A DNA stretch of 64,000 nucleotides from NCBI GenBank assembly GCA_010909165.1, contig VJWM01000254.1:62001-126000 (forward strand), read 5' to 3'. The DNA is from Anthoceros angustus (taxonomy: Eukaryota; Plantae; Anthocerotophyta). Position 1 is the stretch's first letter; every line of letters starts with the position of its first letter. Below the pieces are notes generated by a model. It made no database searches. It saw nothing but the letters and a program-made list of their open reading frames with translations, and was not told the DNA's origin. Shown one piece after another: positions 1 through 64,000 of the stretch. A program made the translations under genes and the position numbers.

Positions 1-515
1 CTTTTTTGTGTGTGCATTGCCCACAGTTCCGGTGCGGGCCCCATGGCCCCATTGGACCGTTGCCTTGCCCGCTGCCAACGGTCCTCCTGCTTTTCCAACC
101 TCCGTCTTTCCCTTCACTAGCAAAACAAGTGCCAACAGTCCCTGCAGCGGCGCAGTGCCCACGGTCGATACTAATACATGCAACGTAGGTATGTACAACT
201 AATGATTCGAACTTAATAGTGTAATTCAATATTGCAATCATAATTTTCACTATAATTAATTATAATTAATGTAATAATCTAATTTACTTTACGTTAATAT
301 AATCAATAGAAAAATGCATACTTTTGGCATGCTCTAGCCGCTTTGGCTTGCAACCAACATACATGTACGACCTGGAATAGGCCCTAAATCAGATACCTAA
401 GCAAGACATTCATGTATATTGTCTACTAAATCTCAGTACATATAGAAATTATTTGAAAATATAGCTATTACCAGCGTCCCGAATATCTGCCTCCTAACAT
501 CACCTTCATATATTC

Positions 516-2001
516 TCACACATTATCCTCCCTTGCGACACGAGGTAGAGTTTTTTCACTCTTTTCGGTCGTCACTTGTGGTACTCGTTGTTGATAGCAA
601 GCATGAAGCACAAGCTGTACGATACCAGAAATAACACCTAATGCATTTGGGATCTACAATAAAATGAAGAACGAAGGTAAGTGCATTAATTTACTTTGTA
701 GAAGAATATAGTAGGTGTTAATTCTTACCAACACGTAGACATCTTTTATGGCCACCGCAAAGGCTGTCCAGACCACTCCGCCCATGAACATGACAAGGGA
801 TATCCAAAAGGGCATAGGTTTCACATCGCGTGTTTGGATTACCTTTTTCTGCCAATGTCATCACAATAAATTCATCAAGCTTATCAAGTTTGTTACTTGA
901 AGAAAAAATGTTGTAAGAACATTATACAAGATATTCTAAGTTTGATGTAACATAATAAGTCGATTGATAAGATTACCACCACAACGAAAGGCGAGATGAA
1001 CATGGTACAATTGAACACCATAGCCACGAGTCCAATACTTATGGCCCTTTTGGTAGGGGGAATGTAAAATATCGTAACTAAGACCAAGCTTGCATATAGG
1101 ATTATGATTGCCAAAAAAGAAAGAAACAATTTAACCTGTAAATTTAGAGTAGAGTGTCAAAAAAATAAAATTAAATATTAATTCTAAATATGGATTTTTT
1201 TTGTTTCAAATGAGATGCCGAATCTTACTTTTAAAGGCCGCGTAGCGTAATATAAAAATAGAGAAAGCCATAATATTTCAAACCCGCAACCAATTGCATT
1301 CACGACTATAATAAACAATCCGTTAGGCTTGACTAGGGGTAGTCCGTATAAGCACCATAACAAGCAATTGAGTAGGGTAGCGATAAAAACTATTGATGAG
1401 AACTCGCCAGTAGACTGTTTCTCAACTATTTTTCGGAATGTTGGACTGCATTTATCAATTTTAACTGAATTAGGTCTTTAAAATCATGATCGTTCATTAT
1501 GAATTAAGTCTTTAAAATCATTGTCCTTGACTACAACCAAACTCAGAGGTAGTGATAACACATGCTGAAGCAAATTGGCAAAGCATTTCTAACTATCAAT
1601 AGCAAATCGTGTGAAGATGATCTATGTTAAATTTTAACACAATCAATCAAAAGAGAAGTTTTTTATGTGTACACTTACAAAGGTGAAGCGTACATAAGGA
1701 TGGCTGTTACGTTACCTGTTTGGTGCCAATGCCACACATGAGTATGATCAGATTGTATGATTGTTAAAACCTAATAGATTACCGCAAAATTCCACCTAAC
1801 AATTAACCTAATGGACAACCCTAGAATTCCATGCAACATTAACCAAATACATGATCCTAGAATTCCATCCAACAACAAACCTAAGAGATGACTCTCAAAG
1901 TCCACCCAACAATAAACCTAATAAATGACCCTAGAATCCCACTTAACAATTTTAAAGAAGGACGACTCACCCAAAATTCCAAGAATTGTGCCGGCAATCA
2001 T
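516..2001 (-). CDS. SWEET: SWEET (MtN3/saliva) sugar transporter, clade I-like, 6 exons
   Basis: Exons 1971-2001 (MIAGTILGILG), 1679-1715 (37-bp exon NVTAILMYASP), 1229-1445 (PTFRKIVEKQSTGEFSS...LLNCLLWCLYGLP...VNAIG), 977-1135, 729-848 (KKVIQTRDVKPMPFWIS) and 516-653 (IPNALG...stop). All introns are GT-AG and in frame; this is the canonical SWEET exon layout. Confidence 0.92.
1788..1950. repeat. Degenerate ~36-37 bp minisatellite (about 4.5 copies) in SWEET intron 1
   Basis: Units of the form AATTCCAYYYAACAATWAACCTAA...TGACCCTAG start at 1788, 1825, 1861, 1898 and 1935. Confidence 0.6.
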
Positions 2002-2408
2002 CTTGTGAGATGAGAAATGATAGTTATTTAATAGTTAAAAAAATTATGATAGTAAAATTTTAAATCTGTGAATTTCACAATCCAATTAAAAATTACCAAC
2101 GGCCTTCAATAAATGAAGCCAAAGATGAAATATATAGCATATTAATCCCTTCAAGTGCAGGGTAACTCGAATAAAAAATGCCAAGGATCAAACATACAAT
2201 TGTTTTAAAGATTAGTAGAGCACTTGGAAGGGATGTCAAAGACCGGACATATAGTAATTGCTAACAGTGTGAGAACATGAAGACTTTATATATATGCAGA
2301 GATGGGAGGTCCCATCTTCTTCGAGGTATGAGAACAACTCTCTAGCGGGCCCCATGCCAAGGGGAGAGCACATATATAATAATTGCTTATAATTGCTTCT
2401 TATATGAA

Positions 2409-2494
2409 TTGATAGCCAAGCAAGCTGTGTTGGTAGCCATGTATGACGTTATTGATAACCAAGCAAGGTGTGTTGGTAGCGGAGTATGACGTCA
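2409..2494. repeat. 43-bp tandem duplication upstream of SWEET, each copy with TGACGT
   Basis: ttgatagccaagcaagctgtgttggtagccatgtatgacgtta (2409-2451) vs ttgataaccaagcaaggtgtgttggtagcggagtatgacgtca (2452-2494). Confidence 0.8.
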
Positions 2495-2559
2495 ATGTGT
2501 ATGGTGTCTTAAGGTATAGAATTAGATGCTTTTTAAATATATGAAAATCACTCACCCAC

Positions 2560-4400
2560 CCACCCAGAACCACAGCATCTAACCATGCGTGGCAGGATAT
2601 TTTGGGTGGTTGGAACTGAGGAAGCGTGAAGTCCAGAATCCCATGCTTCAAATCACGTTTTCCCTCATCGGCACAGCAGTCTCATCCTTCTCAAAAAAGG
2701 GACTGAATTCCAATGGGATAAAACTCGGATTTACACTTTTCGCACGAAGAAACTTCGTTTCACAGAAAGGCATCGAGTTTTCTCACGAATTCCGCATGCG
2801 CATTGCACACCACGAGGTGTATGGTTCGTCCCAGCTCTGATTCCCCTACTCAGTTGCAGCAAGATGCTCAGACTCATCACACTTTGAGCACTCTCGTGGC
2901 ACCCGCTGGCTATGGGGAACCTGAGTTTGACTCATGACACCAAGGGTAGCCCACAGGTACCTAGGTGTAGAGGCAACCAAATGCTCTCGAAAGGAGTTAT
3001 TCCGCTACAGGCAAGAAGCAACGTTATGCACATAAACTGCTCTTCACGAGGAAATCGGTGGCCAGAAAATTGAGATGCAGAAAATAAACCAAATCGTCTC
3101 AGCATTAAAACTTACACACCACAACATCCTGCCCAACTCTGGCATTTCCACTGGGCAGTGCCTGAGTGAGCAAAACTGGACAGGATCCAAACCGAAGACG
3201 ATAATCCATCAAACAACCTCAGGACTAAAACCGCCTCAGAAACAAATTTGTAAGACTGCCGTTCACATAGCCTAGCGAAGCATTGCCTGAATATGCCTGC
3301 AAGTCCCTGTTTGTGCTTCGCTTCCGGAAGCAACATGCAGAGTATGCGTCAGGTTGCTCATCGTCTCGCACCGTCACACCTGCGAAAAACCTAGCAGCGG
3401 CACAGAGCCACCGATGCCCGAAAGTAGAGTCATTACGATTGTGAGAAGCTGCTAGGTCTAGCCGCCCACGACTGGTTTGAGCTTGCCCTAATTGCCTCTC
3501 AGTCACCGAATTGGGAGGAAGCTCGGTGTGCTAATCGGCGGGTGTGCTAGCGATCAAGCCAGCCAGCGATCGTGCATTCGGCGACCTAGTGAGCGTGCAT
3601 CCAGCAAGCCATCTCCAGCAATGTTTCTCGGAGGCATTCCCCGGCGGCCCGACAAGGCGGCGGCGCACCAGCAGCTACGTCAGCATCTGGCTGTGGTCGG
3701 GATATGGTTGTTGGCCATTCGCGCCACGCCCTATGTGCTACACTTCGTGCTGCGTGAACCAGAGGAGCTCAAGCTGGATTTGTGAAGTACTGCGACAATC
3801 CCTGCTGGCCGTGTGAGGCAACAGCAGATGCAGATGCGTGCTGGAGGTCCTCGTGCCGAGCAATGAGTTGAGCCTACGGGTTTTCAGAATGGGGTGCACG
3901 GCCTCTTCCAGGTGCCACTCTGTTGAGCATCTTGTCGGGCAAAGGACTCTGGTAGAGTAGGTGTCCCGAACTTTGATGAATTCTGGTGTTATCTCCTACT
4001 GTTGTAGTCTCAATTCGGACATCAAGTGCACTGCTATGTGAGCACTCGTGTTTTGTTCTGGTTGTGGATCTCCCAACATGGCAAGCAGCCTACGATGTTA
4101 ACCTAAACCTCTATTGTCCATGGCGTGTGCACGGTGCAGCCGAGGCTGCCTGGGCCATGCAGATCAGGTTGCGGGATTGCGCTAATGTAGGAATGGCCTT
4201 CGCCTTTGCAAGGCACGCGGAACATACAGCCGTCACAAATCGTGTCTCGGTAGTTCTTAATGTATTCCGACAGGTGAGTCCGGGCTCGGTTGGTACCTAC
4301 ACGCAATGTGTGTGTTTTCATGCCTGTATGCCCAAGTTCTCTTTTGGACAAACGTGCAAAGAATTCCCACTTCCTACTCTCACGGTGAACTTTCCTGTCG
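2560..4400 (-). pseudogene. Heavily decayed PPR (PLS-class)-like relic
   Basis: Broken minus-strand frames give PPR-like fragments (FVTAVCSACLAKAKAI, CTRHGQ, AACHVG, LLDARSLGRRMHDRW, SRGRLDLAA, VCNAHAEFVRK, KHGI). There are many stops and frameshifts; the similarity is by eye only. Confidence 0.3.
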
Positions 4401-4469
4401 ACTCCATTTCCTTTCTGATCTTGGTTTACTGTATACAACATGCATAGACAGTGGAAGACAAAAGGCCAA

Positions 4470-4577
4470 GAAAGGGGTAATGTGCCCACAATTTTGCATC
4501 TGAGCTCTGGTCGCAACTATACGCATGATGGCCAACAACCCGGCTACAACGAGCAGGACTGCCTGGAACAAGACCAT
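4470..4577 (-). pseudogene. 5' fragment of a P450 paralog (membrane anchor plus frameshifted proline-rich hinge)
   Basis: AVLLVVAGLLAIMRI matches LVLLVVVGLLAIVPI of the neighbouring P450, with mainly third-position differences. It is followed in another frame by LPLSWPFV (cf. LPPGPPAWPVI), after which similarity is lost. Confidence 0.5.
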
Positions 4578-5053
4578 GATCCAACGCAGCCTCTGTTTCT
4601 CGAAAGGTGAAGGTTGTGAGCTGCGATTCTGTAGACCAAGTTTGGTCTTAAAAGAAGACTGTTCAGAGCACACAGATTACTAGTTGCTTGTCTACTGTCC
4701 AGAGCACGCAGATTACAAACGCACTATGCAGTACCTGTTGCGCTGTTTACAGATGTTATTCTTGCTTGGTGACCATTTTGACAACCACGGTGTAGGCAAG
4801 GACATTGCAAATATGGAAAGGTGTAATAGATTTACTTAGGAGAAACAACCGGGTGGGTGCCAGACCCGGCAACCCCAGTCCACCACGGCTTATATGCCTT
4901 TTTGGCTAGCGGCCTAGAGAGGGGAATGGGAAGGAAGTGGCTGGAGAGGGAGGGAGAGCAGGGGCCCAAATGAAGGAATTTAAAGTGACAGAAAGAAGCA
5001 TCCCTTGGTCACTATGTCACATGTACAGAAAAATGGAAAAGAATCATTGTACA

Positions 5054-7062
5054 CTAGTAGACATGGAGCGGCAAGCGAGGGGTTGGGACTGCTTTAAGGG
5101 GACACTTCATTGGGACAGAGAGGCCATATTCTTCGGACATGTCTAGGTCGTCTGGTTTTTGTCCTTGTGGAAGGCACCAGTCGAAGCTGTGGACCAGCTT
5201 AGCAAGGAAGACGATGGATACAGTCATGCCCTGAGAGATGGCAGGGCAGATCCTTCTGCCACTTCCAAAAGGGAGTATGTCGAAGTTTTGTCCTTTGACA
5301 TCAATGTCTCTGTGCAGAGTGGCAACAAGCAGCTGAAATCAGATGGGTACAGAACATCAAAATTTTCTCTAGATTAGTAGACAGACTGTGAGGCTTCAGC
5401 TGTAGACCAACTAGACATACTGACCTTTCTATGAATCTCTCTGGCCGGAACTCGAGAGGACTATCCCAAGCTTCTGAGCTTCTCTGAATGTTCCACGTGC
5501 TGACGAGGATAGTGGTATTGGCAGGAATGTCGTATTCCCCGAGTGTGCAGTCTTGGGTGGAGTAATGTGGGATAAGGAAGGGATTGACGGGATGAAGTCG
5601 CAGAGCCTCCTTCAAAACAGCTTGGAGGTAGGGAAGACTAGCTACATCTGACTCCTGCAATTGCCGATCCCTCCCGACAACCGAGTCCATCTCTTGCTGT
5701 GCCTTCTTCAACATATGCGGGTTCCGGAGCAGTTCTGCAAAAGCCCATTCTGCTGCCACGACAGAGGTGTCAAGTCCAGCAAGCAACATATCCTGAGACA
5801 GTGAGCACAAAGACGATTGCAGAGTCAGATACAACGTTCGTGTGGTGTAACCTGTTCACATAGAAAGATGCTCAGAGGATCGTTAGGATGAAATCAAGCA
5901 TAAACGTAACCAGGCTTCCATGTACCATGAGCATTCCTTTCATGGCCAGATCTTTGTCGACGCCTTTTTCCCCCGGGAGAGCCAGCAGCACATCAACGAA
6001 ATCATGCGGTGACCAATTGCTGGTTTGTTTCATTTGCTGTCTTCGTTTGTTAATGATCGTGGATAGGAGGGAGCTCATTCGGTTTCGGAGCTTGCGCATG
6101 GCTCTGATGCTGAATGCGTCCAGAAATCCCAGGAAAGGAATGCTGTCCCCTAGAACCGGACTTCCCAGCAGCCGGATGGTTTCACGAAGCACCGAAATGT
6201 ACTCGGCTGCCTCCTGCGGATCCACCTGCGTACCGTTGATGTGCACCACAAAAACATTCTCTCAGTCGCGGAAACAAGAAATGGACTCGTTTGTCCACAA
6301 TTTAGTTGGAGCAAGATCGAAGAGAGAAACTCTGGAGCTCACCAGATCAGATCTCTCCCCGACCTGTTCTCCAGTCTCAAATGTACAAAAGCGCTTGCTC
6401 ATCAGCATCTGGGTCATGTTGTTCATTGTTACAGAATTTCCCAAGCCGTGGATGTCGACCGGTCCCGGAATCTTATGCAAGACAAATCTCATTGCAGCAG
6501 CCAGTTCCTCGTCTCTGAATTGCTCAAATCGTTCAAGTCTCTTGGGCGTCAACAGCTCCGTCACCATGATCTTCCTGACAAGGCAATCGAACGATGTGCT
6601 ACATAGCACGTTACCAGTACAGCAGGGTTGCAAAACAACGTTAACGGACATCAATCAGGCCCACCTCACGTACTGGTGCCTGGATCCGAGGGCCTGAAAT
6701 GCGCATGTTCCTTCCTGGAAAACCAGATTTTGGTAGGCTGCAAGGGGAGCCCGAGATGCGAAACTGCCGTCCTGCACCTTCAGCACCTCTCTGGCCATGT
6801 CCCCGGACGAAATGACGACAGCCAGGTTTACGCCCAGGCGGATGGACATGACAGGACCGTGCTCCTTGGCCAGCTCCTCTAGAAGAACGTGCGGCCTGGC
6901 ACTTGCGAAAATGGAGAGGTTCCCTATCACTGGCCATGCTGGCGGGCCTGGAGGAAGCCGCAGCTTCCTTGTGCTGCTTGACCGTTTTCCGAGCTGGTAG
7001 GCAATGGGCACGATTGCCAGCAAACCCACCACAACAAGCAGGACTAGATGAATCGAATCCAT
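5054..7062 (-). CDS. Cytochrome P450, CYP71 clan (A-type), 5 exons
   Basis: Exons 6665-7062, 6343-6574, 5926-6225, 5425-5792 and 5054-5309. The N-terminal anchor, LPPGPPAWP, I-helix AGLDT, EALR, PERF and heme motif FGSGRRICPA are all intact. Confidence 0.93.
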
Positions 7063-7399
7063 GAGGCAACAGCCTCGTGCTCCTCAACACTACCTAGCAA
7101 TTAAACAGCAATTTAAGCAGAACTACTCTCGGCTGAATCAGAATTCTGAACTTGCAAGTTGCAAGTGCTGCCGAGTCTGCAGTCTCTCCGGAGTCTGGAA
7201 CCAGCTCTGTGACATCCCTGAGGCCATGGAACGTATTGAACGATATGGCCCGAAATATCTCGGTCATTCTGAGGTCAAAGAAAGGAGGAAAAACTTCGAT
7301 CGAATTCATGGAACCAGACATCAAATTCTTGCGTCCAGAGCACGCACCTCATTAGTATCTGTTGTGTATAGTACAGATAGTGAGAGAAAGAATGGTGCT

Positions 7400-7591
7400 T
7401 TGAGGGTGACACGTCGCTGGAACAGCCAGTCCAACGAAGTGGCAGACATGTCTAGGTCTTCTGGTTTTTGTCCTTGTGGAAGGCACTGCAGTCGAAGGTG
7501 TGGACCAGCTTAGCAAGGAGGAAGCTGGAAGCAGTGATGCCCAGAGTGGTGGCAGGGAGTAGGTCGAAGTTTTGTCCTTTGGCATCACTCT
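7400..7591 (-). pseudogene. Orphan copy of the P450 terminal exon with the heme motif deleted
   Basis: Near-collinear with 5130-5309 (KGQNFDLLP...LAKLVHTFD). It has a 27-bp deletion of FGSGRRICP and a 2-bp insertion frameshift, and no upstream exons were found. Confidence 0.85.
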
Positions 7592-8531
7592 CTGTGCAGG
7601 ATGAACTGCAGTGGAACACAAGGCGCGAGAAACGAACAAGATGGACGGGTGTTCCTGTGCCCAACACACCAACCCGTCATGTGAATGTGGTAAAGAAAAA
7701 TGTTATTACTCAACGAGTAAATAAAGGTTTTCAAGAACAACCAATGGACAGCCCTAAGTCCGCTATGGACGAATGCGAACAACACTAGAACAACTGCCTT
7801 TTATGCTTCGTAGACTTGTGCCTTCCTCTTCCTCAACAACTACAACGTGTGACGAAAACTCGAAAACAGTTTCACCCTTTTTGGTAGACAAAGCTAAGAT
7901 CTTGTTTGATGTGAAAAGGATATGGAGCATGTAAGGTTAGTGTGATGCTCAGCCTCTTGTTCCAGTTACTCACAAGGAAACAACTAGTGTGTCACTTTTT
8001 ATGCACTCGTTCATTCAACAATCATATTGGCATGGATTTATAAACTTGTCCAACAATCTAAAAAAGAGATGGTAGTGTGGAGGACATCTACCGTTCAACT
8101 ATCGTCCAAAGTCAGTAGCAAGTTTATTCCACATTCAAAACATCGAGTACAATACAAATGGATACATCCATTGGTTAGCCTTGAGTAATCTCACTTCAAT
8201 TATTCTTGACTTTTTTTTCAAAGATCCTATTTGTTTCACCATTATGGGCAGATCGTCAAGCACACATGGATACCAAAGCTCTAAATACGATTATTACTTG
8301 TCAAAAACCCTCACGTGATAATAGAGGCCAAATATGCAACCTACAAATAGCAGAGTTCCTACGAATAGCGTTCTCCTGACAGCCGGCTGTTGTTTTCTAA
8401 TGCTTTCTTGTACTGATTAACGAATTTATTACCGCTAAAAAACGTTCCTACAAATAGGAAATGACCTACAAGTGCAAAGAACTTAAAAGCAGGAGGACAC
8501 TCGACACAGAAAGACTATTGGAGGTGTGGCG

Positions 8532-10211
8532 ATGAAGACCGTGGTAGGCATTCATTTCGGTGCTGAATTTTGCACCCTTGCTTACAGCATGGGGTTCAGG
8601 GACGCAATCTTCGACATGTCCGAAGACTTTTCAATGACAAAAGAAGAAAATCTTAGATTTCCCACCAGTCTGTATTACGGTAAGGAGAATGACATGCCTT
8701 CACTGTACAAGCTTAGGTGTTGGGGTTGGGAGGCGGAGTGGCGTTATGAAATGGACCTGGATTGCCAATCGGAAGCACGGAAGGCCAGTAAGGGCGTGTA
8801 TATGAACAGATTCAGGGAATACCTTGGCTTTGGCAACGTGCCTTCCCAAGGCTGGTGGCAGGGGAAACAGAAATCTACAACTCCAAGCTTGATTAACATT
8901 TCTGCAGATATGATCGCAGCTATTACCACCGCCTTTTTCAGGAAGCTCTCTAGCTTTGTCGTTGCAACTCTGAAGGAGAAGTATGGAAGTAACTTCACGA
9001 CGAGGGATATCCACTGGTGCCTCACTGTACCAAGCATTTGGGACGGTTCTGCACTCCAGAACCTACGCGAATGCGTGGAGAGAGCGGGCATGGTGACGGG
9101 CCCCTTTTGCCCACCACAAGCTGCAGCTGAAGCAAGTACTCATCCTCTGCTTCTCGTTCTAGAGTGGGAAGCGGCAGCATTGGATTGTTGTAGAGGAGTC
9201 AGAGCTGTGGAGGAAGGATCTAAGGTTTTAGTGGTAGATGTGCGGAGTGTGACTACGAACATCGCCATTTTAGAGGAGTGTGAAAGGGGCTTCATTCTTG
9301 TGGAGGGATGCTCTGCTGAGGGCTCTTATTCTTTCAATGATGTCAATGAGACGTTTTACAAGATGATGCAAGCGAAGATTGGTGAGCGCTTCGATCAGCT
9401 TATGCAGCAGAGGCGGAGCGTCAGGAGTCGGGTGCAGGTGGTATGGGAAGCTCTTTATGCTGGCTACTACGGGAAGCAAGACACGGTCTACTTGAAGTTG
9501 CCTGCACGTCTGAGCGATTTATTTTATGGGGCAAGGAACGTCGAGAGAATCGATGTCAACCTGAAGCAGGTATTCGAACCACTGGCAGATGATCTGATCC
9601 GACTGATCAAAGGGCAATTAAGCCCCGACGTGAGGGGACTGTTCCTGATGAGTGAAATCCCGATTCCGCCTTACCTGGGGCTGAAGATAAGAGAAACCTT
9701 CGGAAGCAGGTTTGGTGACAGCATCCGGATCCCGCCCAATCCCAGCAGAACAATGTGCCGAGGAGCTGTGATGTTCGGGCTGTCACCTGCCTTGCAAGTG
9801 TCCCGTAGAACCTACGAGTTGGAGAGGCAACGAGTTGGAGCTCCAATCCGTTCCCTCTATCCTAAGCTCGATGACACTTCTAACGAAGCTCGGCCGAATG
9901 CTAGTGAGGCAGGGCTCACGAATGAACTCAACAGCGCTCCGCCAGTTCTTGCGGACGAAGGGGAGTCTCCGCCAGTTCCTGAGGATGAAGGAGAGTCTCC
10001 GACAGTTCTTGAGGATGAAGGGGAGTCTCCGCCTGTTCCTGAGGATGAAGGGCCGTCTCCGCCAGTTCCTGAAGATGGTCGGACTCCCCTTCAGAAGGTT
10101 CGGGAGCACTTATCTGAGTTTGTAGGAAAATGCAAGTCTTGTCTCGCAGTAGTATCAACATGGCTATCCAAGCTGCGCATAGTATTGGGGAAGCATGAGA
10201 AGACCTTGTAG
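8532..10211 (+). CDS. Intronless Hsp70/actin-fold protein of the HSPA12-like type with degenerate ATP-binding motifs
   Basis: ~560-aa open frame with VVGIHFG, PTSLYY, WGWEA, HWCLTVPSIW, LEWEAAA, VLVVD and PPYL at the positions of HSPA12-family motifs. It ends in a C-terminal Pro/acidic repeat. Confidence 0.75.
   Translation: MKTVVGIHFGAEFCTLAYSMGFRDAIFDMSEDFSMTKEENLRFPTSLYYGKENDMPSLYKLRCWGWEAEWRYEMDLDCQSEARKASKGVYMNRFREYLGFGNVPSQGWWQGKQKSTTPSLINISADMIAAITTAFFRKLSSFVVATLKEKYGSNFTTRDIHWCLTVPSIWDGSALQNLRECVERAGMVTGPFCPPQAAAEASTHPLLLVLEWEAAALDCCRGVRAVEEGSKVLVVDVRSVTTNIAILEECERGFILVEGCSAEGSYSFNDVNETFYKMMQAKIGERFDQLMQQRRSVRSRVQVVWEALYAGYYGKQDTVYLKLPARLSDLFYGARNVERIDVNLKQVFEPLADDLIRLIKGQLSPDVRGLFLMSEIPIPPYLGLKIRETFGSRFGDSIRIPPNPSRTMCRGAVMFGLSPALQVSRRTYELERQRVGAPIRSLYPKLDDTSNEARPNASEAGLTNELNSAPPVLADEGESPPVPEDEGESPTVLEDEGESPPVPEDEGPSPPVPEDGRTPLQKVREHLSEFVGKCKSCLAVVSTWLSKLRIVLGKHEKTL
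9939..10088 (+). repeat. 30-bp coding tandem repeat x5 (PPVPEDEGES)
   Basis: Five in-frame units of the form CCGCCAGTTCYTGAGGATGAAGGRGAGTCT. Confidence 0.95.
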
Positions 10212-11476
10212 CGGCTTCGATTTTGGGAACCCATGCACCCGAAACTTGTCATGGAGGCGGTGCTGCATTTTCGATCTAAGGTAACTTGAAAACGGGATGT
10301 CATGCCAGATCTGTTATGACAGACCCCGCAATGTGGTGATTTGCTTCGTGCTTTCATAGTCAGTGTTGTGACGATGGTGACTGTTCCGCGCTTTCTTACT
10401 GACTTGCTTCTGAATGACTAGAACTAACAGCAACATCTTGGCTCTCGCTTTCTTTCCAGACCTCTTTCATCAATATACACCTACCAGACATCGTTCATAT
10501 GGTTTTGCCGACGGTGGTGTAGCATTAGTGCAGCGCTAGTTCACGGGGTGAGGCCCACCCATCCCTTCCAACAATGTTTTTCTTTTCATTCTTTGAAATC
10601 ATCTCGGTACTGCTCTTGTGCCATTGGACCAACGAAGCGCACAAGCACCCTTGGAGGAAAGGTGTTCTTCATTAGTGTGCTTAGACAAGCCAACGACGGC
10701 CAGAAGGAAGTTCTTGAAGCGAAGTTCTAGTTAAGTTCCTCTCTACATCGGCCCGAGGAAACTCGATGATCTGCTTGTTCCCCAAATCAAGTTCTCGCAC
10801 CTCCTCTGGGCCTGCAACGCTCTTGATTCAAGATCATCATCTTCTGTTGTTTCAAACTTGCCCAAACCGAGACTCCCAACCATGGCCCGACCACCAATCC
10901 GTCAGAGTCCTTGTCCATATCCCCTTTCATGAGTGAGAGGCACCTCCAAGGCGCACTGGTCTCCCCACGAGGCGTCTAGTGCACAGCTCAATGTGGGCAT
11001 GCGCATTGCAGAGGGCAGCATCGAGCGCGCATGCGCACAGATGGAACCAACCAGGCACGCAGCGAAGCATCCCGGTTGGTCACCATGGCTGGCAAAACTC
11101 TACCGTTCAATAGATTCGAAATCAGCAGCACATGAGGTGGCACGATAAAATATCCGCGACAAGAGAAAACAAATAGAATGGCGCCCCAACAGTTTATCAT
11201 TTATTCCAAAATAGAAAGGGTCGTGGCACAGCAAGCATTCCGCCACACTTTCGCCAGGCGAGGAGATGGCGAACACCGTCGCCCATTTGGCAACGACGCT
11301 GAGTCCGGGGGAGACGAAGACCAGCCCTCCAGCCTCCCCGCCTACCGACGCCTGGGGCTGTTCCTGCCTCAGAGCGCTGCTCTGCCTGCCCGGCTGCCGC
11401 GCTGACTGCCCCCGACGGCCCCGACTCGGGAAGAGCTGCCGGCCTCGCATTGCCCGAGGAGACGCGCATTACAGTC

Positions 11477-14400
11477 ATGGCACGGCGCCAGGATGCGGAT
11501 GGCGGGGGCGTGCGCATTCGCTTCCTGGGCCCGAGCGACTGCGGCAGCGCAGCTCGAATTGCCAGCGCGGGCCTCGGCAAGGCCGGGGAGAACCGCGATC
11601 CCCTGCACCAGCTGCAGCACGCGCTCGTGAATTGCCAGAATGCGGTTGTGGGTGGAATCGGGGCCGCGTTCGCCGAGCTGCAGGGGCGGGATGCGGGGAG
11701 GAGGCGGGCCGGGGCGATCTCCTGGCCGAAGGATGGGGCTCTGGAGCACGCCGGGACGGTTGTGGGCGATTCGGCGGAGGGCTGGACCGCCCCTGGGACG
11801 CGGGCTCGGAGGGGGCATGCGGGCCTTGGTCCCAGCAGAGTGGCCATGGTGTCTTATGCCCCGCAGCGGGGGACGTATGCGTATGATGCGCTTCAGCGCC
11901 GCTGGAAGGTCAGCAGCTTGCAGGGGGGAAACGCCTGTTTCGGTTAGGTCTGGATTGCTGGTTTTCCGTGGTGTTGGATTTTCTGGACTCCTGTTGCAAT
12001 GCTGCTGGAGTTCATGGCTGGCCGATTTCTGTGGTGGGGATTGTGCGTTCAGCTGGCGGAATTTAGTCAGGAGATGCTGTTAGTGCTTGATGCAGGAAGG
12101 GTGTTTGGAAGTGGTTTCAGTGTCTGAGAGTGCTGTGTGGTGGGCAGGTAAGTGTTGTTACTCTGTTGTGTCGCGCAGAGTTCGATTTTGTGCAACTTTG
12201 ACGATTTGCGTGTGCACCGGCTTTCTGACTCCAAGTTTGCATTGTAGGAGCTGGACAGAGACGGTGTAGGTTTCATTTCTGAGGGTGATCTGAAGGTGGC
12301 GTTGAAGAGGCTCAACTTGCCTGCTTCTGAGGAGGTTCATAGCTGCCTTTTGGTTTTGCAAGTGTTGCTGCGTCGTCACGTTCTGTGAGGGTGATCGTGT
12401 GCTGAGTGAATGCCGAGGGTGATTGCCTTCGGCGGATGTCATGGGAGATGAAGGTGCCTGTTGCTTGTGACTAATTGCGTCGTCTTGCTGGACCTTGGAT
12501 CCCGTGTCGTGCACAGGACGTGGAAGCCTTTGTTAATCAGGTCGCTGCTACATCGAAGAGCGGCACTCTCACCTTCGAAACCTTTGCTGAGTATGCAATC
12601 AACAGAGAAAATGAGCTTCTCAATACGTTCAAGGAACTTGACCAAAGAAAGGTGACCGTCAGCTTTCGTGATGTTAGACTTGGTTTCGATCTGTCGTGAT
12701 ATGGCCACCAATATAATATCGCCTTGTGCTTGACCAGATTGGCTACATAACCGAAGCTGAGCTGAAACAAGCTCTGCGGAAGTACAAATTCAGGTAGACT
12801 TTTTTTCTTAATCACATCCCTCGGCTCTGTCTTGGGCATCTTTTGGTGCCCTGATCAGCTACAGGCACTCTGCACTTCTGTTATTGTGGGCGTGGTGTAT
12901 GAGATGGATGCCCAACCGCTGACATACTCACTTGCTGTAGAATTGCTGACAAGGATGTAAAGAAGATGATCGACCGGATGCACGTGAGGGGTGGAATGCT
13001 TGGATCTCAGGATTTTTACAGCCAAACCAAGGCCTTCGATTTTGCTGAGTTCAGGTGCGTCGTACTTAGAATTCGCTGATTGGGAGTTCCTGCACCTGTG
13101 TTTGCATGGAGCACGTGCAACTGTAGACCGTCTACATCAGGTTTTCCGTGTGTTACTGAATGCAGTTCTTAGGTACTCCATGCAGGTGACTTCTGGCTAG
13201 TGCATACATGTGGAGATAACTCTTTGTCCTCATCGTGAGTTTGTGTGTGAATGTTCAGCAGAAGCTCTCAGAGTTCACACAAAATTTCACCCCGATTTTG
13301 AATTTACGTCATCGTTTTGCAGAGATTTCTTGATGTTATCCACTGCCAAAGATCTCAGAGATATTTTTGAAATCTGGGGAAGGGCTGTTATTGACTTAGG
13401 GGATGCAGACACAACTTTCCCAATGTCTTCTGGTACAGCTCTTCCTGGCCTTGTACCATTTGATTGACAGTTACATCGCTGTCAGGCAATGTGTTCTGAA
13501 GCTGTATTTTATGTACCGGAGTGCCTCGCAGTGAGCTGACTTGCTCTCGTATACATTACAGGGAGATACAACAAGCAGGGACGAGTTGGTCAGAGACGAC
13601 CGAAAGTACAGGTTCTTAAGCATCTTTTTGCAGGAGGCATGTCTGGTGCAGTATCAAGGACCGTTGTAGCCCCACTTGAAAGAATTAAGGCAAGTGTTGT
13701 GCTGTGTTTAAGGTGGTTTTGGGTTTGTAGCATCACTAGCAAACTATTCATGAGCTCTTTGCCTCCTTGTAGGTTATGTCCATGGTTGACTCAGATCTGG
13801 CCAGACAAGGATTCACCGCTGTTCTTAAAAAGATCTGGCGGTAAGTTGTCCATGTGCATATCAAGCTGTACTGTGTGTTGGCAATGCCCCTATTGCTAAA
13901 TATCACTAATGGCAGACCCATGCAGGGAGGAGGGTGTCCCTGGTCTTTTTAGAGGCAACCTATTGAATGTTTTGCGTATTGCACCCACCAAGGTATGCTG
14001 CTCTGGTCGTCGCTGCCAGTAAGCACTACTAGAGATACCTTTGTGTGGGATAAAGCACGTCAGTGCACAGGGAGGCATCAAAGCTTGACACACTGGTGTG
14101 TTGGAAACAGGCTGTCGAGTTTTTTGTATATGACAACCTCAAAGACGGGATTCTGAAAAGAACAGGACGGGTAGATATCAGTGGTCCAGAGCGGATGCTG
14201 CTTGGGTCAGTAGCATCAATGGCGGGAACCTTTGTGACACATCCTGTGGATACAGTGAGATCTGTTGTGACAGTACAAGGACCTCGGGCAGGTCGATCAT
14301 TGGTGGATGTGACTCGTGACATCATCCAGCGGGATAGTTGGTTGGGATTGTACAGGGGTCTAGGTCCCAACATGGTATACCACTTGCTCTATGGTGTCGT

Positions 14401-15151
14401 CTAGTCTGTTCTAATGCACGTGTAATCCAGACTCACGCGTTTATCCTTTGCAGGTCAGAGTGGCTCCATATGGTGCCATAAACTTTTTTGTCTATGATCA
14501 ACTGAAGCAATGGTACAGGAAGAAGATCGGTCCTGGTGGTGACCTCGGTGCTGTTCCAACCATGGTGTTCGGGTAATGTTGTGAGCCTGGTTTATTGTTG
14601 AAACTTCTCTCTATTCAACAGCACATGGCCCCACCCTCGTGGTTCACTGCATTTGACCATGCAGTCGCTCCCTGGTCCTCTCAGGGCTCTTGCAGGTGCA
14701 TCTGCTCAAACAGCAGTTTACCCTCTTGAGATGGTACAACGACGGTTGCAGGTTGGTAACGAGCTTGTGGCTTTTTACAAGTGTCCTTTGTTGCGTCGCT
14801 CATAGGGTTGCTGGGATTTCTCGACAACAGGTGCAAGCTGCAAGACAGGGTCCTAAACTATACAAAAACATGATGGATGCTTTCCAAGTTATTATCAAAG
14901 AAGAGGGTTTTCAAGCCCTGTATGCGGGTATGTTGTCGTGGGAATTTGCATGTGTACGCAGCTCAACTAGTCACGTGGTGGCTACCGATAACCAAAGCTG
15001 TTTTTTGTTGTTTACTATGCCTTGGATGTGGTGATTGACAGACACCTTTTCGCATGCAGGGCTTATTCCAAATTACTTGAAGCTTGTGCCAGCAGCGGCC
15101 ATCTCTTTCCTGGTCTACGAAGTGTTGAAGAAGCAACTGGATCTTAACTAG
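11477..15151 (+). CDS. Mitochondrial carrier family (SLC25) protein with N-terminal EF-hand domain
   Basis: GC-rich exon 1 (11477-11907, ...ALQRRWK|GT) splices to ELDRDGVGFISEGDL. A second canonical EF loop DQRKIGYITEAEL follows. Three carrier signatures are present (APLERIK, HPVDTVR, YPLEMVQRR), and the CDS ends ...FLVYEVLKKQLDLN*. The start codon is inferred. Confidence 0.85.
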
Positions 15152-15791
15152 CCGTTGAAGTTGATGCTTGTGGACATTCGTACCGGCTTGTCAAATGGCT
15201 CGTAACATACAATCGGAATGGGCTCCTCACCCAAATTTTGTTACAGTAGGGCAGGTTGCAGCTGTTCTTCCACCATGTAGAATAGGTGGTGATTGATTTT
15301 GCGGGGTACTCCAATTTGAGCGTTGAGTTCCACCTGGGCATGCGTCCCAGTGAAAACCCCTTCCGAGTCTGGAGTGCGCGATCGAACTACCTAGTCACAC
15401 TTGGCAGTACTATGATCGGCTGGGTCATTAGTGCCTCCTGCCGGTGGCACCCCGGTCATACTGTAAAGCACCAGCCGCCGTGAGATTCCTTCGTCCAAAT
15501 CTTTTAGTGGGTACTAAATACCTCTGACACTTGTTACATCCGTTTTCTGGAACCACCTATGATTGATCCCCTTCTTCCACCTAGTTCTCTGTTTTCTCAT
15601 CGGTCTTTATGTTATTTCGTGTAACAATGCGTCTATTTTTAGCATATTGGTTAATATATATATGTAAATATATATATAACTATTTAAATTTTATCTATAA
15701 ACTTGATCGATCGGTCCCCGAACACAAACCCATCTTCTGTGGACTTCAATAGAATTCTTCTCCTTCTTTCTTAAAACTTCTCGGCACTAGC

Positions 15792-15975
15792 AGTTCAGTG
15801 GAATAACACGAATTGAACTACAAACATGAACTAGAGCCACTTTGAGAAAGTAGTTCAGTGGAATAACAAAAATTGAACTACAAACATGAACTAGAGCCAC
15901 TTTCAGAAAGTTCTTTCAGTCCCTCTGGACTAAACTACACACATGAATTGGAGCCACTTTCAGCAAGTTCAGTCC
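15792..15975. repeat. 60-bp tandem repeat (2 near-identical copies plus a degenerate third)
   Basis: agttcagtggaataacacgaattgaactacaaacatgaactagagccactttgagaaagt at 15792 and 15852; the third copy is partial. Confidence 0.9.
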
Positions 15976-16519
15976 CTCTAAGCCGAACCGTCTACGAATT
16001 ATGCACAACGAAAATTGAACCATACCCCCTCGACATGTTATAGTAAACTGAATGATAATTTCTATTTTTTTTACATTATATCATTTCATTTTTTAACCTT
16101 ATATCATTTCATGTTTTAACCTTTCCTGTTTCATACCATTTTTCGTTTAAGTTTGTACGCTTAATTTTGAACTCCTTTGTAAAGCCGTTATTCTGGGTGT
16201 TCATTTGTTCGCATGCCAAGACACTCGATTTTGATTGTAGCCCATCACTACAACTATTTTGAGTAATATGTGAGATTGTTTTCATTGAAACCTTTACATT
16301 CAAATATATCAACAAGGGCAACCACCTCTACTTTGAGCTCACAATCTTTCCTCTATTTGTCAACAATGTTGAAGCCTGCTTCCTCCAATTTACAATCACA
16401 TTATGCTAACAACTCTAACAACTCTTTGTGTGTCCAGGGAGTGGCGGTGCACACGACTGCTCGTGCTATGCTCCTAGGCTTGAACTCTGCGACAAGCTCC
16501 TGTCTCAATTAGTCATGGC

Positions 16520-16890
16520 TGAACGAGTACGAAACGGAAGCAGAACAGGAAGCTAGCGAATGCGAAAAAAGAGGGAAACGGGGAAATGTGAGGAAAGAGA
16601 AAGGTAAACGGAGGAAAACGGGAGATAAGTGAGAGGAAACGACAGAAAACAGGATGCAAATGAAAGAAAACGGAAAACGGGAAGCAAGTGGAGGGGAATC
16701 GCGGGAAACGGGATGCAAGGAGAGGGAAATAGAAAACAAGAGGAAAACGGGAGGCAAGCATGAGGGAAACGGAAAATGGGAGGCAAGCGGGAGGGAAATG
16801 GGGGAAAAATAGGAAGGGAATCGGAAGGGAAGTGGCAAAGAAACGGACGAGAGACAAAGTAAACGATACACGGTGAAAAAAGCAAAACAA
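16520..16890. repeat. Purine-rich low-complexity tract (GGAAACG-like units)
   Basis: The + strand is almost devoid of T/C, with recurring gaaacggga/gaaaacg units. Confidence 0.85.
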
Positions 16891-17019
16891 AAAATATTTC
16901 TGATTTTACCTGAATTCGTATGACTAGTCAATAGTTTAGTTCATTAATTGTTTGTGGTGCAAATAGTTTAGTTCAGTAATCAATTCGATGTGAACTAAAC
17001 TACATTGCGCCATATTAGT

Positions 17020-18050
17020 CGTCTACAAGTCATATGAGATTGTATCCGTGTTATAGTTGTTGTAGGTTAAATTCACCACACGGCCAACTAACAACCGAAT
17101 TACACCCAAACTACCGATGCGAAGAAGTCCTAAGAACACAAACCCGTCATGAGAACATAAACCTCTGCCGACATCTTCAGAGTGGTCCACCCGTGCTTGG
17201 AAGTGCTCCACCCGCGTCTCCACTACTGGCTTCTCAAGGGAATCGTGAAAATGCTTTACCCCGACGTCATTAAATGCGGCCTCCTCCACTCCTGGTGCCT
17301 CACGTTCTAACTCGTCCTCATCAGCTGGAGTAGAAGATGCTTTGGAAGCCTAGGGAGGGGAGGGAGAGGAGGAAGGGGAGACAAGCTAGGGAGCGAAGGG
17401 TCACCCCTAGCTCTGTGACCTATTCATAGGCTAGAGCTGGCAAGCCCACGGGAAGGAGCTGGCAAGCCCATGGGAAGAAGCCGGCAACGGCTCCTCCTCG
17501 TCCTTCTCCGGGGCCTCAACTTCTAGAGCCCCTGCCCACTCTTCTTACCATTCGCCTCCTTCTTAGCCTTAGCCTTTAAAAGTAGGCAGCCTAGCTCACA
17601 GCTTTGCACAACCTGTTTTCTTTGAGAAACCCCAAGGCCATGGATCTTGGCACCCGCGGAGGGTTGCACTTACTCGGCCATTTCCCATAGATGTGGTACA
17701 GAAAATCATCCACATTTCTCTACTCCTGGGGTGAGAGTGTGTTTGTGCCTTGCCATATGAAGCGTAGGTTTTCATTCCGAACCTTGCCAAAGGTATCGAA
17801 CAACACATCTGGCCCTCCCAATCTCTCCTTCGAGCCCCATCGACAACTAGTCGTTCTGAATGTCCAAACCTGCTCTCGGAGCTTCTCAATGACATCACCA
17901 TTGTGCTAATTCCATACCTCTGGCCCTGAAGGTAGGAGCATCTCTCAGCTCTACTTCTAGGCGGGCAGCTCGATCCTGCACAGCCTTCGCCTGCCACTTC
18001 CGATTCCAGGCTTCCTTAAAAGATCACTACTCCCTTGGAGCCATGGGAGC
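17020..18050 (-). mobile_element. Degenerate TE-like coding relic (class unassigned)
   Basis: Interrupted frames read like protein (GDVIEKLREQVWTFR...DDFLYHIYGKWP; ELEREAPGVEEAAFNDV) amid repeats, including a 22-bp tandem repeat near 17447. No diagnostic domain was recognised. Confidence 0.3.
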
Positions 18051-18808
18051 AAGCAAGCAGTACACGTAGAGAGGAAGTGGGGAGGTGAAGGAAGCAGGGA
18101 GGAGAAGGGCGAGGAAGCAGGAAGCGGGAAGGGGGAGAGAGGCGGGACACGCCAATGTCTGAACCGCAGTCACAATGTTAATGGCAAAGTCAGTTGACTT
18201 TTAACTTACCTTAAGTTAAGTTTTATAGTAAAAATATGAAGAAGGACTTGAAGTAAAATAAAAATAAAAGTTATAAATATTTACATTATAGTAAATAATT
18301 CAAAATTCAAATTCACACCATTCATACTCTCTTACAAGGTTACCAAATGTACTTTGTCATATGGCACAAAGTGTGGCAGCGAAGCATGCTTGGACCAAAA
18401 ATAACTCTGAAAACTGATCCAAAACACAAAAAATGTTTGTTTAGCCTTGTTCTTTGAGATGCCAGCCACATAAATCTTTCCCAAACACATACAAGGTTTA
18501 GGTGTCAGGCGTGCACGATTTTAGGATTCTCGAAGTAAAGGAGTAAAACACTAGCTGCCCCCAGCTGGTGTCATCGAAATAATTAATGTATAAGCGAGAA
18601 AAACAAAAGTGAGTTCTAATAACCTCATCTTGGGACACCGGGTGCTTAGAAGTATGATATGTAGGACCCAACTTATGTGCTTTGCATGTAGAGAATAAGA
18701 AAAGAGAAACATGGCACCAAACTATTAGCGTATCCTCTTACGTGGTCTTTAGAACAAGATTAGTCTTTCGATAATGATAAGATACATGAAACCCCGGTTT
18801 GCAACTCC

Positions 18809-18842
18809 TAGTCGAGCAAATGCGCCGGGCTACCGGCGCATG
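18809..18842 (-). mobile_element. Helitron-like 3' end signature (GC-rich hairpin + CTAG)
   Basis: Perfect 9-bp stem atgcgccgg/ccggcgcat with a 4-nt loop (18821-18842), followed on the minus strand by 8 nt and then CTAG. The next base is G, not the usual T. Confidence 0.4.
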
Positions 18843-20078
18843 AAGGATCTTTGCGATGCTAAAGACCTTTCTCATACCCAACACAACTAATTTCAAAAGA
18901 TTCTCATAATTGTAATCAAGAAAGACAAGATAAATTCTAATTATTTCATATAAAAATATATATTATATTATCTATCTAAATTTTACTGCTCAATCTCCCC
19001 TATCGCAATTACTTAGTTGCTTAGATACATCGTTATTGTTAAATAGGGGTTGACCCTAAACTCATGTAACTCAAGTAGTATTAGTTCACTACGGACGCAT
19101 CGCTTAGAGAATTTATGGGTGTTGTTTTGGAGATGGTGTGGGGTGATTGGCTCATTCTAATAGTGTAGCTCTGCATGGCAAGTTGGCTGCCAAAAATAGC
19201 CGTTATGTTGGTGTTCTGTGTTAACTGCAGTTTATAGAGATTATAACTATTTTATTTTTTTCTTATGCAATAAAGTATCCAACTCATGAAGAACCAAAGG
19301 TTTTTGTGTTTGGATGAGAAAAGGACAATTTAACCCCATTCAAGAGTAGAGCATGAAAACATACATTTTATGCAGGTCACAAACATGCACAAGTAGGTTC
19401 CGCCTGAACATGTAGGGCTTTAGTGTCGTAATGGGTCAAATTCGTCTCATTTCGTTTTTCAAATTGAAAATATAAATTATTTATAGTTTATAAATTATAG
19501 TACCTACCTACCCACCTACCTACCGAATTATAAACTAAAACATTTCAGAAACTCCTAAATCGGATGTCCCAACTCCTACCTTATATAGGTAGAACTCGGA
19601 AGAGGGAGAGCAAGGCAGCGAAAACAAAATAGGCAGCACCCCACGCTGCGAGTCCATAGCAGCCTTGAATACTGGTTCCGACGGTCGCATACGTCTCCTT
19701 AGCTGCTTCTGTTGCAATTGGGTGCTGTTTGTTGTGGCTTGTCAGGCTTGCCTTCGGTGCGCATGCATCCACCCGCGGCGCGGTGCAGGACCTGGAATGC
19801 GTGGCAGCCCATAGCCCTGTTCCCGCGATCCATGCTTTTCTCACGGCCCCCAGCTTGGCGCGGTAATGCTCTCCGCTTTCCAACCTTCTCTTTCCCTGCC
19901 GCTGCCACTAGGCTCGTGTTGTGATGTGCTCTGGTAGCTCCGGGGCAGGCAGGGTGGTGTGCCACTGGATCCGCCTGGCACGTCCATTGCACGCCAACTG
20001 GCGTTTCACCATCGCTGCATCCGGGTTTTCACTCTGTGGATTGCTAGGGTTTGTGTACAGGGCGTTGGAATTGATATT

Positions 20079-25860
<5,782 letters not shown>

Positions 25861-26778
25861 TGAGTAAGTAGAAGGCATCCCGGCTGTGTGCTAACTTAAC
25901 AGATTACAGATTGTTACCAGGGGAGCCAGCTCCAGTGTAGGCACCTAGTTGTTAGTCAGTCTCCCATTTTTAGCTGCAGCTGCTTGTTTCCTAGGCCCTC
26001 AACACGATGACACCCAGCTCCCTAGGCCACTGGGATGCTGAAGCAAGCCCATTAGCTTGCGCAGTCCCGATGCCGGCTGCCTCCCACAACAGCCCCTTTC
26101 TGTCAGGGAGGGCGCTGTTGGGCGACGTGACGGGGGCTGGTATACGTCGTGCATGAGCGGGCTGTACAGTAGTTTCTCCGCCAGCCTCCCAGACGTGTGT
26201 GTGTGTGTATGTATACACTGGCGCCCGCTCTGCTTCCAGGAGTGGGCAGCTGCATGTGCTTCCCATGTATCCCTCTCTTGTTGAAGCCTGTTGTTGTTGT
26301 GGAAGAGGATGTTTGTGACATATGTTGACGTGAAATGCAGCACCATCTCCGGCTGGGGCTGGTGTGGTCTTTTGCGTCTTTCAAGGAAATGCCATCATGT
26401 GAGAGCCTGTGGGCATTAAACGGGGTGCCTATGGAACTGGACGTGATAACTGGGCGCGTATGGTTGCAAGGGCCACGTTTTCTCGCTTGGGAACGTGAGA
26501 CATGGAGGGATGTGTAAAAGGAGCTCAGCTAGGAACTAGGGCTGGCCATGAGCATCTTTTGTGGGAGGTGATAAAAGAACGAAATGGAGATGATGGGGAT
26601 TTCCATAACTACCCGCCCCGGATCCACCTTCCAAGGAGGGCGTCCCCGGAAAACGGTTGGAACTCCAAGACCAGCACGTAAGTTTTAATAAACGGAGACA
26701 GGCACCCAGAAGCCAGGCGGGCCGTCTCGGGCTCGCAAACGCGAAGAACTCATAGGCAGTAAGCGAGAGGGAAATGAT

Positions 26779-26787
26779 TATATAAAA
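26779..26787 (+). promoter_or_regulatory. Probable TATA box of RHM
   Basis: TATATAAAA in an otherwise GC-rich region ~460 bp upstream of the RHM ATG, followed by a pyrimidine-rich leader. Confidence 0.5.
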
Positions 26788-27239
26788 GGCCTCGCCGAAA
26801 GCGTAGGAGAACACCTGCTTGGCTGTTGCCTCCTGGCTGGCGCTGCTGTTGGAGCTGCCGCTGCTTAGACTAGTAGACGACGACACTCCTCCAACACGCT
26901 TCGCTGCTTGCCCGCTTGCCCGCTTCCCCGCTGGTGGTCACCGGCTGTTTTGGTGCGACCCGATCCTGCCCTTGCCTTGCCTTGCCTTGCCTTTCCTTTC
27001 CTGTCCTTTCTCTTCTTCATCGCCATCTGCTTGCTGGGCGGTAGTGAAGTGCGCTGCTCGGCGCTTCCCTGCTGTGGGCGTTTGTGGGTTTTTTGTGGGC
27101 GCCAGTGTCTCGTGATTTGTGAAGCTTGCTCTGGTGTGGCATTGCGGGATCGGCATCGCCCAGATCTGGGAGCAAGGTGGGTGTTTGGTGGGTGGATCCG
27201 AGGGAGGGCAGGTGTGGAGAAAGGAGCAGAGCAGCAGCC

Positions 27240-29446
27240 ATGGAGGACGCCACGTACACGCCGAAGAACATCCTCATCACAGGAGCCGCGGGCTTCATCG
27301 CCAGCCATGTGGCCAATCGGCTCATCCGGAATTACCCGCACTACAAGGTGGTGGTGCTGGACAAGCTGGACTACTGCTCCAACCTCAAGAATCTGCTGCC
27401 CAGCAAGCCGTCCAAGAACCTGAAATTCGTCAAGGGGGACATCGCCAGCGCGGATCTTGTGAACTACCTGCTGCTCACGGAGGGCATCGACACCATCATG
27501 CACTTCGCGGCGCAGACGCACGTCGACAACTCCTTCGGCAACTCCTTCGAGTTTACCAAGAACAACATCTACGGGACCCACGTGCTGCTGGAGGCGTGCA
27601 AGGTGACGGGCATCATCCGCCGCTTCATCCACGTGAGCACGGACGAGGTGTATGGCGAGACGGAGGCGGACGCCATCGTGGGCAACCACGAGGCCTCGCA
27701 GCTGCTGCCCACCAACCCCTACTCGGCCACCAAGGCCGGGGCCGAGATGCTGGTCATGGCCTACGGCAGATCCTACGGGCTGCCCGTCATCACCACCAGA
27801 GGGAACAACGTCTACGGGCCCAACCAATTCCCGGAGAAGCTCATTCCCAAGTTCATCCTGCTGGCCATGCAGGGCAAGTCGCTGCCCATCCACGGGGACG
27901 GCTCCAACGTCCGGAGCTACCTCTACTGCGAGGATGTGGCGGAGGCCTTCGAGGTGGTGCTGCACAAGGGGGTGGTGGGCCACGTCTACAACATCGGCAC
28001 CAAGAAGGAGCGCCGGGTGCTGGATGTGGCCAGGGATATCTGCAAGCTCTTCGGCACCGATGCCGAGCAGGTCATCCAGTTCGTGGACAACCGGCCCTTC
28101 AACGATCAGAGGTACTTTCTGGACGACGCCAAGCTCAAAGATCTGGGCTGGCAGGAGCGCACCACCTGGGAGGAGGGCCTGCGGAAGACCAAGGACTGGT
28201 ACACCAGCCACCCGGAATGGTGGGGTGATGTGTCCGGGGCGCTCGTGCCGCACCCGCGCATGCTCACCATGGCGGGTGTGGAGAAAATCTCCGACTTCAC
28301 CGCTGCCAACGGGGATTTGGACAAGGAGGGCAAGAGCAAGCCCAAGGAGGCCCGCCTGGATGGCGTTGTCGCCAACGGGACTCGGAATGGGATGCTTGTT
28401 CCGCCCAAGCCTGCTGCCAAGACTCCGCTCAAGTTTTTGATTTATGGGCGCACTGGCTGGATCGGGGGCCTCTTGGGAGGACTCCTGGACAAGCAGGGCA
28501 TCGCCTACGAGTACGGGTCAGGGAGGTTGGAGAACAGGGCTGCCTTGGAGGCCGATCTGGCTTTGGTCAAGCCCACCCATGTCTTCAACGCTGCGGGGGT
28601 GACTGGACGCCCCAATGTTGATTGGTGCGAGACCCATAAGGTGGAAACCGTCAGAGCCAACGTCGTTGGCACCATCACCCTGGCTGATGTCTGTCGGGAG
28701 CAGGGGATTCTGCTGCTCAACTTTGCAACCGGTTGCATCTTTGAGTACGATGCTGCCCATCCTCTGGGGTCTGGTGTTGGTTTCAAGGAAGAGGACACTC
28801 CCAACTTCACTGGCTCCTTCTATTCCAAGACCAAGGCCATGGTACGTGTGTGTGTGTGTATGCCCACTGCTTCTGTTTTTTTTTGCTTGTCATTCACCAG
28901 GGAGCCCACTGGGAGTGTTTTGGTGGCCTACTGCTACGGAGTTAAGCACCCAGTGATGTGGTAGTGAATGGACTCCGTTTGTTTGTCGTGCAGGTGGAAG
29001 AGCTTCTGAAGGAGTACGAGAATGTGTGCACTCTGCGTGTGCGCATGCCCATTACAGCTGACCTGAAGAATCCACGCAATTTCATCACCAAGATTACTCG
29101 CTATGAGAAGGTTGTCAACATCCCCAACAGCATGACCATCCTGGACGAGCTTCTTCCTATTTCCATCGAGATGGCCAAGCGGAATCTCACAGGGATCTGG
29201 AACTTCACCAACCCGGGTGTGGTGAGCCACAATGAGATCTTGGAGATGTACAAGGAGTACATCGATCCCTCTTTCAAGTATGTCAACTTCAACCTTGAGG
29301 AGCAAGCCAAGGTTATTGTTGCTCCTCGCAGCAACAACGAACTGGACACGTCCAAGATCCAGAAGGAGTTCCCAGAGTTGCTTGGAATCAAAGAGTCTTT
29401 GATCAAGTTTGTCTTCGAGCCCAACAGGAGAACTACAAAATCCTAG
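27240..29446 (+). CDS. RHM: Trifunctional UDP-glucose 4,6-dehydratase/3,5-epimerase/4-keto-reductase (UDP-rhamnose synthase), 2 exons
   Basis: GAAGFIAS, HVSTDEVYG and YSATK in the dehydratase half; GRTGWIGG and YSKTK in the reductase half; single intron ~28843-28994. Confidence 0.97.
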
Positions 29447-30100
29447 AGGAGGGTGACAGGGTTGGGCGAGTTCATTCCATTCTTTCACTAGTTTCAGGTT
29501 CCTAGCTTTCCTTCATAGGTGGGCCTTATGTCGAGGGTGTTGCAGAAGCGTACCCCAGCAATTTTATAGAGCTCATGACGTGAAGGCAAGCGACATTGAG
29601 TTCCTCAGGAATGGGATAGGTAGAAGACCGATAGCTTTGGCTGATGTAGAATACCTGGCAGGTCATGCCACATTTTTTAATTTAGTTGTATGTGTACAGA
29701 CCTCAAAGGGGCGTTATGGTCTTGTGACCGTTGGCTCTAGGACAGTTACGTAGTTTGGTCACAATTGCTCAGCATGCTTAGAGGCTGTAACAATAATTTA
29801 TATGTTATGACAAGGAACATATGGATGTGGTCCAGATAATGTTGGTCCTTGCTTCTTTATACACTGGCAGTACCCTCTTGCAGAGCATCCCTTCATCATC
29901 CGTCCTCGTTCCTGTCATGTGGACTTCGACTGTATGTGCCTGGTGAGGGTGGCGACAAAGCAACTCCCGCCGAATAAGTATGCAGACGAAGATTGGCCAC
30001 TCAGGAGGCACAGGTCTTTGACTCAAGTCAGCTTGTTGAATGAAGGTCAAGCACTACACAAGTGATTGACCATGTCTGAATACAAAGCGTTTCTAGGCTC

Positions 30101-33100
30101 CTACGATATCTGACCCAGGACCTCAAATGTGGGGGCAACGTCGATTGGAACCTGCAGCATTCAAGCACGAAAAAGCAACTTAGATGTGACCCACAGGAAC
30201 AAAATTCCAGAATTCTGAAGAAGCCCGACGGTAAATTGTGCAACACCTGAACGCTCTCCAGCTGACTTAGACAACGACGCAATGGAGGTGTTAAAACTCC
30301 GTAGGTGGCCAGCAGTGACTTGGCTGCTGATTTATCTCCTCGTGCTTGCAAGGTCAGGATTTCTTTGCTCAGGCTCTCCACCGCTCCTCTCACCTGGGAA
30401 TATGTACAGAGCCAGGTCAAACACGAAGCAGACCATCAATCACAACTCCCTGCTGTTACTGCAAACCTTGCTTGACGTTCCATGCTTACCTGGTCAAAAT
30501 CAACCGAGAACGTCCCATCTGGGTTTTCAACAAAACCCCCCTTCTCCAGAATCCAGTTGAACTGCACTGCCTGCCCTTTCCTGCATGCCAGTCAGCAGGA
30601 GCATCAGATCTTCTGTTTTGTGTTTCCTATGCGCAGTTAAGCGTTGCAAGTTTATGCCCCGCCAAATTGCCAAGACCTGGGGTGCAAGAGGAGCTGCTTA
30701 CCCGTGTGCCTCTTCCAGCCCAAATCGAATTGATCGAAAGCACCCAGCAAGGAAGGAGACATACATGGGCTTCTCGAGGTTTTCTGATATCAGTCCCTGA
30801 AGGAATAGAGATGTTAACCGCAATAGCAAAAACTCTTTAACGTGGCTTGAGGCAACATGGGGCAGAGTACATACCCTATCCAGAAGATAATGCAGGGCCC
30901 AGAGGCCAACTATGTCGGCTTTCGCTTCCTCTAGTGACGAGTGGAGTTCCTGAAGTTCCTGTATCAACCAAGCACGGATCAGAGGGAGTCAGCAGACTTG
31001 CCCTATGCACCTGCCTCGCGTTACAAGATCATGGTCGAGGGTTTTCCGAACGGAAGCAATAACGTACACGAAATGAACTCAATCAACTCACAAGTCGGAC
31101 GGTTGACTGTTTCCCACTGGGAAGAACGATGCTGTGTGGCCCAATACCGTGACAGCATTCATGGCAGATTGTGTGGGTGAAAAAGGACTCGAAGTCCACG
31201 TACTCCCGTTGTGAAGCCCCCACACTGACCTCTGCGATAGGCTTCAAAATCTGATCGAATCTGCAAATCCACGAACATACTCTGTGTGTCAAAGCTAGGG
31301 GATGGGAAATTGTTCACGGCATGAAGTGTGATTCATACTTTGCCCTTGACATGTTCTTCAACATGACCATGGCACTACCACGCTCATTCACTATGCGCTC
31401 ATCATTTGGAAGATTGAATGCTACAGTTTGTGGCCCCTTCACATCCTGCCATACAAAATTGCATCAGATGTCTCGATTCAGATACTTCAAGTGGGCCTCT
31501 GCACAGAACAGCTTCCAAGTAATAATAGCATGCACAAGTTTCAACGGGAGTCCGTGCCAAGCAGGTTCTCGGTACAGATCAGCATGCAGGACTTTCCAAG
31601 TCAGTTTACCCCAGCATTATAAAGAAGCTGAATGACACGAATAGGAGAAGCTGTGACACCCTTTGATTTATACTGAGAAGCCAGGGGCAGATTATCTTCA
31701 AGCTCCTGTCCACGGTGGGGAGGATGGTTAAGAACGGACATCAGCAGTGGAAGTTGTCAGGCTTCAAATTAAGTGCCTAACTCCAAGATAAACTCTGATA
31801 AAATATCTAGCCGTCAATCCTTTCCAATGTTGATCTCCCAAGCAGGTGCTGCAAATTTTCACCTGGAGGCGTTCACTGAAGAGCTTGAGCTGCGAGGTTG
31901 CTACCTCATCCCGTATCCCAATGAAAGCTTCAAAAGTTGCCTACAGGAAGACAGCTCATAACACTGAATTTTCGAATTGTGTTGAGGTACAAATGAAGTT
32001 TTATACAAAAAAATATCTGCTAGGTGGTCATACCTTGTATCCATAAAGTGCATCTTCATATGTCTCATATGGACCAATTGTGACATCAACTGGAGAGTCC
32101 TGCCACCAAGAGAATGAGGTAGGTCTGTATTCCAGCTAGCAAGGAAAGCGAGCTGGTGTTGTGTAAGTCAGAACCTAGTCAGCCAAACAAAGTGCTTACT
32201 AGCTCCATCCATGCAATGTCCGAATCATAGTAGTCATTTGAGAGAAATGCATCGGCCTTGGACTTGAGCAACTTCTTCAAACTGAAAGCCAGACCAGAAT
32301 AAAGCACTTAAGTTTCTTCTCGTGTGTGCATACTTCTGATTCTGTTGCCATACAAGGAACAAATCTTTCTGCGTTTCATATCCAGACCTGGGCGTCTCGG
32401 CAAGATCTCCGGCTGTGTGCAGATATTTAGATGCTTGAGTCAGCAAAGCACCATACTCCACAGGGTAAGGAATTATCTTCAAGTTGTACAGGGTTGGGTC
32501 ACTTGGTCGTCTAATCGTTGTGAAGAACCCAGTAGCTGCTTCCTGCTCTTTGGGCTCCAAACTTGACTTCCATATCTCAAACTCCTGTTGTGATTGCAGC
32601 TTGTTTGGTGTGAGTAAGCTCAAACCAAGGGAAACCTGAATAATAGACTCGTGAAGAGATGGAAACTAAAGGCCCGTCCATGTATCACTGTTTGTCACAT
32701 TACCGCTTTGTCCATATCTGAAGGATAGAAGTTTGCACCAGATGGCTTTTGGACTGGGAATGCTGCCCTGTATTTCAAACCCTCCCACCCAGGCACAGCT
32801 TTCACAGCCTTCTCAGCACTGACCAAAGCCGAATCTGCTGTCGTCAAGAAGGCTTCATTCTCATCAAGGAGCGACCTGTATCACAAGACATCAAGTGGAC
32901 TCCGCTAAGGCTGTGTGGTACAAAATCATGATCATAATCTTCAAGATGCCCCAGAAACGTTCCCCGCGGGTCTAGCAGGAGATATACATGCCATCTACCT
33001 AGTGAACTCAAACTGTTTATCAGTGACTTACCAGGGACTTTTGTTGATCTTATAATAAGCAAGCTTCAACTCATCAAGCTCCGACTCAGATGACCTCAGC

Positions 33101-34641
33101 TCAAGCCAGGTCTTCAGTGCTGGGTTTGTGAGCCACTCCTGCATCAGATTCCAGGTCAAATAGCTCCTCTACTGATCAAATTGGGAAGGAGCATTCTGTG
33201 CCAACAACCACAGACCTGCTCGAGAAAGATCCTTTCGAGCACCCCAGCAGCTTGGATGATGAACGGTATAGCAAGACGGTCACCATTTCTCAGCTGTTCG
33301 AGCTGCACAACAGGATGAAGCAATGGAAAGAAAAAGATATCAAAATGAAAACTCAAAAAGACCATTCCCGTAAGCAGAGAGCAGCACCTCAATCAACAAG
33401 GTGAGTGCGCGAACAAGTTAAATAGTAGAAGTTCCCTGCACTCACTTAAAGACTACCAACCTGTGAACCAAACTTGGTAGGCACGTATCTACTGAGCTGA
33501 GTCTTGAGAGACAAGATTCTGGCTTCCTTGTTGACCTCATATCTGCAGTTCTCCAAGGATGCTGAAACTCAGCAGGCAGTTTGCTGAATGTTGTTACAAA
33601 ACCCTCAATGCTGATATCAGGGAGTACTCTACTGGGGATACCAGGGAGTACTCTAAAGAAGCAGGCTGTCTAACCTGCTCTTGATGGCAGAGAAAAAGCG
33701 GCTATAGCCTCCATCCACTTCAACAGGAACATAGGCAGGATCTTCCTTCCGAACCAAATCTTCAAACTCTTTCCAGCCGATATACTTCACTGCAGAAACT
33801 TCTGACTCCTGGAGCGTATCCAGATTCACGTGGCGAGCAAACAGAATTGATGGCATTATAATCTAACCAGAGGTTTGAGGGAAAAACCTGCAGGGTGAAG
33901 GCTTCCAGTGGGATTGGCTTCTCCGTCGTGATGAGATAGACATCGTTATACTCGTTGTTGATGAAAGCTCCATTATTAGTAGTACTGCAACGAAGACGAG
34001 AGGCATCATCACTCCCACCTAAAGCTGAGACGGAAGGAGTAACCCAGCTGATCACGTGGGTAATTACCACTCTTGGAGATAGACAAAGAGTAACTCAAAG
34101 GCATCAGATGGCAGGGTCACTCCAAGCTCCTCTTGCAGCTCCCTCCTGCACCAACCTCCTAGTGGTCAACATGGACGCCGAAGCATCAGAACGCACACGA
34201 ATGCGCAAAAGACTCCAACTTGACATGCTCCTCATCATATCGTACTGTGCGGTGATGAGGGAAGAGTCGCCGGCGGAAATGTGGCCAGCGCTGGAGATAT
34301 CCCACAGTCCAGGCCACGAGTCTTTGCTGTCCGCCCGCTTCTGAAGCAGCAACTCCCCGGTGCTCTCAGCGTAGATCCAGACATGCACTGCTCTGTGGTA
34401 ATCGCCATCTTGGTGGACCAAGCTCCTGAATTACCCACAATGAAGCATGGCAGCCTGGATCACCATCCTACAGCGAAATCCTCTAAATGGGCAACCAACC
34501 TACAACAGCCAAAAGTCACAACTTTGGCAGAAATTCGCACCGTGGCTTGGACACCCCTGTGTGAAGCCCAGCTTTGGTCAGCACGTCGAGACGCTCCTCT
34601 GCAGCCGCAACATCTCCAGGACCCAGCCCCACACCTCCCAT
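30101..34641 (-). CDS. NUDT3: Nudix hydrolase 3 (Nudix domain fused to M49/dipeptidyl peptidase III-like domain), multi-exon
   Basis: GDYHRAVHVWIY, GHISAGDSSLITAQRELQEELG, FINNEYNDVY, HECCHGIGPH zinc motif, LEEAKADIVGLWA; ends VPIDVAPTFEVLGQIS*. Confidence 0.95.
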
Positions 34642-35164
34642 TGCAACCTCTCTACTTCCGGGAGATGGTCAAGCTGGGCTCTGTTGAATTGATGTTAAGG
34701 GTGTAGCTCGATTGTGAATGCCAATTGGGGATGAGAGAGAGGCACGTGACAGGCACGAGTCAATTACACAGGCTCGCTGCCGTCTGGTTTGGAAATTGGG
34801 TTGTGGCAACTTCGGAGCATCTCTGCCTGCACAAGCGGCTTCTTTCCAAGACGAGAGCAGTATCCACTTCTACATACATATTAGCCTTTTCGAGGCCAAG
34901 AGTGCATGAATAACGGCTGTTGGATTTCCGTTGGATTCTGAATGAACTCGCAACTTTCTGGAAGCACGGAATCGCAGACAGGCTTCCATCTCGGCTGGCA
35001 GGAGACGGGGCATTGCAGTTTGCAGGCGTGTGTGCTGCTCATGTTGGACCGATGCTGGGATGGCTGCTCCATCTCGGGGCGCTTGCAAAATGAGAAGTCA
35101 TCAGGGATTTAGAGAGCTCCGGGTGCCTGTGTTGGTGTAGCGCAGCTGGGAATTTGGACCTGCT

Positions 35165-36075
35165 TTGGATGCTTGCCCAGACATGTTATTGTCGTGGAGC
35201 TGTTGCACAGGGTGTCAGCTGCCGGGCAGAGCGGCTTGGCTGCCTTCTCGTGATTCGACCTTGAGAAGATGGGACAGGCTGGTGAGCAAGGCGATTTGCA
35301 GCCAGGTGTTGTACAAGGACCTGTATCTGTATGGGGTGGAATCCGATTTCGACTGGTTGCAGCACCTGCATACAGACAGGCATGTGCGGGCCAAGGCTGA
35401 GGTCAGTTTGGCCGGCAAGTCCGGGACTGCCTCCTTGAGGGTTGCGGAGAGGGATGGAGAGGCAGAGGTGGATGGTGGTGACGGGGACATCTGGGTGGCG
35501 TACCTTCTGCTCTCCTGTGACAAGCAAACCACACTTCAGGGTGTGACAACTGACCTACCTCGCAGGTGCTGCTTCTCCTTTGCGCGCTGATGTGTCTGGC
35601 CTTTTTCAGTCACCCTGGTTCTCAGAGCTTTGACGATATCACATTGCTGGATAGATTGAAGCAGCAGAATGGTGCTTTGAAAGGCGGTGCCAAGGTATCC
35701 CGAGCAGGCAGGCCTTGGCGAGTTCTGTGCACTGTCAGGGGATTCATCGGCAAGAGTGAAGGTGAGTGGACATAGCCGCTCCTCATCGCTGTTTCTCCAT
35801 GTACTTGTTCAGCCGGCAGCAGTCATGTCCCAACCGCATCTGTTTATGCAGCTTTCCAATTCTGGTATTTGTGGGATAGTTTGACAAAGGCTTCAACAAC
35901 TGACGGGCCTGAGCGAGAAGATGTAGCCAAGTGGGGCAAGTATTCAGCAGCCCGTGCTGTAATCTGTCGCCTTGCTGCGCTAGAAAGATCGAGAACCCAC
36001 GAAGACTTTTCGAACCTGCAAGTCGACTATCCGGATGACGAAGCCAGTCTTCGTTTCACAGAGGGGAAGGAATGA
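35165..36075 (+). CDS. SLX1-like GIY-YIG domain protein, copy 1, catalytic residues substituted (start uncertain)
   Basis: WVAYLLLSCDKQTTLQGVTTDLPRR|LKQQNGALKGGAKVSRAGRPW...E|AFQFWYLW. The two intron positions are the same as in copy 2. Confidence 0.75.
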
Positions 36076-36652
36076 TTGAGTTAGCACCTGGTCCCAGGTA
36101 ACACTCTAGGAAACTAAAATCTAGCCAGTAGCTCTTTCACACTGCTATGTTGGTCTTCAGTCCAAGCTGGTGAGTTTTTTCACCAGTTCCTGCTCTGATG
36201 ATCTCTGCTTCTCGGGGGCTCCGGATTCTTAACCCGCCAAGCAGCTGCACTGCTGGACCTCCTTCAATCTGTGGCGAGATCGGTCTTGAAGACACGCTGG
36301 ATGGGATGCAACTTCCTCGTCTAGTTTTCCAAACTTGCAGTTGCCCATTTCGGTTGCGTACCACATGAAACCCTTTTTCGTCATGTCGATTGCAGACGAA
36401 GGTTCTGCTGCTTGGAGTCATTTGCAAAACTAGCTTCAGCTCATGACAGCTCGGAGTCGAGTTGAGCAGCCATGATGGTATCCTTGGTATACCTGGCAGG
36501 ACTGCAGTTGCAGGGCCGTGCAGTTGGGGAACATAAGTCGGCCATGCTTGGTCTCCTTGTCCAACAATTGCTTCAAAGCTTGCTCACTTGTCTCCAAATT
36601 TTCAGAACGTTTCTGATGACACAACACAAAGGTGTCTTTTTCCCACTTGCAG

Positions 36653-37212
36653 TATGATCCCTTGGACACACATAAAGCCCTGAAGAAGAATATAGTCAAC
36701 CTAAACGTTCCGACACAACAGGTGCCTTTTTTCCAGGGCAGGGTATGGGCAATGCTGCCCATCCAAGTTCCAGTCCCAGAAAGAGATGACCTGAATGATC
36801 TGGCGTTTTCTTGCAGTCATGCAGAGACAGCTTGCGTCCTCGATTTTCACCTGTTTCGTTTTGCACTTTGAAGTCGTAAAATATCCGTTGAGAGCCTGCA
36901 TCTCCACGCAGTACCAACCTAGATTAAAGGAATTCGTACGAAAAGCTGTAGCATTCTACGAGGTGACAACTCACGAGCCTCCGAGATGTGTTTTGCTGCT
37001 GAATGCCTTTTCCTCCCACTTCACGGTAGAGGGTATGCTGGTAGTCTACATGTATGCGGTGTGATGAGAGGCCAGACCAGAGGTGCATCGCCCCGAAGTA
37101 AGGTCTGACCAGAACGGAAAGGTGTCTGCAGAGGTTGCTGGAATTTGGACAACAGTGGAACCATATAAGGGCGTGCAGCAGCAACGGAAGCCGATGCAGA
37201 AAGGATTGTTAA
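36653..37212 (+). CDS. Unidentified spliced ORF fragment (three phase-0 exons; 5' end unresolved)
   Basis: AG/GT-bounded exons join in frame: YDPLDTHKALKKNIVNLNVPTQQVPFFQGR / YQPRLKEFVRKAVAFYE / RLLEFGQQWNHIRACSSNGSRCRKDC*. Confidence 0.35.
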
Positions 37213-37316
37213 TGGGTTGCAGGGCATTACCCTATTCCGCAGCCATCTACAGTTATGGGATAACACACGTCTTCCTCAAGACACAGTCGTCACAGCACAG
37301 AACTATCCTCTCCAAC

Positions 37317-38080
37317 ATGCGGATCCACAAGTGCGAACACATCCAACAAGAACCGATCGCCCCTCCGACCCCTTCCAAGAGTTGCAATAAACGAAAGGCT
37401 TCTTCCTCCATCGGCAGCCCAGGTGACGGAGCTGAAGCCAACAGCTCAGAGCCAGTCAAGCCGAAAACCCTAACCGATGATGACGACGCAGCTCGTGCTT
37501 GGAGAGTGTATCTCCTCCTCTCCTCCGACTGGAAGAGAACCTACGTTGGCATGACAAATGACTTGTCTCGAAGGTATGCTGCTCAATCTCACCCGTTCCG
37601 CCTTTCACAAACTCATGACGCCACTCTCATCTCACCTAGCTTTCTTGACATTCTCACAGACTTAAACAACACAACGGCGAGATCCGAGGAGGCGCCAAGA
37701 GTTGCCGTGCAGGAGCCCGACCATGGAAGGTTGTGTGCGTTGTGAACGGCTTCCGCACAAGAAGCCAAGGCAAGCATTCTTACTGCTTTCTGCAATCCCC
37801 GCTGCCATTTCATCTGCTTTACGTTGTGTGTTGAATTACCCTAAAACAAAATGGCGACATGCTCGACGCGCTTACAGCTTTGCAGTTCGAATGCTGGTGG
37901 AAACGCGTATCCGCCACAGCCAAGAGCGAGGAAGGCGTTTCAGAAGAGCTCACCAGACTGTCCAGCTACTTCAAGTCGCCTCTCATCCTTCGCCGCCGAG
38001 CTGCCTTGGAGAAGGCTCTGGAGAGGGCGCACCAACAGCCGACAGCCGCAGACGTACAGGCGGGCTGGCAGCCTGACTAA
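37317..38080 (+). CDS. SLX1-like GIY-YIG endonuclease, copy 2, catalytic residues intact (start inferred)
   Basis: WRVYLLLSSDWKRTYVGMTNDLSRR|LKQHNGEIRGGAKSCRAGARPW...Q|ALQFECWWK; the second intron is GC-AG. Confidence 0.85.
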
Positions 38081-38262
38081 GCAGGAGCCTAACAGTTTAA
38101 CAATGACCACTTATTTCTAATTAACCGATTCGTTTCGCGGTAACTTTTCTTTTACGGCGTGTATATACATGTGCATACCACATGCTCCGATTCCAGAAGC
38201 TGCGTCTGTTTCGACTCTCCGAGCGCTTTTGGCCGCGATCCTCCAAGGTGCGCTTACTCTCT

Positions 38263-38353
38263 AATATGTGATGCCGTTTTGAGCCGCATCTGTGCCGCCT
38301 TGTTCGTTTGAGTTCTTGATCTCATCTCGCGGTCCAGACCGTATCTGATGTTT
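38263..38353 (+). ncRNA. Candidate box C/D snoRNA in a putative 5'-UTR intron of TMA7
   Basis: GTGATGC (C-like box, 38268) and CTGA (38345), with a short terminal stem aatat/atgtt, inside a GT..AG segment 38248-38381. No target identified. Confidence 0.3.
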
Positions 38354-38453
38354 GCTATCCCGGCGTGGGACGGTTTTGCAGAAAATATCCAGCCTCTCAG
38401 CGGCCGCTTCATTCGCAGTGCAAATATTTAGGAGCTCGACACCGGCGGGCATC

Positions 38454-39188
38454 ATGTCTGGACGGCAGGGTATGTCATGCAGTTCCGCCCAATCCTAGTA
38501 CCTGCTGCTACTTTGGTCCTGCTGCTGTTAGGACCCCCGTCCTATGTCAGGAAGCTTTCGTTCTTTGGCATGGGAATGGAGTGAGTCTGGAGCTCGTTAG
38601 CGCACGTGGGGAATGACGGGTTTCGAGTCTGGGTGGAAATTGAATGTCTCTTGTTCGTTTTGCTGGAATTCATTTCGTCACGATGGGATGCGTTGGTACG
38701 AACTGCAGTTGTCACCTAGGGTGGTCGTGTGATGCAGCATTCGCTGCACGTCCTTGCACACTTAGGGTTTGCCCGGACACCTGGCCCGAGCTTGCTGTCG
38801 TCAATGGTTAAGGGTGCTGTATTGATGTAGGTGGAAAGCTCAAGCCCTTGAAGGCTGCCAAGACCGACAAGAAAGAGTACGATGAGGTAATACCGTCTCA
38901 AGGTGTTTGCATTTCTGTTGCGCAAGGTTGGAAGGAGTTGGGTGGTGTGAATTGTGTTATACTGAATTGCTTTCCATCTTCCAGTCTGACCTCGCACATC
39001 TTCAAAAGAAGAAGGACGAAGAGAAGGTATGATGTGTGCTGCTTTAAGGTTGTGGCTGGCCCTTACTAGTAGAGCATGTCAGTGAGCAATTGTCTGTCTT
39101 TCGTCAGGCTTTGAAGGACTTGAAAGCCAAAGCAGCAGGAAAGGGCACCTTCGGCGGTGCAGGATTGAAGAAGAGTGGCAAGAAATGA
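38454..39188 (+). CDS. TMA7: Translation machinery-associated protein 7, 4 exons
   Basis: MSGRQG|GKLKPLKAAKTDKKEYDE|SDLAHLQKKKDEEK|ALKDLKAKAAGKGTFGGAGLKKSGKK*. Confidence 0.95.
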
Positions 39189-39643
39189 GTAAAGGCTGTT
39201 GGCACCTCAGAACCTTTGCACTAGCTGGATGAACGGTCTGCAAAATGGCAGAACGAAGTTCAAGATGTGAAGTCAGACTGCGACTCCTCCGCATGCATTA
39301 TGTCGAGGAATGTTGTTTTGTTTCGGATGTTTCCTAGTAGTCTATCCCTTTGGGGCTGGCATTAGCTCTCGACTTGCCAGCAGGTTAGAACCAACTCACT
39401 GTTCTGACGAGCTATGTCATGTCTCGTTAGTATGTACTTGGTCGAGAGGAGCACACCAGCCCTATTGGCTGAGCTTCCTGTCAAGACATGTAACGGGCGA
39501 TGAATGCTATTTCAGTTCCCTTTTCCCTCTTCGCATCCAAGTGCATCATATCTTTGTCGCCCACCAGTTCGACAAGACTGTGCTGTCCAAACGTGAGTGA
39601 TCGACCCAAAGCATGGCCCCATAGCAAGCAGCAGCAGACAAGT

Positions 39644-40861
39644 ATGATGCTTTCGGTGAGAGGGGAACCCCTTTTGCCCAAGCTCCTCCCCGTTCTTTTG
39701 CGTAAGCCCCTCCCCGCTGTCAAAGCCTGGGTGAGCGTGTCTCGAAGACTCTGGGTCCTTCCGCGGTCCCGTTGGACCACAACTCCTCGGGACTGCACGA
39801 CAAGTCCTGCATTGTGGCCGGAAAGGGAAGGAAGGCCATCTGTATATGGCAGGAGCAGTAGTGTTCTCAGGAATTTAGGCACGGTGGCCAGCATGGAGAG
39901 CCCTCCTGCAGGCTACCGAGCGAACGTAGGGGTCTGTCTCGTCAACCAGAAGAACGAGGTGCGGGAGGCCCCTGGTGAATATTTTGCTTGTGCACATCGC
40001 ATGTCAGGAGGCTGACAATCACAAGCTTGGCCTGGCAGGTGTTTGTGGCATTGCGTGTGGATGTTCCAGACTCGTGGCAGATGCCTCAGGTACCCTTAAC
40101 CCTAGAAGAGATCGAGATTGTTGGGACTGCAGCTTATCCAAGGCATCCTGGCTCTTTAGTCAATGCTATGAGTGCCTTCCGCAGGGTGGCATAGACGAGG
40201 GGGAAGAGCCTCGTCAGGCTGCCATCAGGGAGCTGAGAGAAGAGACCGGAGTGACATCGGCTGACATAATCGGGGAGGTATGAGGAGGATTTTTTTTTCT
40301 TTCACAGCTTGCTCATGCATGCACACAGGGCTGTGAGGTCCGATGTTGGAAGTGAGAACAGGTGCCGGAGTGGCTCACATACGACTTCCCAACCGAAGTC
40401 AGAGCGAAATTGGAGGAGCTCTGGGGGCAAGACTGGACTGGCCAGGCGCAGAAATGGTGATTTGTGAAAGCTGGTCCACTCCATTTGGCGGATGCACCTT
40501 CGAAAGCTGTTTAGTCTCATGGCATGCTTCTTATGATGATTATGTAACTCCAGAATGAATGGCAGGTTTTTATTCAGATTTCGTGGGGATGATAGCGAGA
40601 TCACTCTGGTTGGCGATGGAAATGAGCCGGCTGAGTTCTCGGATTGGAAATGGCTGCCAGTGGACCAAGTTCTTGAGAGGGTGGGCAAACTTTGTTATCT
40701 CGTGGTGTTGAGGAAGTGACCGATGCTGCTTTAACCATGCTGAACGTGAAGAACTGTGTGCCGTTGGAATGCTGCAGGCTGTTGGGTTCAAGAGACCAGT
40801 GTATGAACAAGCTTTTCGGATACTTGCTCCCATCATGCAGGACACCTTGCGCACCGGTTGA
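39644..40861 (+). CDS. Nudix hydrolase, Ap4A hydrolase/RppH-like (AtNUDX25-27 group), with probable transit peptide
   Basis: [37 protein letters not shown] Nudix box, WLTYDFP, GQAQKWF, FKRPVYE; basic, Ser/Arg-rich N-terminal extension. Confidence 0.92.
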
Positions 40862-41225
40862 TCACATCACTTCTATTGCGTCCCTAGTCTCCTGTTGTGC
40901 CACATAGTTTCCAAACTCCAGGATCGTGGTTGATAGCAGGATACTGTCTGAACTGGCTGCCGTTCTTCACAAGTTGCTGCATACTTGGACAGCGCGTATG
41001 AGATCCCTTCAAACTTTTTTTGTTGTCCGTGGCCGTGCTACCCATTTTCCAAAGCTTCGGGCACAATATTTTGGCCTGCTTTCTCCAAAGCTTGGACAAC
41101 AGTTGGTAATCCGAATGGGCACGTTCAGAAAATGGTCATTGGCTTTGCGCTTGGGCAATCTGAACACCCGGTCACAACATTAAAGACAGAAAGAATCCGG
41201 ACAAAGAAATGAAATAAGGGAATCA

Positions 41226-41297
41226 AAAGAACCTAGGCCCGACCCAGGGACCTCTGGTGTGTGAGACTAGCGTGATAACCAACTACACCATCCAGAC
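41226..41297 (-). pseudogene. tRNA-Val(CAC)-derived pseudogene or SINE head
   Basis: Minus strand GTCTGGATGGTGTAGTTGGTTATCACGCTAGTCTCACACACCAGAGGTCCC matches plant tRNA-Val(CAC) through the anticodon arm, with one stem mismatch. The T-loop/B-box is degenerate (GGGTCGGGCC) and the 3' acceptor strand is absent. Confidence 0.75.
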
Positions 41298-41845
41298 AAA
41301 GTCAAATACCTATGATACCAGTCATTACACAGAACCAAACAAGTACCAAAAAAAAATCTTGAATTTTAACAAAACACAAGACCTCTTGATCTACACCTCT
41401 TTCTAATGTTATGCCTTTCTCCGCAATATGGTCAAGAAATCCCTTATCCTAATATCATGCCTTCTTGTCCTATTGTACAATCATGCCTTCTCAATGTATA
41501 GACATGATATTTTTGATATCTTTGGGGATAGAATGAAGAATTTAAATAGATATAACAATTCTCATGAAAACCCATATCACAACCCATATATAATGTATGC
41601 ATTTTAACAACCCATATCACTCTTAAGAACTCGTACAATTAAAGATAGATATATCATAATATAACATACATACTCATACATGTTATTGTGGTACAACTTT
41701 TTATAGAGAAACAAAAAAAGATTATGAATTTATGTCTACCTTGTGTGCATATTGAGAATCAAAGGAATGCACATATAAATATTCTCCGATTGTTGTTCTT
41801 GTTTTTCCTTATCCAAGAATTGATAAATCTTCCTTTGACAAAATA

Positions 41846-43326
41846 TCAATATGATCCATGAAGTTCATGTGTCCACCTGGAGAAGAAAAAAAAACACTCT
41901 AGCAATTTTTATGTATTAAAATAACGTTAAAAAATAATTGCTAGAAAAATCCTTACTCTCCATATTTTTCTTTCATTTTGCTGGCCACAGCCTTTGCCAT
42001 CTTTTTGTCCACCCTTTCATCTTTAATGTTTCTGAACCACATTCGACAAAAAAAACATGATTATGATTTAGTTATTAATACATAATCACATATTGACAAA
42101 AAAAAATTAGGCAGGTAGTTTGATAGAAATGTACAAATCATGTCGCAATTGACCCATAGCTACTTCCCGACGACTTCGAGTTTGTTCCATAGTCTGAGAA
42201 AAAGAATATCAACATCCAAAAATCAACATGCTTAATTGTTTTGAAACATATTGTAAAAACCAAAAACATCTCATACCTCATACGCTTCAGCCGATATTGG
42301 ACCTCTAGATTTTAAAACGCAAGCACAGACCATTGCTCCGATCTGCAAAATATTTGCCATCATTGTTGGCAAATATTTGGTATTTCATAAAATTTCATAT
42401 GTTTAACATAATCCACTGTATACCTCACATGCAAAGAGAATAATATATCCAAGTGTCGCTCCACGGCAAAAGTCGTCTATCTGTATGAAGAAGAAGAAGA
42501 AGAATTTTATTGAAGTCCATTAAGGACGGACTATTTGTATGGTATATGAGTACCAAACTAGAGAACTATAAATAACCTTCATTTTAATAAATAATTGAAA
42601 ATTATCTTAGTTTCATAAACTTAGCATTTACACTTTTCAATGTGTAGCTCTTTGAATTAAAGCTCTTTGCCACTTTGGTCCTCTGCAATTCGTATTACAA
42701 ATGATAAAAATGAGTTTTTCTAAAATATTCATGACTATTATGTTAGAATCATACTTCAAATTAATGTTCAAGTATGTTATCTACATATCATTGATCTTTA
42801 AGATTTGAAACATTGGATCCTTTTTGGGTCCTACATAATGGAACTTACAGTTGCTAAAAGAGCAAGAAGAAACCCGCCAGTGCCGATTGTGGCTATGACC
42901 ATAAGAAGCATATTGATTTTAAAACATAATGTCAAAGCATTGCTACCACATCCTGTTATTGCTGCTGCTATAATTATTGCTCCAAGAGCTAAGAGCATGC
43001 TGACATATGCATAATAGTCCAATAGTATGTCAATAATTTTGTCAGAATAAACATATTGAAGGATTATGAAAATTCACAACTAGGTCATGAGATTACAAGC
43101 CAGGAGAGAAGTTTGGCGATCCTTTTTGGATAAAAATGACCATCAAAATAGTCAAAAACCCAGATAACTGCAAAATGTAGGCACACCATCCAAATCAAAA
43201 TAAAGTTCGAGGAATGTGGAAGTGAATGTGTAGTGATAGTATACTTACGAATATCAGTACATTAAAGACCCTCAAGGATTCCCCGGGACAGCTTTTCCCT
43301 AATTGGATCTCCCTTAATAAGGCCAT
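41846..43326 (-). CDS. Small four-TM tetraspanin-like protein (TOM2A/TET18-20 type), ~9 short exons, AT-rich
   Basis: Hand-spliced in frame: MALLREIQLGKSCPGESLRVFNVLIF|LSGFLTILMVIFIQKGSPNFSPG|FMLLALGAIIIAAAITGCG...LLALLAT|RTK...|IDDFCRGATLGYIILFACE|IGAMVCACVL...|...|DERVDKKMAKAVASKMKEKYGE|WTHELHGSY*. The TM pattern and the KMKEKYG motif are typical of the TOM2A group. Confidence 0.7.
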
Positions 43327-43609
43327 GCCTTCATATGTGTCACATAATTTAATTGGTCTACAAAATCCGCCAAGATTCTTTTTTTCTGCCGCGGATGGAT
43401 AGAAGAAGAATTACAACTTGCTGCTTCCACGCTCTTTGTTGCACTTTGGTAAGCTCCAACAGAAGGCGTATAAATGTATGAATCGATTTCAAAATTGAGT
43501 TTGTGGTCCGAACGGGGCAAGCTGATGGGACGGAAGAAAAAGCGTTTGATAAACGTCTCGGTCGTGGGATATGAAAGGAAGGAGCAGGGGACCTATCACA
43601 GCAGCGCTT

Positions 43610-43645
43610 AACGCCCGTACAGTCCGTACGGACGTTACGGGCGTT
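43610..43645. promoter_or_regulatory. Near-perfect 36-bp palindrome between divergent tetraspanin and dynein-2 genes
   Basis: aacgcccgtacagtccgtacggacgttacgggcgtt differs from its reverse complement at only 4 positions; it has a central perfect 12-bp palindrome gtccgtacggac. Confidence 0.6.
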
Positions 43646-43936
43646 TGCCTGTCACACTACATGGACGTGGAAACGGTTTTGTAGAACCTTTGGTGCCGAA
43701 GGTGTGGCTCGCTGGAAGCCCTTGATCTGTGTGTGTCTTCATGGCATGATTGTGGAGCTGGGTGTTGCAAATGTGCGTGTCAGATCGGCTGATGCGAGCT
43801 GGAAACGGAGCTGGGTCTGCTGGAGCGGGGGTTCTTCCTCCACGCAGACACGGCATCGCCGAGTTGAAGCCGCCTTCTCCTTCAACCTGTCACCTGGACT
43901 GCTTCAGGACTCTGAGACTGCTGATCGACTGGCTGT

Positions 43937-46900
43937 ATGAGAGGAATGGAGAATCTGAAGGCGATGGAGAGCATTGCTGACGAGTTTCTGGCATGGGAAA
44001 ACCTGATCAAGACCTCAACCTCAGCAGCTGTTCGAGACCAGGCATTTAGTGTTGTGCGCGAGCTGCGGCCTATTAGGGACAACTTTGTGGTCAGTGCTCT
44101 TACTGACAGCGCGCCTGGAAGTGCAGCCTCTGACGCACCAGGTGAATCACGGACTTGTTGTTGTGTTTCTTACAGAATATCGAGTCCAAGAGTGACGAGG
44201 AGCTACTGGACTTGGTAGATAGTACGCAAGATGCTCTGGAGAAGTTATGGATCGTCCCTTCCAATGTTGGAAACCGCAAGAGCATGGAGGAGTTTCCAGC
44301 AGCGTATAGTCAGCAAAGAACCGTGCATCTCATGAGACTTGTGGGAAGGTCCTTTCATGCGGCCGTGCTCCACAAGATCTCTGGAGTGGATATATGGACC
44401 GGACGATTCCAGCAGGTGCTAATGCGCCTCAGCTAATCGCTAAGAGAAACACAGGCTGTCCAATACTCCTTAACAGTCATGTTGCGGCAGGTGGAGTTCG
44501 CGTTAAGTCAGGCGATGCGGTTGATAGAGACGTGGGATCACATGACAGTCCACTTGACAGGATACACATGGCCCTCACATGTGAGCAGACCCTGGCTCGG
44601 ACAGTCTTTCAGGGATGAGTTGCTCAACACTCTTCATAATCGTCTTGACGAGATTCTCAAGCTGCTCGAGGTAATGTAACGCAAGAGGTGCATTTCTTCC
44701 GTGTACCGTGATCTTTCTCCTTATCCTTGCTATCTGAAGTCACTGCTGAGGCCACAAACGAGATGGTCAGAGGGTGGACCTAAATTTTAACTGGCTTGCT
44801 TACAGGTCTCTCAGCGGCTTCTGACACTGGTCTCAGAGTCTGAGAATGATTCACTGGTAAAGTTGAGTAGGTGTCGAGCTTTCACCAACCTGGATGCCCT
44901 GGATTGCTCCCCTTCTGGAGAAATTGCTTGGAAGGTATGTTCGCTTTTGATGCCTCTGGAATGTGAATACGAATCTGGTTCAGACAGGACATACAGTTCA
45001 AAGTTCAGAAAAGTTCTAAGGTAGAGATCTTACTGTGGAAATAGGCGGCTCTTCTGCTGTATGAGAAGCAAATGACCCCTCTTGAAGGCAAGATAGCAAT
45101 GAAGTTGAGTGAAGTTTTCTGCTCCTCTATCTTGCCATCATTGGCTGCCTCGTTGGAACCCAAAATCACTGAGACAGCCACAGCAGCAACAGCTGGTCCC
45201 CACCAGGTAACATGAAACAGAATGTGTCTTAACTCGAGGATCCTTATCGATCTTTGACAACGTCCTCAACAACAGGTAATGGCCGAGATCCGGAAGTACA
45301 AAGACCTCTTTGAAAGGCCGCTTGTGGTCCAGGCTTTGAGCAGCACAACAGAGATGCTGCTGTCACTATTCAACAGGTCCTCATTCGCATCATTCCTGCG
45401 AAATTTCCAACAGCCTTTTACGGAACAGCAGCACAGTTTATTTCTAAGCTTTAAAACGCCTCGGCATGCAGGCATTTGGACGGACTAAGAGGTAACTACG
45501 ATAGGCACTGCCGAAACGAAGGGAAAAAAGGGGCTCCAGGAGCATCATCCCTCCCTCATTGCAATTCCACCCTTGTTGTTGGCAGCATTTTCTGGTCACT
45601 CCAGCAGGAGCACAAGGTATAGCAATCTTTAGAGATGTGTCCAAGAACTCGCTCTCGTCATTCTAGAATGTAACTGGATTAACTGCCTTTTGCCTTCCTT
45701 TTGCCATTAAGGTGCATGAAACAAGGACCACTATAATGGCATTAAGGCCATTTCTTTGCAAGAAAACAGAACCCTCTGTGACTGAGCCCTTAGACACCCT
45801 TGTTCAGGAGCTCAGGTGAGACTTGTGGAATAGAACCTGGACCTGACTTACAGACAGTGGCACTCTGGTCATCCAACCCCAGCATAATGGCTTGTGTGCA
45901 GTGACTTGAAGCAAGACATCGCAGTCTACAAGAAAAATCAGCTTAAGGTACATCAGGTCTAGGCATTCTGTCTTGTGCATTCCTGACTCAAGTCTTCAGG
46001 CGCCTATAACGACAGAGTATTCCAGACATGGGAAGCAGATGCAAGGACGAGACTGGAAAATGTGTCTCTCGAGACATCGGGAAAGCTCTTGAAACTGAAC
46101 CCTGAAGACGGTCATGTAGAGGTATTACTACCACATATGCCCGACTGAGGAGTTCGTTCAGCTGGTCACTAATCACTGCGGACTTGACACAGGTGACATT
46201 TGGCACTGATCTCGTATCACTAATTCGCCAAACTCGCGAGCTAATCACATCAGGATTTGTCTTGGATGTAAGTACCAAGCCATGAGTTGGCTAGGAAAGC
46301 TATCAAGGAAACCATAGGATCTGAAGAACATCTAATGTAATGTGCATCCTTACAGATTAAGATAGTGAAAGTGGTAGAGACAGCCCAAAAGTTCCAAAAG
46401 CAAGCAATGCTCTTGAAGCAAGTGGCCAATTTCTACAACGATATTTCGACACAAATGATCTCGTGTCAGAAGGTCATGCTCCTGAAAGATGCCTTAAGGT
46501 TTGAGGCAATTCTGAAGAATCCCTGTGACACTTTAGGCCAGCCACTCCTGTGGAGCAATCTTACAGCCGTACAGGTAACTAAGATAACAAAAAGATCACC
46601 AACAACCACAGCCTGATGGAGCACATAAACTTGTCATACATTGTTGGTTTGGCCGACTCTTCAATAACTCCTTCTCCTCTCTACTCAGAGCTATACAGAA
46701 AGGCTTCAGAATGCAACACTCAAACTATCCGAAAAGAACAGGCTGTTAAGGTTGCAGCACAGGTTGTCCCTAAACTGACACTGTGCACGATGTTTCAGGG
46801 TTCATGGCTTCTCTCCCACGAAAAATCTCATCTGCTAAAACTGCACGTACAGCAAACTCGCGCAAATTGCCAAGAAACTGAGAACAATTGACTTCCAGCA

Positions 46901-49900
46901 TCATTCACAACAGTGGCGGACGTCTTTGCGAGAAATGAGTCGTATTTTTGAAGAAGCAGAAAAACAAGGATATACTCAACTTAGCGAATGGCAGAAACAT
47001 TGGGACATAGAGGTGAGCTGACATGGGTGTCTCGCTTATGACGTCAGTTCACCCGGGAAGTTGATTCTTCGTGCTTGACACCCATGTGAAATGCATACTC
47101 TTCAACATCCAAGTTGCTGGTTGTTTCTTGCCAGATATTTCAAATGCTGGAGCGTCAATATGACAAGTACCTTGAACACTTCGACAGAAATTTGCCTGAG
47201 GTACTCACTCTAAGTCTGGCCCACAGCTGACCTTCCACTTGTTTTGGTACTCACCTCGCACTATACAAGTAAGTATGCCTGCATGCTTTACTACGAATTA
47301 GGTGAACGTGAAACTAGTGTTCAAGGACGGATCCCTTGCCTACGGCCCTGACATTGATGACATATCTGCACATCACCTGCGAATGATTAAGGATCGCCTC
47401 AGGTAATAGACTCCCAATCCCATGTTCATCACAGTGGAACATTCACACTACTGATGGAATGCTTTTACAATCACAGTTTGCCAGTGGGCTTCCGAGGCTT
47501 TGGTGTCAGCACAGAAACATTCACTAAATTTAGCCAGACTTTGCAAGCCCATCCTGGAGTAAAACTCATCGACGATAGGTACCAGTTTTTCATAACGTCC
47601 TCTCACTTTCAGCTTCTGAAGTGCTGGCAGCTAAGTACTGTTGATCTCACAGAGCTAGAGAATTGTTCAGAACACTGCAAACCGAGCAAACTAAACTCAC
47701 AGAACAGTTCGACTTGGTACCTACTGATCCCTACATGTAAGGGACCTTACTCAGCTGAGATACCAAGCTAACCTCCACGACGCTACTGTTTGCAGGAAAA
47801 TCTAGCCTTGCTGAAATTGGCTGGAAACGGGACCAACCAAAGCAGGGACTGGGATGATGAATTCAAAAAGATCCGGTCTCTCTGCAGGAAATGTGAAGCC
47901 GTGCCCCTAGAATTCAAGGTCAGCATCGTCTCCCTTACTGGGCCTCAGAAGCATGGCTCCGATTGAGACAACCTTTTCTGATACATGACCAGGTTGGGTG
48001 CGTTAGGATACTGGGGACACCAGCGAAAGAAGCCATACGTGACCAGCTCAAGGACCTGCACAAGGTGCTTTGTGAGTCACTAAGAAGCCAAGTTGACACA
48101 GACATGGCCGCCATTGAGAACTTCATGGCAGAAGGACAAGACATCATTGAGGGCAGCCTATCTTCAGTCGAGGACATCGAATATACACGTCAGGGAGGTC
48201 TGCAACTGGTATGCTTGCAGATCCCTCCAATGTGCTGATCACTACCGATGGTCCTAAGCTCCTTTTTACTGTTGGCCAAAGCTTTGACAGTCTATGATGA
48301 GGGGATTTGCAGATTGCAGACCTTCCACACATGGTGCAGCTACGACTAGATACCGAGGAGAGACTGAAGTTGCTTCGGCATGTCAGAAGTTCTGCAGGAA
48401 TTGGAAACGGTGACAAGGACAGCATGTATGCCGCATCCTTTGCCAGCAGCTGGGAATCTTTTATGGCGAAGCTGAATCAGCATGAGGTACAACCGTCTAC
48501 GCGACTCGCCGTTCCCCTATTTGCTCTGATAACATAGCCAGTTCGTGCACAGGCAAATCTACATCAGCAAGCACACAAGCTGAGAAACAAGATGCACCAA
48601 GAAGTTCAAGAAGTGCAGAACCGGATAGTGTTCTTCGCAGATCTTTGGTACTTGAAGCTCTACCCATCATACGCAGTGGAAGTGAGTTAACAAGTGTTCA
48701 ACACACCCCTAATACGACTGGCAGGCACCAGCAACATGCCAAGGCACAGTGCCCTCAAAACATCAAGAGCATTCTCAAGGAACTGGCAGAGAGTGAACAG
48801 CTGCTGAAGGAGCTGGAGGTAAGCAAGCGGCTGTGTTCTCAACACTCCGGCCTCGATGGTGTTCCACCTGCAATTTTGACTCAAGAACGACCACTACAGG
48901 GACGGACTGAGAAGGCCTCAAAAAGGTGCAAGATTTTGCAAATGGGGGAGCCTTCATTCCCGCTTCTTGACAGCATCAAACAAGACTTTGAGCTCACTAA
49001 GGAGGCATGCCTGAAACACCTTCAGCTGACCTAAGTCTTTATGAAAATTGGGATAGTAAACCTTGCCGCAGAGTCCATGTTTACATGTTTGCCGCAGAGT
49101 CCATCAACAAGAGCTCCACACTAAAGAGCCACACTAAAGAATATACCCATGGGATGACCAGTTGCAAGGACTGATTATGTACTACTCGTACCTGGCAGCG
49201 GTGGACACAAGTGGGGAGATTTGTGGAGGAAAGGGATGAACTAGCAACTTGTAAATGGACGACAGCAAGAGACAAGATACACATCCTAGAAGACTTTGTA
49301 GTAAAATGGCAACAGATTTTAAAATCCAGTGTCCACAGGGATCAAACACACTCAGCGATAAGTAAAGAACTTGAAGACTACAATGCATGCATTCCTCTGT
49401 TATCTTTTATTAAAGGAGAGTCGTGGGAACACCACCACTGGGTCCAACTGCTTTCGTTGCTTGACTTAAATGATCAGGTAGTGAAAGCTTCCTGAATCTA
49501 ATTAGAGCAATTGAAAGACATGCTTCAAAACGACCCAGTGGAAGAGCCACGGCTAAATAGCTTCTCCACAATGTACTTGCCCATCATTCTCCAGGGCCTG
49601 CAAGTGGCAAATCTTCAAATGGGCGACTTTATGACCCGAGCTGGCAAAATAATTGAAAAAGCTAGAGCACTTGAAGTCTTAAATGCACAAGCTACTGGAG
49701 AGGTTGAGCGAAGACATCACTTCCCTCGGCAGTTTTCAATACTAACTACTTTCTCTGCTTCTAAGTGTCCTAACTTACTCCATGCCATTTATTGCACAGG
49801 TGAGCATCAGGGAATCCTTAAACCAGCTAGTTACTTGGAGTTTGGAGAGATGCTTTTCCACAATTTCTTACATTCCAAGCAAGAAAAACAGCCAATCAAC

Positions 49901-52900
49901 CATCCTAATAAAGGACTGGGCACAACTGCTGACAGAAGTCAGTAACTTTCTCCCACAAGTCCTGCACTCAAAACAACTCTGAAAAAGAGAAACCCTGTCC
50001 AAAGATGAATCGAGCAGTTGCTTGCATCTGGCATGATTATAAGCTGTTGTACGCAGATTGGAGACAATCAACTACTGCTGAAGGCGTCCAAAGAATCACC
50101 TTTCGCAGCAGTATTGAGGGATGACATAAGCCTTTGGGAGCGCAGGTTATCAGGACTCCAGCAGTCCCTTCAGCATCTGAACAGGTTTGTGCGAGGCTCC
50201 TGAGAGGAAAGATCAGAGGTGTGTCTAAGGTAGTCACATTGCCAGATAGGACTCTCTAATACTATGCATCCAACTGCACATAAGGATTGTGCTGTGGCCA
50301 ATCTTGGGGGTTTGCCAGCATACAGAGAAAATGGGTCTACTTAGAGCCAATCTTTGCAAAAGGAGCCCTCCCGATGGAACAGGTAGCATAAGCAGTTCTT
50401 TGAAGGAAGCCAATTTATGCAAATGACATATATTACTGACTTGAGTATCTTACACTCGTTTGTCTGCCTACTACACTTCAAGTAACAGTTAACCACATAC
50501 ATGTTCAGATGCGGTTCAACAAGGTGGACGCTGAGCTGAGAACCATCTTGCAGTCAATATCCACCAACTCAACAGTCACGAAACTGTTGGACTATCCTCG
50601 AGTGGAAGACGCCCTTCCACACCTTGACCAACAACTGGATATTTGTCAACGTGCACTCTCATTGTTCCTTGAGGTCAGTCAACGTTTATCCCACACAGGA
50701 CTTGCATGCTGCGTATCATTGTCAAATACACCATCAGATGGTGAACTGGTGGGCTGCAGGAGAAGCGGACAAGTTTTCCACGGTTCTACTTTGTAGGAGA
50801 TGACGACCTCTTGGAAATCTTAGGGCAATCAGAAACACCTGAAGTAATACAGGTTCGCAGCAGTCTGCCAGTTATGACCACTTGAGATATTTAAGCAATG
50901 TGTGATAACTGTGCTCTTAACTATGCTAATGATATGTCCAGGCCCACCTAACAAAGATATTCCCAGGGGTACAGAGTGTAATGTTTTCACCCCAATCAAG
51001 AAGGTGGGCTGCAAGCTGAACTTGCCTGGGCAGCTTTCTTAAAACTTCAAAAGGAAAACAAACTAGCTCAATCCCAGTGGACGCGCTGTGCAGAATCGTA
51101 TCAGTGCAAAGTCCTGAGGGCGAGATACTGAATCTTGGAGCCCCAGTTGAGATCAGTGCGGAGATCGAAGACTGGCTGAATCTCCTTGCTTCTACGTTGC
51201 AGGTGACTTCTAACCTGACAGATTGACACACAGCACACCCTACAATGCTGCTAAGCTACTTTTTAAGCTGAGAGTCTTCGCTTGCTTCAGCATAGACAGA
51301 ACCCTGTTAGGTCTAGCCATTTCAGGTTCCATACCAGAGACTGACACCTGATTTAACCCTACAGTCAACACTGCAACAAAATCTAGCAGATTGCTTACAG
51401 AGCATGGACCAGAAACATTTGCCATGTCAAATGCTTTGCTTAGCAGCACAAGTAGAGTTCACAAGAAAGTGTGAACAAGCCATTCAAAGTGATGGGTTAA
51501 GCTCTTTGCGAACAGAGCTTGCAGCAGAACTGCAAAGTCTTACAAAATCAGGGATAGCACGACAAAACAAGAAATTCAAACCACTCGTCCTGGATCTGAT
51601 CCATGCACTTGAGATCGTGCAAGACCTGTTGACAGCCAATGCTTGCAGTCCTGAAGAATGGATATGGTCACGGCAGGTACACTCCCAAATACTGAATGAG
51701 CTTAACATAGGGGAACAAATGAGAGAGGTGCCTCTGCAAATAAACAGCCCACTACAATTTGCAGCTCCGTTTCTACAAATCAAGCAATTTTGGAGCTTCC
51801 GTGAAGATGGCAGAAGCAGACTTTGTTTACTCTTTTGAGTACCATGGCAATGGCCCTAGACTCGTCTACACTCCCCTTTCAGATAAGTGTTTTCTTGTGC
51901 TTACTCAAGGGCTTCATCTAGGATATGGTGGGAATATATTTGGACCAGCAGGGACGGGAAAAACAGAGACTGTGAAAGCACTTGGCCACTATCTTGGCAG
52001 AGAGGTTATTACTTCCTCCCTTAAAACTTTCACAGCATACAATCATGACCCTATTAGCCTCATGGAACGGGAACATAACTGCAGCAGGTATGATAGAATC
52101 GATTGACATCCCTCATTTGTCTAAAATTTGCTGGAACAGGTACTGGTTTTCAATTGTGACGGTGAATTTGACTTCAAAAGCATGGGTCGAATACTCACAG
52201 GAATTATAAAATCTGGAGCTTGGGGCTGCTTTGATGAATTCAACAGGCTCGAAGAAGATGTTTTGTCTGCTCTTTCCCTCCAGATTCAAGCAATTCAAGT
52301 AGCCATTCGGGATAAAATACCCGAAATCAGCTTCTTTGGCAAGATAACGAAGCTGAATAGCAACTCTGCCATCTTTGTTACACTTAATCCCAAGTCCAAA
52401 GACTATGCTGGTCGCTCGAAGTTACCAAGCAACCTCCAAGCTCTATTCCGTTCTGTAACAATGACCTACCCCAACTCAGATTTGATTGCCGAGGTATGAA
52501 GCAATAAGACCTTAGGATAGAAATTTCGCTTGAGTTAAGTATCTCTCAGAAGAGCCTGCTGACAACCTTTCCCAGGTTAATTTGATGTCAGAGGGCTTTA
52601 TGTTTGCAAAAGAACTTGGTCGCAAGGTTGTTGCTGTTTTCACATTTGCCAGTGAGGTACATACCTGATCTGCATAGACCTGGACAATCTAGAAGCAGGT
52701 TCAACAACTCAACCTACCGCACATTGACCGTGCAGTTACTAACCAAGCAACACCACTACGACTGGGGTCTTCGTGCAATTAAGTCTGTACTCAACATGGC
52801 TGGCAACTTTCTTCATGAAGATATGGAAAATGTCACCAAGCTGACTAGACAACAAGAAGAGCATATAGTTGTCCACTGCCTATTGGCAAGCACTGTGCCA

Positions 52901-55900
52901 AAGCTAGTCCATGAAGACACTGAAACTTTCAAGGAGCTAGTCTCAGATATTTTCCCAGGAGTGGACAACACCAAAGAAACTCCCATGGAACTCTCTGCAG
53001 CTATCAGACAAGCAATCCATCAGTTGAATTTAGAGGTAGTAAAACCTTCAATTTTCCTCGAGAATATAACAGCATACACTGACAGCTGTACAGAAAGGTG
53101 GCGGTAAAAGACTCCTCCCCTGATTCATCCAGAACATTTTTGTGGCCAGTTTATGGAGTCACAAGTGCAGAAGGTTATACAGCTGCATGTAGCATGCAGA
53201 CAGCGTATTGGCATTAGCCTTGTAGGCCCATCAGGAAGTGGCAAGACAACAGTTTGGAGGATACTACAGCAAACGCTCAGAACTTTGAATAAGCAAAAAC
53301 TTATCAAAGTGCACGTCCTCAGCCCTAAGGTGAGAAGTCTTGATCACCAGGACTTGTAGGACTGCCGAAAGAAAGCTCTCCTCTATGTCACAACATCAAC
53401 AACGTAAAGGTGTACTGATTGAGCTTTCAGGGAAATCTGGGCAGGCACTATTACGACAACATCTCCTTGGACACATGGATCTGGACACTCGTGAGTGGCT
53501 TGATGGAGTGCTCTCTGCTCTTGCCCGAAAGGTGGCAACTTGCAACCAGCCCTTGTTATAGATGAACAAAGAGGGTAGAATGTTTGGCATAAATATGACT
53601 GGTTACTATGACTGCTTACGCCATGCAACCAGGTTGCCAAAGAACCCCCAGAACAGCGGTCATGGATTGTCTGTGATGGAGATGTTGACCCAGATTGGAT
53701 TGAATCACTCAACTCCGTTCTCGATGACAATCATATTCTTACTCTGCCAAGGTACAGTGGACAAAAGTCCTCTAGGTGAGCAGGTATTGACTATATAGCA
53801 ACCAGAAAACTTCATAAACCACAAAATGAGTGAAAACTTCTCACTCCACACATCTGATGTGATCAGTGGAGAACGAATTCAACTCAGCTCAAAAGTAAAC
53901 TTTCTCTTTGAATGTGAAAACCTTAAGTTTGCCTCACCCGCAACAGTAAGCAGAATGGAGATGATTGTTTTCTCTGAGGATGATGTCAGTCTGGATGGAA
54001 TTGGTGACAAGTGGCTCTCGTCTCAGGTCAGTCTCACTGTCTCCTACTGCTAGATCTATCTACTTCTGAATTCATGAGTTCTGATTAACTATGGTGCTGT
54101 ACTTTTTGACTTGAGCGCTGCATTACATCCTTTGGGCTGTGAATAAATTTGCAACTAGGGAAAGGAAACGGTGACGCAAGCAAGGAAGTGGTTTCAAGAA
54201 ATCTTCAAGAAAGCCTTTCATTGGGCAAGCACACATCCAACTATCATTCCAAGAACTAAGGTCTGTATTGACAAAGGTCTCAGCTCGATGCACTTCTGGA
54301 CCTGACATCTGATGCTTACGGGCAAGTGAATACATTCATCAATAATGAAGGAGGATCTTGATTTGCAGATGGGAATTATACAGGACGCCCTTTCCCACAT
54401 AAATGGAGTGCATTGTCTACAAGGTTTTGTTCAAGGACTTGCTTACGGCTTAGGAGCAAGCATGAGAACAGAGATCAGAGCCCAGCTGTTTTCTGAGATC
54501 GAGAAGTTGTCAGGACTTCCTGTTCAGAAACCTTCCTGGAACAGCCTCCCTTGCCTAACACGCTATGCCCCACAAAAAGACTGTACAACAGACATGGTCG
54601 ACGTCGAAAACATGTCTCAAACAGCAGCAATGGTCTGGCCCTGGATTGAAACGTTCCAACCAGTTCTTTTGGTAAGTGATGTAGAGCAGATGATACTCTG
54701 GTCATGGTAGGCAGAACTACTGGGGTAAAACAAATCTCTCAACGAACTAACTCTCAGGTGGGTCCCGAACAATGCGGCAAGAATACCCTATTGCAGTACT
54801 GTTTTCAGAGATTGACATCCACCGCCGTAACAACAATATTTTGCAGGTGCAAGTCCACCTCATAACTCTGATAGATATGCAAAGACGCTGAGACTTGCTT
54901 CTTCTGAGTTTAAAGAATTACAAACTCATATTAACCTGAACTTTGTCCGCTTTCAGTGCAAAGACACGAGTACAGGAAGTTGTGGAGAGGCTCAACCAAC
55001 TGGGCACGACATGTGTTGGCAAAGACGGTTGCAAGATACTCACTCCCAAGAACAGCAGACACCTGATAGTCTACCTTCGCAATGTTAACTTTCCTGAACC
55101 AGACAGGTATCTCAATCCAGCCCGTTAGGGCACAGTGACACAATTTGGAACTAAAGTGTCTAGTCACATGCCGACTACGAATGCATTCTGCACCTCACAG
55201 ATATGAGACCAGCCAGCTAATCTCATTTTTGAGGCAGCTTATATGCTACCATGGCTTCTACAACAATGACTTGGAATTTGTTCATCTGGAGAACATTCAG
55301 GTGCTAGGATCAATCACCTTTCAATACCAACTTTCTCCCATACTTCAGTTCACTTACTATCAGAGCTTCAGGGTATCAGAGCTTCAGGGAAATGACTTGC
55401 ATACAATATAACAAACAACTGCCTTAAAAGTTCAGAAACCATTAGAGCAATGAACTATCAGCTGTTGTGCTGCAGATTGTTGCAACCATGCATTCAGAAG
55501 CTGACCAAGGCAGCTATCCTTTGACAAAAGGATTCACGAGCATTGTCCGAGTTGCATTTATGCCATACTCTTCGCAAGAGCAACTTTTAGTAATACATCT
55601 TAACGACGACACGACATTCAGGGATTAAACATTCATGAAATATACATTGCAAACATATTCCCCCCTTGCAAACCCTTTCTCTGTACATGAAACTCACAGG
55701 TCATTTACACCAAGATGCTACACAAGGTCCTGCTTCAGGCAATGCCACAGGACTCTACCTGGAGAGTCACCAACAACATTAGAGAGTTAGCAGGTAACGA
55801 TCTTTTCACTGATAATCAAATAGGAAGCCTAAACAGTACAAGGCTGCCGGGTGCTTTGCTATTGCTGGAACAGAATATTAATGGATGTGATCTTCAACCC

Positions 55901-58900
55901 AGGAAAACTGCTGGATGTATACCACGAGCTGGAAAACGTAGAGTCCCCACAAAACAACAGCCACTACAAATTTTCTCCACGTATTCTATCAAACTGGATC
56001 CTGGTGAGCTGCGTTCTGAGCCATGGCACAGTAGCAATCTGTAATCTGCTGCCTTGAACTACCAGAGTCAACCCTCAAAACCTTCTGGGATGGAACATAA
56101 GTTACACAGGGTGATAATAAGTGACGTATCCTACTGCATATCTCACAGGGTCTCCAATTCTATAACCTGAGAGATGTTGGCGTTCAAGATGCGCTTGCAT
56201 ACGAGGTGACACTAACAGAACAACATTTATCATGATTGTATTCACTTTGGCATTTAACAAACGGGTTTTGCCACAACCGTGTACAGGCTGTTTGCATAAT
56301 CAGAGATCAAATGACACTTGCAGAAGAGAAGACCCGTTTTGACAAAATTATGACGAGGAACTTCAAGACACAGGTTCTACAAAGCATATTCAATCATCAC
56401 AATTTATGTAGCCCTTCCCTTCCTCACTTTGTCTGTCCATTCAGATGAGCTTACCACAACCTGATAAGGTGTTTACGACATGGGTCATGTCCAAGGCCCA
56501 CTTAAAAGCCAATAGGCTTAATAACGGCAAACTCCTCAGCTTGATGAGCATCGATGACTTCCGTGGACTAGTGGCAAATGCCTTGACCTGCTATGAACGG
56601 GAAAACAAGCGCCTAGATATTGTTCTGTTTCCAGAGGTACATCTACCAAATTGCAGAACCTTCATCACATTTACTTGTATACAGCGAGATGATGCATGGA
56701 TGTCACCATGTCAATGCAGATAGTGCATAGAATCGCTAAGATGCACCGCATTTTATCACGGCCCGGTGGTTCCATGTTACTGGTTGGAAGGACTGGAGTT
56801 GGGAGACGCACGTGCACAACCTTGGTTTCCCACATGCACCAAATGACAATATTTACTCCCACAGCCTCACGCAGGTAGCAGCCCTTCCACTTCATATAAA
56901 CGTGATGGACGATGAAACACATGCGATGCAACTCACTTTAAGTTCCTCTCGTTTGACAGCTATGGGAAAAAGGCATTTCTATCTGACATCAAGAGCATAC
57001 TTCAGGTAGCAGGGGTAGAAGGACAAAATGTGAGTTCTCAGCAAAACACATGTTTACAATCTGTGAGGTGCACAATAAATTCAATGCAACAATCCTAGTC
57101 CTACAACAGTCAGGAATCAAAGGAATGTTGTTAGATTATGAATTCCTTAGATCTGACTCAACCGGATATGTCTTGTAGATAGTATTGTTTCTGGAAGACC
57201 ATCAGCTGTTTGAGCCTTCCACTCTCGAAGTTGCAAACAGTCTGCTTAGTGGTAATGACTTTTCTGAGTTCTACTCCGCAGATGAACTTCAGGTGCATGC
57301 TTAACCTGTCCAGACTCAATGCTTCGTTTGATAATCCGCTAAACATCACAAAGAATCAATCTGGCTTCTCTCAAACTATAATTCATTGACTTGAGGCCAG
57401 GTAGCATTGGCTCCTTTGCAAGAGGTCATGGCAAAGGAAGGCTTTACCTACTCTTCGTTGCTCTCATTCTTCTTCTCCCGGGTAAAAACCTCCACAAAAC
57501 CAGGTGGCTATGAAAATAGGCTACCGTCAGGCATCAAAGTTCTGGATTAACAGCGAGAGATCATCTAAATCAGGTCCGCAAGAACCTTCATGTCATTTTA
57601 AGCATGAATCCAATCAACCCCGACTATGAGTCAAGACGCAGGAAGTATCGAGCAATATTCACCCATTGTACATTGTTATGGCTCGAGGAGTGGTCAGATC
57701 AAGGCATGGCCTTTTTCACTAAGGCCAGGCTAGTTGACAACACATCGACCATCGACAAGGACATGGTTCCTGCAATTGCAGCAGTCATGGTAGCCATTCA
57801 TAGAAGTGTTATTGCTAGAGGGTTATCTGTCAACCCAAGACAATATGTCATATTTGTTGAAGAGTTCAAGCTGATTTCCCGACAAAAAAAGGACAAGCTG
57901 ACAAATCATATGAACCATTTGCGGGTACGTACATCATAATCCCAGGCTCAGGAGAAACAATTGCAAACCGAAACTAAAGAGTACTCAAATTCTGCAGGCC
58001 GGTCTCACAAAGCTGGCAGAAGCTGCAAAGAAAGTAGAGGTCCTATCCAAAGAGGCTGCCATGCAAGAGTCACTTGTAACTGAGAAACAAGCACAAGCAG
58101 AAGATGCTCTCCAGAAAATTGCTAGCACTATGCAGTGTGTCACCTCCAGAAAGGCCGAGATAGAGAGGCTGAAAGTCAGTCTGAATGAAGAGGAAAAAGC
58201 TCTGCAATCACGAAGGCGAGGAGTTGAGGATGAGTTACAGAGTGTACAGCCACAAGTTGAGGCGGCAAAGAAGGCAGTGGGCCAAATTAGAACTGATCAT
58301 CTAAAGTACGTCCATAACTTGACTACGTATACACTGGTCGTGTGTCTCCCAAAACTAACAAAGTTGTTGCCTGCAGTGAGATACGGTCCCTAAAGATACC
58401 ACCTGATGCCATACGTGACGTGCTAGAAGGAGTTCTACGGCTGATGGGGAACTATGACACGTCTTGGTTAAACATGAAGAAGTTTCTTGGGATGCGCACC
58501 GTGAAGGAAGAAATAATGAACTTTGATGCGACCAGAGTCAACAGACAGCTCTGCCGTGATGTGCAAAAGTTACTTCAAGCAAGAGCCAGTTCATTTGAGC
58601 ACAACACCATATACCACGTCAGTGTCGCTGCTGCTCCCCTAGCAGGTAAGGATCTGACTCTGGAAGCGCATGCTGATACAACTTAACCCCATGTCTGTCC
58701 TCCATTAACCAGTTCCAGGATGCCAAAAGGAAGTGTAGAGGGTCATACAGATTTTCTCCAAAATGCAAAACGTAATACTCTGCATTGCCCTTCTGGGTCC
58801 CAGCTTGGGTCAAGGCAAATGTTCAATACGCGCTGGTACTTGAAGGGATCCGCCCTCTCCAAGAACAAATTCTCGGACTCAGTAAGCCCATAGAAGCAGC

Positions 58901-61900
58901 AAAACAGCGTATACAACAATGTGAGGATGACTTGACTAAAGTGGATGAAACAGTTGCAACTTTGAAGCAAGAGTTCAGCAAACGAACAGGGGAAGCAGAG
59001 GCACTTAAAATTAGCTTAAACAACGCTCGTGAGAAAGTAATTGCTGCAGAAGAACTGCTTCAAAAGCTGGGAGGAGAAGAGATGCGGTGGAAGTATCAGG
59101 TAAGCCTAACAACCTACGGAAATTGCAAAATGCGTAAGTCTGTATGCAAACCAAAACTAACAAGTATGCGATGGGCAGGCTCAACAACTGGAAAACGACA
59201 TAAGTGAGCTAGCTGCCTCAGCTATCATGGCAGCAGCATTTATTACATATCTGCCTGCTAGATCGGAAGACTACCGTGAAGCCATGCAAATAGTGTGGCA
59301 GAAGCTAATTCGCTGCACTGATCAACATGGAGGCCCAACCTCTGAAACCAAACCATTCGACATAAAGAATTTCATGTCGACAGACCAGATGGTTGTTTGG
59401 AAAAATGACGGTCTCCCTGCTGATGATTTGTCAATGGAAAATGCTATCGTTGTTCGCCACTCCAAGCTATGTCAGTACATCATCGACCCATCATCTAAAG
59501 TAGCAGGCTGGCTAATTCAGTGTTTCAAAAGAGAACAGACATTGTATGAAGTAGTGGCCCAGAAAGATGCGAATTTCACCAAGTCGCTGGAGTTGGCAGT
59601 ACGGTTCGGAAAAAAGCTGCTGGTCCAAGATGTAGAACAAGTTGAGCCCATGCTCTATCCTTTGCTAAGGAATGACTTAAGTCGCCAAGGTTCCAAGTGG
59701 ACTCTGCAACTTGGTGGTATTTTGGTGGACTACAACGAGGACTTCCAGCTATACCTCTTTACTCGGGAGTCTGCACCTCGGACATCGCCAGATACCATGT
59801 CGATGCTCATGACAGTCAATTTCAACGTCACGAAGTCTAGTCTACGCAGACAGTTGTTGACAACCATTCTGATTCATGAACAACCACAGCTTGAAAAGCA
59901 GAAGGCTTCACTATTAAAGGTACGCAACCTGGCACTGCTGCCGAGTCTTGGCATGGCCCGGCCAGCAAAAATGTTCGACATCCCCTCTCTCTCTATAGGA
60001 GTGAAACATCTAAGAACTAACGACCACCCTTGTAATTGCAGTTAGAAGAACAGTTGCATCTACAACTCATAGAACTTGAGAAACTACTACTTGAACAGCT
60101 TGCAACATCGAAGGGTGACCTCCTGGAAAACAATATGCTTATCAGCTCACTAAATGAAACAAAGATCAAGAGCAGCTCCATCGAAAAGTCACTTGAGGAA
60201 CTTAACACTCTGCAGATGTCCCTGACGGCACAAAGTAACAAATATGAAGTCCTTGCAGACATGGGAAGCTCCCTATGTTTCGTTTTGAAAGGCCTGGCTA
60301 GTCTCAACCCCATGTACTGCTTTGGACTCCAGACTTTTGTACAATTGTTTGAGAGGGCGCTTGATTCTCAGACTGTCAACGAACTACAACAGAGCGAAGT
60401 GGAAAGCTCACAGCAGATAGCACAACGCATCTCCTACTTATCCAAGAGGCTTCTGGGGTTGATATACACCCACATATCAAGGTCACTATACAAAAGTGAT
60501 CGTCTCACTTTTGCTATGCACCTAGCCCAAAGTTTTACAATGCTAGAGCAAGTCTCGAAGCTAGAGCGTGACCTCTTTCTGCGGCTTCTCACATCAACTA
60601 AGTTCATCACTGGCAATGATCAACCATTGGATGAGCAGTTTTCACTTCCTTCTTGGATACCAGCAGCCCAGAAACAAACATTTATGCTCATGCATGCTGC
60701 ACATCCCACACTAGTCCAATCCATGAATATTCACAATTCCCAAATCTGGACAGATTGGATGGAGTCCCCAATTTGTGAAACTAAGTTCTCAGATACCGTT
60801 GCCAGTCATACAAGTTCATTCCAAAGGCTATTGATGATCCAGGCACTCAGGCCCGACAGGCTGGAGCAGGCAATGAAGAGCTACGTCTGTCACACCCTTG
60901 GGCTGTCATCCTTTGATGCAGCACCAGTTTCCCTCCCAGATATACTAGCTTCCGAGACCAGTGCAGACCAACCAATCCTATTCATCACAGCACCGGGAGC
61001 TGACCCCTCGCTGGAGGTAGAAGAATTTGCTCTCCGGCAGGTGGGGAGATCCAACTATCATCAACTGGGCATGGGACAGGGTCAAACTGCAGAAGCTCTG
61101 AAGATGCTACATGACTCCGCAGAAGCTGGACATTGGCTTTTCCTCAAAAATGTACACCTGGTCACAGCATGGTTGCCAACCTTAGAACGGGAGATTCATA
61201 CCCTATGTGCACACCCTGCCTTTCGCCTTTGGATGACATCCGAACCTCACAAGGATTTCCCAGGTAGTTTGGCAGAAGCAAGCTTAAAGATTACATGTGA
61301 GCCTCCCCCAGGAATTACCAACAAGCTCCGAGGAATATATGGTGGATGGACGCAGGAATTTTTCTCCAAAATAAGGCCACTCGAAGGACAAATGGTCTTT
61401 GCACTTGGTCTTCTTCACGCTGCAGTACAGGAGCGAGTAGCATACGTTCCCAAGGGGTGGACAACCCCCTACGAATTCAGCCTTGCTGACTTCAGATCAG
61501 CAGTGGACATCCTGCTCGCTGTCACAAAGAAGAGAGAAGAGCCTCCATGGGCTCACATCCATGGACTGCTTGTATGTGGTATATATGGTGGCCACATTGA
61601 CAATCCAATTGACGCTGCAATTTTGGAGACTTATGTCAAATGCTATCTGTCTGACGCACTCATAACAGCAGGAAAAGCTAACCGAAATTGCCAGGAGCCT
61701 CCAATGGTCCAACAATGTGACTTGGATGAAGGGATCATATATGGGGACACTCGACTTGTCCTCCCAATGTCTTCCAGCTTAGCTGAATACCTGGAGCTTT
61801 TAAGGATACTACCTGATGTAAATGCACCAGCTTTTCTGGGGTTGCCAGCAAATATTGAGACGTCATTGCAGCAATGCAACGGAAGAACCGTGCTCACTAA

Positions 61901-62801
61901 GTTGAAGGCAATGACAGCATTACGTTTAACATCTGGTCAACTGGACAGAGAGCAGCTCTTCACACATCTTTCTGCTCTATTTCAACTATCCGATACCTCC
62001 ATACCCAAAGCACTAAAAGAGCTGGAAGATTCTGTGAGGACCCCGATAAGGGCTCTCCCAGAAGATGCTTCGTTTCCTGTTAAGAAGTTCCTGCAACTAG
62101 AGCTTGAGTTCTCCAAAACAATGTTGCTTACAGTTAAGCAGTCACTCTCTGAGATCTCTGACATACTCAACTCTACGGTGACTCCTGAAGCTCAGAATCT
62201 GGCAGACTGTCAGACTTTGGTTGCAGGTCATATTCTCCAAACCTGGAAAGACTTGTGGGAAGGTCCTGACGATCCTGTCCAGTATCTCAGAGGTGCACTA
62301 CAAAGAAGCGAGGCAGTGAACACCTATTTCCAAATGGCTGCTGCTCAACAACTGCAAATCAATCTGTTACGTTTGTCAAAGGTTTTCCACCCACACAGAT
62401 ATCTTAGTTCCCTTCGACATCAAGCTGCCAGAATGTCCAGGACAACTATAGATAGCCTGGCGCTCGTCACCACATGGGACAGTCCACATGAGATAGAGGA
62501 AAGCATCTGCTCAATCTCAGTTGACTTGTGCATAGAAGGAGCTCTGTTCAACGGATCCAGTCTATCCAGATGTTCTGAGAAGTCACAGCAAATATCTTGC
62601 GTCCCATCTTGCAGATTTTCATGGTTGGGAAAAGACACACCTCACCCATTAGGTTCATTCATGAACATACCCCTGTATGAGACAGTCGAACGATCAAAGG
62701 CCATAGCACAAATACAAGTTCCATGCAAGCCGGAAGAGAAACCACTTTGGCTACTGTCTGGGCTAGCATTCTTCTTACCAACCAAACTGGTGGAGACCTA
62801 G
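43937..62801 (+). CDS. DYNC2H1: Cytoplasmic dynein-2 heavy chain (retrograde IFT motor, DHC1b); 5' end uncertain; many short introns
   Basis: Tail motifs SIADEFLAW and [19 protein letters not shown]; AAA1 [11 protein letters not shown]2 [11 protein letters not shown]3 GPEQCGK and the dynein-2-type AAA4 GRTGVGRRT; stalk/MTBD; C-terminus [10 protein letters not shown]. Confidence 0.95.
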
Positions 62802-63245
62802 AACGCTGCATAATACGTACAGAAGCAGGGTCGAGACCCCAGATTATTGAACAACTCAAAGATGGAGTCCCTAAAATGTGAAAGCATCAACGAGTCTGTT
62901 GTCGAACCAGTAAGCTGCGAAGCACCAACCAGTCTGATACTGAGAGGCAACTCAGCTGGTGGTAACCGCAATCATCCAGGCTCATACAGGCTGAAATTTT
63001 GCAGACCACAGCTGATGGCAGATCAGGGACAAGCATGCTACCAAGTTTCCGGTAGTTTCCGGTTTTGAGGTACATCAATAACACTGACGTGTGTGCACCC
63101 ACCTGCCTGTCACTTGCTGCCCTATGTTTCACGCACCCAGCATGGGAACTAGCTTTCAATTCTCTTGAATCGGCAGCACGAACACTCTTCACAATATCCC
63201 ATGAAGCTTCGACTTGTTCGGCATTCAAGGCAGGTTACATCAGTG

Positions 63246-64000
63246 TTAATAGTGAATGACAATGGGCGAACTAATACTTGGTGAAGAGATCGTTTGTGCT
63301 GTTCCTTTGATATCATCCGCCCATGCTGACAAAAGGCCAGTCTCAGCTTCAGATGATTCATTTTTCTCTAAACCCCCCTCAGCCCCTTCAACAGGGAGAT
63401 TTGGAAGACTCTGACTCACTGCAAACTTCATCCACTTTTTCACCTTCATATATTCTATGGCCGGATATGCAAGTAAGCCAACCACAGAGGCTAAAACACT
63501 GAAGAGTATCGTTTTGGGGGAGGCGATACACATAATGATTATAAGAAAAGTGGATGGTGGCACACACATCAGTGTGATACCCACAGTATTGAGGGGTATT
63601 TTGTAGGGCCTCAACAACTCTGGCTGCTTCCATCGAAGCCAAATGAATGCCGCAAACTCCAAAAGCATGCCAAAACAGTAAAGAAAATTCAGAAACTCTA
63701 CGATCTCCTGAAAAGTCATTGAAGACAACAAGAGTACACCCAGCGCAGAGCAGAGTATCCCCAACACAGGAGTCCCATAGACAGATCTACGGGCAAATAC
63801 TTCGGGCAGCATACCCAGCTCTCCCATTCCAAGCAGCTGATAGGAGTCACTGCTCATCTCCGCCTCAAACAGACCCATGTTAGAAAGTGCAGCTGCCACC
63901 TCTACCCACCACTTTAATCCAGCACCACCTATGACCATTGCAACATCCGCAAAATACCCAGCCTCCCATGCAGATTGCTTTAAATCCAGGGCTCCTGTCC
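63246..64000 (-). CDS. Polyamine uptake transporter (PUT/LAT, APC superfamily), 5' part outside window
   Basis: GYFADVAMVIGG...SNMGLFEAEMSSDSYQLLGMGELGMLP...YGTP...LEFAAFIWLRWKQPELLRPYKIP; the frame is open to the window edge. Confidence 0.9.
   Translation of the reverse strand, partial: TGALDLKQSAWEAGYFADVAMVIGGAGLKWWVEVAAALSNMGLFEAEMSSDSYQLLGMGELGMLPEVFARRSVYGTPVLGILCSALGVLLLSSMTFQEIVEFLNFLYCFGMLLEFAAFIWLRWKQPELLRPYKIPLNTVGITLMCVPPSTFLIIIMCIASPKTILFSVLASVVGLLAYPAIEYMKVKKWMKFAVSQSLPNLPVEGAEGGLEKNESSEAETGLLSAWADDIKGTAQTISSPSISSPIVIHY

Follow-up and report, generated by a model that had tools for sequence, protein, structure and literature searches.

An intact gene on the plus strand of the window (the whole 64-kb stretch of DNA that was analysed) encodes what is, judging from profile comparisons and a predicted structure, a member of the plant branch of the HSPA12-type Hsp70-fold proteins. 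Its ATP-binding site has degenerated, and the loss of the site's motifs lies beyond the reach of neutral decay: the gene is real and intact, and its frame stayed open while the motifs were lost. We regard it as an interesting, not extraordinary, candidate pseudo-enzyme.

The reading frame and its transcript

The gene contains a stop-free frame that runs from an ATG at 8532 to a TAG at 10209-10211 and encodes 559 aa, which bears out the sequence-only reading of an uninterrupted ORF of about 560 residues. The corresponding entry in the program-made ORF list starts slightly upstream, at GTG 8526, and has the same end. Simple arithmetic from the base composition puts the chance of 559 stop-free codons at ~e^-29, and this ORF is among the three longest of the window. 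Its GC1/GC2/GC3 values of 0.55/0.44/0.54 are coding-like, and the upstream flank is AT-rich (GC 0.39). The exact protein is absent from public assemblies.

Transcription of the locus is real, though the evidence for it is thin and the transcript scarce. It comes from one public run, used in the form of contigs and presumed to be RNA, in which a 234-nt contig (depth 3.9) is identical to the window over 10115-10280 plus 10460-10527. Between these two blocks the contig skips 179 nt that begin with GT and end with AG on the plus strand, with a pyrimidine tract before the AG; the spliced contig takes in the last 97 nt of the ORF together with 3' UTR. The coding sequence and the features defined by this contig are as follows:

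8532..10211, + strand: complete CDS, 559 codons and a TAG stop, without an intron in the CDS
10212..10280, + strand: first 3' UTR exon segment, from the RNA contig whose start, at 10115, lies within the ORF
10281..10459, + strand: spliced GT..AG intron in the 3' UTR, from the contig joint and the sequence
10460..10527, + strand: continuation of the 3' UTR, from the same spliced contig

The RNA check proposed in the sequence-only reading came out positive for the 3' end of the ORF, where the spliced contig lies, and negative for the rest of the ORF, which stands at depth 0 in the same presumed-RNA run; neighbouring genes stand at depths of 125-335. The earlier description of the gene as intronless holds for the CDS and fails for the transcript. 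The usual rule for nonsense-mediated decay places the critical exon junction 50-55 nt downstream of the stop codon. Because the junction in the 3' UTR lies 69 nt past the stop, the mRNA could be a target of this pathway.

Membership in the HSPA12 family

Searches with the single protein were uninformative. Pfam, NCBIfam and the PDB sequences gave no relevant match, even at E<=1, nor did a PADLOC search, and the protein is unmatched by the Pfam HSP70 model PF00012 at E<=1. A word-indexed protein search, in which low-complexity words probably drowned the signal, gave one match with the protein and an uninformative one with the alignment. When 1.84 billion cluster representatives were searched exhaustively with phmmer, 501 relatives emerged, ten of them at E<=1e-30; the top one, P0002, has an E value of 1.3e-42 and an identity of 36%. 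PF00012 is matched by 25 of the 29 relatives in alignment A1, and the alignment profile matches the nucleotide-binding domains (NBDs) of DnaK, BiP and Hsc70 in the PDB at E ~1e-17. Since the protein itself does not match PF00012, its membership in the Hsp70 superfamily rests on transitive homology. Direct comparison of the protein by hhalign with a family profile of 657 positions, built from 29 members with the query excluded, gave 100% probability and an E value of 2.9e-54, pairing residues 2-431 with profile positions 15-467.

Structure prediction is consistent with these comparisons. AlphaFold, run with 115 sequences, models residues 1-432 confidently (292 residues with pLDDT>=90), and together with Foldseek it places a two-lobed actin-like NBD fold in the predicted structure. 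Foldseek matched the model to the NBDs of Ssz1, DnaK, BiP and Hsp110 at E ~1e-15 (TM by target 0.62-0.70), with Ssz1 as the top match. In a structure search of the ESM Atlas, a streptophyte "Hsp70 domain" cluster was matched at a TM of 0.67 and a chordate "heat shock 70 kDa protein 12A" at 0.64. The family blocks WCLTVPxIW, LExEAA and PPNP..C.GAV are present in the protein, and a relative from Selaginella carries the NCBI name "heat shock 70 kDa protein 12A-like". Given the profile, AlphaFold, Foldseek and Atlas results and the Selaginella name, the original call of both the fold and the HSPA12 subfamily was right.

The canonical Hsp70 linker, beta-sandwich substrate-binding domain and helical lid are absent from the protein, and most of the PDB profile matches stop where the NBD ends or a little beyond it, around chain residue 375-405.

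The nucleotide-binding site

The motif readings were checked in alignments A1 and A2, which hold 29 and 114 relatives. The degenerate motifs HFGA, LEWEAA, DVRSVT and MSEIPIP and the kept scaffold motifs proved to be exactly as first read. The domain and its motifs are:

8532..9827, + strand: Hsp70/HSPA12-type NBD with a predicted actin-like fold (aa 1-432), from AlphaFold, Foldseek and hhalign
8553..8576, + strand: degenerate phosphate-1 loop HFGAEFCT (aa 8-15; family DFGTTFSG), from the alignments
9159..9176, + strand: LEWEAA (aa 210-215; family LEPEAA), both Glu kept and Pro replaced by Trp, from the alignments
9237..9260, + strand: degenerate phosphate-2 loop DVRSVTTN (aa 236-243; family DxGGGTxD), from the alignments
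9648..9677, + strand: degenerate adenosine motif MSEIPIPPYL (aa 373-382; family VGGFxxSPYL), from the alignments

In the phosphate-1 loop the Asp is replaced by His and two Thr by Ala and Glu; in the phosphate-2 loop Asp236 and Thr241 are kept and the three Gly have become Arg-Ser-Val. The adenosine motif has Ser-Glu where the family has Gly-Gly, and a Lys conserved in the family is Tyr at position 309. Overall the protein keeps 5 of 21 key ATP-site residues, a count that is 19 or higher in most of the 114 relatives. Comparable degeneracy occurs among these relatives only in P0059, a metagenome-derived protein of 444 aa that keeps 6 of the 21.

In all actin-fold ATPases, glycine loops clasp the phosphates through backbone NH groups. 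From the replacements listed above we infer that the protein would be unable to clasp the phosphates of ATP. Because the frame was kept open while the site degenerated, its reading as a candidate non-ATPase, a pseudo-enzyme, seems reasonable. A different view is that ATP or ADP is still bound in a non-canonical way without hydrolysis, as in Ssz1, and that the protein serves as a nucleotide-dependent switch. The kept residues Glu211, Glu213, Asp236 and Thr241, which we take to be the equivalents of Hsc70 E175, D199 and T204, speak for such residual binding, as does the position of Ssz1 as top structural match. Against it stand the changes in the site (phosphate-2 glycines to Arg-Ser-Val, adenosine-motif glycines to Ser-Glu, the phosphate-1 Asp and two Thr, and Lys309), and we give this view a low probability.

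Among the scaffold motifs, WCLTVPSIW (162-170), PTSLYY (44-49) and PYL (380-382) are kept, as are the further family blocks WGWEA, PPNP..C.GAV and RTYE. The protein retains 59% of well-conserved family positions, compared with a family median of 89%, and this retention is the second-lowest in the alignment; the change thus extends beyond the ATP site to the whole domain, which evolves fast, and the figure fits relaxed constraint on all of it. Enrichment of changes within the motif windows is modest (Fisher p 0.024 at 70% conservation and 0.010 at 80%, not significant at 90%).

Replacement of the C-terminal domain

The C-terminal domain of the family, about 150-190 aa (profile positions 468-657), is missing from the protein; the hhalign alignment ends at position 467, and a tblastn search of the window found no out-of-frame remnant of the domain. 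Alignment past aa 432 of the protein is spurious. The place of the domain is taken by an acidic, proline-rich tail, in which pLDDT is below 50 at residues 434-517; it includes a tandem repeat, after which come ~45 residues with low-confidence helices in the AlphaFold model:

9828..10208, + strand: C-terminal tail (aa 433-559), predicted to be disordered, from AlphaFold, hhalign and tblastn
9937..10077, + strand: in-frame tandem repeat of 30 nt in 4.7 copies with SPPVPEDEGE-like units, from repeat and sequence analysis

Synonymous and non-synonymous differences are mixed among the repeat units, which provide no usable selection signal.

Origin of the gene

The named relatives are from lycophytes (Diphasiastrum, Selaginella), mosses (Ceratodon, Sphagnum), liverworts (Calypogeia, Riccia) and a fern (Adiantum). 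Remoter matches, in the other half of the first tree, come from Mesostigma, the cyanobacterium Prochlorothrix and Kipferlia. In an IQ-TREE analysis without the motif columns, for which six remoter family members including a Mesostigma protein served as the root, the protein falls within a clade of 43 rows (support 100/99) in which every named member is a land plant. Within this clade the protein is weakly sister (87/57) to an unnamed clade consisting of P0002/4/5/6/11, and P0005 has GRAS, SPT2 and Nop genes as neighbours on a genomic contig from a plant. At 2.02 substitutions per site, the terminal branch leading to the protein is about 3 times as long as the median (0.64). No orthologue was found among the 1.84 billion cluster representatives, where the top identity is 36%.

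The CDS is also intronless in Diphasiastrum, in Ceratodon and on the P0005 contig, as gene length there equals 3 x (residues + 1). An intronless CDS, which the sequence-only reading set against an intron-rich genome, is therefore normal among land-plant relatives and no peculiarity of this copy.

The possibility of horizontal acquisition from a fungus or bacterium had also been raised. Apart from the intronless CDS, it can draw on the feature-based neighbours in the Atlas, which are mostly fungal clusters. However, the gene nests in the 100/99 clade, the named relatives nearest to it come from lycophytes, mosses, liverworts and a fern, the top structural cluster in the Atlas is streptophyte, and the plant relatives are intronless too. 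Because of the tree position and the intronless plant relatives, horizontal transfer is unsupported, and we consider it very improbable. The evidence points to vertical inheritance within land plants, and we read the gene as a lineage-specific, fast-evolving paralogue of the HSPA12-like family.

The angiosperm frame in which the gene was originally set does not apply. The 64-kb window encodes a dynein heavy chain, and dyneins are to our knowledge absent from flowering plants; the host is on this basis a non-angiosperm.

A quick tree had paired the protein with P0059 as sisters (SH-aLRT 88). This pairing was rejected as long-branch or convergent attraction, the two being separated in the IQ-TREE analysis without the motif columns.

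Selection or decay

Could the motifs have been lost by neutral drift in a gene that merely happens to be open? The CDS of a canonical relative, L001, was subjected to simulated neutral point mutation in 500 runs; indels were ignored, which makes the simulation conservative. Change of 16 of the 21 key residues took a median of 0.69 substitutions per site, and by that point the simulated sequences had accumulated a median of 22 in-frame stops (minimum 10), with 0 of the 500 runs still open. The first stop appeared after a median of 16 substitutions. This outcome indicates that selection maintained the open frame during the loss of the ATP site, and that no more than the final ~1% of the divergence could be neutral.

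These numbers bear on the view that this is a dying gene: an HSPA12-like paralogue from a birth-and-death family, formerly non-catalytic or of weak function, that was inactivated very recently and now drifts neutrally, its ORF being intact only for that reason. Such a history agrees with the length of the terminal branch, which is very long, and with a retention of conserved positions that is second-lowest in the alignment, as well as with the lack of a detected orthologue, the loss of a whole domain and the minimal RNA evidence. On the other side, drift tolerates only ~16 substitutions (~1%) before the first stop, so any neutral phase must have begun after nearly all of the divergence and motif loss; moreover, plus-strand transcripts of the locus are still made and spliced, and AlphaFold models the domain confidently. 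We take the dying-gene account seriously and nevertheless doubt it.

Genomic surroundings

The upstream neighbour is a cytochrome P450 gene of several exons on the minus strand, with ORF pieces at 5301-5834, 5872-6249 and 6655-7062. An RNA contig of depth 335 that extends to position 7280 probably belongs to it. The cytochrome P450 gene and the HSPA12-like gene are divergent and ~1.25 kb apart. Downstream there is a GC-rich expressed exon at 11342-11909, with no notable ORF in between. The gene has no flanking repeats, whether terminal, direct or inverted, that would point to a transposon or a retrocopy. The placement of the gene in an accessory part of the window finds no support in this position between an expressed gene and an expressed exon, free of transposon-like repeats.

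The 64-kb window contains no paralogue of the HSPA12-like gene, and no partner gene adjoins it. For the Ceratodon relative P0007, a GIL1/IRKI_C-domain gene is located just upstream; a tblastx search with this Ceratodon neighbour found no GIL1/IRKI gene in positions 1-24000 of the window. A scan for bacterial promoters and terminators found nothing and is irrelevant for a plant.

A model for the function of the protein

The model that we favour, with modest confidence, is that of a vertically inherited, fold-retaining, non-catalytic NBD that acts by binding. Land-plant members of the HSPA12-like family are lid-less proteins composed of an Hsp70 NBD and a small C-terminal domain. This copy retained the predicted actin-like NBD fold; gone are the glycine loops, the acidic residues and threonines by which ATP-Mg is held, and the C-terminal domain, and the acidic, proline-rich repeat tail, predicted to be disordered, has been gained. 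Since selection appears to have held the frame open during these losses, the protein would for most of its history have served a purpose other than turning over ATP. If the phosphates cannot be clasped (GGG replaced by RSV, GG by SE), such a protein would have to act through its surfaces, perhaps by pairing with ATP-competent HSPA12-like paralogues or by titrating their partners. Ssz1 and Hsp110, which use an Hsp70-type NBD as an interaction module, would be precedents, with the present protein a more extreme case. The scaffold, decoy or sensor role put forward in the sequence-only reading is likewise conjectural. Weighing against the model are the failure to find an orthologue, the long terminal branch, the domain-wide loss of conserved positions with only modest enrichment in the ATP motifs, the thin RNA coverage, the possible decay of the mRNA and the lack of an adjacent partner gene.

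In this model the protein would amount to a natural separation-of-function allele, with the fold kept and the frame under selection while predicted ATP binding and the tail domain were lost. It could reveal which activities of the family need the NBD surface rather than nucleotide cycling. The missing orthologue and the thin expression evidence limit its value, and the horizontal-transfer angle, which had made the gene seem unusual, fails.

Relation to known systems

We know of no established biochemical role for HSPA12-type Hsp70s. HSPA12A, HSPA12B and the "HSPA12A-like" proteins of seed-free plants resemble the present protein in having an Hsp70-type NBD with WCLTVPxIW and PPNPxxxxCxGAV blocks, and they likewise have neither a canonical substrate-binding domain nor a lid. 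The protein differs from HSPA12A/B and the plant family in that its ATP loops are destroyed (5/21) and in that it has a repeat tail instead of the plant family's C-terminal domain. In Ssz1 (of the ribosome-associated complex) and in Hsp110/Grp170, the NBD of an Hsp70-fold protein is mainly an interaction or regulatory module, as proposed here. However, Ssz1 and Hsp110 keep their glycine loops, bind ATP (PDB 4gni and 6gfa are ATP complexes) and keep a substrate-binding domain, whereas the present protein has neither the loops nor that domain. In the literature searched, "pseudo-ATPase" occurs together with Hsp70 in one preprint, on GRP170.

Large lineage-specific HSPA12 expansions are described in bivalves, and the Pacific oyster, for example, has 113 HSP70 genes (PMC11268181). 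They offer a parallel of a family evolving fast in one lineage; the reports concern stress-responsive members. A survey of moss Hsp70s mentions HSPA12 0 times (PMC5028893), and a literature search found no paper that pairs "HSPA12" with "land plants".

A parallel in architecture is the P0059 cluster, hypothetical proteins from JGI metagenome contigs. Like the present protein, they are NBD-only, keep few of the ATP-site residues (6/21), are without the C-terminal domain and have Ser and an acidic residue where the adenosine motif normally reads Gly-Gly; the two are, however, only 25% identical. Because their pairing in the tree disappears without the motif columns, the resemblance is most likely convergent. 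A broader and rather unlikely idea is that seed-free land plants repeatedly derive NBD-only, nucleotide-blind HSPA12-like proteins, which might be dominant regulators or decoys of an HSPA12-like chaperone or conflict system. The cases cited for it are the present gene, the P0059 cluster and the partly degenerate pair P0107/P0138.

Flanks of the HSPA12-like gene

The intact but degenerate HSPA12-like gene, with its intronless coding sequence at 8532-10211 on the + strand, has the following features on its two sides (window coordinates):

5301-7280, minus strand, cytochrome P450 gene with several exons (ORF pieces 5301-5834, 5872-6249 and 6655-7062 match Pfam p450)
10281-10459, GT..AG intron in the 3' UTR of the HSPA12-like gene
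11342-11909, expressed GC-rich exon (RNA depth 125), with splicing that carries on past 11909

The intron places an exon junction 69 nt downstream of the stop codon, a spacing that may expose the HSPA12-like mRNA to nonsense-mediated decay; the low abundance of the transcript would be consistent with this. Immediately 5' of the start codon, an AT-rich region contains two copies of a direct repeat (CCTACAAATAG..CCTAC) at 8340-8362 and 8447-8469, with a spacing of 107 nt; this repeat could be a promoter element.

The cytochrome P450 gene is in divergent orientation to the HSPA12-like gene. Position 7280 is the end of a 3282-nt contig (depth 335) from a public run presumed to be RNA, and this contig probably derives from the cytochrome P450 gene. 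A stretch at 7445-7587 is similar to internal positions 1593-1760 of the same contig (13 mismatches, 29 gapped letters); it may represent a duplicated piece of that neighbouring transcript, or else a repeat. The downstream exon at 11342-11909 carries overlapping ORFs on both strands, and a Pfam search with it gave no match.

Relatives of the HSPA12-like protein

In the moss Ceratodon purpureus (CM026424.1), the gene directly upstream of the HSPA12-like relative P0007 has a weak Pfam match to GIL1_IRKI_C:

L003 (the locus around P0007), 1-1458, gene with weak GIL1_IRKI_C match

No such GIL1/IRKI-type neighbour was detected by tblastx around the HSPA12-like gene of the window (window 1-24000). 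Two other C. purpureus relatives, P0027 (712 aa; UniRef name 'protein kinase domain-containing') and P0010 (1858 aa), have HSPA12-like nucleotide-binding domains (NBDs) embedded in much larger proteins, so the NBD has been reused as a fusion module.

The P0059 cluster, from JGI metagenome contigs, is an NBD-only HSPA12-like protein in which the ATP site is likewise destroyed (motifs ELETE, HIGKET and ISDPHCPSY), and it looks to be a second degenerate case, independent of the window gene. Near-identical copies are found on several of these contigs, so intact degenerate members recur in the HSPA12-like family.

Other genes in the window

Two further genes, with their GC3 values:

27126-28961, + strand, NAD-dependent epimerase/dehydratase ORF, GC3 very high (0.82)
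59227-62798, + strand, C-terminal exons of a dynein heavy chain, GC3 0.46-0.49

The presence of the dynein heavy chain gene identifies the host as a flagellate (non-flowering) plant.
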